DNA from: Longimicrobiales bacterium
Lineage (GTDB): Bacteria > Gemmatimonadota > Gemmatimonadetes > Longimicrobiales > Gaopeijiaceae
Length of the DNA stretch: 64,000 bases
Direction of reading: 5' to 3'
NCBI GenBank assembly: GCA_965226375.1
Contig: CBDDCX010000008.1
Location: 1,440,001 to 1,504,000 of the forward strand
Part shown: positions 1-64,000 of the stretch, one piece after another
Position numbering within the stretch: position 1 is the first letter of the stretch
Layout: every line of letters starts with the position of its first letter
The notes under the pieces: generated by a model
What the model was told of the DNA's origin: nothing
Seen by the model: the letters and a program-made list of their open reading frames with translations, nothing else
The model's database searches: none
Made by a program: the position numbers and the translations under genes

Positions 1-70
1 CGTCTTCTTCGATGGAGATCGGGTCCTCGGTGGCGGTCGCATCGTACGTGCGACGAGAGGTGACGACTAA
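1..70 (+). CDS. mnmA: 3' end of tRNA 2-thiouridylase MnmA (partial, runs off window start)
   Basis: Frame from nt 2 reads VFFDGDRVLGGGRIVRATRGDD*, matching the MnmA C-terminal 'VFYDGDxxLGGGxI' motif; stop TAA 68-70. Confidence 0.7.
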   Translation, partial: VFFDGDRVLGGGRIVRATRGDD

Positions 71-146
71 GAGTCACTGCCTTACCTGGATCGTCCACGA
101 CCTCAGCTGGCGGCGATGGTCCGCCAACGTCGGGGCAACGCGTCGC

Positions 147-1268
147 TCAGTGCTTCAGGCCCGACGAGGACGCGAACTCCTCCATCGCCTGTTGCTGCTC
201 TTGGGTAAGCTCCTCGGGAATGTCCACGGACACCTCCACGTACTGATCACCGACCCGCCCAGCCTTTTCCACTCCCTGCCCACGGATGCGGAACTTGGTC
301 CCGGTCTGGGTGCCGGGCGGTATACGAAGGTGGACCTTTTTCCCGTCCACCGTCTTGACCGCCATCTTCGAGCCCAGCGTGGCCTGAGCCAGGTTGATCG
401 GCACCGTAACATGGATGTCCAGCCCCTCCCTGCGGAAGAAACTGTGGGGCTTGACCTTGAACGTGATAATGAGATCCCCGGGCTTTCCGCCTTGATCGCC
501 GCGCTCCCCCTGGCCTGTAGCCCTGATCTTCGCTCCCGGCTCTACACCCTTCGGCACCGTGATCTGGATCCTGCGGTCCTGACGAACCGTCCCGCTGCCA
601 GCACACGACTTGCAGGGACTCTCGGGAATCCGCCCTCGACCGAAGCAGGCAGGGCAAGGTCGGCTCACCGCGAACCCACCCTGCCCGAACGAGATGGTCC
701 CACTCCCTGAACATTCGCTGCAACGCTTGGTGTCCGTCCCGGGACTAGCTCCCGACCCACCGCAGGTGGCACACGCTTCCGTGATGGGAACGTCGATGGA
801 GATTTTCCCGCCCTGGACGGCAGTCTTGAATGAGATCTCCACGACATACTCGACGTTGTGTCCTTTCCTGGGACCTTTGGGTCTGGACTCGTCAGGACCT
901 TTGCCCCCACGATCGAAGATCGAACTGAAGATGTCCCCGAGACCTCCGAACCCCTGGAGATCCTCGAACGAAAAGCTACCGCCCGGCTGGGCGCCTTGGG
1001 CACTACCCCTCGGTGCTTCCCGGCCCCTGCCAAAACCAAAGCTCGAAAGGCGCCGCATGTTGTCGTACTGCTTCCGTTTTTCCGGATCCGACAGCACGCT
1101 GTAGGCCTCACCAACTTCCTTGAAGCGATCGGCGGCCTTGTTATTTCCGGGGTTCGCGTCGGGATGGTACTTCTTGGCGAGCTTACGGTACGTTTTCTTG
1201 ATCTCGTCCTGTTTAGCCTTGTCCGAGATCCCGAGGGTCTTGTAGAAGTCCTTGGTCGCAGTCGACAC
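147..1268 (-). CDS. dnaJ: Chaperone DnaJ
   Basis: J domain with HPD, G/F-rich region, four CxxCxGxG zinc-finger repeats, C-terminal domain. Confidence 0.97.
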   Translation of the reverse strand: MSTATKDFYKTLGISDKAKQDEIKKTYRKLAKKYHPDANPGNNKAADRFKEVGEAYSVLSDPEKRKQYDNMRRLSSFGFGRGREAPRGSAQGAQPGGSFSFEDLQGFGGLGDIFSSIFDRGGKGPDESRPKGPRKGHNVEYVVEISFKTAVQGGKISIDVPITEACATCGGSGASPGTDTKRCSECSGSGTISFGQGGFAVSRPCPACFGRGRIPESPCKSCAGSGTVRQDRRIQITVPKGVEPGAKIRATGQGERGDQGGKPGDLIITFKVKPHSFFRREGLDIHVTVPINLAQATLGSKMAVKTVDGKKVHLRIPPGTQTGTKFRIRGQGVEKAGRVGDQYVEVSVDIPEELTQEQQQAMEEFASSSGLKH

Positions 1269-1288
1269 GATTCTCCGCTGTCCTCCGC

Positions 1289-1927
1289 CTACTCGTGCTT
1301 GAACACGGTCACCCGGGAGGGACGCACCAGGTGGCCTTTGAAGAGATACCCCTTCTGGAACACGTCCTGCACCGTATGATCCTCGTCCGGTGATTCGGTC
1401 GGGACGGTGACCATAGCCTCCATCAGGTTGGGATCGAATTCGTCACCGATGGGCTCGAGCACCTCTACCCCGGCAAGCTCCAGAGCTTGCCGAAATTTTC
1501 GCTCGACCAGATCCACCCCCTCCACCAAAGCCTCTACCGTCGTCGATTCAGGCTGCCACGCCCCAACTCGCTGCAAATCGTCCAGGCCATCGAGGAACGT
1601 ACGGAGCAGATCCGCCTGTCCCCTTGCCCAAGCCTCCGAGAGTTCGGTCTCCGCCCGCCGGCGGTAGTTGGTGAACTCGGCGGCCAGACGCAAATGACGA
1701 TCGTTCAAAGTGGTCAACTCAGTTTGCAGGTGATCCAGATCTCGAACCAGCCCTTCCTCGGCCTCCTGCTCCTCCAAGGCCTCGGGTGAAACCTGGCGCC
1801 CAGACGGTGAACCGCCGGTCGGATCGACATCACGGTCGACCGCCTCGCTCTGATCGGCATCCACGCCGGGCTCGGCTGGGTTCGATTCGGCCCTCTCTTC
1901 GGGGGTCTCGGCTACGTTGTCGCTCAT
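1289..1927 (-). CDS. grpE: Nucleotide exchange factor GrpE
   Basis: LRLAAEFTNYRRR, FDPNLMEA, FQKGYLFKGHLVRPSRVTV motifs; adjacent to dnaJ. Confidence 0.95.
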   Translation of the reverse strand: MSDNVAETPEERAESNPAEPGVDADQSEAVDRDVDPTGGSPSGRQVSPEALEEQEAEEGLVRDLDHLQTELTTLNDRHLRLAAEFTNYRRRAETELSEAWARGQADLLRTFLDGLDDLQRVGAWQPESTTVEALVEGVDLVERKFRQALELAGVEVLEPIGDEFDPNLMEAMVTVPTESPDEDHTVQDVFQKGYLFKGHLVRPSRVTVFKHE

Positions 1928-2032
1928 GCTCGTCTCGATGGTGGGTCCGCAGGACCACGCTTCCTATTACGTGTTGGTGAATTTACTTCTTCTGAGCGGA
2001 TGTGGGAGGCCCTACCACCACACACTGTTCGA

Positions 2033-2887
2033 TCACGAGCCACCCGTCCGAGGGAAGTTGTCGTCGAGCCAGGTGCCGGTCCGTGCAAAGACCTGTCCTC
2101 TCTCGGGCTCGTTGTGCGGCTCGTGAAGCGATCCTTCGAGTCGGCACGTCTCGATGTCCGGCGCCGACACACGCTCCAAGAAGTCCAAGGTCGCCTCGGG
2201 ATCCACCACCTGATCCGCCTGTGGGACCAGGAACAGCACCGGGCCTGATAGACTCTGCGAGTCGGCGAGGGCCAACTTCTGGGCGTCGATGACCGCCCAG
2301 TAGAGACCGGGCGTGACGAATTGGCGGACCAACGGATCGTCCAGGTAGGCCCTTTGCCGCTCTGGATCACGCGTCAGTGTCTCCGGGGCGAGTTCACCGG
2401 AACCCGAATTTCAGGTGCGATCCTCTTCAGTACGTGCCCGAGTACGACCTTCCACCAGGGCGTCTTCAACTTCGTCGCCAACCACGGGGCGGAGATCACC
2501 GCTCCCGCCACAGAGTCAGAGCGCGTCTGCAGGTAACGCACCACGACGAGCCCCCCCCATGGATTGGCCCCACAGAATGACCGGGACATCGCAAGGCTCG
2601 GCATTCACGCTGGTGAGCACGACGTCCAGGTCTGCCAGGAACTCGTCGAAGTGGGCGACAAAGGCCGGCCGACCTCCGGAAAGGCCGTGACCTCTCTGGT
2701 CGAACGCGACCACACGGAACCCGGCCCCGGTCAGGAATTCAGCCACCAAATCGTAACGACCACTGTGCTCTCCGTAGCCGTGGACCAGAACCACGACGCC
2801 GCGTGGCTCCGTCTCCGGCTGCCAGGAGCTCCAGCAAAGGCGAACGCCGTCGTGGGCCGTGAGCGTTCCACCGTCGGACCGATTCAA
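2033..2887 (-). pseudogene. Lysophospholipase-like alpha/beta hydrolase with two compensating frameshifts (pseudogene or sequencing error)
   Basis: HGYGEHSGRY, DQRGHGLS, GQSMGG nucleophile, LTRDP..YLDDPLV and HEPHNEP motifs are split over three ORFs; one extra base in the C8 run 2551-2558 and one missing base near 2397-2400; restored length 284 aa. Confidence 0.85.
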
Positions 2888-4152
2888 CGCTCCCCCGTCA
2901 TCATTCGGAACAGAAGGTGGAGCGCCGCCTGCGCAGCGCGCTCCCGAATGGCTTCCCGATCTCCCGGGAATATCCGGTGAGAGACAACGACCCGATCTTC
3001 AAGCGAGACCCCGTACCAGACCGTCCCTACCGGCTTCTCCTCCGCGCCTCCTCTAGGCCCGGCGACGCCGGTAATTCCGACACCTACATCCGCGCCGAAC
3101 CGCTCTGCTACGCCACGAGCCATACCCTCCGCCACGGCCTCGGATACCGCTCCCTCCGCCTCGACGACGGACTCTGCCACACCCAAGAGGTCGTTCTTGA
3201 TTTCGTGGGCGTATGCGATGATCCCGCCAAGGAAGTAATCAGACGACCCTGCACGATCCGTGATGCGCTTGGCCAGGAGGCCACCCGTACAGCTCTCGGC
3301 AACCGCCAACGACAGACCACGCCGACCGCACTCCTCCGCAACCGCTTCAACCAGGTCACCGCTCTCCGCATCAAACCGGTACGGAGCCAGAATCGGACTC
3401 AACAACCTCTCGGCGTCATCCAGGCGCCCACGGGCCTGGTCCGGAGTGCCCACCGTGGATACGCGTATCGAAACGCCCCCGAGATAGGGGAGAGAGGCGA
3501 GCGTCACCCGACTGGGCAATTCCGCTGCGACGGCGTCCAGCCGCTCGCCCAGAACCGACTCCGAGATCCCGGTGGTGTGAATCGTCCGATGAACCAGTGG
3601 GGCGAGGCGAGCCCCAAAATGCCGGCGAATGCGGCCTTCGATCTCAGCCTCGTACATCTCGTACAACTCTCGAGGGACGCCTGGCGTGAGCACGACGACC
3701 CCACCCTCCCGATCGATCCAGAGGCCGGGAGCGCTCCCACGGGTGTTCGGAATCACCGATGCGCCCCGGGGGACCTGGGCTTGTACAACGTTGCTCGGTG
3801 GAAACTCCTTGAAGCCACGAGCGAGGAAGCGCTCCCGAAGGTCGTCGAGTACGTCTTGATCCAGCTCGAGCTCCAGGCCAAAAAAATCGGCTACGGCCGG
3901 CCTCGTGAGATCGTCGGTCGTTGGGCCAAGTCCTCCGGTAACCAGAACCAGGTCCGCGAGCCCCAGTCCCTCAGAAACGCCCCCCTGTATGGAATCCGGA
4001 TCGTCCCCGACGACCATACGCTTGATGACCGGAACCCCCAGGGAAGCCAGCCGCTTGCTGAGCCATGAACCATTGGTCTCGACGGTCTCACCGGAGAGCA
4101 ACTCCTCACCGACGGTGACGACGACAGCGTGCGTCTCACTGCGCTCGTTCAT
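2884..4152 (-). CDS. cinA: Competence/damage-inducible protein CinA (MoCF-like + PncC domains)
   Basis: VGEELLSGETVETN, TGGLGPTTDDLT, AESCTGG, GITGVAGP motifs; start taken at ATG 4152. Confidence 0.93.
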   Translation of the reverse strand: MNERSETHAVVVTVGEELLSGETVETNGSWLSKRLASLGVPVIKRMVVGDDPDSIQGGVSEGLGLADLVLVTGGLGPTTDDLTRPAVADFFGLELELDQDVLDDLRERFLARGFKEFPPSNVVQAQVPRGASVIPNTRGSAPGLWIDREGGVVVLTPGVPRELYEMYEAEIEGRIRRHFGARLAPLVHRTIHTTGISESVLGERLDAVAAELPSRVTLASLPYLGGVSIRVSTVGTPDQARGRLDDAERLLSPILAPYRFDAESGDLVEAVAEECGRRGLSLAVAESCTGGLLAKRITDRAGSSDYFLGGIIAYAHEIKNDLLGVAESVVEAEGAVSEAVAEGMARGVAERFGADVGVGITGVAGPRGGAEEKPVGTVWYGVSLEDRVVVSHRIFPGDREAIRERAAQAALHLLFRMMTGER

Positions 4153-4157
4153 GGCGG

Positions 4158-4799
4158 TCAGCCCCGAACGCCGATAAGCGCTCGATAGCTCCACAGGTAG
4201 TCGAACATGGAGTACACGGTGAGAACCAGTGCCAACGCGAGCGTGACGCCGATCCAGGCGGAGTGAAGCTGCGTCCAGGCCGCCCACAGCAGGCCCTCCC
4301 ATTCCCAGACGTTTGCGCTCTCCGTGAGCGGATACCAAAGAAGAAGGCCGCCCGAGAACAGATTCTGTATGAAGGCCTTGTACTTGCCCGATTGGCCGGC
4401 AGCGATGACCACGTCGTGGTAGGCAGCCCACTGCCGAAAAGCAGTCACAAGCAATTCGCGGCCGAAGATGACGATCATCACCCACATGGGGAGCATTCCC
4501 CACCACGGGACCAGCCATTCGTCTCCACCTCGGTGGGAGATCAAGTAGAAGGGGATGAAGGTCGATAGGAGGAGCAGTTTGTCGGCCAGGGGATCGAGGA
4601 GCTTGCCGACATCAGTGATCCACCCGTGTTTGCGTGCCAGGTAGCCATCCCAGAGATCGGAAAGCCCTGCCACCACGAAGAGGAAAAAAGCACCGTAGCG
4701 CACACCCACGGACGGAGCGATCGCCATCGCGAAAATCGCGGGGCACGCCAAGATCCGGCCGATGGTTATGAGATTGGGGAGATTGCGGCTCCCGGACAT
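4158..4799 (-). CDS. pgsA: CDP-alcohol phosphatidyltransferase (PgsA-like)
   Basis: NLPNLIT and DLWDGYLARK..G.LLDPLADK signature; hydrophobic. Confidence 0.88.
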   Translation of the reverse strand: MSGSRNLPNLITIGRILACPAIFAMAIAPSVGVRYGAFFLFVVAGLSDLWDGYLARKHGWITDVGKLLDPLADKLLLLSTFIPFYLISHRGGDEWLVPWWGMLPMWVMIVIFGRELLVTAFRQWAAYHDVVIAAGQSGKYKAFIQNLFSGGLLLWYPLTESANVWEWEGLLWAAWTQLHSAWIGVTLALALVLTVYSMFDYLWSYRALIGVRG

Positions 4800-4806
4800 G
4801 GTCGCC

Positions 4807-5385
<579 letters not shown>

Positions 5386-5572
5386 GATCGGCTACACCCG
5401 TTTCGGGTTGTACGAATGGATCAATCCCGCCAAGCGGTCCCCCGTGATCTCGGCCCCCACATACGGAGCAAGTTGGGATTCAATGTCGTCCAGGACGGCG
5501 ACGAAGATGAGACATTCATCCCCCGCGGGAAAGGGACGGGTAAAGGTCGGGCACCCGCACACACTGAGCAAC

Positions 5573-5875
5573 CTACCCCGCAGGCAGAACACCACGCGTT
5601 GCGTCCTCCTCCATTCGGCCGACGATCGCCTGGGCGCGACGGCGCAGCGCAGCCCTGGGTTCCCATGCCACGAAGTCCTTGAGAAGATTGATGTGATCGA
5701 CGGAGGCCTCGGCCTTGGCCATGAAACCGAGCGCTGCCAACCGTCGAAGGAAAGACGGACTGAAAAGGTCCCGGCTATGCCGCTTGATCTGATCGCGAAT
5801 CACGAAGGCTGCCACTGCACCCGCCGCCGCCGCGGCAAGGACCGCAAACCCCGTGTTCTTAAGGCGCTTGTCCAT
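5573..5875 (-). CDS. Hypothetical protein with N-terminal membrane anchor
   Basis: 100-aa ORF 3 nt after recR stop; hydrophobic AVLAAAAAGAVAAFVI segment. Confidence 0.7.
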   Translation of the reverse strand: MDKRLKNTGFAVLAAAAAGAVAAFVIRDQIKRHSRDLFSPSFLRRLAALGFMAKAEASVDHINLLKDFVAWEPRAALRRRAQAIVGRMEEDATRGVLPAG

Positions 5876-5878
5876 TCC

Positions 5879-6472
5879 CTACATCTCCCGTCGACCGGCC
5901 AGGGCTTCGACGATGGTCGAACCGTCAACGTATTCCAGGTCGCTCCCCACCGGAATCCCTCTCGCCAGACGGGTTACGCGTGGCCCCTTGCTTCTGATCA
6001 AACCCTCCAGGTAGACCGCCGTCGCCTCGCCCTCGACACTCGAATTCGTCGCTACGATTACCTCCTCGACCCTACCGCCGGACTCCTGGATTCGATCCAG
6101 CAGGGGGACGATGGACAACTCCTCGGGTCCGATTCCGTCCAGAGGCGACAGCCGCCCTCCGAGCACATGGTAGACCCCTCGGTACTCTCCCGATCTCTCG
6201 ATGGCCCCAACCTCGAAGGCCTCCTCTACCACACAGAGGATCGTCCCGTCACGCCTCGGATCGCTGCAGATCTCACAGCGCTCCGTTTCGCTGAAATTGC
6301 CACACGTCGCACACGGCCGAATCCGCTCGGCCACGTCACGAATCGCCCCGGCCAACCTGACGGCCTCTTCGCGGGGTCGTTTCATGAGATGGTAAACGAG
6401 TCGTTGAGCCGTCTTCGGGCCGACGCCCGGAAGCCGAGAGAATTCCGCTGTCAGCTGCTGGATGACCGACAC
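5879..6472 (-). CDS. recR: Recombination mediator RecR
   Basis: LPGVGPKTAQRL, C4 zinc finger, Toprim domain, GSDLEYVD. Confidence 0.97.
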   Translation of the reverse strand: MSVIQQLTAEFSRLPGVGPKTAQRLVYHLMKRPREEAVRLAGAIRDVAERIRPCATCGNFSETERCEICSDPRRDGTILCVVEEAFEVGAIERSGEYRGVYHVLGGRLSPLDGIGPEELSIVPLLDRIQESGGRVEEVIVATNSSVEGEATAVYLEGLIRSKGPRVTRLARGIPVGSDLEYVDGSTIVEALAGRREM

Positions 6473-6511
6473 TAGGAGGGTGTAGTTCCGTGAGGGCGAA
6501 CGGGCACGCTG

Positions 6512-6835
6512 CTAGAAGAGGCCCGGAAGCTGGATCGGCATGCCACCTGCAGCCTTTCGCATTTCTTCTTCGTACTGGCCCTGAGCCTTGTGTTGTGCTT
6601 CGGCGATAGCCGCCTGCACCAGATCTTCAAGCATCTCGACGTCCTCCGGGTCGACAACGGTAGGATCGATGGCGATTCTCGAAACCGTACCCTTACCGTC
6701 AACCGTGGCGGTCACCATTCCCCCACCGGACGAAGCAGAAATTTCTCGAGCCGAGAGATCTTCCTGCAGCTTGGTCATGCGCTCCTGGAGCTGCTGGCCC
6801 ATCTGCATGAGTTGTTGGAGATTCGTCATCGTCAA
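6512..6835 (-). CDS. ybaB: YbaB/EbfC nucleoid-associated protein
   Basis: SGGGMVT and DVEMLEDLV motifs; dnaX-ybaB-recR order. Confidence 0.93.
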   Translation of the reverse strand: MTMTNLQQLMQMGQQLQERMTKLQEDLSAREISASSGGGMVTATVDGKGTVSRIAIDPTVVDPEDVEMLEDLVQAAIAEAQHKAQGQYEEEMRKAAGGMPIQLPGLF

Positions 6836-6860
6836 GTCCTTGTCTTACAACATGTTGCAA

Positions 6861-8594
6861 TCAGTCCAGTAACTCCAAGTCAAGTTCTTCTACCGCGTGT
6901 TGAAGAAGCGGTTCCCGTTGGATCAGCTCTTTGAGCCGGTCACCCCGCACCGTCTCGGGTGTGATCCGCTCCGGCTTTTCCTGAGACCCTTCGCTCGTGG
7001 CCCGAACAACGATCTCGGGTCGATCACCCATCAGTGTCTCGAGGGCAGTCTGTAGCGTCTTGAGCGCGGTCTGCTCCCTCAGGCGCTCCAGTCCGGGGCC
7101 GGCCGGAAGCCCGACAACCAAGGCGCCGTCATCATCGACCTCCACGACAGCCGCCCGCAGGAACGGTCTCATACCCGGAGGGACCCCTTTTCCTTCATCC
7201 ACGAGGCGGGCCCACGCCTCGGTCGGGCCCAACCCGGCAACAGCAGACTCAGGCCCCTCACCTGTCGTATCCATAGGGGAAGGCACGTCGACACGACCCG
7301 GGGTCACCGACGAATCCGCCTTCTCGGCGGGCTCCTGCGGGTCGAGCTCCCCAGTCGACACCTCACCAGGCGCAGCGGATGACGACTCGTCGGACGGGCG
7401 CCCGAGTCCGCCGCCCGAGGCTCCTGAAGCCGGGTCCATCTGTGGCGAAGTCCCACCGAGGCTATTGAGCAGCTCCTCCAAGCTCACGGTGCGATCGATG
7501 TAACTCAGCCGGAGCAGGAGCATCTCGAGTAGGACCTGAGGATTCGCGCTCCGCCGGAGGCTTCCGGAGCTCTCCAGCTCCGAAGCCAACGAGAGCATGC
7601 GTACGATGTCGGCTGGCTGGAACGGCTGTAGACATGTTTCGAAAGCTTGTCGGACCTCCCCGTCCAGCTCCGGCGGATCGCCACCCAGGGAGAGGCGAAG
7701 GAGAGACCGCAGAGCATCTACCAGGCCATGATAGAACTCTACGAGATCGTACCCCTCGTCGAGGAGTCGCTCCACGAAGGCAAAAACCTCTCCATGCTGC
7801 CGGCTGGCCAGGATGTCCATGAATTCCAGGTAACGTTCGGTCTCCACCAGGCCGAGCACCCGCCTAACGGACTCCTGGGTGACCTCTCCTCCGGTCAGCG
7901 CGATGACCTGATCCAGCAACGAGAGAGCGTCTCGCATTCCCCCGTCCGCCTTGCGAGCGATGGTCCGGAGGGCATCGTCAGGCGCCTTAGACCCTTCCCC
8001 CTCGAGGACGACCGAGAGCCGTGACATGATATCCGCGACGCCGATGCGTCTGAAGTCGAAACGCTGGCAGCGTGACAGGATGGGCGCAGCCGTCTGCTGA
8101 ATCTTCTGTGGCTCAGTAGTCGCGAAGACGAAAATCACTCGTGGGGGCGGTTCTTCGAGGATCTTGAGCAGTGCGTTCCACGCCTCTCGCGTGAGCATGT
8201 GCGCCTCGTCCACGATATAGACCTTATAGCTTCCTTCCTGCGAAGGAGCGTACATGGCCCGTTCACGCAACTGACGCGCGTCGTCTACGCCTCTATTGGA
8301 TGCAGCGTCGATCTCGACAACGTCCAGGGCCGTCTGGCCACCCCAGATCCTGGAGCAGCTGTCACACTTGCCGCAGGGTTCACCCGATTCGTCTCGGCCG
8401 GCACAGTTGAGAGCCATGGCCAGGACACGGGCCAGGGTGGTCTTGCCCACTCCGCGCGGCCCGCAGAAGAGGTACGCGTGCCCCACCCTGGCGTCCGCCA
8501 CTGCGCGACGCAGGGTCTCCGAGACATGCTCTTGGGTCGCCACGTCGGCGAATCGCCGGGGGCGATATTTTCGGGCCAGGGCTATGTGGGACAC
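6861..8594 (-). CDS. dnaX: DNA polymerase III subunit gamma/tau
   Basis: ALARKYRP, GPRGVGKTT, EIDAASN, DEAH, SRC motifs; GTG start at 8594. Confidence 0.96.
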   Translation of the reverse strand: MSHIALARKYRPRRFADVATQEHVSETLRRAVADARVGHAYLFCGPRGVGKTTLARVLAMALNCAGRDESGEPCGKCDSCSRIWGGQTALDVVEIDAASNRGVDDARQLRERAMYAPSQEGSYKVYIVDEAHMLTREAWNALLKILEEPPPRVIFVFATTEPQKIQQTAAPILSRCQRFDFRRIGVADIMSRLSVVLEGEGSKAPDDALRTIARKADGGMRDALSLLDQVIALTGGEVTQESVRRVLGLVETERYLEFMDILASRQHGEVFAFVERLLDEGYDLVEFYHGLVDALRSLLRLSLGGDPPELDGEVRQAFETCLQPFQPADIVRMLSLASELESSGSLRRSANPQVLLEMLLLRLSYIDRTVSLEELLNSLGGTSPQMDPASGASGGGLGRPSDESSSAAPGEVSTGELDPQEPAEKADSSVTPGRVDVPSPMDTTGEGPESAVAGLGPTEAWARLVDEGKGVPPGMRPFLRAAVVEVDDDGALVVGLPAGPGLERLREQTALKTLQTALETLMGDRPEIVVRATSEGSQEKPERITPETVRGDRLKELIQREPLLQHAVEELDLELLD

Positions 8595-8647
8595 GGACGT
8601 ACGCTTCGAGAGCCGGCTGGTGCAGCGGAGAGCCACACTAGAAGAAA

Positions 8648-8746
8648 GTGCCCCAGGCGACCCGCAGCGACGATCACACACTTACCGCTGCTACCGGCAA
8701 GGTCCTGACGGAGTTCGTGGGCTTTCGCCCTACGGACCTGGGGCAC
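8648..8746 (-). ncRNA. ffs: Small SRP RNA (4.5S)
   Basis: Terminal helix GTGCCCCAGG/CCTGGGGCAC; conserved core GAACTCCGTCAGGACC-loop-GGTAGCAGCGGTAAG; typical position upstream of dnaX. Confidence 0.92.
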
Positions 8747-8750
8747 GAGA

Positions 8751-8779
8751 AAGTTAGAGCCCCCCGCGCGGAGCGTCAA
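8751..8779 (-). promoter_or_regulatory. Sigma70-type promoter of ffs
   Basis: TTGACG-17 nt-TAACTT ending just before the SRP RNA 5' end. Confidence 0.7.
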
Positions 8780-8831
8780 CGCCCTGCGGGGCCACAAAGC
8801 AGGAAGTACGCGGGTTTTTCGCGTTTTCGGC

Positions 8832-9191
8832 TCATTCCATCCAGGCGCCCTCGACATGCTCGATTTCCATGGTCCCGGCTCCGTCCGAGTAAACCGAGAC
8901 GGCATCGAATCGATAAGACACGGCCTCGATCCGACTGCGCTCCATCCACAGCCGCGCCGCCACCGAAATGGCTCGGCGCTTCCGCCACGTGATGGCCTTC
9001 AACGGGTGGCCGAACCCCGGGCCACTCCGCCCCTTTACCTCCACGAAGGCCACGAGCCCGTCCTTCAAAATGACGAGATCGATCTCCTTCCGAAGGAAGC
9101 GGACGTTTCGATCCACGACCGTCCAACCCCGGTCACGAAGAAGGGCCTCGGCGAGATCCTCGAAACGTCGTCCGCGGTCCACGGTATTCAT
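8832..9191 (-). CDS. yraN: YraN family (UPF0102) nuclease-like protein
   Basis: GRRFEDLA, EIDLV, FVEVKGR, YRFDAV motifs. Confidence 0.9.
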   Translation of the reverse strand: MNTVDRGRRFEDLAEALLRDRGWTVVDRNVRFLRKEIDLVILKDGLVAFVEVKGRSGPGFGHPLKAITWRKRRAISVAARLWMERSRIEAVSYRFDAVSVYSDGAGTMEIEHVEGAWME

Positions 9192-9944
9192 TGGTCGGAT
9201 TCGGGTCGAGAGGCATTGGGGTGCGGGTGTCAACGATCGCGGATAATACGGGGCTGGAACATGGTTGGAACGGCCGAGCCTTGCCCACGCCCTATTCGCT
9301 GGAAGGGGGCCTACGAGGGCCCTCGCACCGATCGGCCGATCGCGCTCGCGATAACCCGGATCTGCTCCATGAGTTCGCCGAATTGATTCGGATACAGCGA
9401 CTGAGCGCCGTCCGACAACGCTTGGGGAGGATTCGGATGCACCTCGATCATGAGGCCGTCGGCCCCCGCCGCCACTGAAGCCCGAGCCATGGGAATGACC
9501 TTGTCCCGAATCCCGGTCCCATGACTCGGATCAGCAATCATGGGCAGGTGTGAGAGAGACTTCACGACGGGGACAGCGGTGAGATCGAGGAGGTTTCGAG
9601 TGTGATTGTCAAAGCTCCGCACCCCCCGTTCACAGAGAATGACGTCGTCATTTCCCTCGGCCAGCAGGTACTCGGCGGCTAGAAGCAACTCGTTGAGAGT
9701 TGCGGACATGCCCCGCTTCAGAAGGACGGGCTTTTCGCACTGCCCGGCTCGCCTGAGTAGCGGGTAGTTCTGCATGTTCCGCGCTCCGATCTGGATGACG
9801 TCGGCGTACTCAGCCACCAGATCCACCCCATCCGGGTCCAGAGCCTCGGTGACGATGGCCAGTCCTGTGGCTTCCTTGGCCAGAGAGAGCATCTGCAGGC
9901 CCTCCGGAACCTGTCAACGACAATGGGACACTCTACGGGATTAA

Positions 9945-10952
9945 TTAGAGAGCAATGTCCTGTGCGGTGAGGGAAGGGATGGGAGGATTGATGAAGACGG
10001 CCTCCGGGAGCGGTTTGGGATTCGGCACACCTCTGACGAAGCGTTCGGGATGAGCGGCCCATGCTTCGCGGAGCACGGATTTCCTGCCGGCAATGACCTG
10101 ATCGGCGTTCCCGAAGTGGACCTGCTCGGGGGTTAGCATCGAGATGCCGCCATGGCGGTGCTCGGCATTGTACCAGCGGAAGAACGATCGACAGAACGTC
10201 TTGGCTTGGCCCTGATCCCCGAACCGTCCGGGAAACGAGGGATGGTACTTCAAGGTTTTGAACTGAGCCTCGGAAAACGGGTTGTCATCCGACACCTGAG
10301 GCCGGCTCAACGAGCGGGTCACGCCGAGGTCAGCGAGAAGTTGAGCGGTGCATTGGCTCGTCATTGGAGCTCCCCGATCCGAGTGCAGGGTCAGGACCCG
10401 GGGCTGGACGCCATGCTTCAGGCAGCTCTGCTGGATCAACCGGCCGGCCAGGGCCGAGTTCTCCCGGTCCGCCACCATCCAGCCCACGACGTAGCGGCTG
10501 TAGATGTCCATGATGACGTAGAGGTAGTAATAGCTCCACTTCTTCGGCCCGAGCAGCCGCGTGATATCCCAGGACCACACCTGGTTCGGCGCCGTGGCCA
10601 TCAACTCGGGCTTCTTGTACTCGGGATGGGTGCGCTGCGCCCGGCGTTCCTGAACCGGCACCTCGGAGGCCAGAACACGATACATCGTGCGTTCGCTGCA
10701 CAGGTAGACCTCTTCGTCGAGCAGCGTGGCCACCACCTCGGCGGGTGAGCGGTCCACGAACCGCTCCGAACACAGCGTGTCGAAGACCTCGCCTCGTTCC
10801 GTCTCGCTCAATGCCCGGGCGGGCGTCGGGCGGGGCTGCTGTTGCCCGGTTGATGGGCCTCGACGACGGTACAACGTCGATCGGGAGACCTCGAGGGCCG
10901 CGCACGCCGGTTTTACACCGACGTGCTTAGCCAGCTCATCGGCCGCCTTCAA
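9945..10952 (-). CDS. IS3-family transposase OrfB (rve/DDE integrase core)
   Basis: PNQVWSWDIT, DIYSRYVVGW, LHSDRG, DNPFSEAQFKTLK, WYN..H.H motifs. Confidence 0.95.
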   Translation of the reverse strand: MKAADELAKHVGVKPACAALEVSRSTLYRRRGPSTGQQQPRPTPARALSETERGEVFDTLCSERFVDRSPAEVVATLLDEEVYLCSERTMYRVLASEVPVQERRAQRTHPEYKKPELMATAPNQVWSWDITRLLGPKKWSYYYLYVIMDIYSRYVVGWMVADRENSALAGRLIQQSCLKHGVQPRVLTLHSDRGAPMTSQCTAQLLADLGVTRSLSRPQVSDDNPFSEAQFKTLKYHPSFPGRFGDQGQAKTFCRSFFRWYNAEHRHGGISMLTPEQVHFGNADQVIAGRKSVLREAWAAHPERFVRGVPNPKPLPEAVFINPPIPSLTAQDIAL

Positions 10953-11398
10953 GAGTTTGTCCCGTCGTCGAGGCTTATCCCCAGCAGCCCCGCAACTTTT
11001 CCCTGCACGTCGATGATCAGGTGTGCCTTCCTGAGCTCATTCCCGAGCCGTGCGTTTCGCCGCTCCAGCTTGCGTACCTTCTCATCCAGCGGATTTCGCT
11101 CCGGCTTGCGGCCGCGTTTCTTCGACAGGGCCTTCAGCGACCCGCTATGCGCCGCCTTGCGCCACGTCGTCAGGTGCGACGAGTACAGGCCCTCTCGCCG
11201 CAGGACTTGACCCACCTCGCCGGGCTCGGTGCACCGGTCCGCTTCTTCGACGATCCGCAGCTTGTACGACGGACTGAACCGCCGCCGTAGCGGCCTATCT
11301 ACTACCTCCGGGTCCGCAGGAGCTGCCGCGCTTCGCTTGGCCTCCCCGGTTCCAGGGGCACTACCATTCTCTGCCATTCTCTCTCGCAGTCCCAACAT
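10949..11398 (-). CDS. IS3-family transposase OrfA (HTH + coiled coil)
   Basis: RRRFSPSYKLRIV, LRREGLYSSHLTTWR; overlaps OrfB in the -1 frame. Confidence 0.9.
   Translation of the reverse strand: MLGLRERMAENGSAPGTGEAKRSAAAPADPEVVDRPLRRRFSPSYKLRIVEEADRCTEPGEVGQVLRREGLYSSHLTTWRKAAHSGSLKALSKKRGRKPERNPLDEKVRKLERRNARLGNELRKAHLIIDVQGKVAGLLGISLDDGTNS
10996..11003 (-). promoter_or_regulatory. Probable -1 programmed frameshift site of the IS (G GGA AAA G)
   Basis: X XXY YYZ heptamer in OrfA phase; the -1 frame is open from here into OrfB. Confidence 0.6.
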
Positions 11399-11994
11399 GT
11401 TCGTTTTCTCTGCCTTCGCCCTACTCTAATTCTTTGCGTGCTCCGTGTCTCACGTACGTTGGCAGAGAGGGCTCTTCACCAAGCCCCTGCCAAGAATAGG
11501 GTGACGTTCTCGGTTTGAACGCACCGCCACGTAGAAGGCTGGCACCCATAGCCTTCAGTTGATGAGCGATATCGAGAATCTGTTCCTCGCTCTCCACGGC
11601 ACACGGGCCCGCGATAATGGGAACCTCGGACCCGCCGAACCGAATCCCGCCCCCCACCTCGACGATCGTGTCTGCCTCACGCCATTCCCGGGAGACCTGC
11701 TTGTAGGGCTTGGTGACCGGGATGATCTCCAATACCCCGGGGAGCCCCTGAATCCGTGCCGAATCCACTCGCCCGTCGTTCCCCATAAGGCCGACTGTGG
11801 TCCGCTGCTTGCCTGGCATGGACCGGGCCTCATACCCCATATCCTCTATCTCTCCAACGACACGCCCGACCTCTGCTTCGGAGGCGTTGTGCTTCATGAC
11901 TACCAGCATGTGATTCTCAAGTTCGGGGGGGTTCTTGGCGGTTAGACGATGCTCGCCCTCGCTACAGAAGTGTACCGGCGGGAACAGATGTAGT

Positions 11995-12786
11995 CTACCG
12001 GACCGCGGGAGGCGCTCCCTGCTCGAGGACAACACTCATTCCGTCGTACCCGGCCACCACCCGTCCATCGTACCCCGCCTGACTCACGAGTTTGGGGACG
12101 TCGTCGGGGGAGAGCGCAGGGTAGACATGCGTGGTAACCACCAGACTCGGTGAAACCTGCCGTGCCAACGCCGCCACCCCACTGGGCGTCAAATGTGTCT
12201 CTACGGGGGGCGGGTCCGGGTGGGAGCACTCGACGATCAGGAGATCCGACTTCGCCAAGAAGTCTCCGAGCATCGGATTCTGGCCCGTATCGCCCGTATA
12301 CCCGACGCTTCCCGCTCCGCCCACCCAGTGGTACGCCACCGAGTGCGGGGTGTGGTCCGTTTCGCACGTTCTCAGGTCGACCATGCCGTCGGACCAACGA
12401 TCCTCGCGTGCCAACTCTACCACGGTAAGGTCGAAGCGGGGCTCCACTACATAGCGCCCATACGCGTCCGCCAGGGCTTCCAGAAGGTGGGAAACGCCCG
12501 GTGGGCCGAGAAGGGTTAGTGGGGCCGTACGAGGCGGAGTCATTCCGTGTGACAACGCGAACATCAAGGGGGCCAACCCACCGATGTGATCTGTGTGAAA
12601 GTGGCTGAGAGCGATGTGGGTAAGATCGGCCCACGGGACCCCGAAGCGACTCATGCCGTCCAAAACGCCGGAGCCACAGTCGAGCAACAGCAGCGTGTCA
12701 TCTTCCGCGATCAGGAAGGCGGCCGGGTGACGCAGGTGATTCGGAATCAGGGTGCCCGAACCGAGCACCGTCACTGTGGCGGTCAT
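11995..12786 (-). CDS. MBL-fold metallo-hydrolase (RNase Z/BN-like)
   Basis: LGSGT, DCGSG, SHFHTDH, YTGDT and THVY motifs. Confidence 0.85.
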   Translation of the reverse strand: MTATVTVLGSGTLIPNHLRHPAAFLIAEDDTLLLLDCGSGVLDGMSRFGVPWADLTHIALSHFHTDHIGGLAPLMFALSHGMTPPRTAPLTLLGPPGVSHLLEALADAYGRYVVEPRFDLTVVELAREDRWSDGMVDLRTCETDHTPHSVAYHWVGGAGSVGYTGDTGQNPMLGDFLAKSDLLIVECSHPDPPPVETHLTPSGVAALARQVSPSLVVTTHVYPALSPDDVPKLVSQAGYDGRVVAGYDGMSVVLEQGAPPAVR

Positions 12787-12843
12787 TCCGACTTGGCCAT
12801 CCCTGAACGTTCGGGTGACCAGCGGACCACCTTCCCCCAAGTC

Positions 12844-15800
12844 CTAGGCCGCCGAACCACCCACCTGCAGAGCGTCCTGGAACTGCACCCCGACAATCGT
12901 GCTCACTCCGGGCTCTTCCATAGTGACGCCGTAGATCCAATCAGCGGCTTCGATGGACCTCGGATTGTGTGTGATGATCACGAACTGAGTCTGCTTCTTG
13001 AATTCCTGGAGCAGTCGAATGAAGCGACCGATGTTGTTCTCGTCGAGCGGGGCATCCACCTCGTCGAGAACGCAGAACGGACTCGGCTTGACCAGGTAGA
13101 TCCCGAAGAGCAATGACAGTGCCGTCAGAGCCCGCTCTCCACCCGACAACAGATCGATTCTCTGGGTTTTCTTTCCATGGGGAGAGGCGTGCACTTCGAT
13201 CGGTGATTCCAGCGGATCCTCTGGATCTTCCAGCCAAATGTCGGCCTCGCCTCCCTCGAACAGTCGCTGGAAGGTGGACTGGAAGTTTTCACGGATCTTC
13301 TCGAACGTGCCCTCGAAGAGGTCGATGGCGGTCTCATTGATCTGGCGGATGGCCGACTTGAGGTCGTTCCTTGCGGCCATGAGGTCTTCACGCTGCTCAC
13401 TGAGGAACTCGAGCCTGGCACTTTCCTCGGCATGCTCTTCGACGGCGAGCATGTTGACCAGTCCGATGCGATCCAGCTTGATCACGATGTCCTCGAGCTC
13501 CGCCTTCAGGGCTTCGGGCGTACCCTCCACCGGCTCGGCTTCTTCTAGGAGGCGCTCCAGTGGACGACCCCACTCCCCCTCGAGGCGCTCCTGAATGAGT
13601 CCGATGCGACCGGAGACCTCCTGTCTCTCCAACTCGAGCTGATGACGTCGGTCTACGGCTTCACGCTCGGCGCTGCGTGCCACGCGCGCCGCCTTATCCG
13701 CTTCAGCCAGGGCCTCGGCCACGTCGGACAACACCTTGGTTCGCTCCGCGTACACCGTGTCGGCTTCATCACGTTCACCGAACAGCCGCTCCGTCGCGAC
13801 GCGGCCATTTTCCTGGAGCGTTTGGACGGTGTCCACCTCTTCCCTCAGGTCTTTTTCCTCGACATCGAGCTCACCTAGTCGATCCTCCCCGGTGGACATC
13901 TCGCGGGTGAGATCTTTCAGGCGCTCGGCCACTCTTGCGACGTCCGCCTCCAGGCGAGCCAGGGTCACCGACAGCCGGGTCTCCTCTGCCCTAGCCTCTT
14001 CCCACTCGTCCTGGACGCGGACGAGGACCTCACGCGCTTGCTCGCGCTCGGCACGGATCGCACCCTCCTGTCCCAGAAAGCCCTCGCGATCCTCTCCGGC
14101 CGTCTGTGCTCGTTCCAGCGCCCTGGTCCGGGCAGCCTTGGCTCCCTCCAACTGCCTCGCGAGCTCGTCTCGATGGGTGTCAACTCGGGCTCGGCGGTCT
14201 ACCTGAGCCGCCATCTCGGCGCTGGTCCGCCTCAACTCGTCTTCGGCTTCCAGGAATGAGACGCGTGCGGCTACGAGAGCGGCCTCGGCCGCTTCCGCCG
14301 CGGCATCCGCGTCTTCGACCTCCCTCCTTGAAACGGTCGCCTTGCCCGCGGCCTGACCCAATGTCTTACGCAATGACTCAACGCGAGCCCTCCGCTCGAG
14401 CATGCCGGAGGTCCCCGACGGTCTGCCGATCTTCACAAAGCCGCGGGGATCGCGAACCATGCCCGTAATCGACAGCAGTGAGCGGTCTGGATCTGGACTA
14501 CTCGCGACAGCATCATCGGCCTCGACCAGATCCGCCTCACCGAGCAGTGCTTCCACCCAGGGAGCTCCCTGCCCTTTGGCTTTGACGGACTTCAGCAGTG
14601 ACCCACCCGCGTGATCGGGCACACGATCGAGGGGAAGCAGCACCAGCCCGCCATCCTCGGTCCACTCTTCGGCAAACCAGCGAACGATACGATCGACGCA
14701 AGCACCATCTCGCACCACGAGAGCCTGTGCGAGCGGGCCCAGGTAGGTCTCCACGGCCGCGGCGACCTCACTGGCAGCTTCCATGAAGTCGAGTAGGGAT
14801 CCCACCACGTCGGCGTCTTCAAGAGCGAGTACGGCCTGGATGGCCGGGTCGACACCCTCGTGCCTGAGGCCGAGAGCTTCCAAGGCCGAGACCTCGACCT
14901 CCATGCCCTGAACGATTCGAGCGGCATCGAGGTCCCTCAGCCTCGCCTCGTCGAGTGCCTTACGGCGGCCCTCGAGATCCTCCCGAGCGGTGTCGAGGTG
15001 TTTCCGGGCATCCTCCACCGCCACCTGGAGACCATCGAGGCGGGTCGTGAAGAGATCACCCTGCGACTCAAGGTCGGTCAGAACGGTGGAGGCGTCACTC
15101 AGTTCCACCGTTACCCGCTCGATGCGGCGCTCGAGCTCGGCGGCCTGGCCCCGGGCCGCTTCGGCACCGCCCTCGAGCTGTGCGCCCTTTCGGACCAAAT
15201 CGCGCTCCCGGTGCTCCGTCTCTTCAACCCGATCGCGCGCTTCCTTCAGGCGCGCCTTCACGGCCGCCGACACTTCTGCCTGGCTAGTGGCATCCGCCCG
15301 GATCGCCTCCAGCTTTCCTTCCTGCCCATCGTGATTCGCCTGAAGGTCGGTCGCTTCGACCCTGACGTCGCCCAAACGCTTGGACCAGGCCTCACGATCA
15401 TCGTCGATCTGACTCAGCCGCTTTTCGGCGTACCCTCTACGCTCTTCTGCCACGGCCAGGTCGCGCTCCCACTCGACGAGTTGGGTCTTCACCCGGTCGA
15501 GCACCTCCGCAGCTTCGGTCCTCGCCCGTTCCGCCGTCACCTCATCGAGCCGTAGCTTCTCATAGGTGGCCTCGGCTGTCCGAAGCTCGGCCACCATGCC
15601 CTGACCCGTCTTACGGTCTCCCTCCAAGACGGCATCCAGCTCCTTCAGGCGCGCCGAAAGATCCGCCAGGTCGTTGCGAACTACAGCGACCTCGACCGAC
15701 AACCGTCGTTCCCGAAGAGACTTGTATCGCTCGGCCTTGCCCTTCTGCCTAGCCAGCGACCGTACCTTGGTCTCGACCTCGCCGATAACGTCTTCCAGGC

Positions 15801-16368
15801 GAGTGAGATCGTTGTCGGCGTGCTCCAGCCGACGAAGCGCGGCCTTACGACGATCCTTGTACTTGCTGATTCCGGAGGCCTCTTCGAAGAGTTGCCGTCT
15901 CTCCTCCGCGCGATCGGAAAGAATCGCATCGATCATCCGGGTCTCAATCACCGAATAGGCGTTCGCGCCAAGTCCGGTATCGCGGCAAAGATCGACTACA
16001 TCACGCAGACGACAGGTCGCCCGGTTTAGCGAGTAATCACTCCCCCCATCCCGATATATCGTGCGGCCGATCTCGACCTCATCATACGCGACCGGAAGCA
16101 CTCCGTCCTCGTTGCTCACGACCATGGTAACCGCGCCCCGGTTCACGGGGCGGCGATTCAGTGAACCCTGGAAGATCGCCTCCTCCATCTTGCCACCACG
16201 GACGGCGGAGGGACGTTGCTCGCCCAATACCCAGCGAACGGCGTCGCTGATATTCGATTTTCCACAACCGTTGGGCCCGACGATCGCGGTGATGCCCTCG
16301 TGGAAGTCGATGACGGTGGAGTCTGCGAACGACTTGAACCCGTGGAGGCGAAGAGATCGGAGTTTCAT
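12844..16368 (-). CDS. smc: Chromosome segregation protein SMC
   Basis: GFKSF, GPNGCGKSN, long coiled coils, LSGGE, LDEVDAPLD. Confidence 0.98.
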   Translation of the reverse strand: MKLRSLRLHGFKSFADSTVIDFHEGITAIVGPNGCGKSNISDAVRWVLGEQRPSAVRGGKMEEAIFQGSLNRRPVNRGAVTMVVSNEDGVLPVAYDEVEIGRTIYRDGGSDYSLNRATCRLRDVVDLCRDTGLGANAYSVIETRMIDAILSDRAEERRQLFEEASGISKYKDRRKAALRRLEHADNDLTRLEDVIGEVETKVRSLARQKGKAERYKSLRERRLSVEVAVVRNDLADLSARLKELDAVLEGDRKTGQGMVAELRTAEATYEKLRLDEVTAERARTEAAEVLDRVKTQLVEWERDLAVAEERRGYAEKRLSQIDDDREAWSKRLGDVRVEATDLQANHDGQEGKLEAIRADATSQAEVSAAVKARLKEARDRVEETEHRERDLVRKGAQLEGGAEAARGQAAELERRIERVTVELSDASTVLTDLESQGDLFTTRLDGLQVAVEDARKHLDTAREDLEGRRKALDEARLRDLDAARIVQGMEVEVSALEALGLRHEGVDPAIQAVLALEDADVVGSLLDFMEAASEVAAAVETYLGPLAQALVVRDGACVDRIVRWFAEEWTEDGGLVLLPLDRVPDHAGGSLLKSVKAKGQGAPWVEALLGEADLVEADDAVASSPDPDRSLLSITGMVRDPRGFVKIGRPSGTSGMLERRARVESLRKTLGQAAGKATVSRREVEDADAAAEAAEAALVAARVSFLEAEDELRRTSAEMAAQVDRRARVDTHRDELARQLEGAKAARTRALERAQTAGEDREGFLGQEGAIRAEREQAREVLVRVQDEWEEARAEETRLSVTLARLEADVARVAERLKDLTREMSTGEDRLGELDVEEKDLREEVDTVQTLQENGRVATERLFGERDEADTVYAERTKVLSDVAEALAEADKAARVARSAEREAVDRRHQLELERQEVSGRIGLIQERLEGEWGRPLERLLEEAEPVEGTPEALKAELEDIVIKLDRIGLVNMLAVEEHAEESARLEFLSEQREDLMAARNDLKSAIRQINETAIDLFEGTFEKIRENFQSTFQRLFEGGEADIWLEDPEDPLESPIEVHASPHGKKTQRIDLLSGGERALTALSLLFGIYLVKPSPFCVLDEVDAPLDENNIGRFIRLLQEFKKQTQFVIITHNPRSIEAADWIYGVTMEEPGVSTIVGVQFQDALQVGGSAA

Positions 16369-18941
16369 TGGGGCAGTCGGCCTCTACGTTCGGTCAGACG
16401 TACGCCACCCAGGTCGTTCGAGCGAAGGAGTCGTCCCATCGCGGCGGCCTGGAACTCGTCCACGAAAGCGCCACCATACACGCGCATTGCCGTGGTCTCG
16501 TCAGGATAACTGACTTCGAGGATGTGAGTCGGGATGGAGAGAGCGGCTAGCGACTCTACTCTGCCGGCCGCATCCGCATCCTCGGCATACTCCCCGAAGA
16601 AGAACGAGTATCTCGCTTCCTGAACCGTCCACGTGGTGGGGTCGAGTCGATCGAGAACCTCGGCCAGAGGCTCCTTGAGATCGTCCGCCTCCACCGCGCT
16701 GAAGGCCGGGCCGGCGAGCAACGCGTATTGGACGCCTCCGTCTACCTCTGTAACGGTCACAAAGAACAAGAACTCGGGAAGTCTCGCCCTGAGGGCCTCC
16801 ACGGTGCTCAAAGCCGTTTCCATATTTCGCCAAGCCTCGACCGCGAGCACGTGCGTTATCACGGGCGTCACCGGCGTCGGCCCCGGTAGCTCCACGGGGG
16901 CGGGTACGGCGGAGCGCACCCTGTCCGGTGGCGTGATCCCGGGGATGTTGACGAGGCCGAAATACGCGACGCCGAGGCCTCCGCCACCGACAATCAGTGC
17001 GGTCGTCCCGGCCACCATCAGTTGCCGGAGCCTTGCCCCTCTCTTTCTTCGCCGCTCCAACTCCTCCAGCCCCGACATTCTCGCCGGTGGACCCTCGTCC
17101 GCGACAACCTCGATGTCTGGCACCGTATCCTCGGCGGGAGGCGTGTCGGCAGCGACCTCCATGACCTCCGCGGCCGCATCCACGGCAATGGATCCGTCCG
17201 CAGCATCCACGATCGGCACGTCATCACTGAGTTCAGGGGGGCCGGCCTCAAGGTCGGCTGCGTCGTCACCACCGAGAGGCACGTCTCCCGCGGCCCCGGC
17301 AAGGTCTTCCTCAGCGGCCTGCTCCTCCTCTTCGGCCACGGCACTGGCCTCTACCTCGAGGCCTTCGTCTCCGAAGCCGAAGTCGTCGGCACCCTCCATC
17401 TCCTCTTCCGACTCCCCACCCAGCGCGACTGCATCGGCGGCCAAGTCCATGCCCTGGTCGTCCGGCGCGTCTTCAAGATCGAATCCGGAGCCTGTCTCGA
17501 ATCCGGCCATATCCAGACGGGCCGCCTCGGCTGCAGCCGCCACAGCTTCCTCATCCATTTCGACGTTGGATCGGGTCACCCCGTCCATCATGTCCGCCTC
17601 TTTGTCGGCCGCCTCATCCGCGCTCACTGGGGCCTCTGGACCCGCCGCCGCCGGTTCGTCGGGTTCCGGGGGGGACACCTCGAGCGACTCGACCTCCGAG
17701 GGCTCCATCTCCAAGGCCGCCACATCCAGGTCCAGGCCCGCTTCCTCCTCGGACTCCTCCTCCGACGGAGCGTCCTCTTCAAGTGAGGCCGCCGACTCGT
17801 CGGGTTGAGTCACTACCGGCTCGACCTCGTCAGGGACCTCGGGCGGGGGCGTGGGATCTTCCGTCTCGGCTGCGCTGGAAGCGTCGTATTGTGATCCTGC
17901 CATGCCGTCGAAGTTGAAGGCGCCGGAGTCATCCGTCTGGTCTGCAGCATTTCCCGTGGACTCGGGAAGCTCTTCCATCGAGAAGAGTTCCCCATCACCG
18001 GCGACCTCCTGTGTGACCCCGGCCGGCGTTTCATCAACACTGACAGGTGGCTCGAGCTCTAACTCCGGCTCCGACCCCAACTCCGGCCCGGACTCCAACT
18101 CCGGCTCCGACTCAGACTCAGACGTCGGGTCCAACTCCGGCTCGGGCGTTGAATCTGCCTCGAACTCGGCTTCTTGATCGTCATCCAGGTCAGAGACCAT
18201 CTCTACCTCCGGTTCCGGTTCCTCTTGGAGCACCTCTGCAACCTCCAGCTCCGCATCGAACCCATGCTCGGATTCAGGATCTAGCTCAGTCGTCGAAGCG
18301 AGTTCAGACTCGGGTTCGGACGTCCTGTCTACCTCGACGTCCATAACCGCTTCGGGGCCAATCACGGCAAGGACTCGTTCCGAAGCCGCACCCAGGATCG
18401 CTCCCCCCGCGTCTCCGCCCGCCTCCGAAACGAGGATGATTCCTGCGGCCTTGTCGAGCAGGGCCCCGGCTCCGGTGGTGGAAGCCGACAGATGCAAGAC
18501 CAGCACCGCCCCGGCCTCCTGGAAGCCGCCAATGACCGTATCCCACTTGGGGTGCGCCAATACCTCTTCAGCGTCAGCCACCGGGGTTCCTGCAGGCGCA
18601 AGGAGAAAACCACCGTCGACGGGCCGGGCTACCCGCTTCACCGAAGCCCCATAAAGCATGACGTCGGACAGGCCTTCATCGCCTGCGCCGTCAACCAGTT
18701 CATGGAGAACCGGATCCTCGAAAGACGCATCTGCCAGAAGGACGCTCCGGCCCCTGGCAGCCCAGCCCCGAGCGAGGAGCAGGCTCGCACTCGCCCCCCA
18801 GTGTCGTTCGATTTCCGGTGTCACCCAGACGACCACACAAGCCGGAGTGGAGTCGGCAGAATCAAGCGCGCCGGCAATCGGCTCCGGGAGGTCCCCACCG
18901 GTCGGATCAATGGACTGCCAGGCTGGAATATCCGGACTCAT
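16365..18941 (-). CDS. Membrane-anchored SPOR-like protein with degenerate MinD/BY-kinase-like N-domain and long acidic linker (paralog 1)
   Basis: N-term LARGWAARGRSVLLAD..PVLHE..EGLSD; Glu/Asp/Pro-rich middle; one TM segment; SPOR-like C-term (MRVYGGAF); stop overlaps smc start; start could be 18986. Confidence 0.7.
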   Translation of the reverse strand: MSPDIPAWQSIDPTGGDLPEPIAGALDSADSTPACVVVWVTPEIERHWGASASLLLARGWAARGRSVLLADASFEDPVLHELVDGAGDEGLSDVMLYGASVKRVARPVDGGFLLAPAGTPVADAEEVLAHPKWDTVIGGFQEAGAVLVLHLSASTTGAGALLDKAAGIILVSEAGGDAGGAILGAASERVLAVIGPEAVMDVEVDRTSEPESELASTTELDPESEHGFDAELEVAEVLQEEPEPEVEMVSDLDDDQEAEFEADSTPEPELDPTSESESEPELESGPELGSEPELELEPPVSVDETPAGVTQEVAGDGELFSMEELPESTGNAADQTDDSGAFNFDGMAGSQYDASSAAETEDPTPPPEVPDEVEPVVTQPDESAASLEEDAPSEEESEEEAGLDLDVAALEMEPSEVESLEVSPPEPDEPAAAGPEAPVSADEAADKEADMMDGVTRSNVEMDEEAVAAAAEAARLDMAGFETGSGFDLEDAPDDQGMDLAADAVALGGESEEEMEGADDFGFGDEGLEVEASAVAEEEEQAAEEDLAGAAGDVPLGGDDAADLEAGPPELSDDVPIVDAADGSIAVDAAAEVMEVAADTPPAEDTVPDIEVVADEGPPARMSGLEELERRRKRGARLRQLMVAGTTALIVGGGGLGVAYFGLVNIPGITPPDRVRSAVPAPVELPGPTPVTPVITHVLAVEAWRNMETALSTVEALRARLPEFLFFVTVTEVDGGVQYALLAGPAFSAVEADDLKEPLAEVLDRLDPTTWTVQEARYSFFFGEYAEDADAAGRVESLAALSIPTHILEVSYPDETTAMRVYGGAFVDEFQAAAMGRLLRSNDLGGVRLTERRGRLPQ
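18061..18114. repeat. 3 x 18-bp imperfect tandem repeat (E/P/S-rich peptide)
   Basis: aactccggctccgacccc / aactccggcccggactcc / aactccggctccgactca. Confidence 0.75.
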
Positions 18942-19088
18942 CCGCGCACCCTTCGCATGGTGAAAAAACCGCGCCGCGACGGGCACGATGCACCAGCAGA
19001 ACGGAGTCGTCGCACCCCCCGTTTTGATGGCGGCAAAGGTAACCCACCCTCCAAGAGAGGTCCACAGGAGGCCCGGACACGCCGGCCT

Positions 19089-20600
19089 TCAGCGCACATA
19101 CCGGCCTATCCTCGGCCCGAGTATCGGTACGCCTCCAAACGCAGTGTCCAACTCCGTCCTCATGACGTCCGCCTCCGCGGGGCTCTGATAGGCCCCTGCG
19201 TACACCCGAAAGCCCGGGGCCGTCGAACCGGCAACCTCGAACACGTAGGCCCCTATACCCGCGTTACCGATTTCCGCTACCCGACCAGTCGCCGCCTCGA
19301 TCGACTCGAACCCTCCAAAATCGAACGCGAGCGGGGTCGGCCGGACGATCCAACGGGCGCCGTCATCGCCCGTCAGGGTTTCCGCCAGAGATTCACGGAG
19401 GCGCTCTGCCCCGAGGGAGTCCACCGATGGGCCTGCCAGCACCCGATGATACACGCGATCCGCCACCCTCACGGGAGCGACAATGAACAACAGGTCCGGA
19501 CGTCGCTGGGCCAGCCTCTGGGCATGTCGCCCAGCGGCCTCGCGCGTCTGATAGGCAGCCAGTGCCAGTGAATACGCCTGTTGCGGCTCCGGCGGCGAGG
19601 GCTCGGCAGACACCGATGTCTGGAAATCTTCAGTAAGCGCTACCGGAACCGTCTGGTCCGCGGGAACGAGCATCCTCTGCAACAGAAACAGAGCCCCGAG
19701 CCCTACCAGCGTCCCCACCAGAGCCGGCCGCCAAGGGATCCGCCGCCGATCGGGCTCGGTCCCGGTCTCAAGCTTGGCCTCGGTCTCAAGGGCAACAGCC
19801 TCAGTGTCAGTTTCTGGCTCAGCCTCTGTCGTAGGAACGGAGTCAGTCCCTGGCTCAGTTTCAGTTTGCGGCTCTGCCTCAGTCGTAGGCTCCACCCCAG
19901 TCTCAGGCACACGTGCTGATCCAGCCTCGACCACCTCCGTGCTAGCCTCGGCCTCCACCTCACCCGCCATCTCGATCGACCCCTCCGTCGGCGGCGGTGG
20001 CCCTCGATCCTCCAAAAGACCCCACACCTCGTCGAGAGCGAAAGACTCGGCCACCCACTCCGCTTCGGTCGGATCGCCCGCAAAAAGGAGCGTTGCGGTG
20101 CTCCGAGCTATCAGAGCATCCACGCCCGGGAGGTCCGCGGGCACGTAGAAGAGGACCCTGGCCTGAGCACTCCCCACCTCCTCCACGAAGGCCGACCACG
20201 CATCGCTCAAAGTGATTTCAGTGGGATCCTCGACCGGTGTACCGACGGACACGAACTGAAATCCTGGTGCTCCGGCTTGTTGCGCCACCGATGGCATGGA
20301 CGCCTCGCGAAGGACGAGGTCAACCACGCCTACCGCGTTCGGCAATCCCAATGTCTGGTGAAGCACCGGCTCGGTGAGGGACAAATCGAAGAGGATGACA
20401 CGGTGACCCTGATCGGACCAAGCCCGTGCGACCGCGATCGCAGCGGCCGGGCTCCAGGACGATCGGGCGACGTCCGGCGTGACAATAAGGGTGACGACGC
20501 CTCCCCCGGCGCCTGAGACGAGTGCGCCGGGTGCCGCGATCTCCGGTAGATGACCGGAGTCCGGGTCAAACGGGTATAGGCGCGAGTGGCCCCGATCCAA
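19089..20600 (-). CDS. Membrane-anchored SPOR-domain protein with degenerate MinD/BY-kinase-like N-domain (paralog 2)
   Basis: VARAWSDQGHRVILFD..PVLHQ; TEAEP-rich linker; TM segment; two SPOR-like repeats (YHRVLAGP, FRVYAGAY); TTG start with AGGA upstream. Confidence 0.72.
   Translation of the reverse strand: MDRGHSRLYPFDPDSGHLPEIAAPGALVSGAGGGVVTLIVTPDVARSSWSPAAAIAVARAWSDQGHRVILFDLSLTEPVLHQTLGLPNAVGVVDLVLREASMPSVAQQAGAPGFQFVSVGTPVEDPTEITLSDAWSAFVEEVGSAQARVLFYVPADLPGVDALIARSTATLLFAGDPTEAEWVAESFALDEVWGLLEDRGPPPPTEGSIEMAGEVEAEASTEVVEAGSARVPETGVEPTTEAEPQTETEPGTDSVPTTEAEPETDTEAVALETEAKLETGTEPDRRRIPWRPALVGTLVGLGALFLLQRMLVPADQTVPVALTEDFQTSVSAEPSPPEPQQAYSLALAAYQTREAAGRHAQRLAQRRPDLLFIVAPVRVADRVYHRVLAGPSVDSLGAERLRESLAETLTGDDGARWIVRPTPLAFDFGGFESIEAATGRVAEIGNAGIGAYVFEVAGSTAPGFRVYAGAYQSPAEADVMRTELDTAFGGVPILGPRIGRYVR
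19801..19889. repeat. Two ~35-bp imperfect repeats, 54-bp period (PTTEAEP)
   Basis: tcagtgtcagtttctggctcagcctctgtcgtagg vs tcagtttcagtttgcggctctgcctcagtcgtagg. Confidence 0.6.
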
Positions 20601-20745
20601 CGGGTCCTACGCCCCTGGCATGGGTCGGATTACAGCCTCCGTCGATACGTCCGTTGTGCAGCTCGTGTGGGCTGACACCACAAGCTACACGACGACCCGG
20701 AGGGTTGTAAACAGGCTTGACGACGGGGGCGAGAAGCACACCTCG

Positions 20746-21114
20746 TCACTCGAACTCGCGCCTGGGCGCGTCGCCCCACAGAACCTCGAGTTGATAGAAC
20801 TCCCGGGCTCCCGGATGAAAGACGTGGACGACGAAGTCGATGTAGTCCACCAGGACCCAGCGCCCGCTCGCCAACCCCTCGACATGTGCGGGGCGGATGC
20901 CCAGTTCCTTCAACTCCCTGATGACGTGGTCACCGATGGCTTTGACCTGGACGTCGGACTGTCCGGTCGCCAGCAAGAAGTAGTCGGTGGCACTCGAGAT
21001 GCCCCTCAGGTCGAGGACAACCACGTCGGCTGCCTTGCGTTCGAGCGCGCACTCGGCTGCACGCTCTACGTCATGACCGATCTCGGACACGTCGGTGCTC
21101 GACTGATTTCCCAT
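20746..21114 (-). CDS. rsfS: Ribosome silencing factor RsfS
   Basis: KAADVVVLDL, TDYFLLATG, WVLVDY, REFYQLEVLW. Confidence 0.95.
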   Translation of the reverse strand: MGNQSSTDVSEIGHDVERAAECALERKAADVVVLDLRGISSATDYFLLATGQSDVQVKAIGDHVIRELKELGIRPAHVEGLASGRWVLVDYIDFVVHVFHPGAREFYQLEVLWGDAPRREFE

Positions 21115-21137
21115 GCCGCTCTAGAAGAAGTAGTGCC

Positions 21138-21596
21138 CTACTCCTCCCCAGCGCGCTCCACACGTACATCGACTTGGACTTCGACCTGGCTATGGAAACG
21201 CACGGAAACCTTGAATTCTCCGAGGAGCTTCAGCGGCTCTTCGAGAATGACCGTGCGGCGGTCCACCTCGAAGTCCAATTCTCCCTGGTTCAGCTGGTCG
21301 GCGATGTCGGCGTTCGTGACCGAGCCGAACAACTTGCCGTCATCCCCCGCCCTGACATGAAACACGAGTGATTTTCCGTCGAGCTGGGCGGCGCGACGAC
21401 GTGCCTCGAGGTAGTCGTGCCTGGCCTTCTCCTCAGACCGCGCGTGCTCCTCCTCCAGCCTCTTCAAGTTGGCATCACTCGCCTGGTACGCGAGTCCTTG
21501 GGGGATCAGGTAGTTGCGCGCATAACCGGGCTTTACGTCGATGATGTCACCCTGACCTCCAAGCGCCTCTACCGTCTTCCTCAAAATGAGCTTCAT
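21138..21596 (-). CDS. rplI: 50S ribosomal protein bL9
   Basis: MKLIL..LG..GDIIDVKPGYARNYLIP, GKLFGSVT. Confidence 0.97.
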   Translation of the reverse strand: MKLILRKTVEALGGQGDIIDVKPGYARNYLIPQGLAYQASDANLKRLEEEHARSEEKARHDYLEARRRAAQLDGKSLVFHVRAGDDGKLFGSVTNADIADQLNQGELDFEVDRRTVILEEPLKLLGEFKVSVRFHSQVEVQVDVRVERAGEE

Positions 21597-21609
21597 GGAC
21601 CCTCTCCGT

Positions 21610-22554
21610 TTACGTGTCAGTCGTACCGCCGGACAACACGTCGGCCTTGGCTCGTAGGTCGAGCCAAGTATCGCCGACGCCGATGACCAGCGCCCCCATC
21701 GTCAAAACGGGCGCAAGGAGCAACATCCCGAGCGCCATCACCAAGAAACCGAACAGCGAAATACCGCCGTTGAAAAACAGAACCACGGCAACGCCCCGGA
21801 CCGCGTATAGCCCCCCCATGAACACGACGGCGTTGGTCCCCACCCGTGTCCACGCGTCACCTAATCCGAGCACTATCAGCACCAGTCCCACCAGCAATAG
21901 CCACACGAAGTGGTCGTTGAACCGGAAGTCCTTGAGCGGTCCAAGTCCCTGATCACTCCCCGCGGCGAGTCGCACATATCCCCACCAGGCGACACCGAGT
22001 CCCGCCAGCGACGACAGGCCCAGAAGCGCCGGGAATAGCCTTCCCTGAAGGGCCGCGGTCTCGAACGCGGTGTTGACCATCTCCGTCGGGATCTCCACGT
22101 CTGGCTTCCAGGCAGCCACCAAGCTCATGGCCAGGCTGACACTCTTCATGACACCCTCGGAAACGAGCCAATCCACCATGGCCCAGGAGCCCGGCTGGAC
22201 GGCCAGGAGCACCGCCACGAGCCCAAAGGCCCCACCGACGGCTCCGAGAGCCCTCGGAAAAAAGCGGCTGTCGGGCGACCGCATGGTCAGGAACACGAAC
22301 CCACCCGCCAGGATGATCGTCCATCCTCGCTCCAGGTACCAGAGACCTCCACGGGCCGTGGCCCCCAGCGTTACCATCACGGCCAATACGGCAGCCACCA
22401 CGGTCGGGAACCGGCGGGCACCGAGTACGGCGGCGAGCACCAGGAAGGGCACCGCCACCAGTACGCCGGCGCTGACGACCGACAGCCCCATGGTGACGAG
22501 CAGAAGCGCGGCAGCGCGCAGCCACGTGCGCTCGAGCCGCGTCGGGGAATCCAA
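21610..22554 (-). CDS. DUF2232/YybS-family membrane protein
   Basis: Multi-TM protein with C-terminal GVGDTWLDLR; typical position between rpsR and rplI. Confidence 0.8.
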   Translation of the reverse strand: MDSPTRLERTWLRAAALLLVTMGLSVVSAGVLVAVPFLVLAAVLGARRFPTVVAAVLAVMVTLGATARGGLWYLERGWTIILAGGFVFLTMRSPDSRFFPRALGAVGGAFGLVAVLLAVQPGSWAMVDWLVSEGVMKSVSLAMSLVAAWKPDVEIPTEMVNTAFETAALQGRLFPALLGLSSLAGLGVAWWGYVRLAAGSDQGLGPLKDFRFNDHFVWLLLVGLVLIVLGLGDAWTRVGTNAVVFMGGLYAVRGVAVVLFFNGGISLFGFLVMALGMLLLAPVLTMGALVIGVGDTWLDLRAKADVLSGGTTDT

Positions 22555-22575
22555 GAGATCGTGCTCCGCGGAGAC

Positions 22576-23229
22576 CTAGACCTCGTGGTCCCGTAGGTAT
22601 GGGATCAACGCCAGATACCGAGCCCGCTTTATGGCCCGCCCGAGCTGCCTCTGAAAACGAGCGGTGACCTTGGTCGTTCGCTTCGGCAAGATCTTACCCT
22701 GCTCCGTCATGCACTGAGAAAGGGTCGAGACGTCCTTGTAATTGAGAAGCTCGATGACCGGCCCTTCCATCCGACGACGCCGGCCGCGGCCCCCGGAAAA
22801 CTCTGGGGGTCTCTGCCGCCTGACGGCCCCTTCCTCATCCTCGGGCGCTTCCTCCTCAGGAGGCGGACCGTCATCCTCGTCCTCATCATCCTCGCTGATG
22901 CGGACCGGCCGCTCACCAAGGATGGATCTCCCGGTCGTAGGCTCCCCGTCGTTCAAGACCACGAGATGCCGCATGAGCTCAGGATCAAGCTTCAGAATTC
23001 GATCGAACTCGGGGAGGCCTTCGGAACCGGCGCGAACTTGCGCCACCACGTAATAGCCCGCCTTCTGCTTCCGCACGGAGTAGGCCATCTGACGGACGCC
23101 CCAATGATCGACGGCCACGACTTCTCCGTCACTGCCGGTCACGAGGAGATGGAACTTCTCGAGCTTCTTGTTTACCGCATCTTCGTCGAGCGTAGCATCG
23201 AAAATGTAGACGATCTCGTACAGCCGCAT
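22576..23229 (-). CDS. rpsF-rpsR: Fused 30S ribosomal proteins bS6-bS18 (single 217-aa ORF)
   Basis: N-half MRLYEIVYIF..WGVRQMAYSVRK..GYYV..LMRHLVV is bS6; C-half NYKDVSTL..TEQGKILPKRTT..QRQLGRAIKRARYLALIPY is bS18; no stop between them. Confidence 0.88.
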   Translation of the reverse strand: MRLYEIVYIFDATLDEDAVNKKLEKFHLLVTGSDGEVVAVDHWGVRQMAYSVRKQKAGYYVVAQVRAGSEGLPEFDRILKLDPELMRHLVVLNDGEPTTGRSILGERPVRISEDDEDEDDGPPPEEEAPEDEEGAVRRQRPPEFSGGRGRRRRMEGPVIELLNYKDVSTLSQCMTEQGKILPKRTTKVTARFQRQLGRAIKRARYLALIPYLRDHEV

Positions 23230-23235
23230 GGTATG

Positions 23236-23288
23236 TCTCCCACGGTCCGCATGTGCAACGGGCCCCGCCACAGGGGCGGAGCGGGATG
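23236..23288 (-). promoter_or_regulatory. Putative S6:S18-binding rpsF leader RNA
   Basis: Minus strand TCCC..GCCCC-TGTGGC-GGGGC-CCG..GGGAGA: inner hairpin, unpaired CCG, outer stem pairing the SD; -10 box TATATT at 23297-23302. Confidence 0.6.
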
Positions 23289-23335
23289 AGCCAAGTAATA
23301 TAGGCCATGTGGGGGGGTTTTGTACCCCTGGGCCA

Positions 23336-24532
23336 CTAGGACATTTCCTGCTGAAGAGCAAGGACGAGCTCGGGATACCGGGCAAAAGCCCAGCGGGCCT
23401 CCTCCACATCGAGACGCTCCCGATTCGTGTGTGCAAAGCGCTCCTCACCCGGAGCGAATCCCACCGTGGGGATTCCGAAAACACCTCGGCTCCAACCACC
23501 GTCCGTGGCAAACGTCCAGGGACGTACCGCGGCCGGGCCCTCTCCCGCGCGCTGTCCGACCGCAGCAGCTGCAGCCAGGACCAGCGGGTCGAGCGGATCC
23601 ATGAGGAAGCCAGGCGTAAAGAGGCTCCGATCGTGTGCAATTCCCGTGTAGGCAGCCTGTCGCTCCTGCGCCATCGAGACCGACACGCTGAAGCCGTCCG
23701 GGAGCTCGCCCAGTCCACGCGTCACGGCGTCTCTTACACGTGACGTCATGGCCTCTTCGTCCGTCCCGGGCAGGACCCGCCAGTCCAGGACAACCGTGAC
23801 CCGGTCGGGGATGACGTTGCGGCTTTCCGGCAGGACGTCCACACCGGTCGCTACCAGGCTCGAGGTACCGAGAATCGGATCCTCAGGCTGATGCGTGGCC
23901 AACTCCTGCACGGCCCCGAGCACTTGCGGGACCAAGTCCAGAGCGTTGTGGGCACGGTCCGGAGCCGAAGCGTGGCCGGCGAGGCCCCGCAGCACCACCT
24001 CGACCTCACCGCGGCCTCGATGCCCGATGCAAATGTCGCCGTGTGTCGATTCGCCGATCACCACGACGCCGGGCTGGACGCCCCCAGACTCGAGCAGGTG
24101 CTTCATGCCCAGACCACCGCGCTCCTCGAAGACGGTGTGCGCCACAATCACGTCTCCCGCGGCACGGCCGGCCAGGGCGGCGGCGGCGTACGTCTGCAGG
24201 GCCAGGGGCCCTTTGATATCCATGGAGCCACGCCCATGAAGAAACCCCTCGGCGACGTCCCCACCGAAGGGTGGGTACTCCCACTCCGCATGGTCGCCTT
24301 CGGCCACCACATCGGTGTGGCAGTTGAGCAGTACGGCCGGAGCGGCTCCGCTTCCCCGAACACAAGAGATGACGTTGCCCACCTCGTCGCGTCGCACGTC
24401 CTGCAGGCCCAGGGCTTCCATCTCGCTCAGAATCCGCTCAGCTACGTCGCCTTCCTGACCAGAAGGCGAGGGGATGCGGATGAGGTCCTGGGCAAATGCC
24501 AGGGCGTTCTCGAACGTTGGATCTTTCGCCAT
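23336..24532 (-). CDS. M20/ArgE/DapE-family metallo-hydrolase
   Basis: HTDVV, HGRGSMDIKG, FEE, GE, GHAS and AHT metal-site motifs. Confidence 0.88.
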   Translation of the reverse strand: MAKDPTFENALAFAQDLIRIPSPSGQEGDVAERILSEMEALGLQDVRRDEVGNVISCVRGSGAAPAVLLNCHTDVVAEGDHAEWEYPPFGGDVAEGFLHGRGSMDIKGPLALQTYAAAALAGRAAGDVIVAHTVFEERGGLGMKHLLESGGVQPGVVVIGESTHGDICIGHRGRGEVEVVLRGLAGHASAPDRAHNALDLVPQVLGAVQELATHQPEDPILGTSSLVATGVDVLPESRNVIPDRVTVVLDWRVLPGTDEEAMTSRVRDAVTRGLGELPDGFSVSVSMAQERQAAYTGIAHDRSLFTPGFLMDPLDPLVLAAAAAVGQRAGEGPAAVRPWTFATDGGWSRGVFGIPTVGFAPGEERFAHTNRERLDVEEARWAFARYPELVLALQQEMS

Positions 24533-24591
24533 CGCTACTCGGGCCCGGCCGGCGGCCGGCCGGACCCCCTCAATCGAACAGCTTGGACACC

Positions 24592-26709
24592 CTACCCAAA
24601 GAGGCGGGCAACCCAGCCGATGAGACCGGAAACCTGGCCGTCGACGTTGATCTCGTGAACACGGACGAACCACGGTGCGAGCACGAGAGAAACGACGGCC
24701 ATGAGCTTGATGAGGATGTTCAAGGATGGACCGGACGTGTCCTTGAACGGATCGCCCACCGTGTCCCCTACGACAGCAGCCTTGTGGGGCTCGGAGCCCT
24801 TCCCGCCATGGGCTCCGGCTTCGATGAGCTTCTTGGCGTTATCCCATGCGCCCCCGGCATGGGCCATGAAGAGCGCCATGAGCACGCCGGTAACCGTAGC
24901 ACCAGCCAAGAAACCGCCCAGTGCCTCTACGCCCAGGAAGTAGCCCACCACAACCGGCGAGATGATCGCGGTCACTCCGGGAATAATCATCTCTCGTAGG
25001 GCAGCATCGGTGGAAATCGCCACGCAACGTGCCGAATCCGGCTTGGCGGTCCCGTCCATGATGCCCGGGTTCTCTCGGAATTGTCGCCTGACCTCCTCGA
25101 CCATGCCCTGAGCGGCCTTCCCCACCGCGGTCATGGTGAGGGCGGCGATGAAGAACGGGAGCATGCCACCGATGAAGAGGCCGATCACCACGATCGGATT
25201 CACGAGATCGATGCCCGTCTCGGACAACCCGACCTTGGTGGCGTACGCCGAGAACAGCGCCAACGCCGTGAGCGCCGCTGAGCCGATGGCAAAACCCTTG
25301 CCCTGGGCTGCGGTCGTGTTGCCGATGGCGTCGAGAGAATCGGTGATCGCCCGAGTCTCCGGTCCCAAGCCGCTCATCTCGCTGATACCGCCCGCGTTGT
25401 CGGCGATGGGTCCATACGCGTCCACGGACATGGTGACACCGACGGTGGCCAGCATGCCGACCGCTGCGATGCCGATGCCGTAGAGTCCGGCCGACGAGAA
25501 GGACGCGAAGATCGCGACACAGATCAACAACATGGGGATGGCGGTCGACTCCATACCCACCGCGAGCCCGGTGATGAGGTTGGTGGCCGCGCCCGTCTTG
25601 CTGGCCTCGGCGATCTTTCGTACGGGCCTGGAAGACGTGTAGTACTCGGTGACGAGCCCGATGGCTACGCCCACCACCGTCCCAGCGACGATGGCGTACC
25701 ACGGACCCATGGCCGGATACGTCTGGCCTCCCTCGACCATCTGGAGGTCCAGCGCACGAACGACGAAGAACATGGCCGCCAAGAAGAGGGCCGCCGCAAT
25801 GAACGTGACGTGACGCAGGGCCGCTGCCGGATCGGTACGTTCGAGCGCCTTCATCATCCCGATGCCCACGAGAGAAGCTACCAGACCCACCATCACGGTC
25901 ACGATGGGCAGCGCCACGGCGTTTCCAACATTGCCGGCCAGCGCGGCCGAACTGGCCGCGATGGCGATCGTAGCGATGACCGAGCCCACATAGGACTCGA
26001 AAATGTCTGCCCCCATGCCCGCCACGTCACCGACGTTGTCGCCGACATTGTCGGCGATGGTAGCCGGATTCCGAGGATCATCCTCGGGAATACCAGCCTC
26101 CACCTTACCCACCAGGTCCGCACCGACATCGGCGGCCTTGGTGTAGATACCACCGCCCACGCGGGCGAAGAGGGCGATCGAACTGGCCCCCATGGCGAAC
26201 CCGGAAATGATCTCGGCGAAACGGAGGTGCTCCGCCGCACCGATGGCCGACGCCCCGAAAAACCAGTAGAGCACTCCGATGCCCGCGAGACCGAGGGCGG
26301 CGACGGAAAGTCCCATCACCGCGCCTCCGAAGAACGCTACCCGCAGGGCCTTACCTGCGCCCTCCTCGTTGGCCGCAGCCGAGGTACGCACGTTCGCGCG
26401 GGTCGCAGCCGTCATTCCGAAGAAACCGGCCATGACCGAGCAGAGAGCTCCCACCAGATAAGCCAGGGCCGTCTGGCCCGAAACCGCCCACGCCAAGAGC
26501 GCCGCCACCACCACCACGAAGACGGCCAGCATGGAATACTCTCGACGCAGAAAGGCCATGGCCCCTTCGTAAATCTGGTCGGCCAGATCCTGCATCGCCT
26601 CGCTCCCGGCGGGCTGACTCTTCATGTAGCGATAGATGATCCCCGCCACGGCCAGGGCTATCAGGCCAAGTGCCCAGGACCAGCTTGCGAACGTCACGAA
26701 TTGGCTCAT
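24592..26709 (-). CDS. hppA: Membrane-bound K+-dependent (probably Na+-translocating) pyrophosphatase
   Basis: [45 protein letters not shown] (Ala = K+-dependent type); DIFESYVGS. Confidence 0.95.
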
Positions 26710-26775
26710 CAGGTTCCTCGTGCAGTGGACATCGTCTTTGACAGCATCGGCGTGAACCTGACTGTCAGGTGAGCA

Positions 26776-27339
26776 TCACTGATTGAACTCGTTCATCGCC
26801 TCTTCCACACCTTCTCTCATCCAGGTTTCGACCGCCCTGGTGAGCCCCGGAAGAAGCCCTACGACCACATCCTCGTCTTCGCCGTCCATGGGCGACAGCA
26901 CCCAATCTGAGAGATCCATACTCCCCGGAACCCGCCCGACTCCTACTCGGAGTCGTCCGTATTCCTCGGTGCCCAAGGCACCGGTGATCGATTTCAGACC
27001 ATTGTGCCCGCCCGCACCTCCTCGGGGCCGGAAGCGTACACGACCCACATCCAGTGCCGCGTCATCCGACACCACGAGGAGGTCCTCGGACACATCGAAC
27101 TCGGGAATCATGGCGAGAGCGATGAGGGCCGCACCGCTCTTATTCATATATGTGGTGGGCTTGATCAGGCGGGCCGCTACGTCGCCTGCCATTCCGTCTA
27201 CCTGGAGGCTTCGGCCCTTCTTCTCGAAGGACGCGAATCCCCAGTCGTAGGCCAGTCGATCCACGACCCACCAACCTACGTTGTGCCGCGTGTCGTCGTA
27301 CTCCGGCCCGGGGTTGCCGAGCCCGACGATCACCTTCAC
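26776..27339 (-). CDS. pth: Peptidyl-tRNA hydrolase
   Basis: VGLGNPG, TRHNVG, KPTTYMN, GGHNGLKS. Confidence 0.96.
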   Translation of the reverse strand: MKVIVGLGNPGPEYDDTRHNVGWWVVDRLAYDWGFASFEKKGRSLQVDGMAGDVAARLIKPTTYMNKSGAALIALAMIPEFDVSEDLLVVSDDAALDVGRVRFRPRGGAGGHNGLKSITGALGTEEYGRLRVGVGRVPGSMDLSDWVLSPMDGEDEDVVVGLLPGLTRAVETWMREGVEEAMNEFNQ

Positions 27340-27362
27340 AACACGAGATCCGACGCGCGATG

Positions 27363-28055
27363 TCAGCCGTCGGAGTCCTCGTCCCCACCAGAAGTATCGC
27401 CCTCGGCGGCAGGTGCACCCTCTGCACCTTCTTCCCCTTCTGCCAGTTCGCCCTCCTCCAACTCCAGATCCTCTTCCTCCTCGACAACCTCTTCCTTCGG
27501 AATGGCGACGAGGCACAGCGTGCGGATGGGATCGGTCAAGAGCTCCACCTCATCTTCCATCTCGATGTCCCTGGCGTGAATCGAGTCGCCGACATCCAGC
27601 GCCGAGACATCGATCTCAAAGCTCTCGGGAAACCTGGACGGGATGCACTTGACGCGAAGCTCGTGGAGGATCACTTCGAGAACACCACCGAGCTTCACAC
27701 CCTCGGGGGTCCCCACATACTTGATCGGGACATCGACTTCCATCGCCACACCCCTTTGGATGCAGTAAAAGTCGACGTGCACGATGTCCGGACGGAAAGG
27801 GTGCATCTGGATCTCACGCACGAGCGTCTCAAGCACTTCGTCGTCGTCATCGACCTGCACGTTGACGATCGTGTTCTCGACCGAGATCGAGTGGAAGAGC
27901 TGATAGGCCTCTTTGGCATCCACAGTCAGCGCGATCGGCTCCTGATCCTTGCCGTAGATCACCGCGGGTACCTTCCCCATCGCCCGTATCTTCCGCGCTG
28001 CGCCCTTGCCGGTTTCGCTGCGTCGCTTCGCCGTAAGTCCCGTATTAGCAATCAT
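27363..28055 (-). CDS. rplY: 50S ribosomal protein bL25/Ctc
   Basis: GKGAARKIR..GKVPAVIYG, HVDF, GVKLGG, acidic tail. Confidence 0.96.
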   Translation of the reverse strand: MIANTGLTAKRRSETGKGAARKIRAMGKVPAVIYGKDQEPIALTVDAKEAYQLFHSISVENTIVNVQVDDDDEVLETLVREIQMHPFRPDIVHVDFYCIQRGVAMEVDVPIKYVGTPEGVKLGGVLEVILHELRVKCIPSRFPESFEIDVSALDVGDSIHARDIEMEDEVELLTDPIRTLCLVAIPKEEVVEEEEDLELEEGELAEGEEGAEGAPAAEGDTSGGDEDSDG

Positions 28056-28108
28056 TTTCTTGTTTCCACTCTCTTGTAGTTCCGCCGCAGACCCGGTTCG
28101 GGTCTCGG

Positions 28109-29074
28109 CTATGCATCTGTGGCCAGCTCGAACAGCTGGGTCACCGATTCGTTCTCGTGTACGCACTGGATGGCTCTCGCAAAGAGGTCGGCCACCGAAA
28201 GTATCTTCAAACTCTCGAAGCGACGCTCCTCGGCCACATGGATCGTGTTGGTCACCACGAACTCCTCCAGGGGCGCCGCCGCGAGCTTCTCGGTGGCGCT
28301 GCCGGAGAGCACTGCGTGCGTGGCCCCAGCATACACCTGCCGGGCGCCTCGTTCACGTAGAGCAGTCACGGCGTTCGCCAATGTTCCGCCCGTATCGACC
28401 ATGTCGTCGACGAGAAGGCAGGTTCTACCGTCCACCTCACCGACCACGTTGAGCACCTCGGCTTCGTTGGCCGCGGGCCTCCGCTTGTCGATGATGGCAA
28501 ACGTGCCGCCGAGCCGCTTGGCGAATCCCCGAGCCATCTTGGCCGACCCCACATCAGGCGCCACCACCACGAGATCCGGCAGCTTCTTGTCCAAGAAGTA
28601 CTGGATCAGGACAGGCGCAGCATAAAGATGGTCCACCGGAATATCGAAGAACCCCTGGATCTGATGTTGATGGAAATCCATGCCGATAAGGCGGTCCGCA
28701 CCGGCAGCGACCATGAGGTTCGCCACCAACTTGGCGCCGATCGCCACCCGAGGCTGATCCTTTCGGTCCTGTCGACCGTAGCCGTAGTACGGGACCACAG
28801 CCGTCACCCGTGCCGCCGAGGCCCGTGTCGCAGCGTCGATCAGCAGGAGAAGCTCCATAATGCTGTCCGCGGGAGCCACCGTCGGCTGGATGATGAAGAC
28901 GTCCCGGCCACGGGCATTTCGCTCGATACGAACGAAGATCTCTCCGTCGGAGAAATCACGAATCGTGGCGGATTCGGGGTCCTCTCCGAGAATCTGCCCG
29001 ATCTCTAGTCCCAGGGGGCGATTCGCCCGTCCGGAAAGCACGAGGAGCGGTCCCCTACGAAATGTGTCGTCCAT
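28109..29074 (-). CDS. prs: Ribose-phosphate pyrophosphokinase
   Basis: FSDGE, PYYGYGRQDRK, IQGFFDIPVD, VDDMVDTGGT. Confidence 0.97.
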   Translation of the reverse strand: MDDTFRRGPLLVLSGRANRPLGLEIGQILGEDPESATIRDFSDGEIFVRIERNARGRDVFIIQPTVAPADSIMELLLLIDAATRASAARVTAVVPYYGYGRQDRKDQPRVAIGAKLVANLMVAAGADRLIGMDFHQHQIQGFFDIPVDHLYAAPVLIQYFLDKKLPDLVVVAPDVGSAKMARGFAKRLGGTFAIIDKRRPAANEAEVLNVVGEVDGRTCLLVDDMVDTGGTLANAVTALRERGARQVYAGATHAVLSGSATEKLAAAPLEEFVVTNTIHVAEERRFESLKILSVADLFARAIQCVHENESVTQLFELATDA

Positions 29075-29116
29075 TGACCTCAGACCGAGTGTGGCGCCAA
29101 GCGGCAACAGCCTGAA

Positions 29117-29145
29117 AAGTTAGACTTTCCGACAAACGTCGTCAA
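29117..29145 (-). promoter_or_regulatory. Sigma70-type promoter of prs-rplY-pth
   Basis: TTGACG-17 nt-TAACTT, identical hexamers to the ffs promoter. Confidence 0.65.
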
Positions 29146-29180
29146 CGCCGAACGTCTTGTGCCTGAGCGACTTTCAAGCG

Positions 29181-31037
29181 TTACCGCAAGATCTGAACAG
29201 CTCGTGTCCTCACCAACGGTTCCCGGCCTCGAACGGACACCTCCAGGCGGAGCAGATACTCACCCGCCTCGAGCTCGGGCAAGTCCACGTTCACGGAGCG
29301 AAACCAAGGCCCGGTATGACCCGGACCGGGTTCGCTCCAGCCGATCTGAAGAGGCTCGTCATCTCCACCGCCCAGACCCAACCACCGCCCGACTCTCTCC
29401 AAAACGCCCTCCCCTTCTTCGGAGACGCTCAACTCGAAGTCCACACGCTCCTCCCGCCAACCCAAGCCGAAGATCTCCCAGCCCACGGCGAGCGGTTGCC
29501 CCGAGACCAACTCGAGTGACGGTCTCATGAGAGGTAGAGCCTGATCGAGTCGGGCCGGAGGCGTATCGACAGGATCCAGAATGATCAGGTCGGAGAGGGT
29601 GGCCAAGTCCTGCGGTACGCTGTCGGTGACCAGGCCGAGGCGGATGCGCCCAGCGCGGCGCTCGTCGGGAGCCCAGGCCTCGAGGCTCATGAGATAACGG
29701 CCCGCCGGGGCGGACAGCGCGAGCACACCCTCACTCTCTCCAAAACGCCTCGCCTCGCGAAGCCCATTCTCAGGATCGATGAGAAAGAGGCCGACCTGGG
29801 CAGGCTGATCCAAGAACTCGGGTTGTGCCCACGGGAGTGGGCCTTCCGGCTCGGCTGAGGGGATCTCACCGACCATCACCTCGGTGACCGACTGGTGGTC
29901 GGATCGCTCAGGTAGTCGAGTGGCAGCAGCCACCAGGATGGAATCCCCGCGGTGAAACACGGCTACCTGCCCAACCCCCGGATCGAGGTCGGGTGAATAA
30001 GCCGCCACGTGCGCTTCTCGGGGACGTTCCTTCGGCAGCCAGGAGCCTCGGTCGGTCAGCCACGGCCGCTCCAGGACGACACCGGGCGGCACGAATTCCC
30101 GGGTCCCGGGCAGGTCGTGGCCGACGGTCATGCTCTCTTGACCGAGCGATCCGACGCTCGGCCGACGTCGCTCCCAACCGCGATCCCATCCGTAGCGGAC
30201 CGTCAACTCCTCGAGATCACTTCCCCACGGCACTCCACGTGGGCTACGGGCACGATCGCTCATCTCGGAGTAGGTCCACCGAGCATAATGCTCCGTCTCC
30301 CTGTCGTTCCCCGACATCAGATACAGGGGATCGGCCAGAATCCAGAACCTGGCCCTGAGGAGCTCCCACTCCTCGTCGGCGGCATCGTTCATCACGGCCT
30401 TCGCCCTTCCGTCGAGGAGGACCTCGGGATACCGCCACTCACGTGCCTTCTTCGGGTCCATGCCGGAGAGACCACGGCGGAAAGACGACATGGCCGGTCC
30501 GTATCGCCCTGCACCGTGTTGCGCGAATCCCAGGAGTACGTCGCACCACCAGGTCGGCTCGACCCCGCACGCGCCGGCCACCTCCATGGCCTGGCCCCAT
30601 CGGCCCGCCTCCGCAAGGTAGAAGATCCGCTGTCCGAGTATCCACCGATCTCCAGGAATTCGCACGGAAAGCTCGGAGAGCTCGGCCAACAGCCCCTCGC
30701 GCAGTCGCACAACCTCGGGGGTGTCCGCAATGGGCCGCCACCCGCTGTCTTCGTCGTGCCACTGACAGAAACGGCCTACGCGATTGTCGCACGGGTGGCC
30801 GCTCTCACCCGGTGTCCAGGGTAGGGTGGCTCGTCGTCGACGCTCGAAACGGCTCTGGGCGCGTCGGGCCACACCGAGTAGGTCGGATGAGTCGGGAGGC
30901 GAAGACTGGGGAATGGGCTGAAGATGCCTCGCTTTCGACTCGCCAGACATCATCGCGGCCTGGATTTCACCCTGCCCGGGACCCACCGCCAGTCCCATGG
31001 CCATCCACAGCGCGGGCCGGAGGGGAGTCTTGATCAT
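29181..31037 (-). CDS. Secreted GWxTD-domain-like protein
   Basis: FWILADPLYL..NDRETEHYARW..WGSDLEELTVRYGW resembles the GWxTD core; beta-rich C-term (GEYLLRLEV); start uncertain. Confidence 0.6.
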   Translation of the reverse strand: MIKTPLRPALWMAMGLAVGPGQGEIQAAMMSGESKARHLQPIPQSSPPDSSDLLGVARRAQSRFERRRRATLPWTPGESGHPCDNRVGRFCQWHDEDSGWRPIADTPEVVRLREGLLAELSELSVRIPGDRWILGQRIFYLAEAGRWGQAMEVAGACGVEPTWWCDVLLGFAQHGAGRYGPAMSSFRRGLSGMDPKKAREWRYPEVLLDGRAKAVMNDAADEEWELLRARFWILADPLYLMSGNDRETEHYARWTYSEMSDRARSPRGVPWGSDLEELTVRYGWDRGWERRRPSVGSLGQESMTVGHDLPGTREFVPPGVVLERPWLTDRGSWLPKERPREAHVAAYSPDLDPGVGQVAVFHRGDSILVAAATRLPERSDHQSVTEVMVGEIPSAEPEGPLPWAQPEFLDQPAQVGLFLIDPENGLREARRFGESEGVLALSAPAGRYLMSLEAWAPDERRAGRIRLGLVTDSVPQDLATLSDLIILDPVDTPPARLDQALPLMRPSLELVSGQPLAVGWEIFGLGWREERVDFELSVSEEGEGVLERVGRWLGLGGGDDEPLQIGWSEPGPGHTGPWFRSVNVDLPELEAGEYLLRLEVSVRGREPLVRTRAVQILR

Positions 31038-31209
31038 GCTGGGTATCCGTGCCTCATCTTCATCAATCCAACGACACCTCGATGCCGGTATGGGTCCGCG
31101 GAGAATCGCACGGCCGAAGAAAACATTGCTCATTGAGCACGCTCGGCCTAGTGAATTGCACCAATCACTTCGACCGGGATCGGTCGATGACCACGACAGG
31201 AGATCACAG

Positions 31210-31656
31210 ATGAAAGCTTGGTTCGGCGTTCCCGCCGTATTGGCGGTTTGCCTCATCGCCGCGCAGTCCGAAGCAACCCTCCAACCCCCGTCGCAGGAAG
31301 CCGCCGTAGTTGTAATAGGCCTGAACGGGGACGTCATCACCGCTTCGCCAAACGTAGTGGTGGCGAACCGCGGTCAGGCGGTCGAATGGCAGCTGGCCCC
31401 GGGATCCGGCATCGAACGATTCCAGGTTCGATGCGAATCCGGTCGGCCGTTCGGCGCCGGCGCGTCGCAGCAGGGACTCGACAGCAACCGAGGCCCTTCC
31501 GAAGACGCGTCCCACCGCGCCCGGGCCGTCGTTTCCGGCGAAGCCGAGGTCGGGGCGCGATACAAGTACGACATCCGGGTGTGGACAGGGCCTGGCGAAC
31601 CACTTTTCCTCGACCCTGAGGTACAGATCGGCACAGGGGGAGAGGGCCAAAGCTAG
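31210..31656 (+). CDS. Small secreted beta-sandwich protein (cupredoxin/DP-EP-like)
   Basis: AGGAGA RBS, signal peptide, C-terminal YKYDIRV..LDPEVQI. Confidence 0.65.
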   Translation: MKAWFGVPAVLAVCLIAAQSEATLQPPSQEAAVVVIGLNGDVITASPNVVVANRGQAVEWQLAPGSGIERFQVRCESGRPFGAGASQQGLDSNRGPSEDASHRARAVVSGEAEVGARYKYDIRVWTGPGEPLFLDPEVQIGTGGEGQS

Positions 31657-31675
31657 CGGTCCGCCATTAGTAACC

Positions 31676-34143
31676 CTATCGGGGCTCGGTGGCCGTCAGG
31701 GCCTTGAAGTCCTCGTGGTCACCGAGCCCCCTCCACCACCAGTCATTGGCGATGTAGTCCCGCCTGTCGGGTAGCCGTTCGAGGAATTCCCCCAGCAGGG
31801 CAACAGCCCGCTCCGGGTCGCCAAGCTGTATCTGGGCGTTCGCCTCGTAATATCGGGACCAAGGATCGTCGGCCACTCGCGGCCGCACACGCTCGACCAC
31901 CGCTCGGGCACTATCGGCCAGTCCGGCACGGGCAAGAACACCCGCTACCAGGAGTTCGCCATTGTCCCATCCACGCAAAGTCGTACTCAACTCCCACGCC
32001 GTCTCGACGTCGGCGTCGGCCCCCTCCCATCCAGACAAAATGACCAGGGCGGTGGCCGGAAAGGCCACCTCGGCGGGGTAACGATCTCGACCGGCGTCGG
32101 TCCACGTCTCAGCTCGCTCCAGATCTCCGAGATCGAGCCACACCTGGCCCAATGTGAAAATGATCTCTTTCTCCGCGTTGCTCAGGAACGGGTCGGCATC
32201 CAGGGCACGCTGCGCCGCGAGGGAAGCCTGCGCGAAGTCACCACCCACACGCAGGAGATCCGCCAGAGCCACCCAAGCCAGGGCCCTCGTCGAGTCCGCC
32301 TCGACGGCTGCCCTGAGGTCCTCCTCAGCGGCCTGGCGAAGCGTCCTCACCGCAGTCGAATCGGAAGCGATGGATCCCAGCCAGCTCAAGTCGTTCCGAA
32401 GAACACCTCTGAGCTCCAAGGCGGTGGCATCCTGACCCTTGGTCTCGAGGGCCCTCTCGGCATGGGCAATCCCCAGCCGGAGTGCAGCCTCGTCACGACC
32501 GCTCCTCGTCGCCGTCAGGCCAGCCACCGACCACCACACCCAACCCCTCTGGACCACCGGCTCAATCCAATCGGGATCGAACGACTCTGCCAAGGACAGA
32601 ATCGAATCGGCCTGACTCAGGGTGCGCCGCGCCGACTCCGTATCACCCAAGCTCCAACGGAGCGTGTCGGCGGCGTCCATCAGTCGCGCTGCCCGTTGAA
32701 AGGCCTCCCAGGCCTCGCCGCTTTCGGTAGCCGCGCGGACCTCCCTCAACTGAAGCCCACGACCCAGCTGTTGCCCCAGCAGGCGCGTCGCCTCTGCCAC
32801 GATGTCGTCGCGAAGAGCGAGCAGGTCGTCACCCCCACGGATGATCCGCTCACTAAAGGACTGAGTCCCCGTCACACCGTCCACGAGTTGGACCGTGGCG
32901 ACGAGTTGGTCCCCCGAGCGCTCGACGCTCCCCTCGACGAGACTGCCGGCTTCGAGGACCCGGGCCAAGCTGTCTATGGGAATCGGGTTGTCGCGGTACG
33001 GCTTGACCCCGTTACGCGAAACGACCCGGAGCGGCTGGATCTGCCCGAGGGCGTGGATGAGCGACTCCGTGAGTCCATCCGCCAGATAGCCCAGGTCCTG
33101 GTCGGGGCTGAGGTCGTCGAAGTAGAGCACGGCGATCTGCGTGGGATCCAGAGAGGACCCCATATCCGCGGTCGTAATCCAGGAACGCAGCGACACCGCC
33201 AGCAAAGAGACGAGGGCCGCTGCAACACCTACCCGCACCGTCCGGCTCCGTAGAGCATGCACCCGCCCATCATCCGACACCGCACGACCCTTCACCGGAG
33301 TCCCCCCGACCACCGTCCCCGCCAGCGAGTCGAGGAACGCCTTTCCTCGCGGCCAACGATCGAGCGGATCCTTCTCCATGAGCCCGCGCAGCGCATCTTC
33401 AACTAGGAGCGATACGCGCACGCCCCGTTTCGAGAGAGGCTCCGGGGTTCTGCTCAGGTGACTGAGCAGGACCGCTCTAGAGGTTTCACCCGTAAAGGGC
33501 GGAGATCCGGCGAGCATCTCATAAAACACGCATCCGAGAGAGTAGAGATCGCTCTTGCCGTCTATATCACGCTCACCGGCCGCCTGCTCCGGGCTCATAT
33601 ACGCGACGGAGCCCACCGTGAGCCCGGTCGACGTCATCCGCTCTTCATTCGCGTCACTGAGTGCTCTGGCGACCCCGAAGTCCGCAATGAGGGCATGCCC
33701 CTCCGAGAGCAAAATGTTGGCAGGCTTGATGTCACGATGCACGACACCCTGGCCGTGCGCGTAGTCGAGTCCCTCTGCCACGTCACGCACGAGCTGCAGG
33801 GCCTCATCCACCGGCAATCGGCCGTCACGATCCAGCCGGTCACGGAGCGACTCCCCCTCCACATAAGGCATCACGTAGTAGAGGAATCCGTCGGCCTCTC
33901 CAGAATCGTGGAGGGGAAGGACGTGCGGGTGGTTCAGGCGGGCGGCGATCCGGATTTCACGCAGGAAGCGCTCGATCCCACCGTCGCAGCCAACTCAGGA
34001 AGCAGCACCTTGAGCGCGACCCGACGATCGTGCTTGGTGTCCAGGGCCAGATATACCACCGCCATGCCACCCTGACCCAGCTCCCGCTCGAGCGTGTATC
34101 GCCCGGCGAGTGCATCCTTAAGGCGGTCAAAGTCCAGTAGCAT
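31676..34143 (-). pseudogene. Hanks-type Ser/Thr kinase with TM, TolB_N-like and TPR-like regions; one frameshift (pseudogene or sequencing error)
   Basis: [46 protein letters not shown]; one G missing at 33977-33979 (GTG GG[G] ATC GAG CGC TTC = VGIERF). Confidence 0.88.
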
Positions 34144-34262
34144 GTGTCTACCCGTGACGGATCGAGCCCCTCGCCGCCACATCGGAGCAGGTTGCCCTCG
34201 CTCGATGGTTCGGAAAGGAAAACACCCCAGCAACAGCTTTGCGATGACTGGGGTCCCGCGAG

Positions 34263-34333
34263 TTGGCCCGGATGGATTCGAACCATCACCGCCGGTGCCA
34301 AAGACCGGTGTCCTACCATTAGACGACGGGCCA
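34263..34333 (-). tRNA. tRNA-Gln(UUG), CCA not encoded
   Basis: Acceptor stem TGGCCCG/CGGGCCA (U1-A72), anticodon arm CCGGT-CTTTGGC-ACCGG, T-arm GATGG-TTCGAAT-CCATC. Confidence 0.96.
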
Positions 34334-34381
34334 CGAAGCTGTGCCTACCGGTCCAACCCTGACGCATGGATCCGGTGCACA

Positions 34382-34410
34382 ATCCTACCCGAGGGCACCA
34401 CTCGGTTCAA
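34382..34410 (-). promoter_or_regulatory. Sigma70-type promoter of tRNA-Gln
   Basis: TTGAAC-17 nt-TAGGAT. Confidence 0.5.
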
Positions 34411-34429
34411 CCCGTAGCACCCCGGGCAT

Positions 34430-35317
34430 CTACGTCACAACAGAGGGCTTCGGCTGGAGTGCCAGCGTTTGGGTGACCACGAATTGGATGTCCGGCCAGG
34501 ACGACGACAGTGACTCGCTCGCCGACCTGGCAAGTACAGGGCCATCGAAGAGTGCGAAGAGCGCCGCACCGGTACCCGAAAGGCGGGCAGTGAGAGCGCC
34601 TTCATCCTCCATCGACCCCCGCAGCGCCCCTAGCTCTGGATGACGAGCAAAGACGGAGGACTCGAAGTCGTTCACGCAGACCTCGGCGAGTCGCTCCGAT
34701 TGCTCGAACGCTGCAAGATCGTGTGCCGACGGCGCGGCTCGCACATCGGGCTCAAGCTCCTGGAACGCATCGGCGGTAGACACCTTCAAGCGGGGAAGAG
34801 CCAACAGGACCGTCACGTCCTCGTCGGTCGGGAGGGGCAAGAGCTGCTCTCCTCTTCCCCACGCCAACGCCCGTCCGACGCCAGAAGCGAAGAACGGCAC
34901 ATCCGATCCCAGATCCGCCGCGCAACGTAGCAATTCCGACTCGGAGACCGGGTTGTCGAAAAGCATATTCAACGCCCGTAACGCGGCACCTGCATCCGAA
35001 GATCCACCGCCGAGCCCCGCCCCAGCCGGAATGTTCTTGGTCAACCGCATGTGCAGACCGACGTTCGCCGACGTGGCTTCGCGGAACCTCAGTACCGCCC
35101 GATACGCCAGATTCTCCTCAACGGGTCCGACATCGGCTCCGACCACGTCGAGTGACACCCCCTTCTCGGCACGCTCTACTCGTATCTCGTCACAAAAATC
35201 GACGGCGGCGAAGAGTGTCTCAATCTGATGATACCCCGAAATCTCCCGTGCGAGCACTCGCAGAAAGAGGTTGATCTTGGCCGGAGCACTTATATGCACC
35301 GCGTCGACTTCAGCCAC
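34430..35317 (-). CDS. ispE: 4-diphosphocytidyl-2-C-methyl-D-erythritol kinase
   Basis: APAKINLFL, KNIPAGAGLGGGSSDA, GSDVPFF, NDFE, LSGTG. Confidence 0.95.
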   Translation of the reverse strand: MAEVDAVHISAPAKINLFLRVLAREISGYHQIETLFAAVDFCDEIRVERAEKGVSLDVVGADVGPVEENLAYRAVLRFREATSANVGLHMRLTKNIPAGAGLGGGSSDAGAALRALNMLFDNPVSESELLRCAADLGSDVPFFASGVGRALAWGRGEQLLPLPTDEDVTVLLALPRLKVSTADAFQELEPDVRAAPSAHDLAAFEQSERLAEVCVNDFESSVFARHPELGALRGSMEDEGALTARLSGTGAALFALFDGPVLARSASESLSSSWPDIQFVVTQTLALQPKPSVVT

Positions 35318-36398
35318 GATTGGTTTTCTCGGTGCCCTGGTCCGCCTGCCCAGCGGATGCCGACGACCCCGGCGAATCCATCCCAGGCTGCACGGCGGCC
35401 CTACTCCCGCGCATGTCGGCAACGGAGAAGCCCATGCGCCAGACGTAGTAGAATCCAATGATCGTGATCGGAAAGAAGCCTCCGAGGTGGTATCCGAAGG
35501 CGAAGGCCAGCGTCGCCGGAGCCGCAACGCCATAGACACCATTCAACGCCAGGTCCGCCCCGAGCTGGAAGGTGCCGAAGAAGCCGGGAGACGCCGGTAT
35601 GGCTACCGCGAAGCCCACGACGGCGGTGGTGAAGAGCGCTGCATCCAACCCCAGGTCGATCCCAAACGCCTTCATGCCCAACCAGAACGACCAACCGTGC
35701 CAGATCCAGAAGCCGTAACTCCAGAGGATCGCTTGGGTGAGGAGCCTCGGATGCCGCAGCACCTTCAGCGCATGAAGGAACGACTCGAGGGCCCCGACCA
35801 GTCGCTCACCCGTGGGTCCGGGCAGGCGTCCGCAGATCCTTTCGGCAAGGCGGACGAGCGGCTCAGGAAAAATCAGGAGTGCGACCAGACCCGCCAGGAA
35901 TACCGCAAGCATTACGAAGGTCGCCTTGAGAATCGTCCCGCCCGCCCCGGCCAGAAAATCCGCGGTACCTGGAAACGACGGCAGAGCCATGGGCACAAGG
36001 AACAGGGTCACGAGCACCAGCGAGTCCAGGAAGCGCTCGACCACCAGGCTGCCGAAGGCCCCCGAGACCGTGACCTTCTCGGCCCTGCTCAACGCGAACG
36101 GCCTAGCGATCTCTCCGAGTCTCGCGGGGAAGACGTTGTTGACGGCAAAGCCGATGCAGATAGCGGCGAACCGAGACCGAACCCGAGTGACGGGGGCCAC
36201 CGGCTGGAGCAGCACGTTCCAACGGAGCGCCCGGATGAAATAGCCGAACATGCCTACGACCATGGAAGCCAGGAAGTACCAGGGATTCGCCCGCGAAATC
36301 TGCGCGACGATTTCCCCGGGGTCCTCGCCCCGGAGTACCCACCAAATGAAGAAGGCGCTGACGCCTACTCCGAGCACCACCTTCCAGTTCAGCCTCAA
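35310..36398 (-). CDS. Lysylphosphatidylglycerol-synthase TM domain (UPF0104 flippase-like) protein
   Basis: [31 protein letters not shown]. Confidence 0.85.
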
Positions 36399-37138
36399 GC
36401 GCGGTCCACTCCACGCCTGGCGGCCTTGATCAGCTCACCCATCTCGCGCACCGCCCGCTCCATACCGACCAGAACCGCACGAGAAATGATGGAGTGACCG
36501 ATGTTCAATTCCTCGATGAGTTCGATGGCCGCTACCGGCGTGACATTCTCGTACGTCAGCCCGTGTCCGGCGTGAACCGACAGGCCGAGACTCGACGCAA
36601 GTGTCGACGCGTCGGCCAGTCGGGCAAGTTGGACTTCACCTTCCGCAGTGGTCCAGGTGTTGGCGTACTCACCCGTGTGAAGCTCAACGGCGTCGACACC
36701 CAGATCGGCCGACGTCCGGACCACATCCTCGTCGGGATCGATGAACAGTGCCGTGCGTATGCCGGCTTCGCTCAGTCGCTCGAGGGCCGCCTCCGTCGAA
36801 GCACGAACCCCGTCGTCTCGCAACGCCAGCCCCCCCTCGGTCGTTACTTCCTCTCGCTTCTCCGGTACCAGAGTCGCCTGCATCGGCAGCAGCTCACAAG
36901 CGATGTCCAGGACATCCGTGGCCGTAGCGAGCTCGAGGTTGATCCCGGTGCGAGCAGTCTTCATCAGGAGCCGGACATCTCTCTCATTGACGTGACGACG
37001 ATCTTCACGCAGGTGCACCGTGATCCCGTGGGCGCCCGCCAACTCCACCAATACTGCGGCGCGAACCGGATCGGGCTCGTCCGTGCGCCGGGCTTCACGG
37101 ACGGTAGCGACATGGTCGATGTTGACGTAGAACCTCAT
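36395..37138 (-). CDS. pdxJ: Pyridoxine 5'-phosphate synthase
   Basis: [34 protein letters not shown]. Confidence 0.97.
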
Positions 37139-38004
37139 CGCTCGACCTCGAACAGTTTCCAAACCGAATGCATGGCTTCCTCATTGATGTCGTCGGGTCC
37201 CAAGAGCTCGATCAGCTCCCGGCCGAGGACCTTATAGAGTTCCCCCGATCGCGGATCGACACTTCTCAAGTGCAGACTGAGCGTCTCGACCTCGCCTCGG
37301 GTTATCGGTCCCACCAGGGCTCGTTCCAAGCCCATTTCCTCGATGTTGTCGATAGTCCCGCGCGCCAGGGCGAGCAACGCGACCTTAGCGTCTTCACCGG
37401 ACACCCCCGCCGACCCGAGCATTCGATAGGCCGACGCCAGTACGACAGCAAGATAGTTCGATCCCAGTATAGCTGCCGCATGCTGGCTGGGACGGTATCG
37501 GGCGGGCACCGAAAGTGCCCGACACCCCAGAACGCCCAGGAGTCGCTGGGCCACCTGTAGAGCAGGCGGCTCTCCCGCAATCGAGACGGACGATCCTGCA
37601 AGTCGCTCAGCCCCGGTGACAGAGTGGGCCACGGTCTGGAGGGGATAGAACGAGCCCACGTTGTAACCCACGGCGTGAAGAGGGCTCAGCGCGTCGGTAC
37701 TGAGGGCACCGGACATGTGGAACGCGGCGCAACGCTCCGGCGCTTCCCCCTGTGCCGCGATCGCTCGCGCGATCTCTGGAATCACGTCGTCCGGAACGGC
37801 CAGAAAGACAGCCGTCGTCCCCGGAGAAGGCCGTTCCAGCCCGAACACGTAGCGGGCCACACCCTGGTTGAAGAGCGGATGTGATGGTGGCTCGGGGCGG
37901 CGTCCTTGGTACTCGAGGCTCTCCACACCATCGGCCTGCCAAAGAGCCAGTCCCAGCGCGAGCCCAAGCCTTCCGGGGCCCACGATTACCAGGCGGTCGG
38001 TCAT
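37135..38004 (-). CDS. Rossmann-like + DUF2520 oxidoreductase
   Basis: GPGRLG, AVPDD, HMSGA, YPLQT, GPITRG. Confidence 0.85.
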
Positions 38005-39302
38005 GTCGTGGTACCGTGCTCCCGGACCAACTCGAGCCCTTCGATCTGAGCGAGTCGACCCCACAGCGCGGGGGTAACCCTGATCTCGAGCTCGATCGTG
38101 GTCCCGTTATGCGATTGCTCCAGCACCTCCCCCTCCCTGTGTAGCAAGGCCAGAGTCTGACCGTCCTGAGCGGCGACACGCACGGAGAGGTGCTGCAGCC
38201 CGCCACGTATGCGCGCCTTGAGGACCGATTTAAGGCCTTCGAGCGTCTGGGTGTCCAGAGCGGACACGAATACTGCGGGGGTGGGCTCGAGCGCTCGCGT
38301 CCGCTGACCGAGGGCATCTTCCTCGCGGTGTGTCAGGCGATCGATCTTGTTGAAGGCCAGCACCTGCGGACGATCGGCCAGATCGAGCGTATTCAGTACT
38401 TCCTCGACGACCTCCTTCTGCTCCTCCCAGTCCGGATGGGAAGCATCGATAACATGTAGAAGGAGGTTGGCCTCGCGGGCCTCTTCGAGCGTCGATCGGA
38501 AGGAAGCGACCAGGTGGTGAGGCAGCTTTCGAATGAACCCCACCGTATCGGTCACCAGAACCTCGAAGCCGTCCCCGAGAGGCACGGATCGGGTCGCGGA
38601 GTCCAGCGTGGCAAAGAGCCGGTCCTCGACAAAGAGGTCCGACCCCGACAGAGCGCGCAGAAGGGAAGATTTACCGGCATTGGTATAGCCCACGAGTGCC
38701 ACTCGAAAGCTTCCGTCGCGGGACCGGCGCTGGATCTCTCGGGCACGCGCAACGCCCTCCAGCTTCTTGCGGAGATCGGCGATCCTGCGACCGATCAAGC
38801 GACGGTCCGATTCCAGCTGTGTTTCCCCCGGACCCCGGAGCCCCACACCACCACGGATTCTGGAGAGGTGGGTCCACATCCGCTTCAGTCGGGGAAGCAG
38901 GTACTGAAGCTGAGCCAGCTCGACCTGCATCTTGGACTCACTGGTGCGCGCCCGCCTGGCGAAAATATCGAGGATGAGCTCGGAACGATCCATGACCCGC
39001 ACTCCAACACGATCCTCGAGGGCCTTACCCTGCGCGGGGGTCAACTCCTCATCGAATATCACGAGGTCGGCCGACTCCGCCGTCACACGCTCACGGAGCT
39101 CGTCGACCTTACCCTGACCGATGTAGAAGCGGGGATGAGGCTTGTCGATCCACTGGCGGACAACGTCGACGACTTGCCCGCCGGCCGTGTCGGTAAGCCG
39201 CGTGAGCTCTTCGAGGTGCTCCAGAACAACACGCTCGTCGAGCGTCTTGAGCGGAGCTCCAACCAGAACAGTCCGATCGACGGGCGTCTGGTTGTCTATC
39301 AA
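38001..39302 (-). CDS. hflX: GTPase HflX
   Basis: LILDIFA, RGPGETQLE, GYTNAGKS, LFATLD, DTVGFI, NKID. Confidence 0.97.
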   Translation of the reverse strand: MIDNQTPVDRTVLVGAPLKTLDERVVLEHLEELTRLTDTAGGQVVDVVRQWIDKPHPRFYIGQGKVDELRERVTAESADLVIFDEELTPAQGKALEDRVGVRVMDRSELILDIFARRARTSESKMQVELAQLQYLLPRLKRMWTHLSRIRGGVGLRGPGETQLESDRRLIGRRIADLRKKLEGVARAREIQRRSRDGSFRVALVGYTNAGKSSLLRALSGSDLFVEDRLFATLDSATRSVPLGDGFEVLVTDTVGFIRKLPHHLVASFRSTLEEAREANLLLHVIDASHPDWEEQKEVVEEVLNTLDLADRPQVLAFNKIDRLTHREEDALGQRTRALEPTPAVFVSALDTQTLEGLKSVLKARIRGGLQHLSVRVAAQDGQTLALLHREGEVLEQSHNGTTIELEIRVTPALWGRLAQIEGLELVREHGTTT

Positions 39303-39322
39303 CTGGGTGGGAATAACGACTC

Positions 39323-40702
39323 CTAGATCTCGGGCTTTGGCGGGCGGGCGTCTTCCTTATGGGCCTTCCAGCGGTCAAGCCGATCCTTGATACTCTCCTC
39401 GAAGCCCGCCGATCCCGGATGGTAGAACGTCTGTCCAACCACCTCGTCGGGAAGGTAGTCTTGTGAGGCTATTCCCTCCGGCTCATCGGGGTCGTACCGA
39501 TACCCCTCGCCGTACCCCAGGTCCTTCATCAACTCGGTCGGAGCGTTACGAATATGCAGTGGCACCGGCGCCGACGGTGTTTCCTGAGCGCTCCGCCGAG
39601 CCGCCTTCCAGGCGACGTAGATCCGATTGGACTTGGGGGCAGATGCCAGGTAGACGGTGGCCTCCGCAAGAGCCAGCTCTCCCTCGGGGGGGCCCAAGAA
39701 ATGGAAGGCGTCCCTGGCGGCAATGGCAACGCCCAGAGCTCCCGGGTCGGCCAGTCCGATGTCTTCGCTCGCCATGCGGACCAACCGGCGCGCGAGGTAG
39801 AGAGGATCCTCCCCTCCTTCGATCATACGCGCGAGCCAGTAGAGTGCACCGTCGGGATCGCTGCCACGGACCGCCTTGTGCAGCGCCGAGATCAGGTTGA
39901 AGTGCTCCTCTCCGGACTTGTCGTACACGGCGAACCGATGTTGCACGGCCTCCTCGGCCATAGACAGGTCGACGGCGCCTCGGGCACCGGCCAGTTTGGC
40001 GGCCGTTTCCAGAATACCCAACCCCCTCCGAGCGTCCCCATCGGCCGCGGGAGCCATGGCCTCCAGGGCGTCCGACTCCACTCGGAGATCCAGTGGGCCC
40101 AGACCGCGTTCTACGTCCTCCAGAGCCGTGCGGAGGATGTCGGCAATGTCTTCGGGAGAAAGCGGCTTCAGCGCGAACACCGGAGCTCGGGAAAGGAGCG
40201 GGCGTACGATTTCGAAGCTCGGGTTTTCGGTCGTGGCGCCGATCAGCACGACCGTGCCACTCTCCACATGAGGCAGGAACGCGTCCTGCTGGGCTTTGTT
40301 GAAGCGGTGAATTTCGTCACAGAACAGGATCGTGCTCCTGTTGGTGGCCCTCCGCCGCTCCTTCGCTTCTTTGATGACCTCCCGTACCCTGGCCACCCCC
40401 TCGGTCACGGCCGAGAAAGCTACGAACGCAGCGTCTGTTCTGTCGGCCACCAACCGTGCCAACGTCGTCTTTCCGCTGCCGGGTGGCCCCCACAGGATCA
40501 TGCTCCCCGGGGCACCCTGTTCGATCTGGGAACGCAGAGCCTTGCCTGGCCCGAGCACATGTTCCTGGCCCTTGAACTCCTCCAGGGTCCGCGGACGCAT
40601 CCGTGCGGCCAGTGGAGAGTCGGGGTCGACCACGGGCAAGGAGCCTCCTGCCCCGGCACGCTTAGCGGACTCGCTCTGCGGAAACAGGCTGAGATCACTC
40701 AT
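39323..40702 (-). CDS. rarA: Replication-associated recombination protein A
   Basis: PLAARMRP, GPPGSGKTT, DEIHRFNKAQQD, GATTENP, ASEDIGLAD. Confidence 0.96.
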   Translation of the reverse strand: MSDLSLFPQSESAKRAGAGGSLPVVDPDSPLAARMRPRTLEEFKGQEHVLGPGKALRSQIEQGAPGSMILWGPPGSGKTTLARLVADRTDAAFVAFSAVTEGVARVREVIKEAKERRRATNRSTILFCDEIHRFNKAQQDAFLPHVESGTVVLIGATTENPSFEIVRPLLSRAPVFALKPLSPEDIADILRTALEDVERGLGPLDLRVESDALEAMAPAADGDARRGLGILETAAKLAGARGAVDLSMAEEAVQHRFAVYDKSGEEHFNLISALHKAVRGSDPDGALYWLARMIEGGEDPLYLARRLVRMASEDIGLADPGALGVAIAARDAFHFLGPPEGELALAEATVYLASAPKSNRIYVAWKAARRSAQETPSAPVPLHIRNAPTELMKDLGYGEGYRYDPDEPEGIASQDYLPDEVVGQTFYHPGSAGFEESIKDRLDRWKAHKEDARPPKPEI

Positions 40703-42047
40703 ATATCACTCGATCCTCAGAAGACGTCTCGGACGCCTCTGACGCGAGTCCATCCTCCCTGATCAACGCTTCGAGCAGGATGCGGGTGTTCGCCTCGGGA
40801 TACTCCAATACGTGCTCCAGCAACCGCTCGAAGATCTCACCGAAACTGGGGCCCGGAGTGAGCCCCATGGCCTGGAGATGTCCGCCGTTCAGGGCCAGGT
40901 CCGAAATCGAGAGAGGCGGCTTGGTCCGCAAGACGGCTCGAATCGATGCGATGCGCTTGACGACCGGGTCCGCTGGCGCGGACTCGGAGTCGCCGACCGA
41001 ATCGAGTCGGGCATGCGCCTCGGCCAACCAGATCCTGGCAAGGTCCGGGAAGAGCGCCGGGTCCGTCCGGTTGAGCCAGCGGCGAATGTCGGCAGGCACC
41101 TCGGAGGGAGTCCCAAGCGTCCTGTTGGCCACCAGGCTGGAGACCCGCTTCGTATCCGTTTTAGAGCACCTGAGGCGATCCATTACACCCTCAACCGTGG
41201 AGCGCGCCATTCGGGCGTCCATCTCTCCCTCACCGGCCAGAGGCGAAAGGAGGATCGCGAGTCGCACGAGAGGTCTTCTCCGTGGCACGGCATCGCACGC
41301 CTTCAATACTCCCTCGAGCGGGAACGAACCGGAGTCGGCCGTGGCTTCGGCCAACTCGGGATACAATTCCTCCAGAGCTCCGGATCGGGCGTAGAGGTGC
41401 AACGCGATCGACGGCTGCTCGGCCTGCGAGAGGACCTTCATGAGCTCCTCCTGAACCCGCTCGGCCGACAGCGCGTGAAGCTCGGGCACCGCATCACAAA
41501 GGGCCCGCCAGGTATCCTCTTCGATGGCGAACCCGAACTGACCCGAAAAGCGCAGGGCCCTCAACACACGCAGCAGGTCCTCGGCAAAGCGTTCGGCCGG
41601 AACACCCACCGTGCGGACGATCTTCGCTTCCAGGTCGGCTGCCCCCTCGGCAGGGTCCAGTAGCTCGCCGCGCAGCGGGTGCCAAGCGATGGCGTTGAAG
41701 GTGAAGTCCCGCCGAGCAAGATCCTCCTCAATGTCGTCGGCGAACTCCACCACGGCGCGGCGTCCGAACGTCTCGACGTCACGGCGGAAGGTCGTGACCT
41801 CATAGAGCGTCCCGCCGCCTGCCAGAACTCCCACCGTGCCGTGATCGACACCGATCGGCACCGTCCGTGAGAAGGTGGCCATGATCTCCCCCGGCGTCGC
41901 CCTCGTGGCCAAATCCCAGTCCCCCGCCACCTGTCCGAGCAGAAGGTTTCGGATGGCGCCCCCCACCACCCACGTCTCGAACCCGGCGTCTTCCAACGTG
42001 GTGGTTATCCACAGAACCGCTTCCGGAGCAGTGGGGGAGAAGTCCAC
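40695..42047 (-). CDS. cca: CCA tRNA nucleotidyltransferase
   Basis: VGGAIR, DWD, RRDFTFNA, EDLLRVLR, LSAERV. Confidence 0.88.
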   Translation of the reverse strand: MDFSPTAPEAVLWITTTLEDAGFETWVVGGAIRNLLLGQVAGDWDLATRATPGEIMATFSRTVPIGVDHGTVGVLAGGGTLYEVTTFRRDVETFGRRAVVEFADDIEEDLARRDFTFNAIAWHPLRGELLDPAEGAADLEAKIVRTVGVPAERFAEDLLRVLRALRFSGQFGFAIEEDTWRALCDAVPELHALSAERVQEELMKVLSQAEQPSIALHLYARSGALEELYPELAEATADSGSFPLEGVLKACDAVPRRRPLVRLAILLSPLAGEGEMDARMARSTVEGVMDRLRCSKTDTKRVSSLVANRTLGTPSEVPADIRRWLNRTDPALFPDLARIWLAEAHARLDSVGDSESAPADPVVKRIASIRAVLRTKPPLSISDLALNGGHLQAMGLTPGPSFGEIFERLLEHVLEYPEANTRILLEALIREDGLASEASETSSEDRVIYE

Positions 42048-42808
42048 TACCCGGCCAACACCGCTCCCCCATTGACGTTGAGAATCTCGCCGGTGATGTG
42101 GCGCGCCAAGGGTGAGCAGAGAAAGACGATAGGTCCGGCGATGTCTTCGGCGGTTGCGATCCGGCCCAGCGGGATCGTGCCTTCGATGCGGGCTCGGTCG
42201 TCCGCGTCCATAACCGGGTGGACCATCTCGGTGTCGATCCAACCCGGAGCTACAGCGTTGACCGTCACACCCCTCGGGGCCAATTCGACGCAGAGACCTT
42301 TGACCAGTGAGATCATACCTCCCTTAGCGGCCGCATAGTCTCCGTGATAGGCCTCGCCCCGCTGGCCCGCCGTGGAGCTTACCAGAACCATGGCTCCACC
42401 GGGCCGCAGCCGGCGGGCCGCCTCCCGCGAGGTATAGAAAATCGAGTCCAGGTTGCAGGCCAGCGTCTTCCGCCACTGACTCTCGTCCATGTCGGCGAGG
42501 GCGACATCTTCGGCAATCCAGATCCCCGCATTGCCGACGAAGAAATCAAGCCCGTCGAACTCCCGATCTGCCCGCTCGAAGAGTCGGCCTGCGTCCTCTG
42601 AGCGAGAGAGATCTCCGACCTCGGCCCAGGCCTTCACGCCCAGGCCGGCGAGCTCCTCCACAACGTCCAGCGCGTCCTGTTCGCGAGTGCGATAGGCGAT
42701 TCCGACGTGGACACCGGCCTTGGCAAGCAGTCGCGCCGTGGCGCGCCCGACCCCGCGGGAGCCGCCCGTAACGACCGCGGTCCTCCCCTTCAGATCGATG
42801 AGTGACAT
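42047..42808 (-). CDS. SDR-family oxidoreductase (FabG-like)
   Basis: TGGSRGVG, NAG, YAAAK, VNAVAPG. Confidence 0.9.
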   Translation of the reverse strand: MSLIDLKGRTAVVTGGSRGVGRATARLLAKAGVHVGIAYRTREQDALDVVEELAGLGVKAWAEVGDLSRSEDAGRLFERADREFDGLDFFVGNAGIWIAEDVALADMDESQWRKTLACNLDSIFYTSREAARRLRPGGAMVLVSSTAGQRGEAYHGDYAAAKGGMISLVKGLCVELAPRGVTVNAVAPGWIDTEMVHPVMDADDRARIEGTIPLGRIATAEDIAGPIVFLCSPLARHITGEILNVNGGAVLAG

Positions 42809-42857
42809 GTCGGTCCCCTCCGATTAGCCACTGTCCAAATTTCGACCCCGACTCTGA

Positions 42858-43451
42858 TCATCCGGCTTCTCCGGAAAGGGTCTCGTCAACACGGTCGCAG
42901 ACCGCATGCCCAATGGCGAGATGAAGCTCCTGCGCTCGGGCTGTGTTTTCCGTGGGCACGATTACGGCAACGTCCACGACATCCTTGAGCCGGCCGCCTC
43001 CCTTCGCGAGCAATGCTACCGTACGGAGTCCGGCACGTCGTGCCGCTCTCGCGGCTCGAATCAAGTTTTCGGACTCGCCGCTCGTAGAATGGACAAAGAG
43101 GAGATCGCCTGGTCGGCCCAACGCCTCCACCTGCCGGGCAAACACTTCTTCGAAGCCGAGATCATTCCCGCCGGCGGTGAGAATCGAACTGTCGGTCGTG
43201 AGCGCCACCGCCCTCAGGGGGCCTCTATTCCGACGAAACCGGATCACATACTCAGCAGCAAGGTGCTGCGCGTCGGCGGCGGAACCGCCGTTTCCACAGA
43301 AGAGCAGGGTGCCATCGGCCGCCAGGGTCTCCAAGACCATGGACGTCAGCGTGTCGACCTCTCCGGCCAGCTCGCGCGCACAAGTCGCCGACAGCTCCGC
43401 GAGCTCGAGAAGCTCGCCTGATTCCTGCTCTTGGTCCGACAAGTGGCTCAC
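42858..43451 (-). CDS. gmhA: Phosphoheptose isomerase (SIS domain)
   Basis: CGNGGSAADAQH, STSGES, QELH. Confidence 0.9.
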   Translation of the reverse strand: MSHLSDQEQESGELLELAELSATCARELAGEVDTLTSMVLETLAADGTLLFCGNGGSAADAQHLAAEYVIRFRRNRGPLRAVALTTDSSILTAGGNDLGFEEVFARQVEALGRPGDLLFVHSTSGESENLIRAARAARRAGLRTVALLAKGGGRLKDVVDVAVIVPTENTARAQELHLAIGHAVCDRVDETLSGEAG

Positions 43452-44266
43452 CCTTTGAAGATGCTCTTGAACCTACTCCACAGCGGTTGCTCGATCACGA
43501 GCGCCGGCACAGGCAATGGTGCCTCACCCTTAAATATTCGCCCCCGATTGGTCACGCTGAGGAGTTGTAGGTGCTCTCCCCCACCGTGCTCTCGAAGAAA
43601 GGTCGAAACGTCTCTAAGGTAGATGCCCAGATGGCGCCGGGCATGGAAGTCGCTCGAAAGGTAGTCCACCCAACCACGGCCCAAGAGCGAACACGCCACG
43701 TCACGTGCCTCAGGCCCATAGCGGCCCGCGAACGAGCCTTGATTCACCTGGAGGTAGGCGCCGGCTCTCCGCCAGGTACCTGCAAGCTCGAGATCGTGCT
43801 CCATTCCCTGGTATCGCTCCGGATGTGCCAGAATCGGTCGGTACCCGTCGGCGCAGATCTTCCGGATAACGTGCTCCGTGCGGGGAGGAATCTGGAGCCG
43901 GGGCCACTCCACCAACACGAACGTGGTGCGGGCCAATCGGAGCCGAGCATCGGAGAGATCGGGGTCCGGCACATCGAGCATGATCTCGAATCCGTGATCG
44001 AATTGTAGATCCGGAAAACGCTCGCTCACTGCACCGGATACCTCCTCCCACGCAGCGTCCACCTGTTCCAGGCGTTCCTTGAGCCTCACGGGGTCGTGGG
44101 TGAGACTCGCGTTCAGGTGTGGGGTGGTACAAATCCGCCCGATACCGGCGTCGACCATCCGCTCCACCGCCTCCAGGGCCTCCTCGAGGGTGCGTGCACC
44201 GTCATCCACGCCGGGCACGAGATGACTGTGGGAGTCAGTCGTGGTCCCTGACTCGCCGAAGGGCAT
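43448..44266 (-). CDS. CpsB/CapC-family PHP tyrosine phosphatase
   Basis: HSHLVPGVDDG, TPH, AHPERY, SSDFH. Confidence 0.88.
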   Translation of the reverse strand: MPFGESGTTTDSHSHLVPGVDDGARTLEEALEAVERMVDAGIGRICTTPHLNASLTHDPVRLKERLEQVDAAWEEVSGAVSERFPDLQFDHGFEIMLDVPDPDLSDARLRLARTTFVLVEWPRLQIPPRTEHVIRKICADGYRPILAHPERYQGMEHDLELAGTWRRAGAYLQVNQGSFAGRYGPEARDVACSLLGRGWVDYLSSDFHARRHLGIYLRDVSTFLREHGGGEHLQLLSVTNRGRIFKGEAPLPVPALVIEQPLWSRFKSIFKG

Positions 44267-44267
44267 G

Positions 44268-44587
44268 TCACGAGCCTCTGGGCGAAGTGAAGCGGACCGC
44301 ATCGGGACGGAGTTGTGCGAGAAGGCTGGAGAGTCTTCTCTCCATGTCCTCCTCGCCGGCGGCCGCCTCGCACGCATATGTGAGCAGGGCGTCCGTGGCC
44401 AATAGGTGGAACGCCCCTTCTCGGTCACGGCCCGGCCGCGCGAGTGCCTCGTCGAGCTGGCCCAGCGCCAGCACGCCCAGTGTCTCGCTGATCGACCCGC
44501 CCTCGACAGGTCGCAGTGCGAGCCTCCGTCGTAGCTCTTCAGGTGGCGCGGGCTTCCGCTCGGCCAGCCATGCCGTCGGTTCCGCCA

Positions 44588-44588
<1 letters not shown>
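44268..44588 (-). CDS. Hypothetical protein
   Basis: 106-aa ORF coupled to the alaS stop (LLATDALLTYACE). Confidence 0.65.
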
Positions 44589-47257
<2,669 letters not shown>

Positions 47258-47399
47258 GATGAGTTGAGGCCTGCTGAACAGTACAGTGGATCGCATGAAG
47301 AGCGCCGAGACCATGGGCGCCAACTATAATGACTTAACGGGCCCCACCCAACAACGAGTGGCCCCCCTCGGCAGGTCCTCCCAGCTCGGAGGGTCAACG

Positions 47400-47428
47400 A
47401 AAAAAACCCGGCCGAGGGACCGGGCTTT
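47400..47428 (-). terminator. Intrinsic terminator after recA
   Basis: Minus strand AAAGCCCGG-TCCCTCGG-CCGGG followed by T7. Confidence 0.8.
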
Positions 47429-47458
47429 CCGTGACTCGAGGGAGTACTCCTCGGCTTG

Positions 47459-48568
47459 TCAGCCCTCGCCGTTCGCGATGGCTTCCTTGGGAGCCTCGAC
47501 TTCCGCGGCATCTTCGACTTGGACAGCTTCGTCCCCCATTCCCAATGCCACGCGGACCCGGGCGTCCACCTCCTCGAGCACATCCGGGTTTTCCAGGAGG
47601 AACTCCCTGGTGTTTTCCTTGCCCTGGCCGAGTCGCAGGTCTCCGTACGAGTACCACGACCCCGACTTTTCGATGATCCCCTCTTCGACGCCAATATCGA
47701 CGAGAAGACTCTCGTGGCTGATGCCCACGTCGTAGAGGATGTCGAACTCGGCCTGCCTGAAAGGTGGTGCGCACTTGTTCTTCACGACTTTCACGCGGGT
47801 CCGATTGCCAACGATATCCGTTCCGTCCTTGATGGCACCGATCCTCCGGATGTCCATGCGAAGGGATGCGTAGAACTTGAGGGCCCGACCCCCGGACGTC
47901 GTTTCGGGACTCCCGAACATCACACCAATCTTCTCACGGATCTGGTTGGTAAAGATCACGGAAGTCTGCGATCGGGCGACCGCGCCCGTCAGTTTACGCA
48001 ACGCCTGGCTCATCAGCCGAGCTTGCAAACCTACGTGTGTGTCCCCCATCTCACCTTCGATCTCAGCCCGCGGAACCAGAGCCGCCACCGAGTCAATCAC
48101 CACCACGTCGACGGCGTTGCTGCGGATCAGGACCTCGGCAATCTCGAGCGCCTGCTCACCCGTATCGGGCTGGGACACGAGCAGGTTGTCCACGTCCACT
48201 CCGAGCTTCTTGGAGTACCCCACATCCAGAGCGTGCTCGGCATCTACGAATGCGGCGATCCCTCCGGCAGCCTGGGCATTGGCGATCACGTGCAGACAGA
48301 GAGTGGTCTTGCCGCTCGACTCGGGACCGTAGATCTCGGTGATGCGCCCTCTCGGGATGCCACCGATCCCGATGGCGGCATCCAGATTGATGGCGCCGGT
48401 GGGGATCGAGTCGATCTCGCTACGCATCCCGTCACCACCCATCAGCATGATCGAGCCCTTCCCATAGGAACGCTCTATCTGGGTGATGGCCGTCGAAAGG
48501 GCCTTCTTCTTCTTGTCGCTCACTATATTGGTGACTTCTACGGTATTGGTGACTTCTACGGTCGACAT
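47459..48568 (-). CDS. recA: Recombinase RecA
   Basis: [34 protein letters not shown]. Confidence 0.98.
48526..48561. repeat. Perfect 2 x 18-bp tandem duplication in recA 5' end
   Basis: tattggtgacttctacgg twice; encodes [12 protein letters not shown]. Confidence 0.9.
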
Positions 48569-48840
48569 TCCATCCTCGCGGAAAAAACAGTGGGGTCGGC
48601 AGCTATCTTACAACACCCGAAGAGAAAGCGAAAGTCCCTTGACGTCCGGCGCCGACGCAGGTGCAAGGTAAAGCGCGCCGGCGGGCCTGGGAATGTCACT
48701 ACACGACGTTCGCGTATGAGACCGCATGGTGTCAGCTTGGGAACCGCACCACAGGTCAACGGGTTGGTGCACCGAGACGGGTGGGTGCACCGAAACGATG
48801 GTCCAGAACGTATCCCGTCGAACGGCTTCATGGGTGGCGC

Positions 48841-50253
48841 ATGACCGTACAGGAACATGATCTCATCGCCGTGGGGGGCGGAACCGCAGGCCTTGTGAGC
48901 GCAGCGGGTGCCGCCTACCTGGGCGCGCACCCTGCCCTCGTGGAAAAGGTTGCGCTGGGGGGTGACTGCCTGTGGACAGGTTGTGTGCCCTCAAAAGCTC
49001 TCCTCGCTTCGGCCCGCCTGGCTCATGCGATGCGTAATGCCGAATCTCTCGGGTTGCAGGGTTCGCCCCCGAGCCAGGTGTTCTGCAAGGTCATGGAGAG
49101 GATGCGTGCGGCCCGCGAAACCGTCGCCCGCCACGACGACCCGGAGCGCTTTCGGTCCATGGGGGTCGACGTCCGATTCGGGATCGCCCGGTTCGTGGGG
49201 CCCGACACGCTCGATGTGGAGGGCGTGGGGACGCTCAAGTCGAAGCGAATCATCGTGGCGACCGGAGCCCGACCGGCCATTCCGCCCATTCCGGGTCTCG
49301 AGGAGGCCGGCTACCAGACTCACGAGACGATCTTCGATCTGCAAATCCACCCCCAAAGAGTGGGGATCCTCGGTGGAGGGCCCGTCGGGCTGGAGTTCTC
49401 GCAGGTCTTCAACCGGTTGGGATCCGAGGTGGTCGTGCTCGAAATGCTCGACCGCATCCTTCCGAGTGAGGATCCCGACGTTGCCGACGCGCTACTCGTG
49501 ATCCTGAAACGCGAGGGCATAAGTATAGAGCTCGGCGCGCGGGTGGTACGCATCGAGGTCGAAGCCGGGAAGAAGGTGATGGTCAGGGAAGACGGTCGCC
49601 GCTTCGCCGTGGACGAAATTCTGGTAGCCACCGGAAGACAGCCCAATACAGAGGGACTCGACCTGGAGCGTGCTGGAGTCGAGCAGGAGGGCAAGGCCAT
49701 CCGGGTGGATTCCAGTCTTCGCACCTCGAACCGCCGAATCTGGGCAGCCGGTGACGTCACCGGAGGCCTACAGTTTACGCAAGTGGCCGAATATATGGCC
49801 AAGAAAGCACTCCGGAACGCGCTGCTCCCGCTCAACTCCCACGTCGATTACCGGCACGTCCCATGGGTGACCTACACGGATCCGGAAGTCGCACACGTTG
49901 GTCTGAGTGCGGAGGAGGCATCCGCTCGGGGTGCCGATACCTATACGTATCACTTCGACGACCTGGACAGAGCCATCACGGACGCCCGAACCGACGGATT
50001 CGTGAAAATCTCGGCGGACTCCAAGGGTCGCATCCTCGGAGCGACCATCCTCGGCCACGGGGCAGGAGAGCTGCTACAGCCCATCGTTCTGGCGATGACC
50101 CATGGACTGTCACTCTCCAAGGTCGCGGACACCGTCTTTCCGTATCCGACGATGGTGGAAGGAGTCAAGCGGGCCGCCAACGCCTTTCAGCGAACCCGTC
50201 TCGAGGGTACGGGCGGACGTGCCTTGAAGAAAGTGATTTCATGGTTGACGTGA
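48841..50253 (+). CDS. Class I pyridine nucleotide-disulfide oxidoreductase (MerA/LpdA-like, no C-terminal Cys pair)
   Basis: GGGTAG, GGDCLWTGCVPSK, GGGPVGLE, AAGD, YPTM. Confidence 0.9.
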   Translation: MTVQEHDLIAVGGGTAGLVSAAGAAYLGAHPALVEKVALGGDCLWTGCVPSKALLASARLAHAMRNAESLGLQGSPPSQVFCKVMERMRAARETVARHDDPERFRSMGVDVRFGIARFVGPDTLDVEGVGTLKSKRIIVATGARPAIPPIPGLEEAGYQTHETIFDLQIHPQRVGILGGGPVGLEFSQVFNRLGSEVVVLEMLDRILPSEDPDVADALLVILKREGISIELGARVVRIEVEAGKKVMVREDGRRFAVDEILVATGRQPNTEGLDLERAGVEQEGKAIRVDSSLRTSNRRIWAAGDVTGGLQFTQVAEYMAKKALRNALLPLNSHVDYRHVPWVTYTDPEVAHVGLSAEEASARGADTYTYHFDDLDRAITDARTDGFVKISADSKGRILGATILGHGAGELLQPIVLAMTHGLSLSKVADTVFPYPTMVEGVKRAANAFQRTRLEGTGGRALKKVISWLT

Positions 50254-51743
50254 ACGACGGGGCCAGCGCTGGCAGACGGGCCTATGTGAAGCTTACCCTC
50301 TTCGCCCTTCTCATCGTGAGCGGGTTCCTGTTGGCCCGCTTCACTCCGCTCGGCGCTCTCCTCACACAGGAAGGTCTCAGCCATGCCATCGGAGAACTTC
50401 GGGGCTCGGTGTGGGCTCCCGTCCTGTTCATCTCCCTATACGCCGGGGCCACGGCCATGGCGATTCCCGGCACGATTCTGACCCTGGCGGGGGGTGTCCT
50501 GTTCGGTTTCTTCTGGGGGACGGTGTTCAATACGATCGCAGCGAATATCGGCGCCAACATGGCCTTCTTGGCGGCGAGGTTCTTGGGACGTGAGGGGATC
50601 GAAAAGCTCTCCGGACGAAAGCTGAAGAAGCTGGACGAGGCAACCAGGGAGCACGGATTCCGGGGCCTTTTCCTGCTGCGTCTGGTCCCGTTGGTGCCGT
50701 TCAACGCCCTGAATTTCGGATCCGGGCTCACTGCCCTTCGGTGGCGTACGTATGCACTGGCCACCGTAATCGGCATCTTCCCGGGCACGGTCGTGTATAC
50801 GATGTTCGCCGACGCGCTACTCCAGGGCTCGCAGGAAGCCTCACGCGAGGCCCTGGTCCGGGTCCTGATTTCCGGCGCTCTGCTGGTCTTCCTCAGCTTC
50901 CTGCCGACGATTATGAAGAAACTCAACGTAAAGGTTCCGGGACTCTCGCCGCTGCTCGTGGCGCTGCTACTCATCCCGGGTGCTGTGTCAGGACAGGTGA
51001 GTGGAAGCCTGCCGGACCACTCCGCTTTCAGCGGTGTGCTCGAGCATACGGTCAAGGCACCTCTGGTCGACTACGCCGCACTCAAGGCCAACCGCAACGA
51101 CCTCGACGCGTATCTGGAGGAGATGGCGAACACGGACATGGACGTGCTGGCAGCGGCCTCTCCCTCCGCCCGCTTGGCCTTCTGGATCAACGCGTACAAC
51201 GCCTGCATGCTTCAGCAAGTCATCGATCACTATCCGATCCAGAAGAACAGGGGCCTTCTGAGCCGGGCCACGAACGCGATCATGGACCGACCCGCGAACT
51301 CGGTGTGGCAGATTCCCGACATATTCAAGCGCGAGCACTGTAACGTCGCCGGCAAGGTGCGCTCCCAGGACCAGATCGAGCACGAGATCATCCGGCCCAT
51401 GGGTGACCCGAGGATCCACTTTGCGGTGAACTGTGCCGCCATGAGTTGTCCGCCACTTCAGACTTGGGCTTACACGGCCCAGGACCTGGACGAGCAGTTG
51501 GACGGGATCGTAAGGGATTTTACGGCCAACCCGGCTCATTTCGAGCTCGCAGCGGGAGAGCCTTCCACGCTCCGGCTGAACAAGGTCCTGGATTGGTACG
51601 GTGACGATTTCGGAGGAACGGACGGCCTCCTCGAATTCTTCGCGTCCTACCTCCCCGGGCAGGATGGGGACGCCCGGATCGGTCCTGATACCAAGATCGA
51701 GTTCTTCGACTACGACTGGACTCTGAACGACGTTCCTCGCTGA
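50241..51743 (+). CDS. TVP38/TMEM64 (VTT/DedA) domain fused to DUF547 domain
   Basis: N-half LTLAGGVLFG, LRLVPLVPF; C-half AFWINAYNA, DPRIHFAVNCAAMSCP, YDWTLN; start 50241 or GTG 50250. Confidence 0.85.
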   Translation: MVDVNDGASAGRRAYVKLTLFALLIVSGFLLARFTPLGALLTQEGLSHAIGELRGSVWAPVLFISLYAGATAMAIPGTILTLAGGVLFGFFWGTVFNTIAANIGANMAFLAARFLGREGIEKLSGRKLKKLDEATREHGFRGLFLLRLVPLVPFNALNFGSGLTALRWRTYALATVIGIFPGTVVYTMFADALLQGSQEASREALVRVLISGALLVFLSFLPTIMKKLNVKVPGLSPLLVALLLIPGAVSGQVSGSLPDHSAFSGVLEHTVKAPLVDYAALKANRNDLDAYLEEMANTDMDVLAAASPSARLAFWINAYNACMLQQVIDHYPIQKNRGLLSRATNAIMDRPANSVWQIPDIFKREHCNVAGKVRSQDQIEHEIIRPMGDPRIHFAVNCAAMSCPPLQTWAYTAQDLDEQLDGIVRDFTANPAHFELAAGEPSTLRLNKVLDWYGDDFGGTDGLLEFFASYLPGQDGDARIGPDTKIEFFDYDWTLNDVPR

Positions 51744-51753
51744 CGAGGCATCC

Positions 51754-53049
51754 GTGACGAGCACTGGACGCGCGTCGCCGAAGTGCCTCGGGGTGGTGAT
51801 CCCTACGCTCAACGAGGCCGAGTACCTCCCTTCCCTGCTGGCCGACCTTGCTCAGTTGACCACCGAGCACGAAGTCGTCGTATGCGACGGCGGATCGACG
51901 GACGCAACGCGGGAGCTGGCGCGCGCCGGCGGTGCCACAGTCGTTGTAGCGAGGAGAGGACGGGCGCATCAGATGAACGCCGGAGCCCGCGTCCTCGACA
52001 CCCCTTGGTTGCTGATGATGCACGCCGACTCGCGACTCCCCTCTGCGGCGAGAGAGTGCCTCGTCCGCCGCCTGGCGGACGCATCCGAGACAAGGCCCGG
52101 GTACTTCCGTTTTCGCCTCGACGGGGAGGACTGGTTCTGGCGATTCATCGAGCTGGGGCAGTATCTGAGAGAGCGTATCACGGGCCTGGCCTATGGCGAC
52201 CAGGGGCTGCTGGTACGCAGAGTCGACCTGGAGGCCGTCCAAGGTTATCCGGTGATCCCGCTCCTGGAGGACGTGGCCCTCGTGCGTACGCTGTGCGCCA
52301 GGGGACCCGTAGAGCGTCTGCCCGCCCCACTCCCGACCAGTCCCCGTCGCTTCCAGGAAGAAGGCCGCTGGCGTGCCTGGTTCAGGAACACGGGAGTGCT
52401 GGCGATGACCCTCCTGGGAGTGGCCCCCGGCAAGCTGGCGGGCTTCCATCCTACGCGAGGAACGACAGCTCCCGCCGGCCGGCTCGCCCTCGCCTTCACC
52501 AAGGCCCCGAGACCCGGCGAAGTCAAGACGCGCCTCGCGGTGGGAATCGGCGAGGAGGCCGCCGCCGACCTGTACGCCACGATGGCGTCGGACGCCATGG
52601 ACCGCCTCCGGTCGCCGGCGTACGACCTGTTCGTTTGCTACGACCCGCCCTCTGCGGCGAGTGAGGTTCAGGCCTGGCTAGGAGACGGCATCACCCTCAC
52701 ACCACAGGCATCAGGGAACCTTGGGCATCGCCTGTGGTCTGCCGTGCGTGATGGTCTGGAGATAGCGACTCAGGTGTGCGTGGTGGGCACGGACGTTCCC
52801 GACCTCGACGACGCGCTCGTGAAGGAAGCGTTCGACGAGCTGTCGGAGGCCGACGTGGTCATCGGCCCCGCCGCCGACGGAGGGTACTACCTCCTGGCAC
52901 TCCAGCGTCCCATTCCGGAACTGTTCGAGGACATCCCCTGGAGCACGCCCGAGGTGCTGGACCGCACCTTGGACGTAGCTCGCAAGTTGGGCCTGACCGT
53001 ACACACGCTCAGGACCTTGAGCGACGTGGACACGGTCGCCGACCTGTAG
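51754..53049 (+). CDS. Fused TIGR04283-type GT2 + TIGR04282-type (DUF2064) glycosyltransferase
   Basis: IPTLNEA, DGGSTD, GRAHQMNAG, YGDQGL, TSPRR; then KAPRPGEVKTRL, GTDVP, IGPAADGGYYLL, DVDT. Confidence 0.88.
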   Translation: MTSTGRASPKCLGVVIPTLNEAEYLPSLLADLAQLTTEHEVVVCDGGSTDATRELARAGGATVVVARRGRAHQMNAGARVLDTPWLLMMHADSRLPSAARECLVRRLADASETRPGYFRFRLDGEDWFWRFIELGQYLRERITGLAYGDQGLLVRRVDLEAVQGYPVIPLLEDVALVRTLCARGPVERLPAPLPTSPRRFQEEGRWRAWFRNTGVLAMTLLGVAPGKLAGFHPTRGTTAPAGRLALAFTKAPRPGEVKTRLAVGIGEEAAADLYATMASDAMDRLRSPAYDLFVCYDPPSAASEVQAWLGDGITLTPQASGNLGHRLWSAVRDGLEIATQVCVVGTDVPDLDDALVKEAFDELSEADVVIGPAADGGYYLLALQRPIPELFEDIPWSTPEVLDRTLDVARKLGLTVHTLRTLSDVDTVADL

Positions 53050-53064
53050 CGCCCGGTGTCTTAC

Positions 53065-53089
53065 GGAACCCCGCCACACCTGGGGTTCC
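53065..53089. terminator. Hairpin between convergent genes
   Basis: GGAACCCC-9 nt-GGGGTTCC; no long U-tract. Confidence 0.5.
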
Positions 53090-53092
53090 TCC

Positions 53093-54478
53093 CTAAGAGC
53101 CGACCCCATACGCTTTCCACACCCCGGGGCGTACGGGCACGTAGAGAACCTCCCATGGCTCCCGTACGTTTCGCATCACAAAAAGGGAAACGCCCATGTG
53201 CTCGGACACCTTCCGGATGGCGTCACAGCTGAGCCGCACCGGTGCCGGCGACGGGTCGAATTCACGTCCATCGAACGGAATCGACTCGCCTGATTCAAAC
53301 CAGGGGCGACCCTCCGCATATGTACCGGCGAAGTCGATGGCGGGCCTCAACTCCTCTAGAGGAACCCGCCTGGGACCCACCAGGGTCGCGCCCCCCTTCG
53401 TGGTGAACACCTCGACCGACGCACCCGTCGCCAGGCACAACGTGGTGGGCACACCTGTGGGGGGCGTTGGCCTCACCACGACCGTATCGGGTGGCGGGGC
53501 GGGTAGTACGACGACCTCTCCCACCGGCCGATCGCGCAGCGTGGCCTTACAGAGATGGGCACCGCAGAATGCCATCGACACCTTCAGGCCGAACTTCGAG
53601 CTCCGGTAAACCGAAGCGTCCGTGGAATAATTCACGCCCAGTACGTGCGCTCCGACGACGACGCCATCCAGGTCCAGCTCCCCTCCCAGATTCAGGTCGA
53701 ATCCGTTGTACTCACCCAGGACGGTGAAGATCTTGCTTCGCCCCACCTGGAGATGCCACGCGGCGCCGGCAAACCAACCTTCGCTGTCGGAGAACTCGTG
53801 CCATTCGAGTTCGTCGCCTTCCTTGAAGAGCCCGTTTCCCCATCCTGCGCTCAGCGTAAAGTCGTGCTTCGGGAGAAACCCCGCCCCGAGACCGGGAAGA
53901 TCCGCTCCGGCCACGGCGTAGAAGGAAAACTCGGTATCGATGCTCGACGTGCCGATCCGGTCCCGTACCCTTCGATCGGCCCTCCCCAAGCGAGTCGGGG
54001 CGTAGTCGACGCCGTCTCCGAAATCGGGGCTATTGAGGTATCGACCGCCCACCGCCAGGCCCAATCCGTGCACCTGGGGGTTGAGGAAGGTGAAACGTCC
54101 GAAGGCGCCCCAGAGAGTGCCACCGCCCTCCGTTCCCTCGAGCGAATGGACCGTCGCCCCCACCTCGAGCAGGTCGAAGAGGCCGAGGGCCAGCGCCAGA
54201 TCGCCGTTCCAGCCACCCTCGAACGGCTCGGTCCCGGTGATCTCACCGTCCCCGTCCGTGGCAAAATCGACGTCGTTGCTGGTCCAGAATCCGGAATACG
54301 TGCCGGTGAGTGCCATGTGCGGAAGGACGGATGCGACCGGAATGTCCAGCAAGCCCGAGCCGTGCCGTAACGTACCGGAGACCTTGGTAGACTGCGCTGA
54401 CGCCGCCAGGGGCAGTGTGAGCAAAATTGCGATCGTACGAATCATCGTTACACGAGTCCTCTCGAGCGTGGTCTTCAT
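53093..54478 (-). CDS. Predicted outer-membrane beta-barrel protein with Pro-rich linker and C-terminal domain
   Basis: GGGAGG RBS, signal peptide (..PLAASA-Q), alternating beta-strands, PAPPP..PTPP linker. Confidence 0.65.
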   Translation of the reverse strand: MKTTLERTRVTMIRTIAILLTLPLAASAQSTKVSGTLRHGSGLLDIPVASVLPHMALTGTYSGFWTSNDVDFATDGDGEITGTEPFEGGWNGDLALALGLFDLLEVGATVHSLEGTEGGGTLWGAFGRFTFLNPQVHGLGLAVGGRYLNSPDFGDGVDYAPTRLGRADRRVRDRIGTSSIDTEFSFYAVAGADLPGLGAGFLPKHDFTLSAGWGNGLFKEGDELEWHEFSDSEGWFAGAAWHLQVGRSKIFTVLGEYNGFDLNLGGELDLDGVVVGAHVLGVNYSTDASVYRSSKFGLKVSMAFCGAHLCKATLRDRPVGEVVVLPAPPPDTVVVRPTPPTGVPTTLCLATGASVEVFTTKGGATLVGPRRVPLEELRPAIDFAGTYAEGRPWFESGESIPFDGREFDPSPAPVRLSCDAIRKVSEHMGVSLFVMRNVREPWEVLYVPVRPGVWKAYGVGS

Positions 54479-54555
54479 GACGGCGGCCTCCCTTCGATCG
54501 TCCAGCCTCCCGCGTCGGTTGGGGGCATCCGAACGATCCCCCACCCTAATCACCT

Positions 54556-54571
54556 TGCCAGATGCGTGCCA
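54556..54571 (-). promoter_or_regulatory. Possible sigma54 promoter of the OM protein gene
   Basis: TGGCAC-GCATC-TGGCA with GG-N10-GC spacing, about 78 nt upstream of the ATG. Confidence 0.4.
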
Positions 54572-54672
54572 CAACACCCACGGACCTCGGTAACGGTTGC
54601 ACGGCCGAGTTCGCTGCGTACGTTCGATACCCCTTGATTTTGCCACCCTTCAGCGCGGCACGAGAACGATCG

Positions 54673-55659
54673 ATGAGCGAACCGGTCCCCAGCGACGAGC
54701 TTACCCTCACGCGCGAAGACTTCGAGCGCGCTCGCGCCGTCATCGCACCTTATGTGTACCACACACCCATGCTCACGTCCCGTTCCCTGAGTGAGGCTAC
54801 GGGATTCGATATCCGGCTCAAGGCGGAGCTATTCCAGAGGGGCGGGGCCTACAAGGTGCGGGGTCCCATGAACAAGATCTCCCACCTGTCCGACGAGGAG
54901 CGGGCCCGCGGGGTCATCTGCTCATCGGCGGGCAACCACTCACAAGGGGTCGCCATCGCTGCTCGACAGTACGGGGTTCAGGCCGTCGTGGTGATGGCCG
55001 AAAACGCTACGCCGTCCAAGATCGCTGCCACGGAGGGCTACGGCGCTGAGGTAATTCTACACGGACAGATCTGGGACGAGGCGAACGAGAAGGCCCTCGA
55101 GTTGGTCGCGGAGCGCGGACTCACCTACATCCATCCGTTCGACGATCCGGATCTCATCGCCGGCCAGGGCACCGTCGGTCTAGAGATCATGGACGACTTT
55201 CCCGAAGTCGAGGTCGTTGTCGTACCCATCGGAGGCGGCGGGCTGATCTCCGGGATCTCCATGGCGGTTAAGAGCATCAACCCCGCGGTTCGGGTCATCG
55301 GAGTCGAGTCCTCCGGCGCACCGGCCATGAAGCGCAGTGTCGAGGCCGGCCACCGCATCACGCTCGACGAAGTGGACTGCGTGATCGACGGGCTCCGCGT
55401 GAAACGAGTGGGGGAGCACACCCATTCGGTCGTCTCGCGTTTCGTGGACGAGATCGTGACGCTGCCCGACGAGCAGATCTTCGATGCGGTTCTGTGGGTG
55501 ATGGCGCGAGCGAAACTGGTGCCCGAGGGTGCGGCGGCGGCGCCAGTGGGGGCCCTGTTGCAGGGGCTGATCGATGCGCCGCCGAACACCAAGGTCGTGG
55601 CGGTATTGAGTGGCGGGAATCTCGACGTCGAGCAGCTGCGCGGACTGAGCTGGAATTGA
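54673..55659 (+). CDS. Threonine/serine dehydratase family PLP enzyme (catalytic domain only)
   Basis: KAELFQRGGAYKVRG, SAGNH, HPFDD, GQGT, PIGGGGL, LSGGN. Confidence 0.9.
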   Translation: MSEPVPSDELTLTREDFERARAVIAPYVYHTPMLTSRSLSEATGFDIRLKAELFQRGGAYKVRGPMNKISHLSDEERARGVICSSAGNHSQGVAIAARQYGVQAVVVMAENATPSKIAATEGYGAEVILHGQIWDEANEKALELVAERGLTYIHPFDDPDLIAGQGTVGLEIMDDFPEVEVVVVPIGGGGLISGISMAVKSINPAVRVIGVESSGAPAMKRSVEAGHRITLDEVDCVIDGLRVKRVGEHTHSVVSRFVDEIVTLPDEQIFDAVLWVMARAKLVPEGAAAAPVGALLQGLIDAPPNTKVVAVLSGGNLDVEQLRGLSWN

Positions 55660-57002
55660 ACACGGCGCAGCCGGCGGAGGGCCGTCCGCGGGAGCTCTTC
55701 GGAAGCCGGGCCGGGTTCGTGATGGCGGCTGTGGGCAGTGCGGTCGGGCCCGGCAACATGTGGCGATTCTCGTACCGGACCGCCGAGGGTGGCGGTGCGG
55801 CGTTCGTGCTGCTGTACCTCGGGATGACCCTCCTCATCGGCGTGCCGATGATGATGGCCGAGTGCGGGGTCGGACGTAGGGCACGACTCTCGTCGGTGGG
55901 TGCCTTGCGCACGATCGGAGGCCCGGCGTGGGTCCCGCTAGGGTACCTCTTCGTACTCACGTCGCTACTGATCGTGGCGTACGTGTCGGTCATCACGGGC
56001 TGGACGATTCGCTACGCTCTGGACGGAGTCGTCACGGGTTATTCGGCCACACCCGGGGCCCGGTATGCCGAAGTCTCGGTCGGATCGTCCGCGATCCTCT
56101 ATCACATCCTCATCATGGGCGTGACCACAGGCATCGTCCTGCTGGGAGTCAAGAAGGGGATCGCGAGGGCCAGCGTGGTCCTGATGCCCATCCTATTCCT
56201 GATTCTGATCTCTCTCGCAGTGTGGGCGGCCACTCTCGAGGGAGCTGGGCCGGGGTACGCGTTCTACCTCACACCCTCGGTGAGTTCGCTGATGGATCCG
56301 CTCGTCATCCAGGGGGCGGCGAGCCAGGCCTTTTTCTCACTGAGCGTCGGCATGGGCATCATGTTGACCTACGGCTCCTACCTGTCGGGCAGTGAGAATC
56401 TGGGCCGGGAAGCACTGATCGTGTCCATGGCCGATTTCGCCGTCGCGTTCATCGCGGGGCTGGTGGTGTTCCCGGTGATCTTCGCACTGGGGTTAACGGG
56501 TGACATGACGGAGAGCACGATCGGTACCCTCTTCATTTCGCTACCCGGCGCGTTCAGAGAGATGGGCGCCATAGGGAGGGTGGTAGGGGTATCGTTCTTC
56601 GTGGCGTTGGCCTTGGCGTCCATCACGTCGACGGTCTCACTGCTCGAGGTGGTAACCGCGGTAGGGATCGACGAGTTCAAGCTGACCCGACGGACCGCCG
56701 CGCTCCTGGCGGGAACGCTAGCAGCGGGAATCGGCGTATTCGCCGCCATATCTGGTGATGTATTCGGGGTGCTCGACAAGATCGCCGGAGAGTTTTTCGT
56801 GATCGTCGGCGTGCTGGGAATGTCGCTGTTCTTTGGATGGCGAGTTACGGATCCGGCCCGTTCTGTCACGGACGGCGCCTCTCCGTTGATCGCTCGCTCG
56901 CTCCCGGCGTTGGTGTTCGTGATCCGGTACCTGATCCCGCCGGTTCTGGCCTTCATGGCCTGGGTGGCCTTCCGCGACATGGTGGCCACCCTAGTTGGCT
57001 GA
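55656..57002 (+). CDS. Sodium-dependent transporter, NSS/SNF family
   Basis: GSAVG.GNMWRF, GGGAAF, QAFFSLSVG, TYGSY; TTG start overlaps the previous stop. Confidence 0.9.
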   Translation: MNTAQPAEGRPRELFGSRAGFVMAAVGSAVGPGNMWRFSYRTAEGGGAAFVLLYLGMTLLIGVPMMMAECGVGRRARLSSVGALRTIGGPAWVPLGYLFVLTSLLIVAYVSVITGWTIRYALDGVVTGYSATPGARYAEVSVGSSAILYHILIMGVTTGIVLLGVKKGIARASVVLMPILFLILISLAVWAATLEGAGPGYAFYLTPSVSSLMDPLVIQGAASQAFFSLSVGMGIMLTYGSYLSGSENLGREALIVSMADFAVAFIAGLVVFPVIFALGLTGDMTESTIGTLFISLPGAFREMGAIGRVVGVSFFVALALASITSTVSLLEVVTAVGIDEFKLTRRTAALLAGTLAAGIGVFAAISGDVFGVLDKIAGEFFVIVGVLGMSLFFGWRVTDPARSVTDGASPLIARSLPALVFVIRYLIPPVLAFMAWVAFRDMVATLVG

Positions 57003-57072
57003 GACTACTCGGCTCGAGAACGCCGGGAGAACCCTTGAAAACGCGGGGGGCCAACCGAGCCGGCCCGGAACG

Positions 57073-57318
57073 CTATTCCCTCCCCAACCGCTCCTCGATA
57101 CGCCCCAAGCGGCGAGCCATGCTGATGAGCCAACCTAGAACCAGCAACCAGGCCACGGCGTAGGCGGTGAAGACATGCCAATAGGGCCGGCCGAGAGTCT
57201 GCTGCCCGATGGTGCGGGCTGCCTCCTGCGCGGAAAGCGTCGTCGGGCTCGTATGGATGACCAGAAGCGCTAGCCCGATCACCAGAAAGAGCCGGGCATA
57301 TCGTGTGCGTTGCTTCAT
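57073..57318 (-). CDS. ccmD: CcmD-like heme exporter subunit
   Basis: Small ORF overlapping ccmC stop; AYAVAW hydrophobic helix followed by a charged tail. Confidence 0.65.
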   Translation of the reverse strand: MKQRTRYARLFLVIGLALLVIHTSPTTLSAQEAARTIGQQTLGRPYWHVFTAYAVAWLLVLGWLISMARRLGRIEERLGRE

Positions 57319-58028
57319 GAGACTTGCACTCCGTGGGCAGGTCCCGGGGTCGCCTCTCGCAGGGCCAACTCGCGCTCGAGAAACTCCACGGTGTAACGCG
57401 CCAGGAACAATGCGAAAAAAATGAAAGTGTAGGCCAGCAGTCCCACCATCAGCGTCCACAACATGGCAGCGTCCAGATTGGGCCCATCGGGCCGCATCAC
57501 CACCGCCTCCGGGTGAAGTGAGCGCAGCCAGCTCACGCTGATGTGGATGAGCGGGATGTCCAGTATGCCGATGATTCCGATCACGGCCGCAAGGCGCTTG
57601 CCCTGCTCGGGGTTGACCGTGCTCTTCCGCACGAGAAAATACCCCAGGTAGATGAACCACAGCAGGAGCGCCAGCGTGAGCCTCGGCTCCCACGTCCACC
57701 ACGCTCCCCAGGCGACCCTGGCCCACAAGGGACCGGTCAGGAGGCCGATGGTGCAGAAGACCATTCCGCCTTCGGCGGCGGCGACGGCGGCCATGTCCAG
57801 GCGCTCATCCCCCAACCACAGATAGACCGCGCTGCACAGAGCGACGATCCCGAACGCCGTAAAGGTGATCCACCAAGCGGGCACGTGAATGTAGAAAATC
57901 CGTTGGACGATGCCTTGAAAGGATTCGGTGGGTACCCAGAAGAACACCATCGCGTGCAAGATCACGATCGTTACAACGCCGAGCGTGCCGAGCCCGAGGA
58001 CCCCCCACCCGATTCGTTTGAGGTTCAT
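57315..58028 (-). CDS. ccmC: Heme exporter CcmC
   Basis: IFYIHVP, TGPLWARVAWGAWWTWEPRLT, RSLHP. Confidence 0.93.
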   Translation of the reverse strand: MNLKRIGWGVLGLGTLGVVTIVILHAMVFFWVPTESFQGIVQRIFYIHVPAWWITFTAFGIVALCSAVYLWLGDERLDMAAVAAAEGGMVFCTIGLLTGPLWARVAWGAWWTWEPRLTLALLLWFIYLGYFLVRKSTVNPEQGKRLAAVIGIIGILDIPLIHISVSWLRSLHPEAVVMRPDGPNLDAAMLWTLMVGLLAYTFIFFALFLARYTVEFLERELALREATPGPAHGVQVS

Positions 58029-58043
58029 TCGGTAAGACCCCTT

Positions 58044-58721
58044 CTATTCTTCGATCACGAAACGAAACAACCCTGCCCCCGCGATCAAGAACACGAGAGC
58101 GAACGCAGCCAACATCCGTATGCTTCCGTTTACTTCGACCACGGGCCGCCCCGCGAACAGGCGACCCGTGGCCGTGGTTCCAAAGATGACCACCGGCACC
58201 ACGAGAGGGAAAACCAGGACCGGAAGCAAGCTCTCTCCCATGGTGGTTCTGGTCGCCACGGCGCTGAGGAGGGTCGTGAGCGCCACGAAGCCCAGCACAC
58301 CCAAGCCGACCACTGCAGTCAGGGCCACCGGGTTCCCGGAGAACCGTAGATTGAAAAAGGCTCCGAACGCCACGAACACCAATCCGACGATGATCGTGAG
58401 CAAGATGAAATTCGCGAGGACCTTACCCAAAAACAGCGCGTCCAACGGGATGGGGCTCTGAAGAAGTCCGGAGAGCGCCCCGTCTTCCTGCTCCAACTGG
58501 AAGGTGCGCCCCATACCCAACATCCCGCCGAACAGTATGGTCATCCAGATCAACCCTGCCGCGATGGCCTGAGGCCGCACCTGAGCGGTGTCGATGGAAT
58601 AGTTGAAGAGAACACCCACGAGCACCGCGAAGGCGCCCATCGCCGCCAACCGCTCGTGGGTCCGCATCTCGATCATCAGATCCTTGCGTGCGATGGTCCA
58701 GATCAGGCGAAGATAGCGCAT
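58044..58721 (-). CDS. ccmB: Heme exporter permease CcmB
   Basis: KDLMIE, EQEDGAL, LLPVLVFPLVVP. Confidence 0.92.
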   Translation of the reverse strand: MRYLRLIWTIARKDLMIEMRTHERLAAMGAFAVLVGVLFNYSIDTAQVRPQAIAAGLIWMTILFGGMLGMGRTFQLEQEDGALSGLLQSPIPLDALFLGKVLANFILLTIIVGLVFVAFGAFFNLRFSGNPVALTAVVGLGVLGFVALTTLLSAVATRTTMGESLLPVLVFPLVVPVVIFGTTATGRLFAGRPVVEVNGSIRMLAAFALVFLIAGAGLFRFVIEE

Positions 58722-59434
58722 CAGTCGGCGGCCTCGACGGTCTCCCGGTAGAATCTCTCGAACCCCTCGGACTCCCAGTCTCGCCGGTCCAACAGCGACA
58801 GGAAACGTCCACGGCATTGAATGGCGATCCGATCCGCCATCTCCAAACCCTGTCCGAGGTTGTGCGTGACCAGAACGACGGTGCGACTCCCATCCTTCAG
58901 AGAGGCGAGCTGATCGCGAAGGATACCCGCCGCGTGGGCGTCGAGTCCCGTATACGGCTCGTCGAGCAGAACGACTTCCGGGTCGTGTAGAAGGGCCCGC
59001 GCCAAGGCTACTCTCTGCTTCAGGCCCCGGGAGAGGTCACGGACGGGAGTCGTCGCGCGGTCCGTCAGTCCGACCGCATCGAGTCTCTCGTGGATCCGGT
59101 CGTGAAGATTATCCAGACCAAAAAGGTGTCCGTAGAAACGCAAATTCTCTTCGACCGAGAGCTGTCCGTACAGCAAGCTCTGATGCGAGACCACACCCAC
59201 GCGGCTACGCCACTGTCGCTCGGCGATGTCCGCCGGCTCACCCGCCACTCGCACGTCCCCCGCCGTGGGCCTGAGCGTGCCCGCAAGCATGCGGAGAAGG
59301 GTCGTCTTGCCGGCTCCGTTAGGGCCGAACACCGTCAGGAGCTGGCCGGGAGCGAGCCGGAAGCTGACACCATCGACGGCTCGAAGACCCCCGAACGTAC
59401 GTACGAGTCCCTCGGCCTCCAGGCCGAAAAGCAA
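58721..59434 (-). CDS. ccmA: Heme ABC exporter ATPase CcmA
   Basis: GPNGAGKTT, LSRGLKQR, LLDEPYTGLD; start uncertain (TTG 59434). Confidence 0.9.
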   Translation of the reverse strand: MLFGLEAEGLVRTFGGLRAVDGVSFRLAPGQLLTVFGPNGAGKTTLLRMLAGTLRPTAGDVRVAGEPADIAERQWRSRVGVVSHQSLLYGQLSVEENLRFYGHLFGLDNLHDRIHERLDAVGLTDRATTPVRDLSRGLKQRVALARALLHDPEVVLLDEPYTGLDAHAAGILRDQLASLKDGSRTVVLVTHNLGQGLEMADRIAIQCRGRFLSLLDRRDWESEGFERFYRETVEAAD

Positions 59435-59438
59435 GACG

Positions 59439-59906
59439 CTAGCCGCCCGACGAAGTTTGAGGAACGGCGACCGTGAGGGGATGGCCACAACCGGCACAGA
59501 ATCGGCTCCCTTGCACGTTCACATGCCCGCACTCGGAGCATGTCCGCCCTTCGGCCAGCCCGCGTCGTGCTCGCTCGATCTCCTCCTCCAGAAGATTCTC
59601 CGCTAACCCAGCCGGATCGGACGGCTGACTCTCAACGGCCTGAGCCTTCGCTTCCTCCATGGCCTCCAGGGCCTCGCGAGACATCTCGGCCTTGAGTTCA
59701 CGGTAGTCGTCCTCGTCGAGCTTGCCGGACCGGTAGTCGTACTCGGCGTCACGGAGACCCTTCAGGGCCACGCGCTTTCGCGCATCGACTTCGGTGGGTT
59801 CCTGATCCGTGCGTTGAAAGGAAGCACTTTCACCGCGCAGGATCGGTATCAGGAGAAAGAGCACAACCCCGATGGTGAGCAGCGCCGCCCCAAGGACGAG
59901 CCCCAT
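59439..59906 (-). CDS. CcmI N-terminal-like membrane protein with C-terminal zinc ribbon
   Basis: TM segment, LRDAEYDYRSGKLDEDDY, CSECG..FCAGCG. Confidence 0.7.
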   Translation of the reverse strand: MGLVLGAALLTIGVVLFLLIPILRGESASFQRTDQEPTEVDARKRVALKGLRDAEYDYRSGKLDEDDYRELKAEMSREALEAMEEAKAQAVESQPSDPAGLAENLLEEEIERARRGLAEGRTCSECGHVNVQGSRFCAGCGHPLTVAVPQTSSGG

Positions 59907-59914
59907 GCCGGTCA

Positions 59915-61963
59915 CTACACCCCGACCGGTACGGCCGGTGCACGCTCCTCTGCGGAGCGCCGCGGTGCGGGCGTTACCGACGCTTTGGAAGGCCACATGG
60001 CGATGAGGCTACCCAGGGTCAGGATGAGGCCTCCATACCAAATCCAACCCACCAGGAGGTTGACCTGCACCTCGAACGTAGCCCTCTGGGACGAGGCGTC
60101 ATTCTCGAACGCCCCACCCAGATCCTCCACCCGCTCCAAGATGATGTAGAGATCCTCGAAGAAAGTAGATCGAATCCCGACCTCGGTCACCGGAGACTCC
60201 CATGTGACGTAGAGGCGCTTTTCCGTCGTCAGCGATCCTACCGGCACTCCGTTTCGTTCAACGGTCATGAGGGCCACCGCCTGGCGCAGCATATTCTGCC
60301 CTCGAGGCGACGACAGTCCCTGATAGGTGAGCGTGTACTCGTGACCCAAAGGAGACGCGATGGTCACGGACTCACCGGGATCGAGCGTTTGGGTCACCTC
60401 TCGGTCGAACGCCGCACCCGCGAAGGCGGTGAAGATCATCACCATCCCCACGTGCACGATGTAGCCGCCCCAGCGACGCCGATTTCGCAGAACCAAATGG
60501 ACGAAAGCTCGTGGGATGCCCTCCCCCTCGATGTGGGCTCTCGCTCGTGTGCCCTTCGCGAACTCCACACAGATGATGGTCATCACAAAGGCCGCCACGC
60601 CAAACGTGACGAGTGCCATAGTCTGGCGGGCACCCTGCAAGTAGAGCCCGGCAACCACAACGACCCCGACCACCACCGGCCAGACGAAGTTCTTGATAAG
60701 GTTGCGGCGCGACGCCTTTCGCCAAGCGATGACCGGGCCGATGCCGGTCAGGGCCAGCAGCGCGATTCCAATGGGCAGGTTGACCCGATTGAAGAAGGGC
60801 GGACCCACGGTGATCGCCTGTCCCGTGAGACCTTCGGTGATCAGGGGAAAGAGCGTGCCCCACATGATCGCGAAAGCGGCCCCGAGAAAGATCAGGTTGT
60901 TGAAGAGAAACGCCGATTCCCGGGAGAGGAACGATTGGATCTGGTTCTCACTCTTCAGAAGCGGATAACGCCACGCGATCAACAGCACACAAATCCCTGT
61001 TATCACCCCTAGGAACGTCAGGAAAATGAACGCGATCGTAGTGTTTTCGGCGAACGTGTGCACCGACTCGATGAGGCCCGACCGGGTCAGGAACGTCGCG
61101 AAGATGGTGAGCAGGAACGTGACGCTGACCAGACTCATGTTCCATACCTTCAGCATCCCTCTATTCTCTTGAATCTGGATGGAATGCAAGAAGGCGGTAG
61201 CGGTCAGCCACGGGAGTAGCGACGCGTTCTCGACTGGATCCCAGAACCAGAATCCTCCCCACCCCAGTTCTTCATATGCCCAACGCATCCCAAAAATGAT
61301 GCCGTTGGCGAGGAAGAACCACGAGAGCAGGACCCACCCTCTGGTAATGACGATCCACCTGGCGTCGAGCTTGCCGCTCAGGAGCGCCGCGATAGCGAAC
61401 GCGAACGGTACCGTGAACGCCGTAAAGCCCAGGTAGAGCGTGGGCGGGTGAATGGTCATCCAGTAGTTCTGAAGCTGAGGATTCAGCCCCCTACCATCCG
61501 CCGGAGTGAACGGCAGGCGCTCGAACGGATTCACATCGCCGAACAACAGGACGACGAGAAAGAAGCTCGAAATGCTGAGGAGTACCCCAGCCACATAGGG
61601 CATGAACTCACGATTCTTGTTACGGTTCGTGAAGACCGCGAGGGACGAGAACATCGAGAGCAGCAAGGCCCAAAAGACCAGAGATCCCCGCTGTCCAGCC
61701 CAAAGACCCGACACTTTGAAGAACGTGTCGAGATCACGGTTGGAGTAGTTGGCGACGTACCAATAATCGAAGCGGTCGGTCAGGAAGGCCGTGATGATCC
61801 CGGCGGAGACCAGGATCAGGAGGAAAAAGACCGCGTAGACGCTACGCTCTGAACTGAGAACCAGGTCTCCGCATTGTTTACGTCCGCCCACGAAGCCCAG
61901 GATGGCTCCCCAGAGGCCGACCGGAAGTGCGATCCAGAGAGCGAACTCTCCGAGGATTGTCAC
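59915..61963 (-). CDS. ccmF: Heme lyase CcmF
   Basis: LNPQLQ, IHPP, WAYEELGWGGFWFWDPVENAS, SVH. Confidence 0.96.
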   Translation of the reverse strand: MTILGEFALWIALPVGLWGAILGFVGGRKQCGDLVLSSERSVYAVFFLLILVSAGIITAFLTDRFDYWYVANYSNRDLDTFFKVSGLWAGQRGSLVFWALLLSMFSSLAVFTNRNKNREFMPYVAGVLLSISSFFLVVLLFGDVNPFERLPFTPADGRGLNPQLQNYWMTIHPPTLYLGFTAFTVPFAFAIAALLSGKLDARWIVITRGWVLLSWFFLANGIIFGMRWAYEELGWGGFWFWDPVENASLLPWLTATAFLHSIQIQENRGMLKVWNMSLVSVTFLLTIFATFLTRSGLIESVHTFAENTTIAFIFLTFLGVITGICVLLIAWRYPLLKSENQIQSFLSRESAFLFNNLIFLGAAFAIMWGTLFPLITEGLTGQAITVGPPFFNRVNLPIGIALLALTGIGPVIAWRKASRRNLIKNFVWPVVVGVVVVAGLYLQGARQTMALVTFGVAAFVMTIICVEFAKGTRARAHIEGEGIPRAFVHLVLRNRRRWGGYIVHVGMVMIFTAFAGAAFDREVTQTLDPGESVTIASPLGHEYTLTYQGLSSPRGQNMLRQAVALMTVERNGVPVGSLTTEKRLYVTWESPVTEVGIRSTFFEDLYIILERVEDLGGAFENDASSQRATFEVQVNLLVGWIWYGGLILTLGSLIAMWPSKASVTPAPRRSAEERAPAVPVGV

Positions 61964-62388
61964 CCTGCGAGTTCCTCCGGCGTGGCCTCGTATCGGCTAC
62001 CGCACTTGGTCAGAACCAGAGTCGCCTCGAATACTCCGTCCTCACGAAAGCGCCCCTCCACGATAGCATCGACGTTCTCATGATCGTTGAACGTGTCGGG
62101 CAGCATGTCATCGTACTCGACGAGGAAGCTACTCGTTTCGTCCTCCAGGTCGGCGACGTGAAAGCGATGTGGCTGCCCCTCTCGGGCCTGCTCCCAGGAT
62201 CCCGGTACGATGCGGCCGCTCACCTTGACCCCGACCTGATGGAACGTGGGGTCGTCCTTGACCCGAGCAAGAAGCTCGTTGGGTGTGAGGTAGTACAACA
62301 TCGTCTGGCTCACGCCCGTCCACATGAGATACGTGATCACGGTGGCCACGCCAGCTAGACCGATAAAAAATCTGTGGTTCTTTTTCAC
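61960..62388 (-). CDS. ccmE: Heme chaperone CcmE, Cys variant (CxxxY)
   Basis: YYLTP, VSGRIVPGS, LPDTF, VEG, LTKCGSRY. Confidence 0.9.
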   Translation of the reverse strand: MKKNHRFFIGLAGVATVITYLMWTGVSQTMLYYLTPNELLARVKDDPTFHQVGVKVSGRIVPGSWEQAREGQPHRFHVADLEDETSSFLVEYDDMLPDTFNDHENVDAIVEGRFREDGVFEATLVLTKCGSRYEATPEELAG

Positions 62389-62436
62389 TTCAGGCCCCCT
62401 CATTGGGGTACGGCGGAGCAACGTACGGCTGCAGCG

Positions 62437-62465
62437 AATATAGGGCCGACAAGGGGGGCGGCAAA
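62437..62465 (-). promoter_or_regulatory. Possible sigma70 promoter of the ccm operon
   Basis: TTTGCC-17 nt-TATATT. Confidence 0.45.
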
Positions 62466-62517
62466 GATTCCACGACCCCCAAAACTCTACTATCAGAGCC
62501 CCTCCTACACCTATATG

Positions 62518-64000
62518 TCACGTAGTGTCCCCTGAATCACTCGCCCACGTCTTGACGGTTCGGACCGCACGGGACCAACCGTCGCGCAGCCGGCTCCGCT
62601 GGGCAGCGTCCATGGCGGGATCGAATCGCTCCCCCTCGCCTTGTGAAGCCAGAAAGTCGCCCGCGGTCGACCAGACGCCTGTCGCCAACCCCGCCAAGCC
62701 GGCCGCTCCAAGGGCGGTGGTCTCGACCAGGGCCGGCCTTCTCACCGGGACCCCCAGGACACCGGCCTGGAACTTCATCAGCCAATCATTGTTCGCCGCC
62801 CCCCCGTCCACCCGAAGCTCGGTCATCGCAACGGAGGAGTCGGCCTCCATGGCGCCGATCAGCTCACAGGTCCCATAAGCCATCGCCTCGAGCGCCGCGC
62901 GCACAAGATGCTCCTTCGACGTGCCGCGTGTCAGTCCAAAGACGGCTCCTCGGGCTTCCGGCACCCAGTGCGGCGCGCCTAAGCCTACGAAAGCCGGTAC
63001 GAAGTACACCCCCTCGTTACCCGTGAGTCCCGAAGCCATCTGCTCCGACTCGGAGGCCTGCTCGAGAACCCCCAAACCATCACGAAGCCACTGCAGGGCG
63101 GCGCCCGCGATGAATACCGAACCCTCGAGCGCATAAGCGAGGCCGCCCCTGGCGTCGCAGGCCGCAGTGGTCAGCAGTCCATGGGAAGAAGGAACGATGT
63201 CCGTTCCCGTATGCATGAGTAGAAAGGCGCCGGTTCCGTATGTGTTCTTGGCCAGCCCCGCCGACCAGCATCCCTGTCCGAAGAGCGCGGCCTGCTGGTC
63301 ACCGGCCACTCCCGCGATCGGCGCCTCGATTCCAAGGACCTCACCTTGGGCCACCCCGAAGTCACCACTGCTGGATCGCACCTCGGGGAGCACCGACTCC
63401 GGAACACCCAGGAGATCCAGGAGCCACGGGTCCCAAGACGACTCGGACAGATTGTAGAGCAACGTCCGGGAGGCGTTGGTGGGATCGGTGGCATGGACCT
63501 CCCCCTGGGTGAGACATGTGATCAGCCACGTGTCTATCGTGCCTGCCGCGAGTTCGCCCGTCTGGGCTCGAGCCAGTAATTCGGGTCGCTCACGAAGAAG
63601 CCACATGAGCTTGGTGCCCGAGAAATACGGGTCCAGCACCAGACCGGTGCGACTCCGCACGTCCGCCTCGTGGCCGGCCTGTTTCAGCTCGGTACAGAGG
63701 TCTACAGTTCGGCGATCCTGCCACACTATGGCTCGGCTCACCGGCTCGAGGGTGTCCCTGTCCCATAGCAACACGGTCTCCCGCTGATTCGTGATGCCGA
63801 TCCCCTGGATGTCCGCCTCCGTCGCGGACTCGAGCGCCTCGCGGGCCACACCGCGCGTGACCTTCCAGATTTCACCGGCATCATGCTCCACCCATCCGGG
63901 CCGAGGGAAGTGCTGGGTGAACTCCGAGTAGGCCCGCCCCAGTATCCGACCCTCATGGGAGATGACCAGGCAGGTCGAGCCCGTCGTGCCCTGGTCGATG
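62518..64000 (-). CDS. glpK: Glycerol kinase (5' end runs off the window)
   Basis: IDQGTT, GITNQRET, WQDRRT, GDQQAALFG, KNTYGTG, DGGA. Confidence 0.96.
   Translation of the reverse strand, partial: IDQGTTGSTCLVISHEGRILGRAYSEFTQHFPRPGWVEHDAGEIWKVTRGVAREALESATEADIQGIGITNQRETVLLWDRDTLEPVSRAIVWQDRRTVDLCTELKQAGHEADVRSRTGLVLDPYFSGTKLMWLLRERPELLARAQTGELAAGTIDTWLITCLTQGEVHATDPTNASRTLLYNLSESSWDPWLLDLLGVPESVLPEVRSSSGDFGVAQGEVLGIEAPIAGVAGDQQAALFGQGCWSAGLAKNTYGTGAFLLMHTGTDIVPSSHGLLTTAACDARGGLAYALEGSVFIAGAALQWLRDGLGVLEQASESEQMASGLTGNEGVYFVPAFVGLGAPHWVPEARGAVFGLTRGTSKEHLVRAALEAMAYGTCELIGAMEADSSVAMTELRVDGGAANNDWLMKFQAGVLGVPVRRPALVETTALGAAGLAGLATGVWSTAGDFLASQGEGERFDPAMDAAQRSRLRDGWSRAVRTVKTWASDSGDTT

Follow-up and report, generated by a model that had tools for sequence, protein, structure and literature searches.

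A single-chain fusion of ribosomal proteins bS6 and bS18, with a zinc-free bS18 half, in a family of Longimicrobiales

Results and Discussion

One Reading Frame Encodes bS6 and bS18

Ribosomal proteins bS6 and bS18 form a textbook pair and are normally separate chains of the small subunit. In the window (the whole stretch of 64,000 nucleotides of Longimicrobiales DNA analyzed here), a single open reading frame on the minus strand runs from an ATG at 23229 to a TAG at 22576, has no internal stop and carries both proteins (Table 1). An initial sequence-only reading had proposed a 217-codon frame holding a complete bS6, a linker and bS18, and the follow-up bears this out, with the strand being minus. 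Profiles for both domains matched the one protein above their cut-offs: Pfam Ribosomal_S6 (PF01250) at residues 4–91 (83.5 bits, cut-off 27), Ribosomal_S18 (PF01084) at residues 162–209 (70.6 bits, cut-off 21), TIGR00166 for bS6 (77.8 bits, cut-off 42.9) and TIGR00165 for bS18 (71.2 bits, cut-off 38.75). The Pfam and NCBIfam limits place bS6 at about residues 1–92 and bS18 at about 159–213.

The genome of the window (G000, 90% complete) gave no bS6 or bS18 match besides the fused gene, and bS18 was matched once in each of 48 genomes of family f1, the Longimicrobiales family to which G000 belongs. All three ssb matches in G000 lie elsewhere and none falls between the two halves, as the sequence-only reading had stated; the linker sequence that it quoted, the ATG within it and the homopolymer runs at 22790–22809 are likewise as it described them. 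Downstream, the gene order is DUF2232, rplI and rsfS. Between rsfS and an SMC-like gene (12844–16368) lie two tandem open reading frames of 873 and 503 amino acids (16365–18986 and 19089–20600, both on the minus strand); by eye, the two look alike at the N-terminus, and each has a long acidic middle part, a hydrophobic segment and a C-terminal domain.

TABLE 1. Features at and around the fused rpsF-rpsR gene, in window coordinates.
Feature	Position	Strand	Remarks
M20 peptidase gene	23336-24673	-	directly upstream of leader
-10-like hexamer TATATT	23297..23302	-	directly upstream of leader; TATAcT-like words in many relatives, by eye
Putative S6:S18-type leader	23238..23286	-	H1 (UCCC with SD GGGA), hairpin H2, short family-specific H3, CCG bulge 23245-23243, SD GGGAG 23241-23237
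Fused rpsF-rpsR gene	22576..23229	-	217 aa
bS6 domain, residues 1-93	22951..23229	-	pLDDT 88-96; VIA-align Z 15.6, rmsd 1.9 over 95 residues to 5o5j_F
Conserved bS6 C-terminal extension, residues 94-108, EGEPTxGxSI	22906..22950	-	also in free bS6 of split kin; pLDDT 84 then 64
Acidic linker, residues 109-139	22813..22905	-	predicted disordered; length varies
Motif PPEF-x-G-x-G-RRRR-x-EGP, residues 141-157	22759..22809	-	replaces bS18 basic N-tail and CxxC knuckle of split kin
Internal ATG, Met154	22768..22770	-	start codon not conserved
bS18 core, residues 158-217, zinc-free (C-)	22579..22758	-	pLDDT 86-96 over 161-210; VIA-align Z 9.7, rmsd 1.7 over 60 residues to 5mmj_r
DUF2232 membrane protein, next operon gene	21610..22554	-	downstream in 38/51 fused and 21/29 split loci with enough flank
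rplI (bL9), operon gene	21138..21596	-	32/32 fused and 22/22 split loci with enough flank

Authenticity of the Fusion

The homopolymer runs of the linker raise the question of an assembly or base-calling artefact, which the sequence-only reading had already weighed and set below a real fusion. In each of three DNA studies, one contig spans all of the 1001-nt stretch; these contigs differ from it by 3, 4, and 5 substitutions and have no gaps. A further contig from an RNA library spans the linker and its homopolymers (22762–22940) with 2 substitutions and no gaps, at a depth of 3.2 in one study and with a source that could be DNA. These independent contigs were drawn from 4 of 24 listed sequencing runs. 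Single-base indels in the PPEF stretch are known from 2 of 201 assemblies (G141 and G163), where they are most likely assembly errors, but they destroy the fusion rather than create it, leaving a C- bS18 without a start of its own. As 185 genomes share the fusion and independent assemblies show it without gaps, the artefact explanation is refuted, and the Rosetta-stone fusion originally proposed is a genuine in-frame fusion.

Distribution Within Gemmatimonadota

Far from being separate in all close relatives, the two genes are fused in 185 of the 201 family f1 genomes searched (150 stop-free rows, 19 loci read directly and 16 confirmed separately; three of the 185 end at a contig edge yet span the linker). 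Only two genomes, G099 and G106, are truly split, and 14 are undecidable or defective: the two indel assemblies, one with an N gap, five at contig edges, one G093 contig and five without a match. That contig (G093:C9, locus L084), from a 60%-complete genome, carries an rpsF-ssb-rpsR locus with 24% identity and a lower G+C content and is probably a contaminant.

The 12 loci read from the two sister families are all split. Among 83 genomes listed of the 125 matched there, 80 have bS18 in an open frame no longer than 153 residues, and the other three proved split on reading. In a phylum sample of 301 genomes, 16 of the 150 matches listed had long open frames, and the 15 of these that were fetched were all split. 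None of the inspected genomes from the sister families or from elsewhere in Gemmatimonadota showed the fusion. These split-side tallies include the unpublished genomes G037, G056, G260, G271, G313, G319, G407, G489, G508, G597, and G598, on which no conclusion hinges (the G313 locus is one of the 45 split loci with a zinc-binding, C+ bS18 discussed below). The suggestion that the fusion is possibly lineage-specific thus holds in that it is typical of its lineage, but not in the sense of exclusivity, for the same architecture occurs in other phyla (see below). The start codon of rpsF is GTG or TTG in all 12 sister-family loci (L044–L053, L057, L058) and mostly ATG in family f1, both split members included.

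The Linker and the Products of the Gene

Across 56 fused loci, counted after removal of two duplicate rows of the window's own locus, the distance from the end of S6 to the YKD motif of bS18 ranges from 58 to 201 residues (median 70.5) with a median net charge of −16.5, and the largest fused proteins reach 345 residues. The free bS6 of split relatives terminates in a run of Asp and Glu, and the acidic linker appears to have expanded from this ancestral tail. Linkers of 143–201 residues, rich in Ala, Glu, Asp, and Gly, are found in L077, L078, L079, L080, and L083 (genomes G147, G214, G073, G125, and G082). At the end of the linker, PPEF is present in 40 of the 56 loci, and PPEF or a P-x-x-F/Y variant in 52, leaving four with neither; P141, G149, R151–153, and G156 are invariant among 31 aligned sequences. 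In the genus that comprises L041, L066, and L081, the linker is short and lacks PPEF.

The ATG in the linker could in principle yield a second product, a free bS18 made from Met154 beside the full-length chain. The codon at this position is ATG in 20 loci and GTG in 7, so that 27 of 56 would permit initiation, and some in-frame start within 25 codons with a Shine-Dalgarno (SD) energy of −5 or better exists in 8 of 56. In the remaining 29 loci, by contrast, codon 154 is no start; in 25 of 56 the 25 codons ahead of the YKD motif hold no ATG, GTG, or TTG, and 11 have no start codon anywhere in the linker. The claim that the linker ATG lacks an SD proved right: pairing there with the anti-SD of G000 itself is −2.8 kcal/mol, compared with −7.3 at the true start, and is about as weak as at random internal ATGs (median −2.6 to −2.8), while rpsR in 44 split C+ loci is preceded by energies of −5.6 to −12.1. 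Initiation at 154 would also remove the invariant RRRR tail. A second product from an internal start is unlikely on these comparisons, and the specific proposal of Met154 as a dual start very unlikely; translation from one start is the reading that we carry forward.

Alternatively, the fusion might be translated whole and then cut in the linker, for instance after the Phe of PPEF, to give mature bS6 and bS18. The conserved PPEF at the end of a disordered linker, itself not ordered in the structure model, would suit such a site, and its context (Phe, a small residue and a basic run) loosely resembles the Prp cut site of bL27. A candidate protease gene is also at hand, as an M20 peptidase lies upstream in 23 of 52 fused loci and in 0 of 25 truly split loci with flank (three apparent split matches were assembly-defect loci and do not belong to the truly split set). 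This gene is nonetheless absent from more than half of the fused loci, and no M20 enzyme is known to act as a site-specific endoprotease; its position is probably family synteny. A Prp family match was found in 0 of 5 genomes searched, one of them 100% complete, with a control search positive in 3 of 14, and PPEF itself is missing from the four loci noted above. We consider processing into two mature proteins improbable and retain the uncut chain.

Predicted Structure and Ribosomal Role

An AlphaFold model built with 102 sequences had an overall pLDDT of 78 and a pTM of 0.71, with both domains near 90 and residues 109–151 below 50; with 31 sequences the bS18 half fell below 50 and the pTM to 0.46. 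Compared with the canonical bS6:bS18 heterodimer (PDB 1G1X, 5O5J, 7JIL), the fusion has both folds and the RNA-reading Lys and Arg residues, as well as the basic N-tail, the acidic bS6 tail and the operon place before DUF2232 and rplI. It differs in that the canonical pair is two chains, whereas here one reading frame joins them through a 58–201-residue linker with the new PPEF motif. Fold searches returned no solved chain covering both domains among the top 50 rows of each.

Made from one start, the protein would adopt the usual S6:S18 pairing within a single chain from which the acidic linker loops out, and its contact with the 16S central domain would match that of the normal heterodimer. 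Being the only copy, the fused protein is presumably part of 30S subunits, probably as an intact chain, in which the two halves may dock in the canonical geometry. The 1:1 stoichiometry that the sequence-only reading took to be covalently fixed follows if the chain stays intact. As a selective cause of the fusion, fixed stoichiometry is no more than a possibility, because split ancestors already had abutting or overlapping rpsF and rpsR and a heterodimer-sensing leader. Both the components and their probable functions are canonical; the data do not point to a new kind of ribosome.

In Bacteroidia, bS21, bS18, and bS6 sequester the anti-SD sequence (PMC9976891). The same three proteins are present in G000, together with an intact anti-SD, but G000 differs from the Bacteroidia platform pocket in using SD sequences no differently from its split relatives. 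Of 913 G000 starts, 399 (44%) have SD-like pairing at −5 or better, whereas among 2219 internal ATGs the share is 24% (p 6e-31). The split genomes G099 (33/62) and G051 (25/64) show no significant difference from G000, in a comparison made with crude start picking over 0.31 Mb of G099 and 0.40 Mb of G051. With SD sequences enriched at starts, an occlusion of the Bacteroidia kind was rejected for G000.

Loss of the bS18 Zinc Knuckle

None of the 56 distinct fused loci retains CxxC or CxxH in bS18. Among 49 truly split loci, 45 have both motifs (this count includes the G093 contaminant) and four have neither. These four (L104, L114, L115, L118) belong to other Gemmatimonadota families and are split yet zinc-free; knuckle loss therefore does not require fusion. 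A genome-wide zinc sparing was considered for G000 and rejected, as bL31, bL33, uS14, bL36, and bL32 are all C+ (5/5). The loss of the zinc site is therefore specific to bS18.

As a side observation, G007, another genome of the fused family, encodes a Cys-free bL31 and a one-Cys uS14 about 660 nt apart (G007:C1:3382258-3383313; L156, L161), which are its only matches. Both proteins are C+ in G000 and three relatives, and the G007 pair appears to be a further lineage-level zinc-sparing replacement.

The C- bS18 described in PMC9976891 likewise lacks CxxC and has an aromatic residue, corresponding to Phe192 here, where C+ proteins have His. The fused bS18 is, however, the sole copy and no zinc-starvation paralogue beside a C+ gene, and it is part of a longer chain; the C+ state of the other zinc ribosomal proteins tested in the window's genome is a further difference.

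The zinc-free half could have been acquired by horizontal replacement from another lineage, an explanation that leaves the fusion real and concerns only the origin of its second half. Its best PDB sequence matches are C- proteins of a Gammaproteobacteria type. In a tree of 57 columns, with 4 of the 16 rows from outside the family dropped by a motif anchor, the fused bS18s cluster in one clade (99/99) whose stem is long (0.47). The same tree places that clade, weakly (73/83), among Gemmatimonadota, which speaks against replacement. So do the C-terminal tail, which resembles that of split family member G106, and the mean identities, which with free Gemmatimonadota bS18 reach 0.61 and are no lower than with the other fusions (0.44–0.59). 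Change in place is the likelier origin on this evidence, with replacement holding a small residual probability. On the branch that carried such in-place change, the knuckle would have been lost and the freed N-terminal stretch rebuilt as PPEF, a Gly-rich segment and RRRR. Tethering to bS6 may have made the bS18 zinc knuckle dispensable.

Leader RNA and Possible Promoter

The rpsF start is preceded by a putative leader of the S6:S18-binding type. A three-helix model fitted to 34 aligned leaders pairs 96% of cells, with two-sided changes in 6 of 16 pairs; its covariation score was reached by 0 of 500 shuffles, and slid controls gave 33–52%. As the structure was drawn from these same, related sequences, the controls flatter the model. 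RNAalifold recovers the same helices. Covariation is found mostly in H2, rather than in H1 or H3: the three core pairs of H1 with the SD are kept in all 34 leaders with a single two-sided change. The CC of the bulge is invariant (34/34). Folding of the single sequence gave a structure unlike the comparative one (z 0.40), and an Rfam scan of 22400–23500 (E up to 5) matched no ribosomal leader, returning four chance snoRNA matches.

The published S6:S18-binding motif places CCG in the bulge that separates a stem from a hairpin (PMC3854524) and has the SD within H1 (PMC3895269). The window's leader shares with these its place directly upstream of rpsF, the CC(G) bulge and the SD in H1, and differs in that H2 and the bulge are separated by one more short helix, CCGU..ACGG; its ligand would be one chain, and it had no Rfam match. 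The extra helix is found in family f1, both split genomes included, and is absent from the sister-family loci seen. Two residues of bS18, K60 and R63, are needed for leader binding according to PMC3854524. An ungapped alignment of the bS18 half to solved bS18 equates them with K201 and R204 of the fused protein, which are invariant among 31 aligned sequences. Surplus fused protein would thus be expected to bind the CCG-bulge leader of its own mRNA and hide the SD, a putative autorepression that predicts a one-chain repressor for the S6:S18 leader. The hexamer TATATT upstream may mark a promoter; a consensus promoter scan returned 0 sites.

Origin of the Fusion in Family f1

In an RpoB tree of 24 genomes, obtained by a quick search, all 16 fused family members group together with the split genome G099 as their sister (SH-aLRT 98; 99 for the family). 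Split G106, of which RpoB is only a fragment, was left out, and one row called fused, G062, has sequence only as far as the PPEF motif at a contig end. Because of this position of G099, the fusion in family f1 appears to have a single origin within the RpoB sample. The bS6 tree also groups the family (85), with G099 and G106 nested weakly (82) beside one fused row.

The split loci suggest how the genes were joined. In 41 of 44 split C+ loci the gap between rpsF and rpsR is −4 to +6 nt, and in 14 of 44 the two genes are in frame. Both G099 and G106 have an rpsF stop (TAG), one codon and then the in-frame ATG of rpsR; loss of the stop codon is therefore the simplest route to the fusion, and a likely one. 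Their bS18 begins with a Pro-Pro pair ahead of the knuckle, resembling the fused motif. The ancestor of nearly all of family f1 would then have lost this stop once, the change being possibly near-neutral at first and locked in after decay of the rpsR start, its SD and the knuckle. Either knuckle loss or fusion may have come first on the family branch.

Taken as a whole, we regard it as probable that this is a natural single-chain bS6-bS18 that arose once by stop loss, is translated from one start, functions as the canonical pair, represses its own synthesis through the leader and lost its knuckle on the same branch. An obligate ribosomal heterodimer would thus exist in a family-wide single-chain version, and extant relatives display the condition that immediately preceded fusion. 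To the sequence-only reading the analysis adds the knuckle loss in fused bS18, the S6:S18-type leader and the varying length of the acidic linker with its new conserved motif PPEF, and the gene fusion is tied in a testable manner to the C+/C- switch of bS18.

S6-S18 Fusions in Other Lineages

The S6-S18 architecture is not unique to family f1 and recurs in other phyla. A profile search of 1.84 billion representatives gave 22,550 matches, and the best 150 included 54 two-domain proteins, 6 of them from family f1. The ESM Atlas holds fusion clusters of 90 and 88 members, in which Pseudomonadota are commonest, one of 55 members from Absconditibacteriota, and Gemmatimonadota clusters of 65, 162, and 55 members. 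The other natural fusions have the same domain order as the window's protein, to which they are about 23–44% identical, and differ from it by unrelated linkers without PPEF. Two predicted structures, one of a distant fusion from the ESM Atlas and one of a Gemmatimonadota fusion, superpose with a TM of 0.82 over 160 residues. Non-family fusions scatter in the bS6 tree, and because of this and of the unrelated linkers the data point to repeated origins of the fusion.

Three singleton fusions (P0129, P0135, P0138), each without the knuckle, have a bS6 that groups with other Gemmatimonadota families and are possible further origins inside the phylum. The unconstrained bS6 tree suggests that they are independent of the family f1 fusion; an AU test on bS6 (92 rows, 99 columns) did not reject the family f1 fusions and these three as one clade (p 0.195). 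In 301 class genomes, the 150 matches listed (420 more are unlisted) included no stop-free full-length match to a fusion of the P0138 type outside family f1.

Among the 48 non-family two-domain proteins in the best 150 matches, 38 were complete by our filter; none of these has CxxC or CxxH, and one Cys is kept in 8. Free bS18 of proteobacteria and Bacteroidota is often already C-. The support for a general link between fusion and knuckle loss is weak, because many non-family fusions look proteobacterial or Bacteroidota-like, a small number resemble errors of assembly or gene calling, and 12 of the 17 looked up are singletons at 90% identity. It is conceivable, and we offer it as a tentative and rather doubtful extension, that S6-S18 fusion is a recurrent route by which a tether replaces the stabilizing job of the zinc knuckle, with PPEF and RRRR behind the acidic loop forming in family f1 a new lineage-specific contact of the 30S platform near the mRNA exit. 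If so, the split, zinc-binding genomes G099 and G106 would keep the exact pre-fusion state and the whole path could be reconstructed.

A full-text literature search, judged by titles and abstract openings and with subscription journals outside its scope, found no paper describing an S6-S18 fusion. The words "fusion" and "fused" are absent from the main text of PMC3353972 and PMC7782861, whose supplements could list one. Databases do carry two-domain names, as automatic labels rather than descriptions: [quoted passage not shown] and "Multifunctional fusion protein" in the ESM Atlas, and "ribosomal protein S6/ribosomal protein S18" at JGI. Seven of eight JGI-named fusion matches and one NCBI name bear an S6-only label, and such labels can make rpsR look missing and marker-gene sets miscounted.
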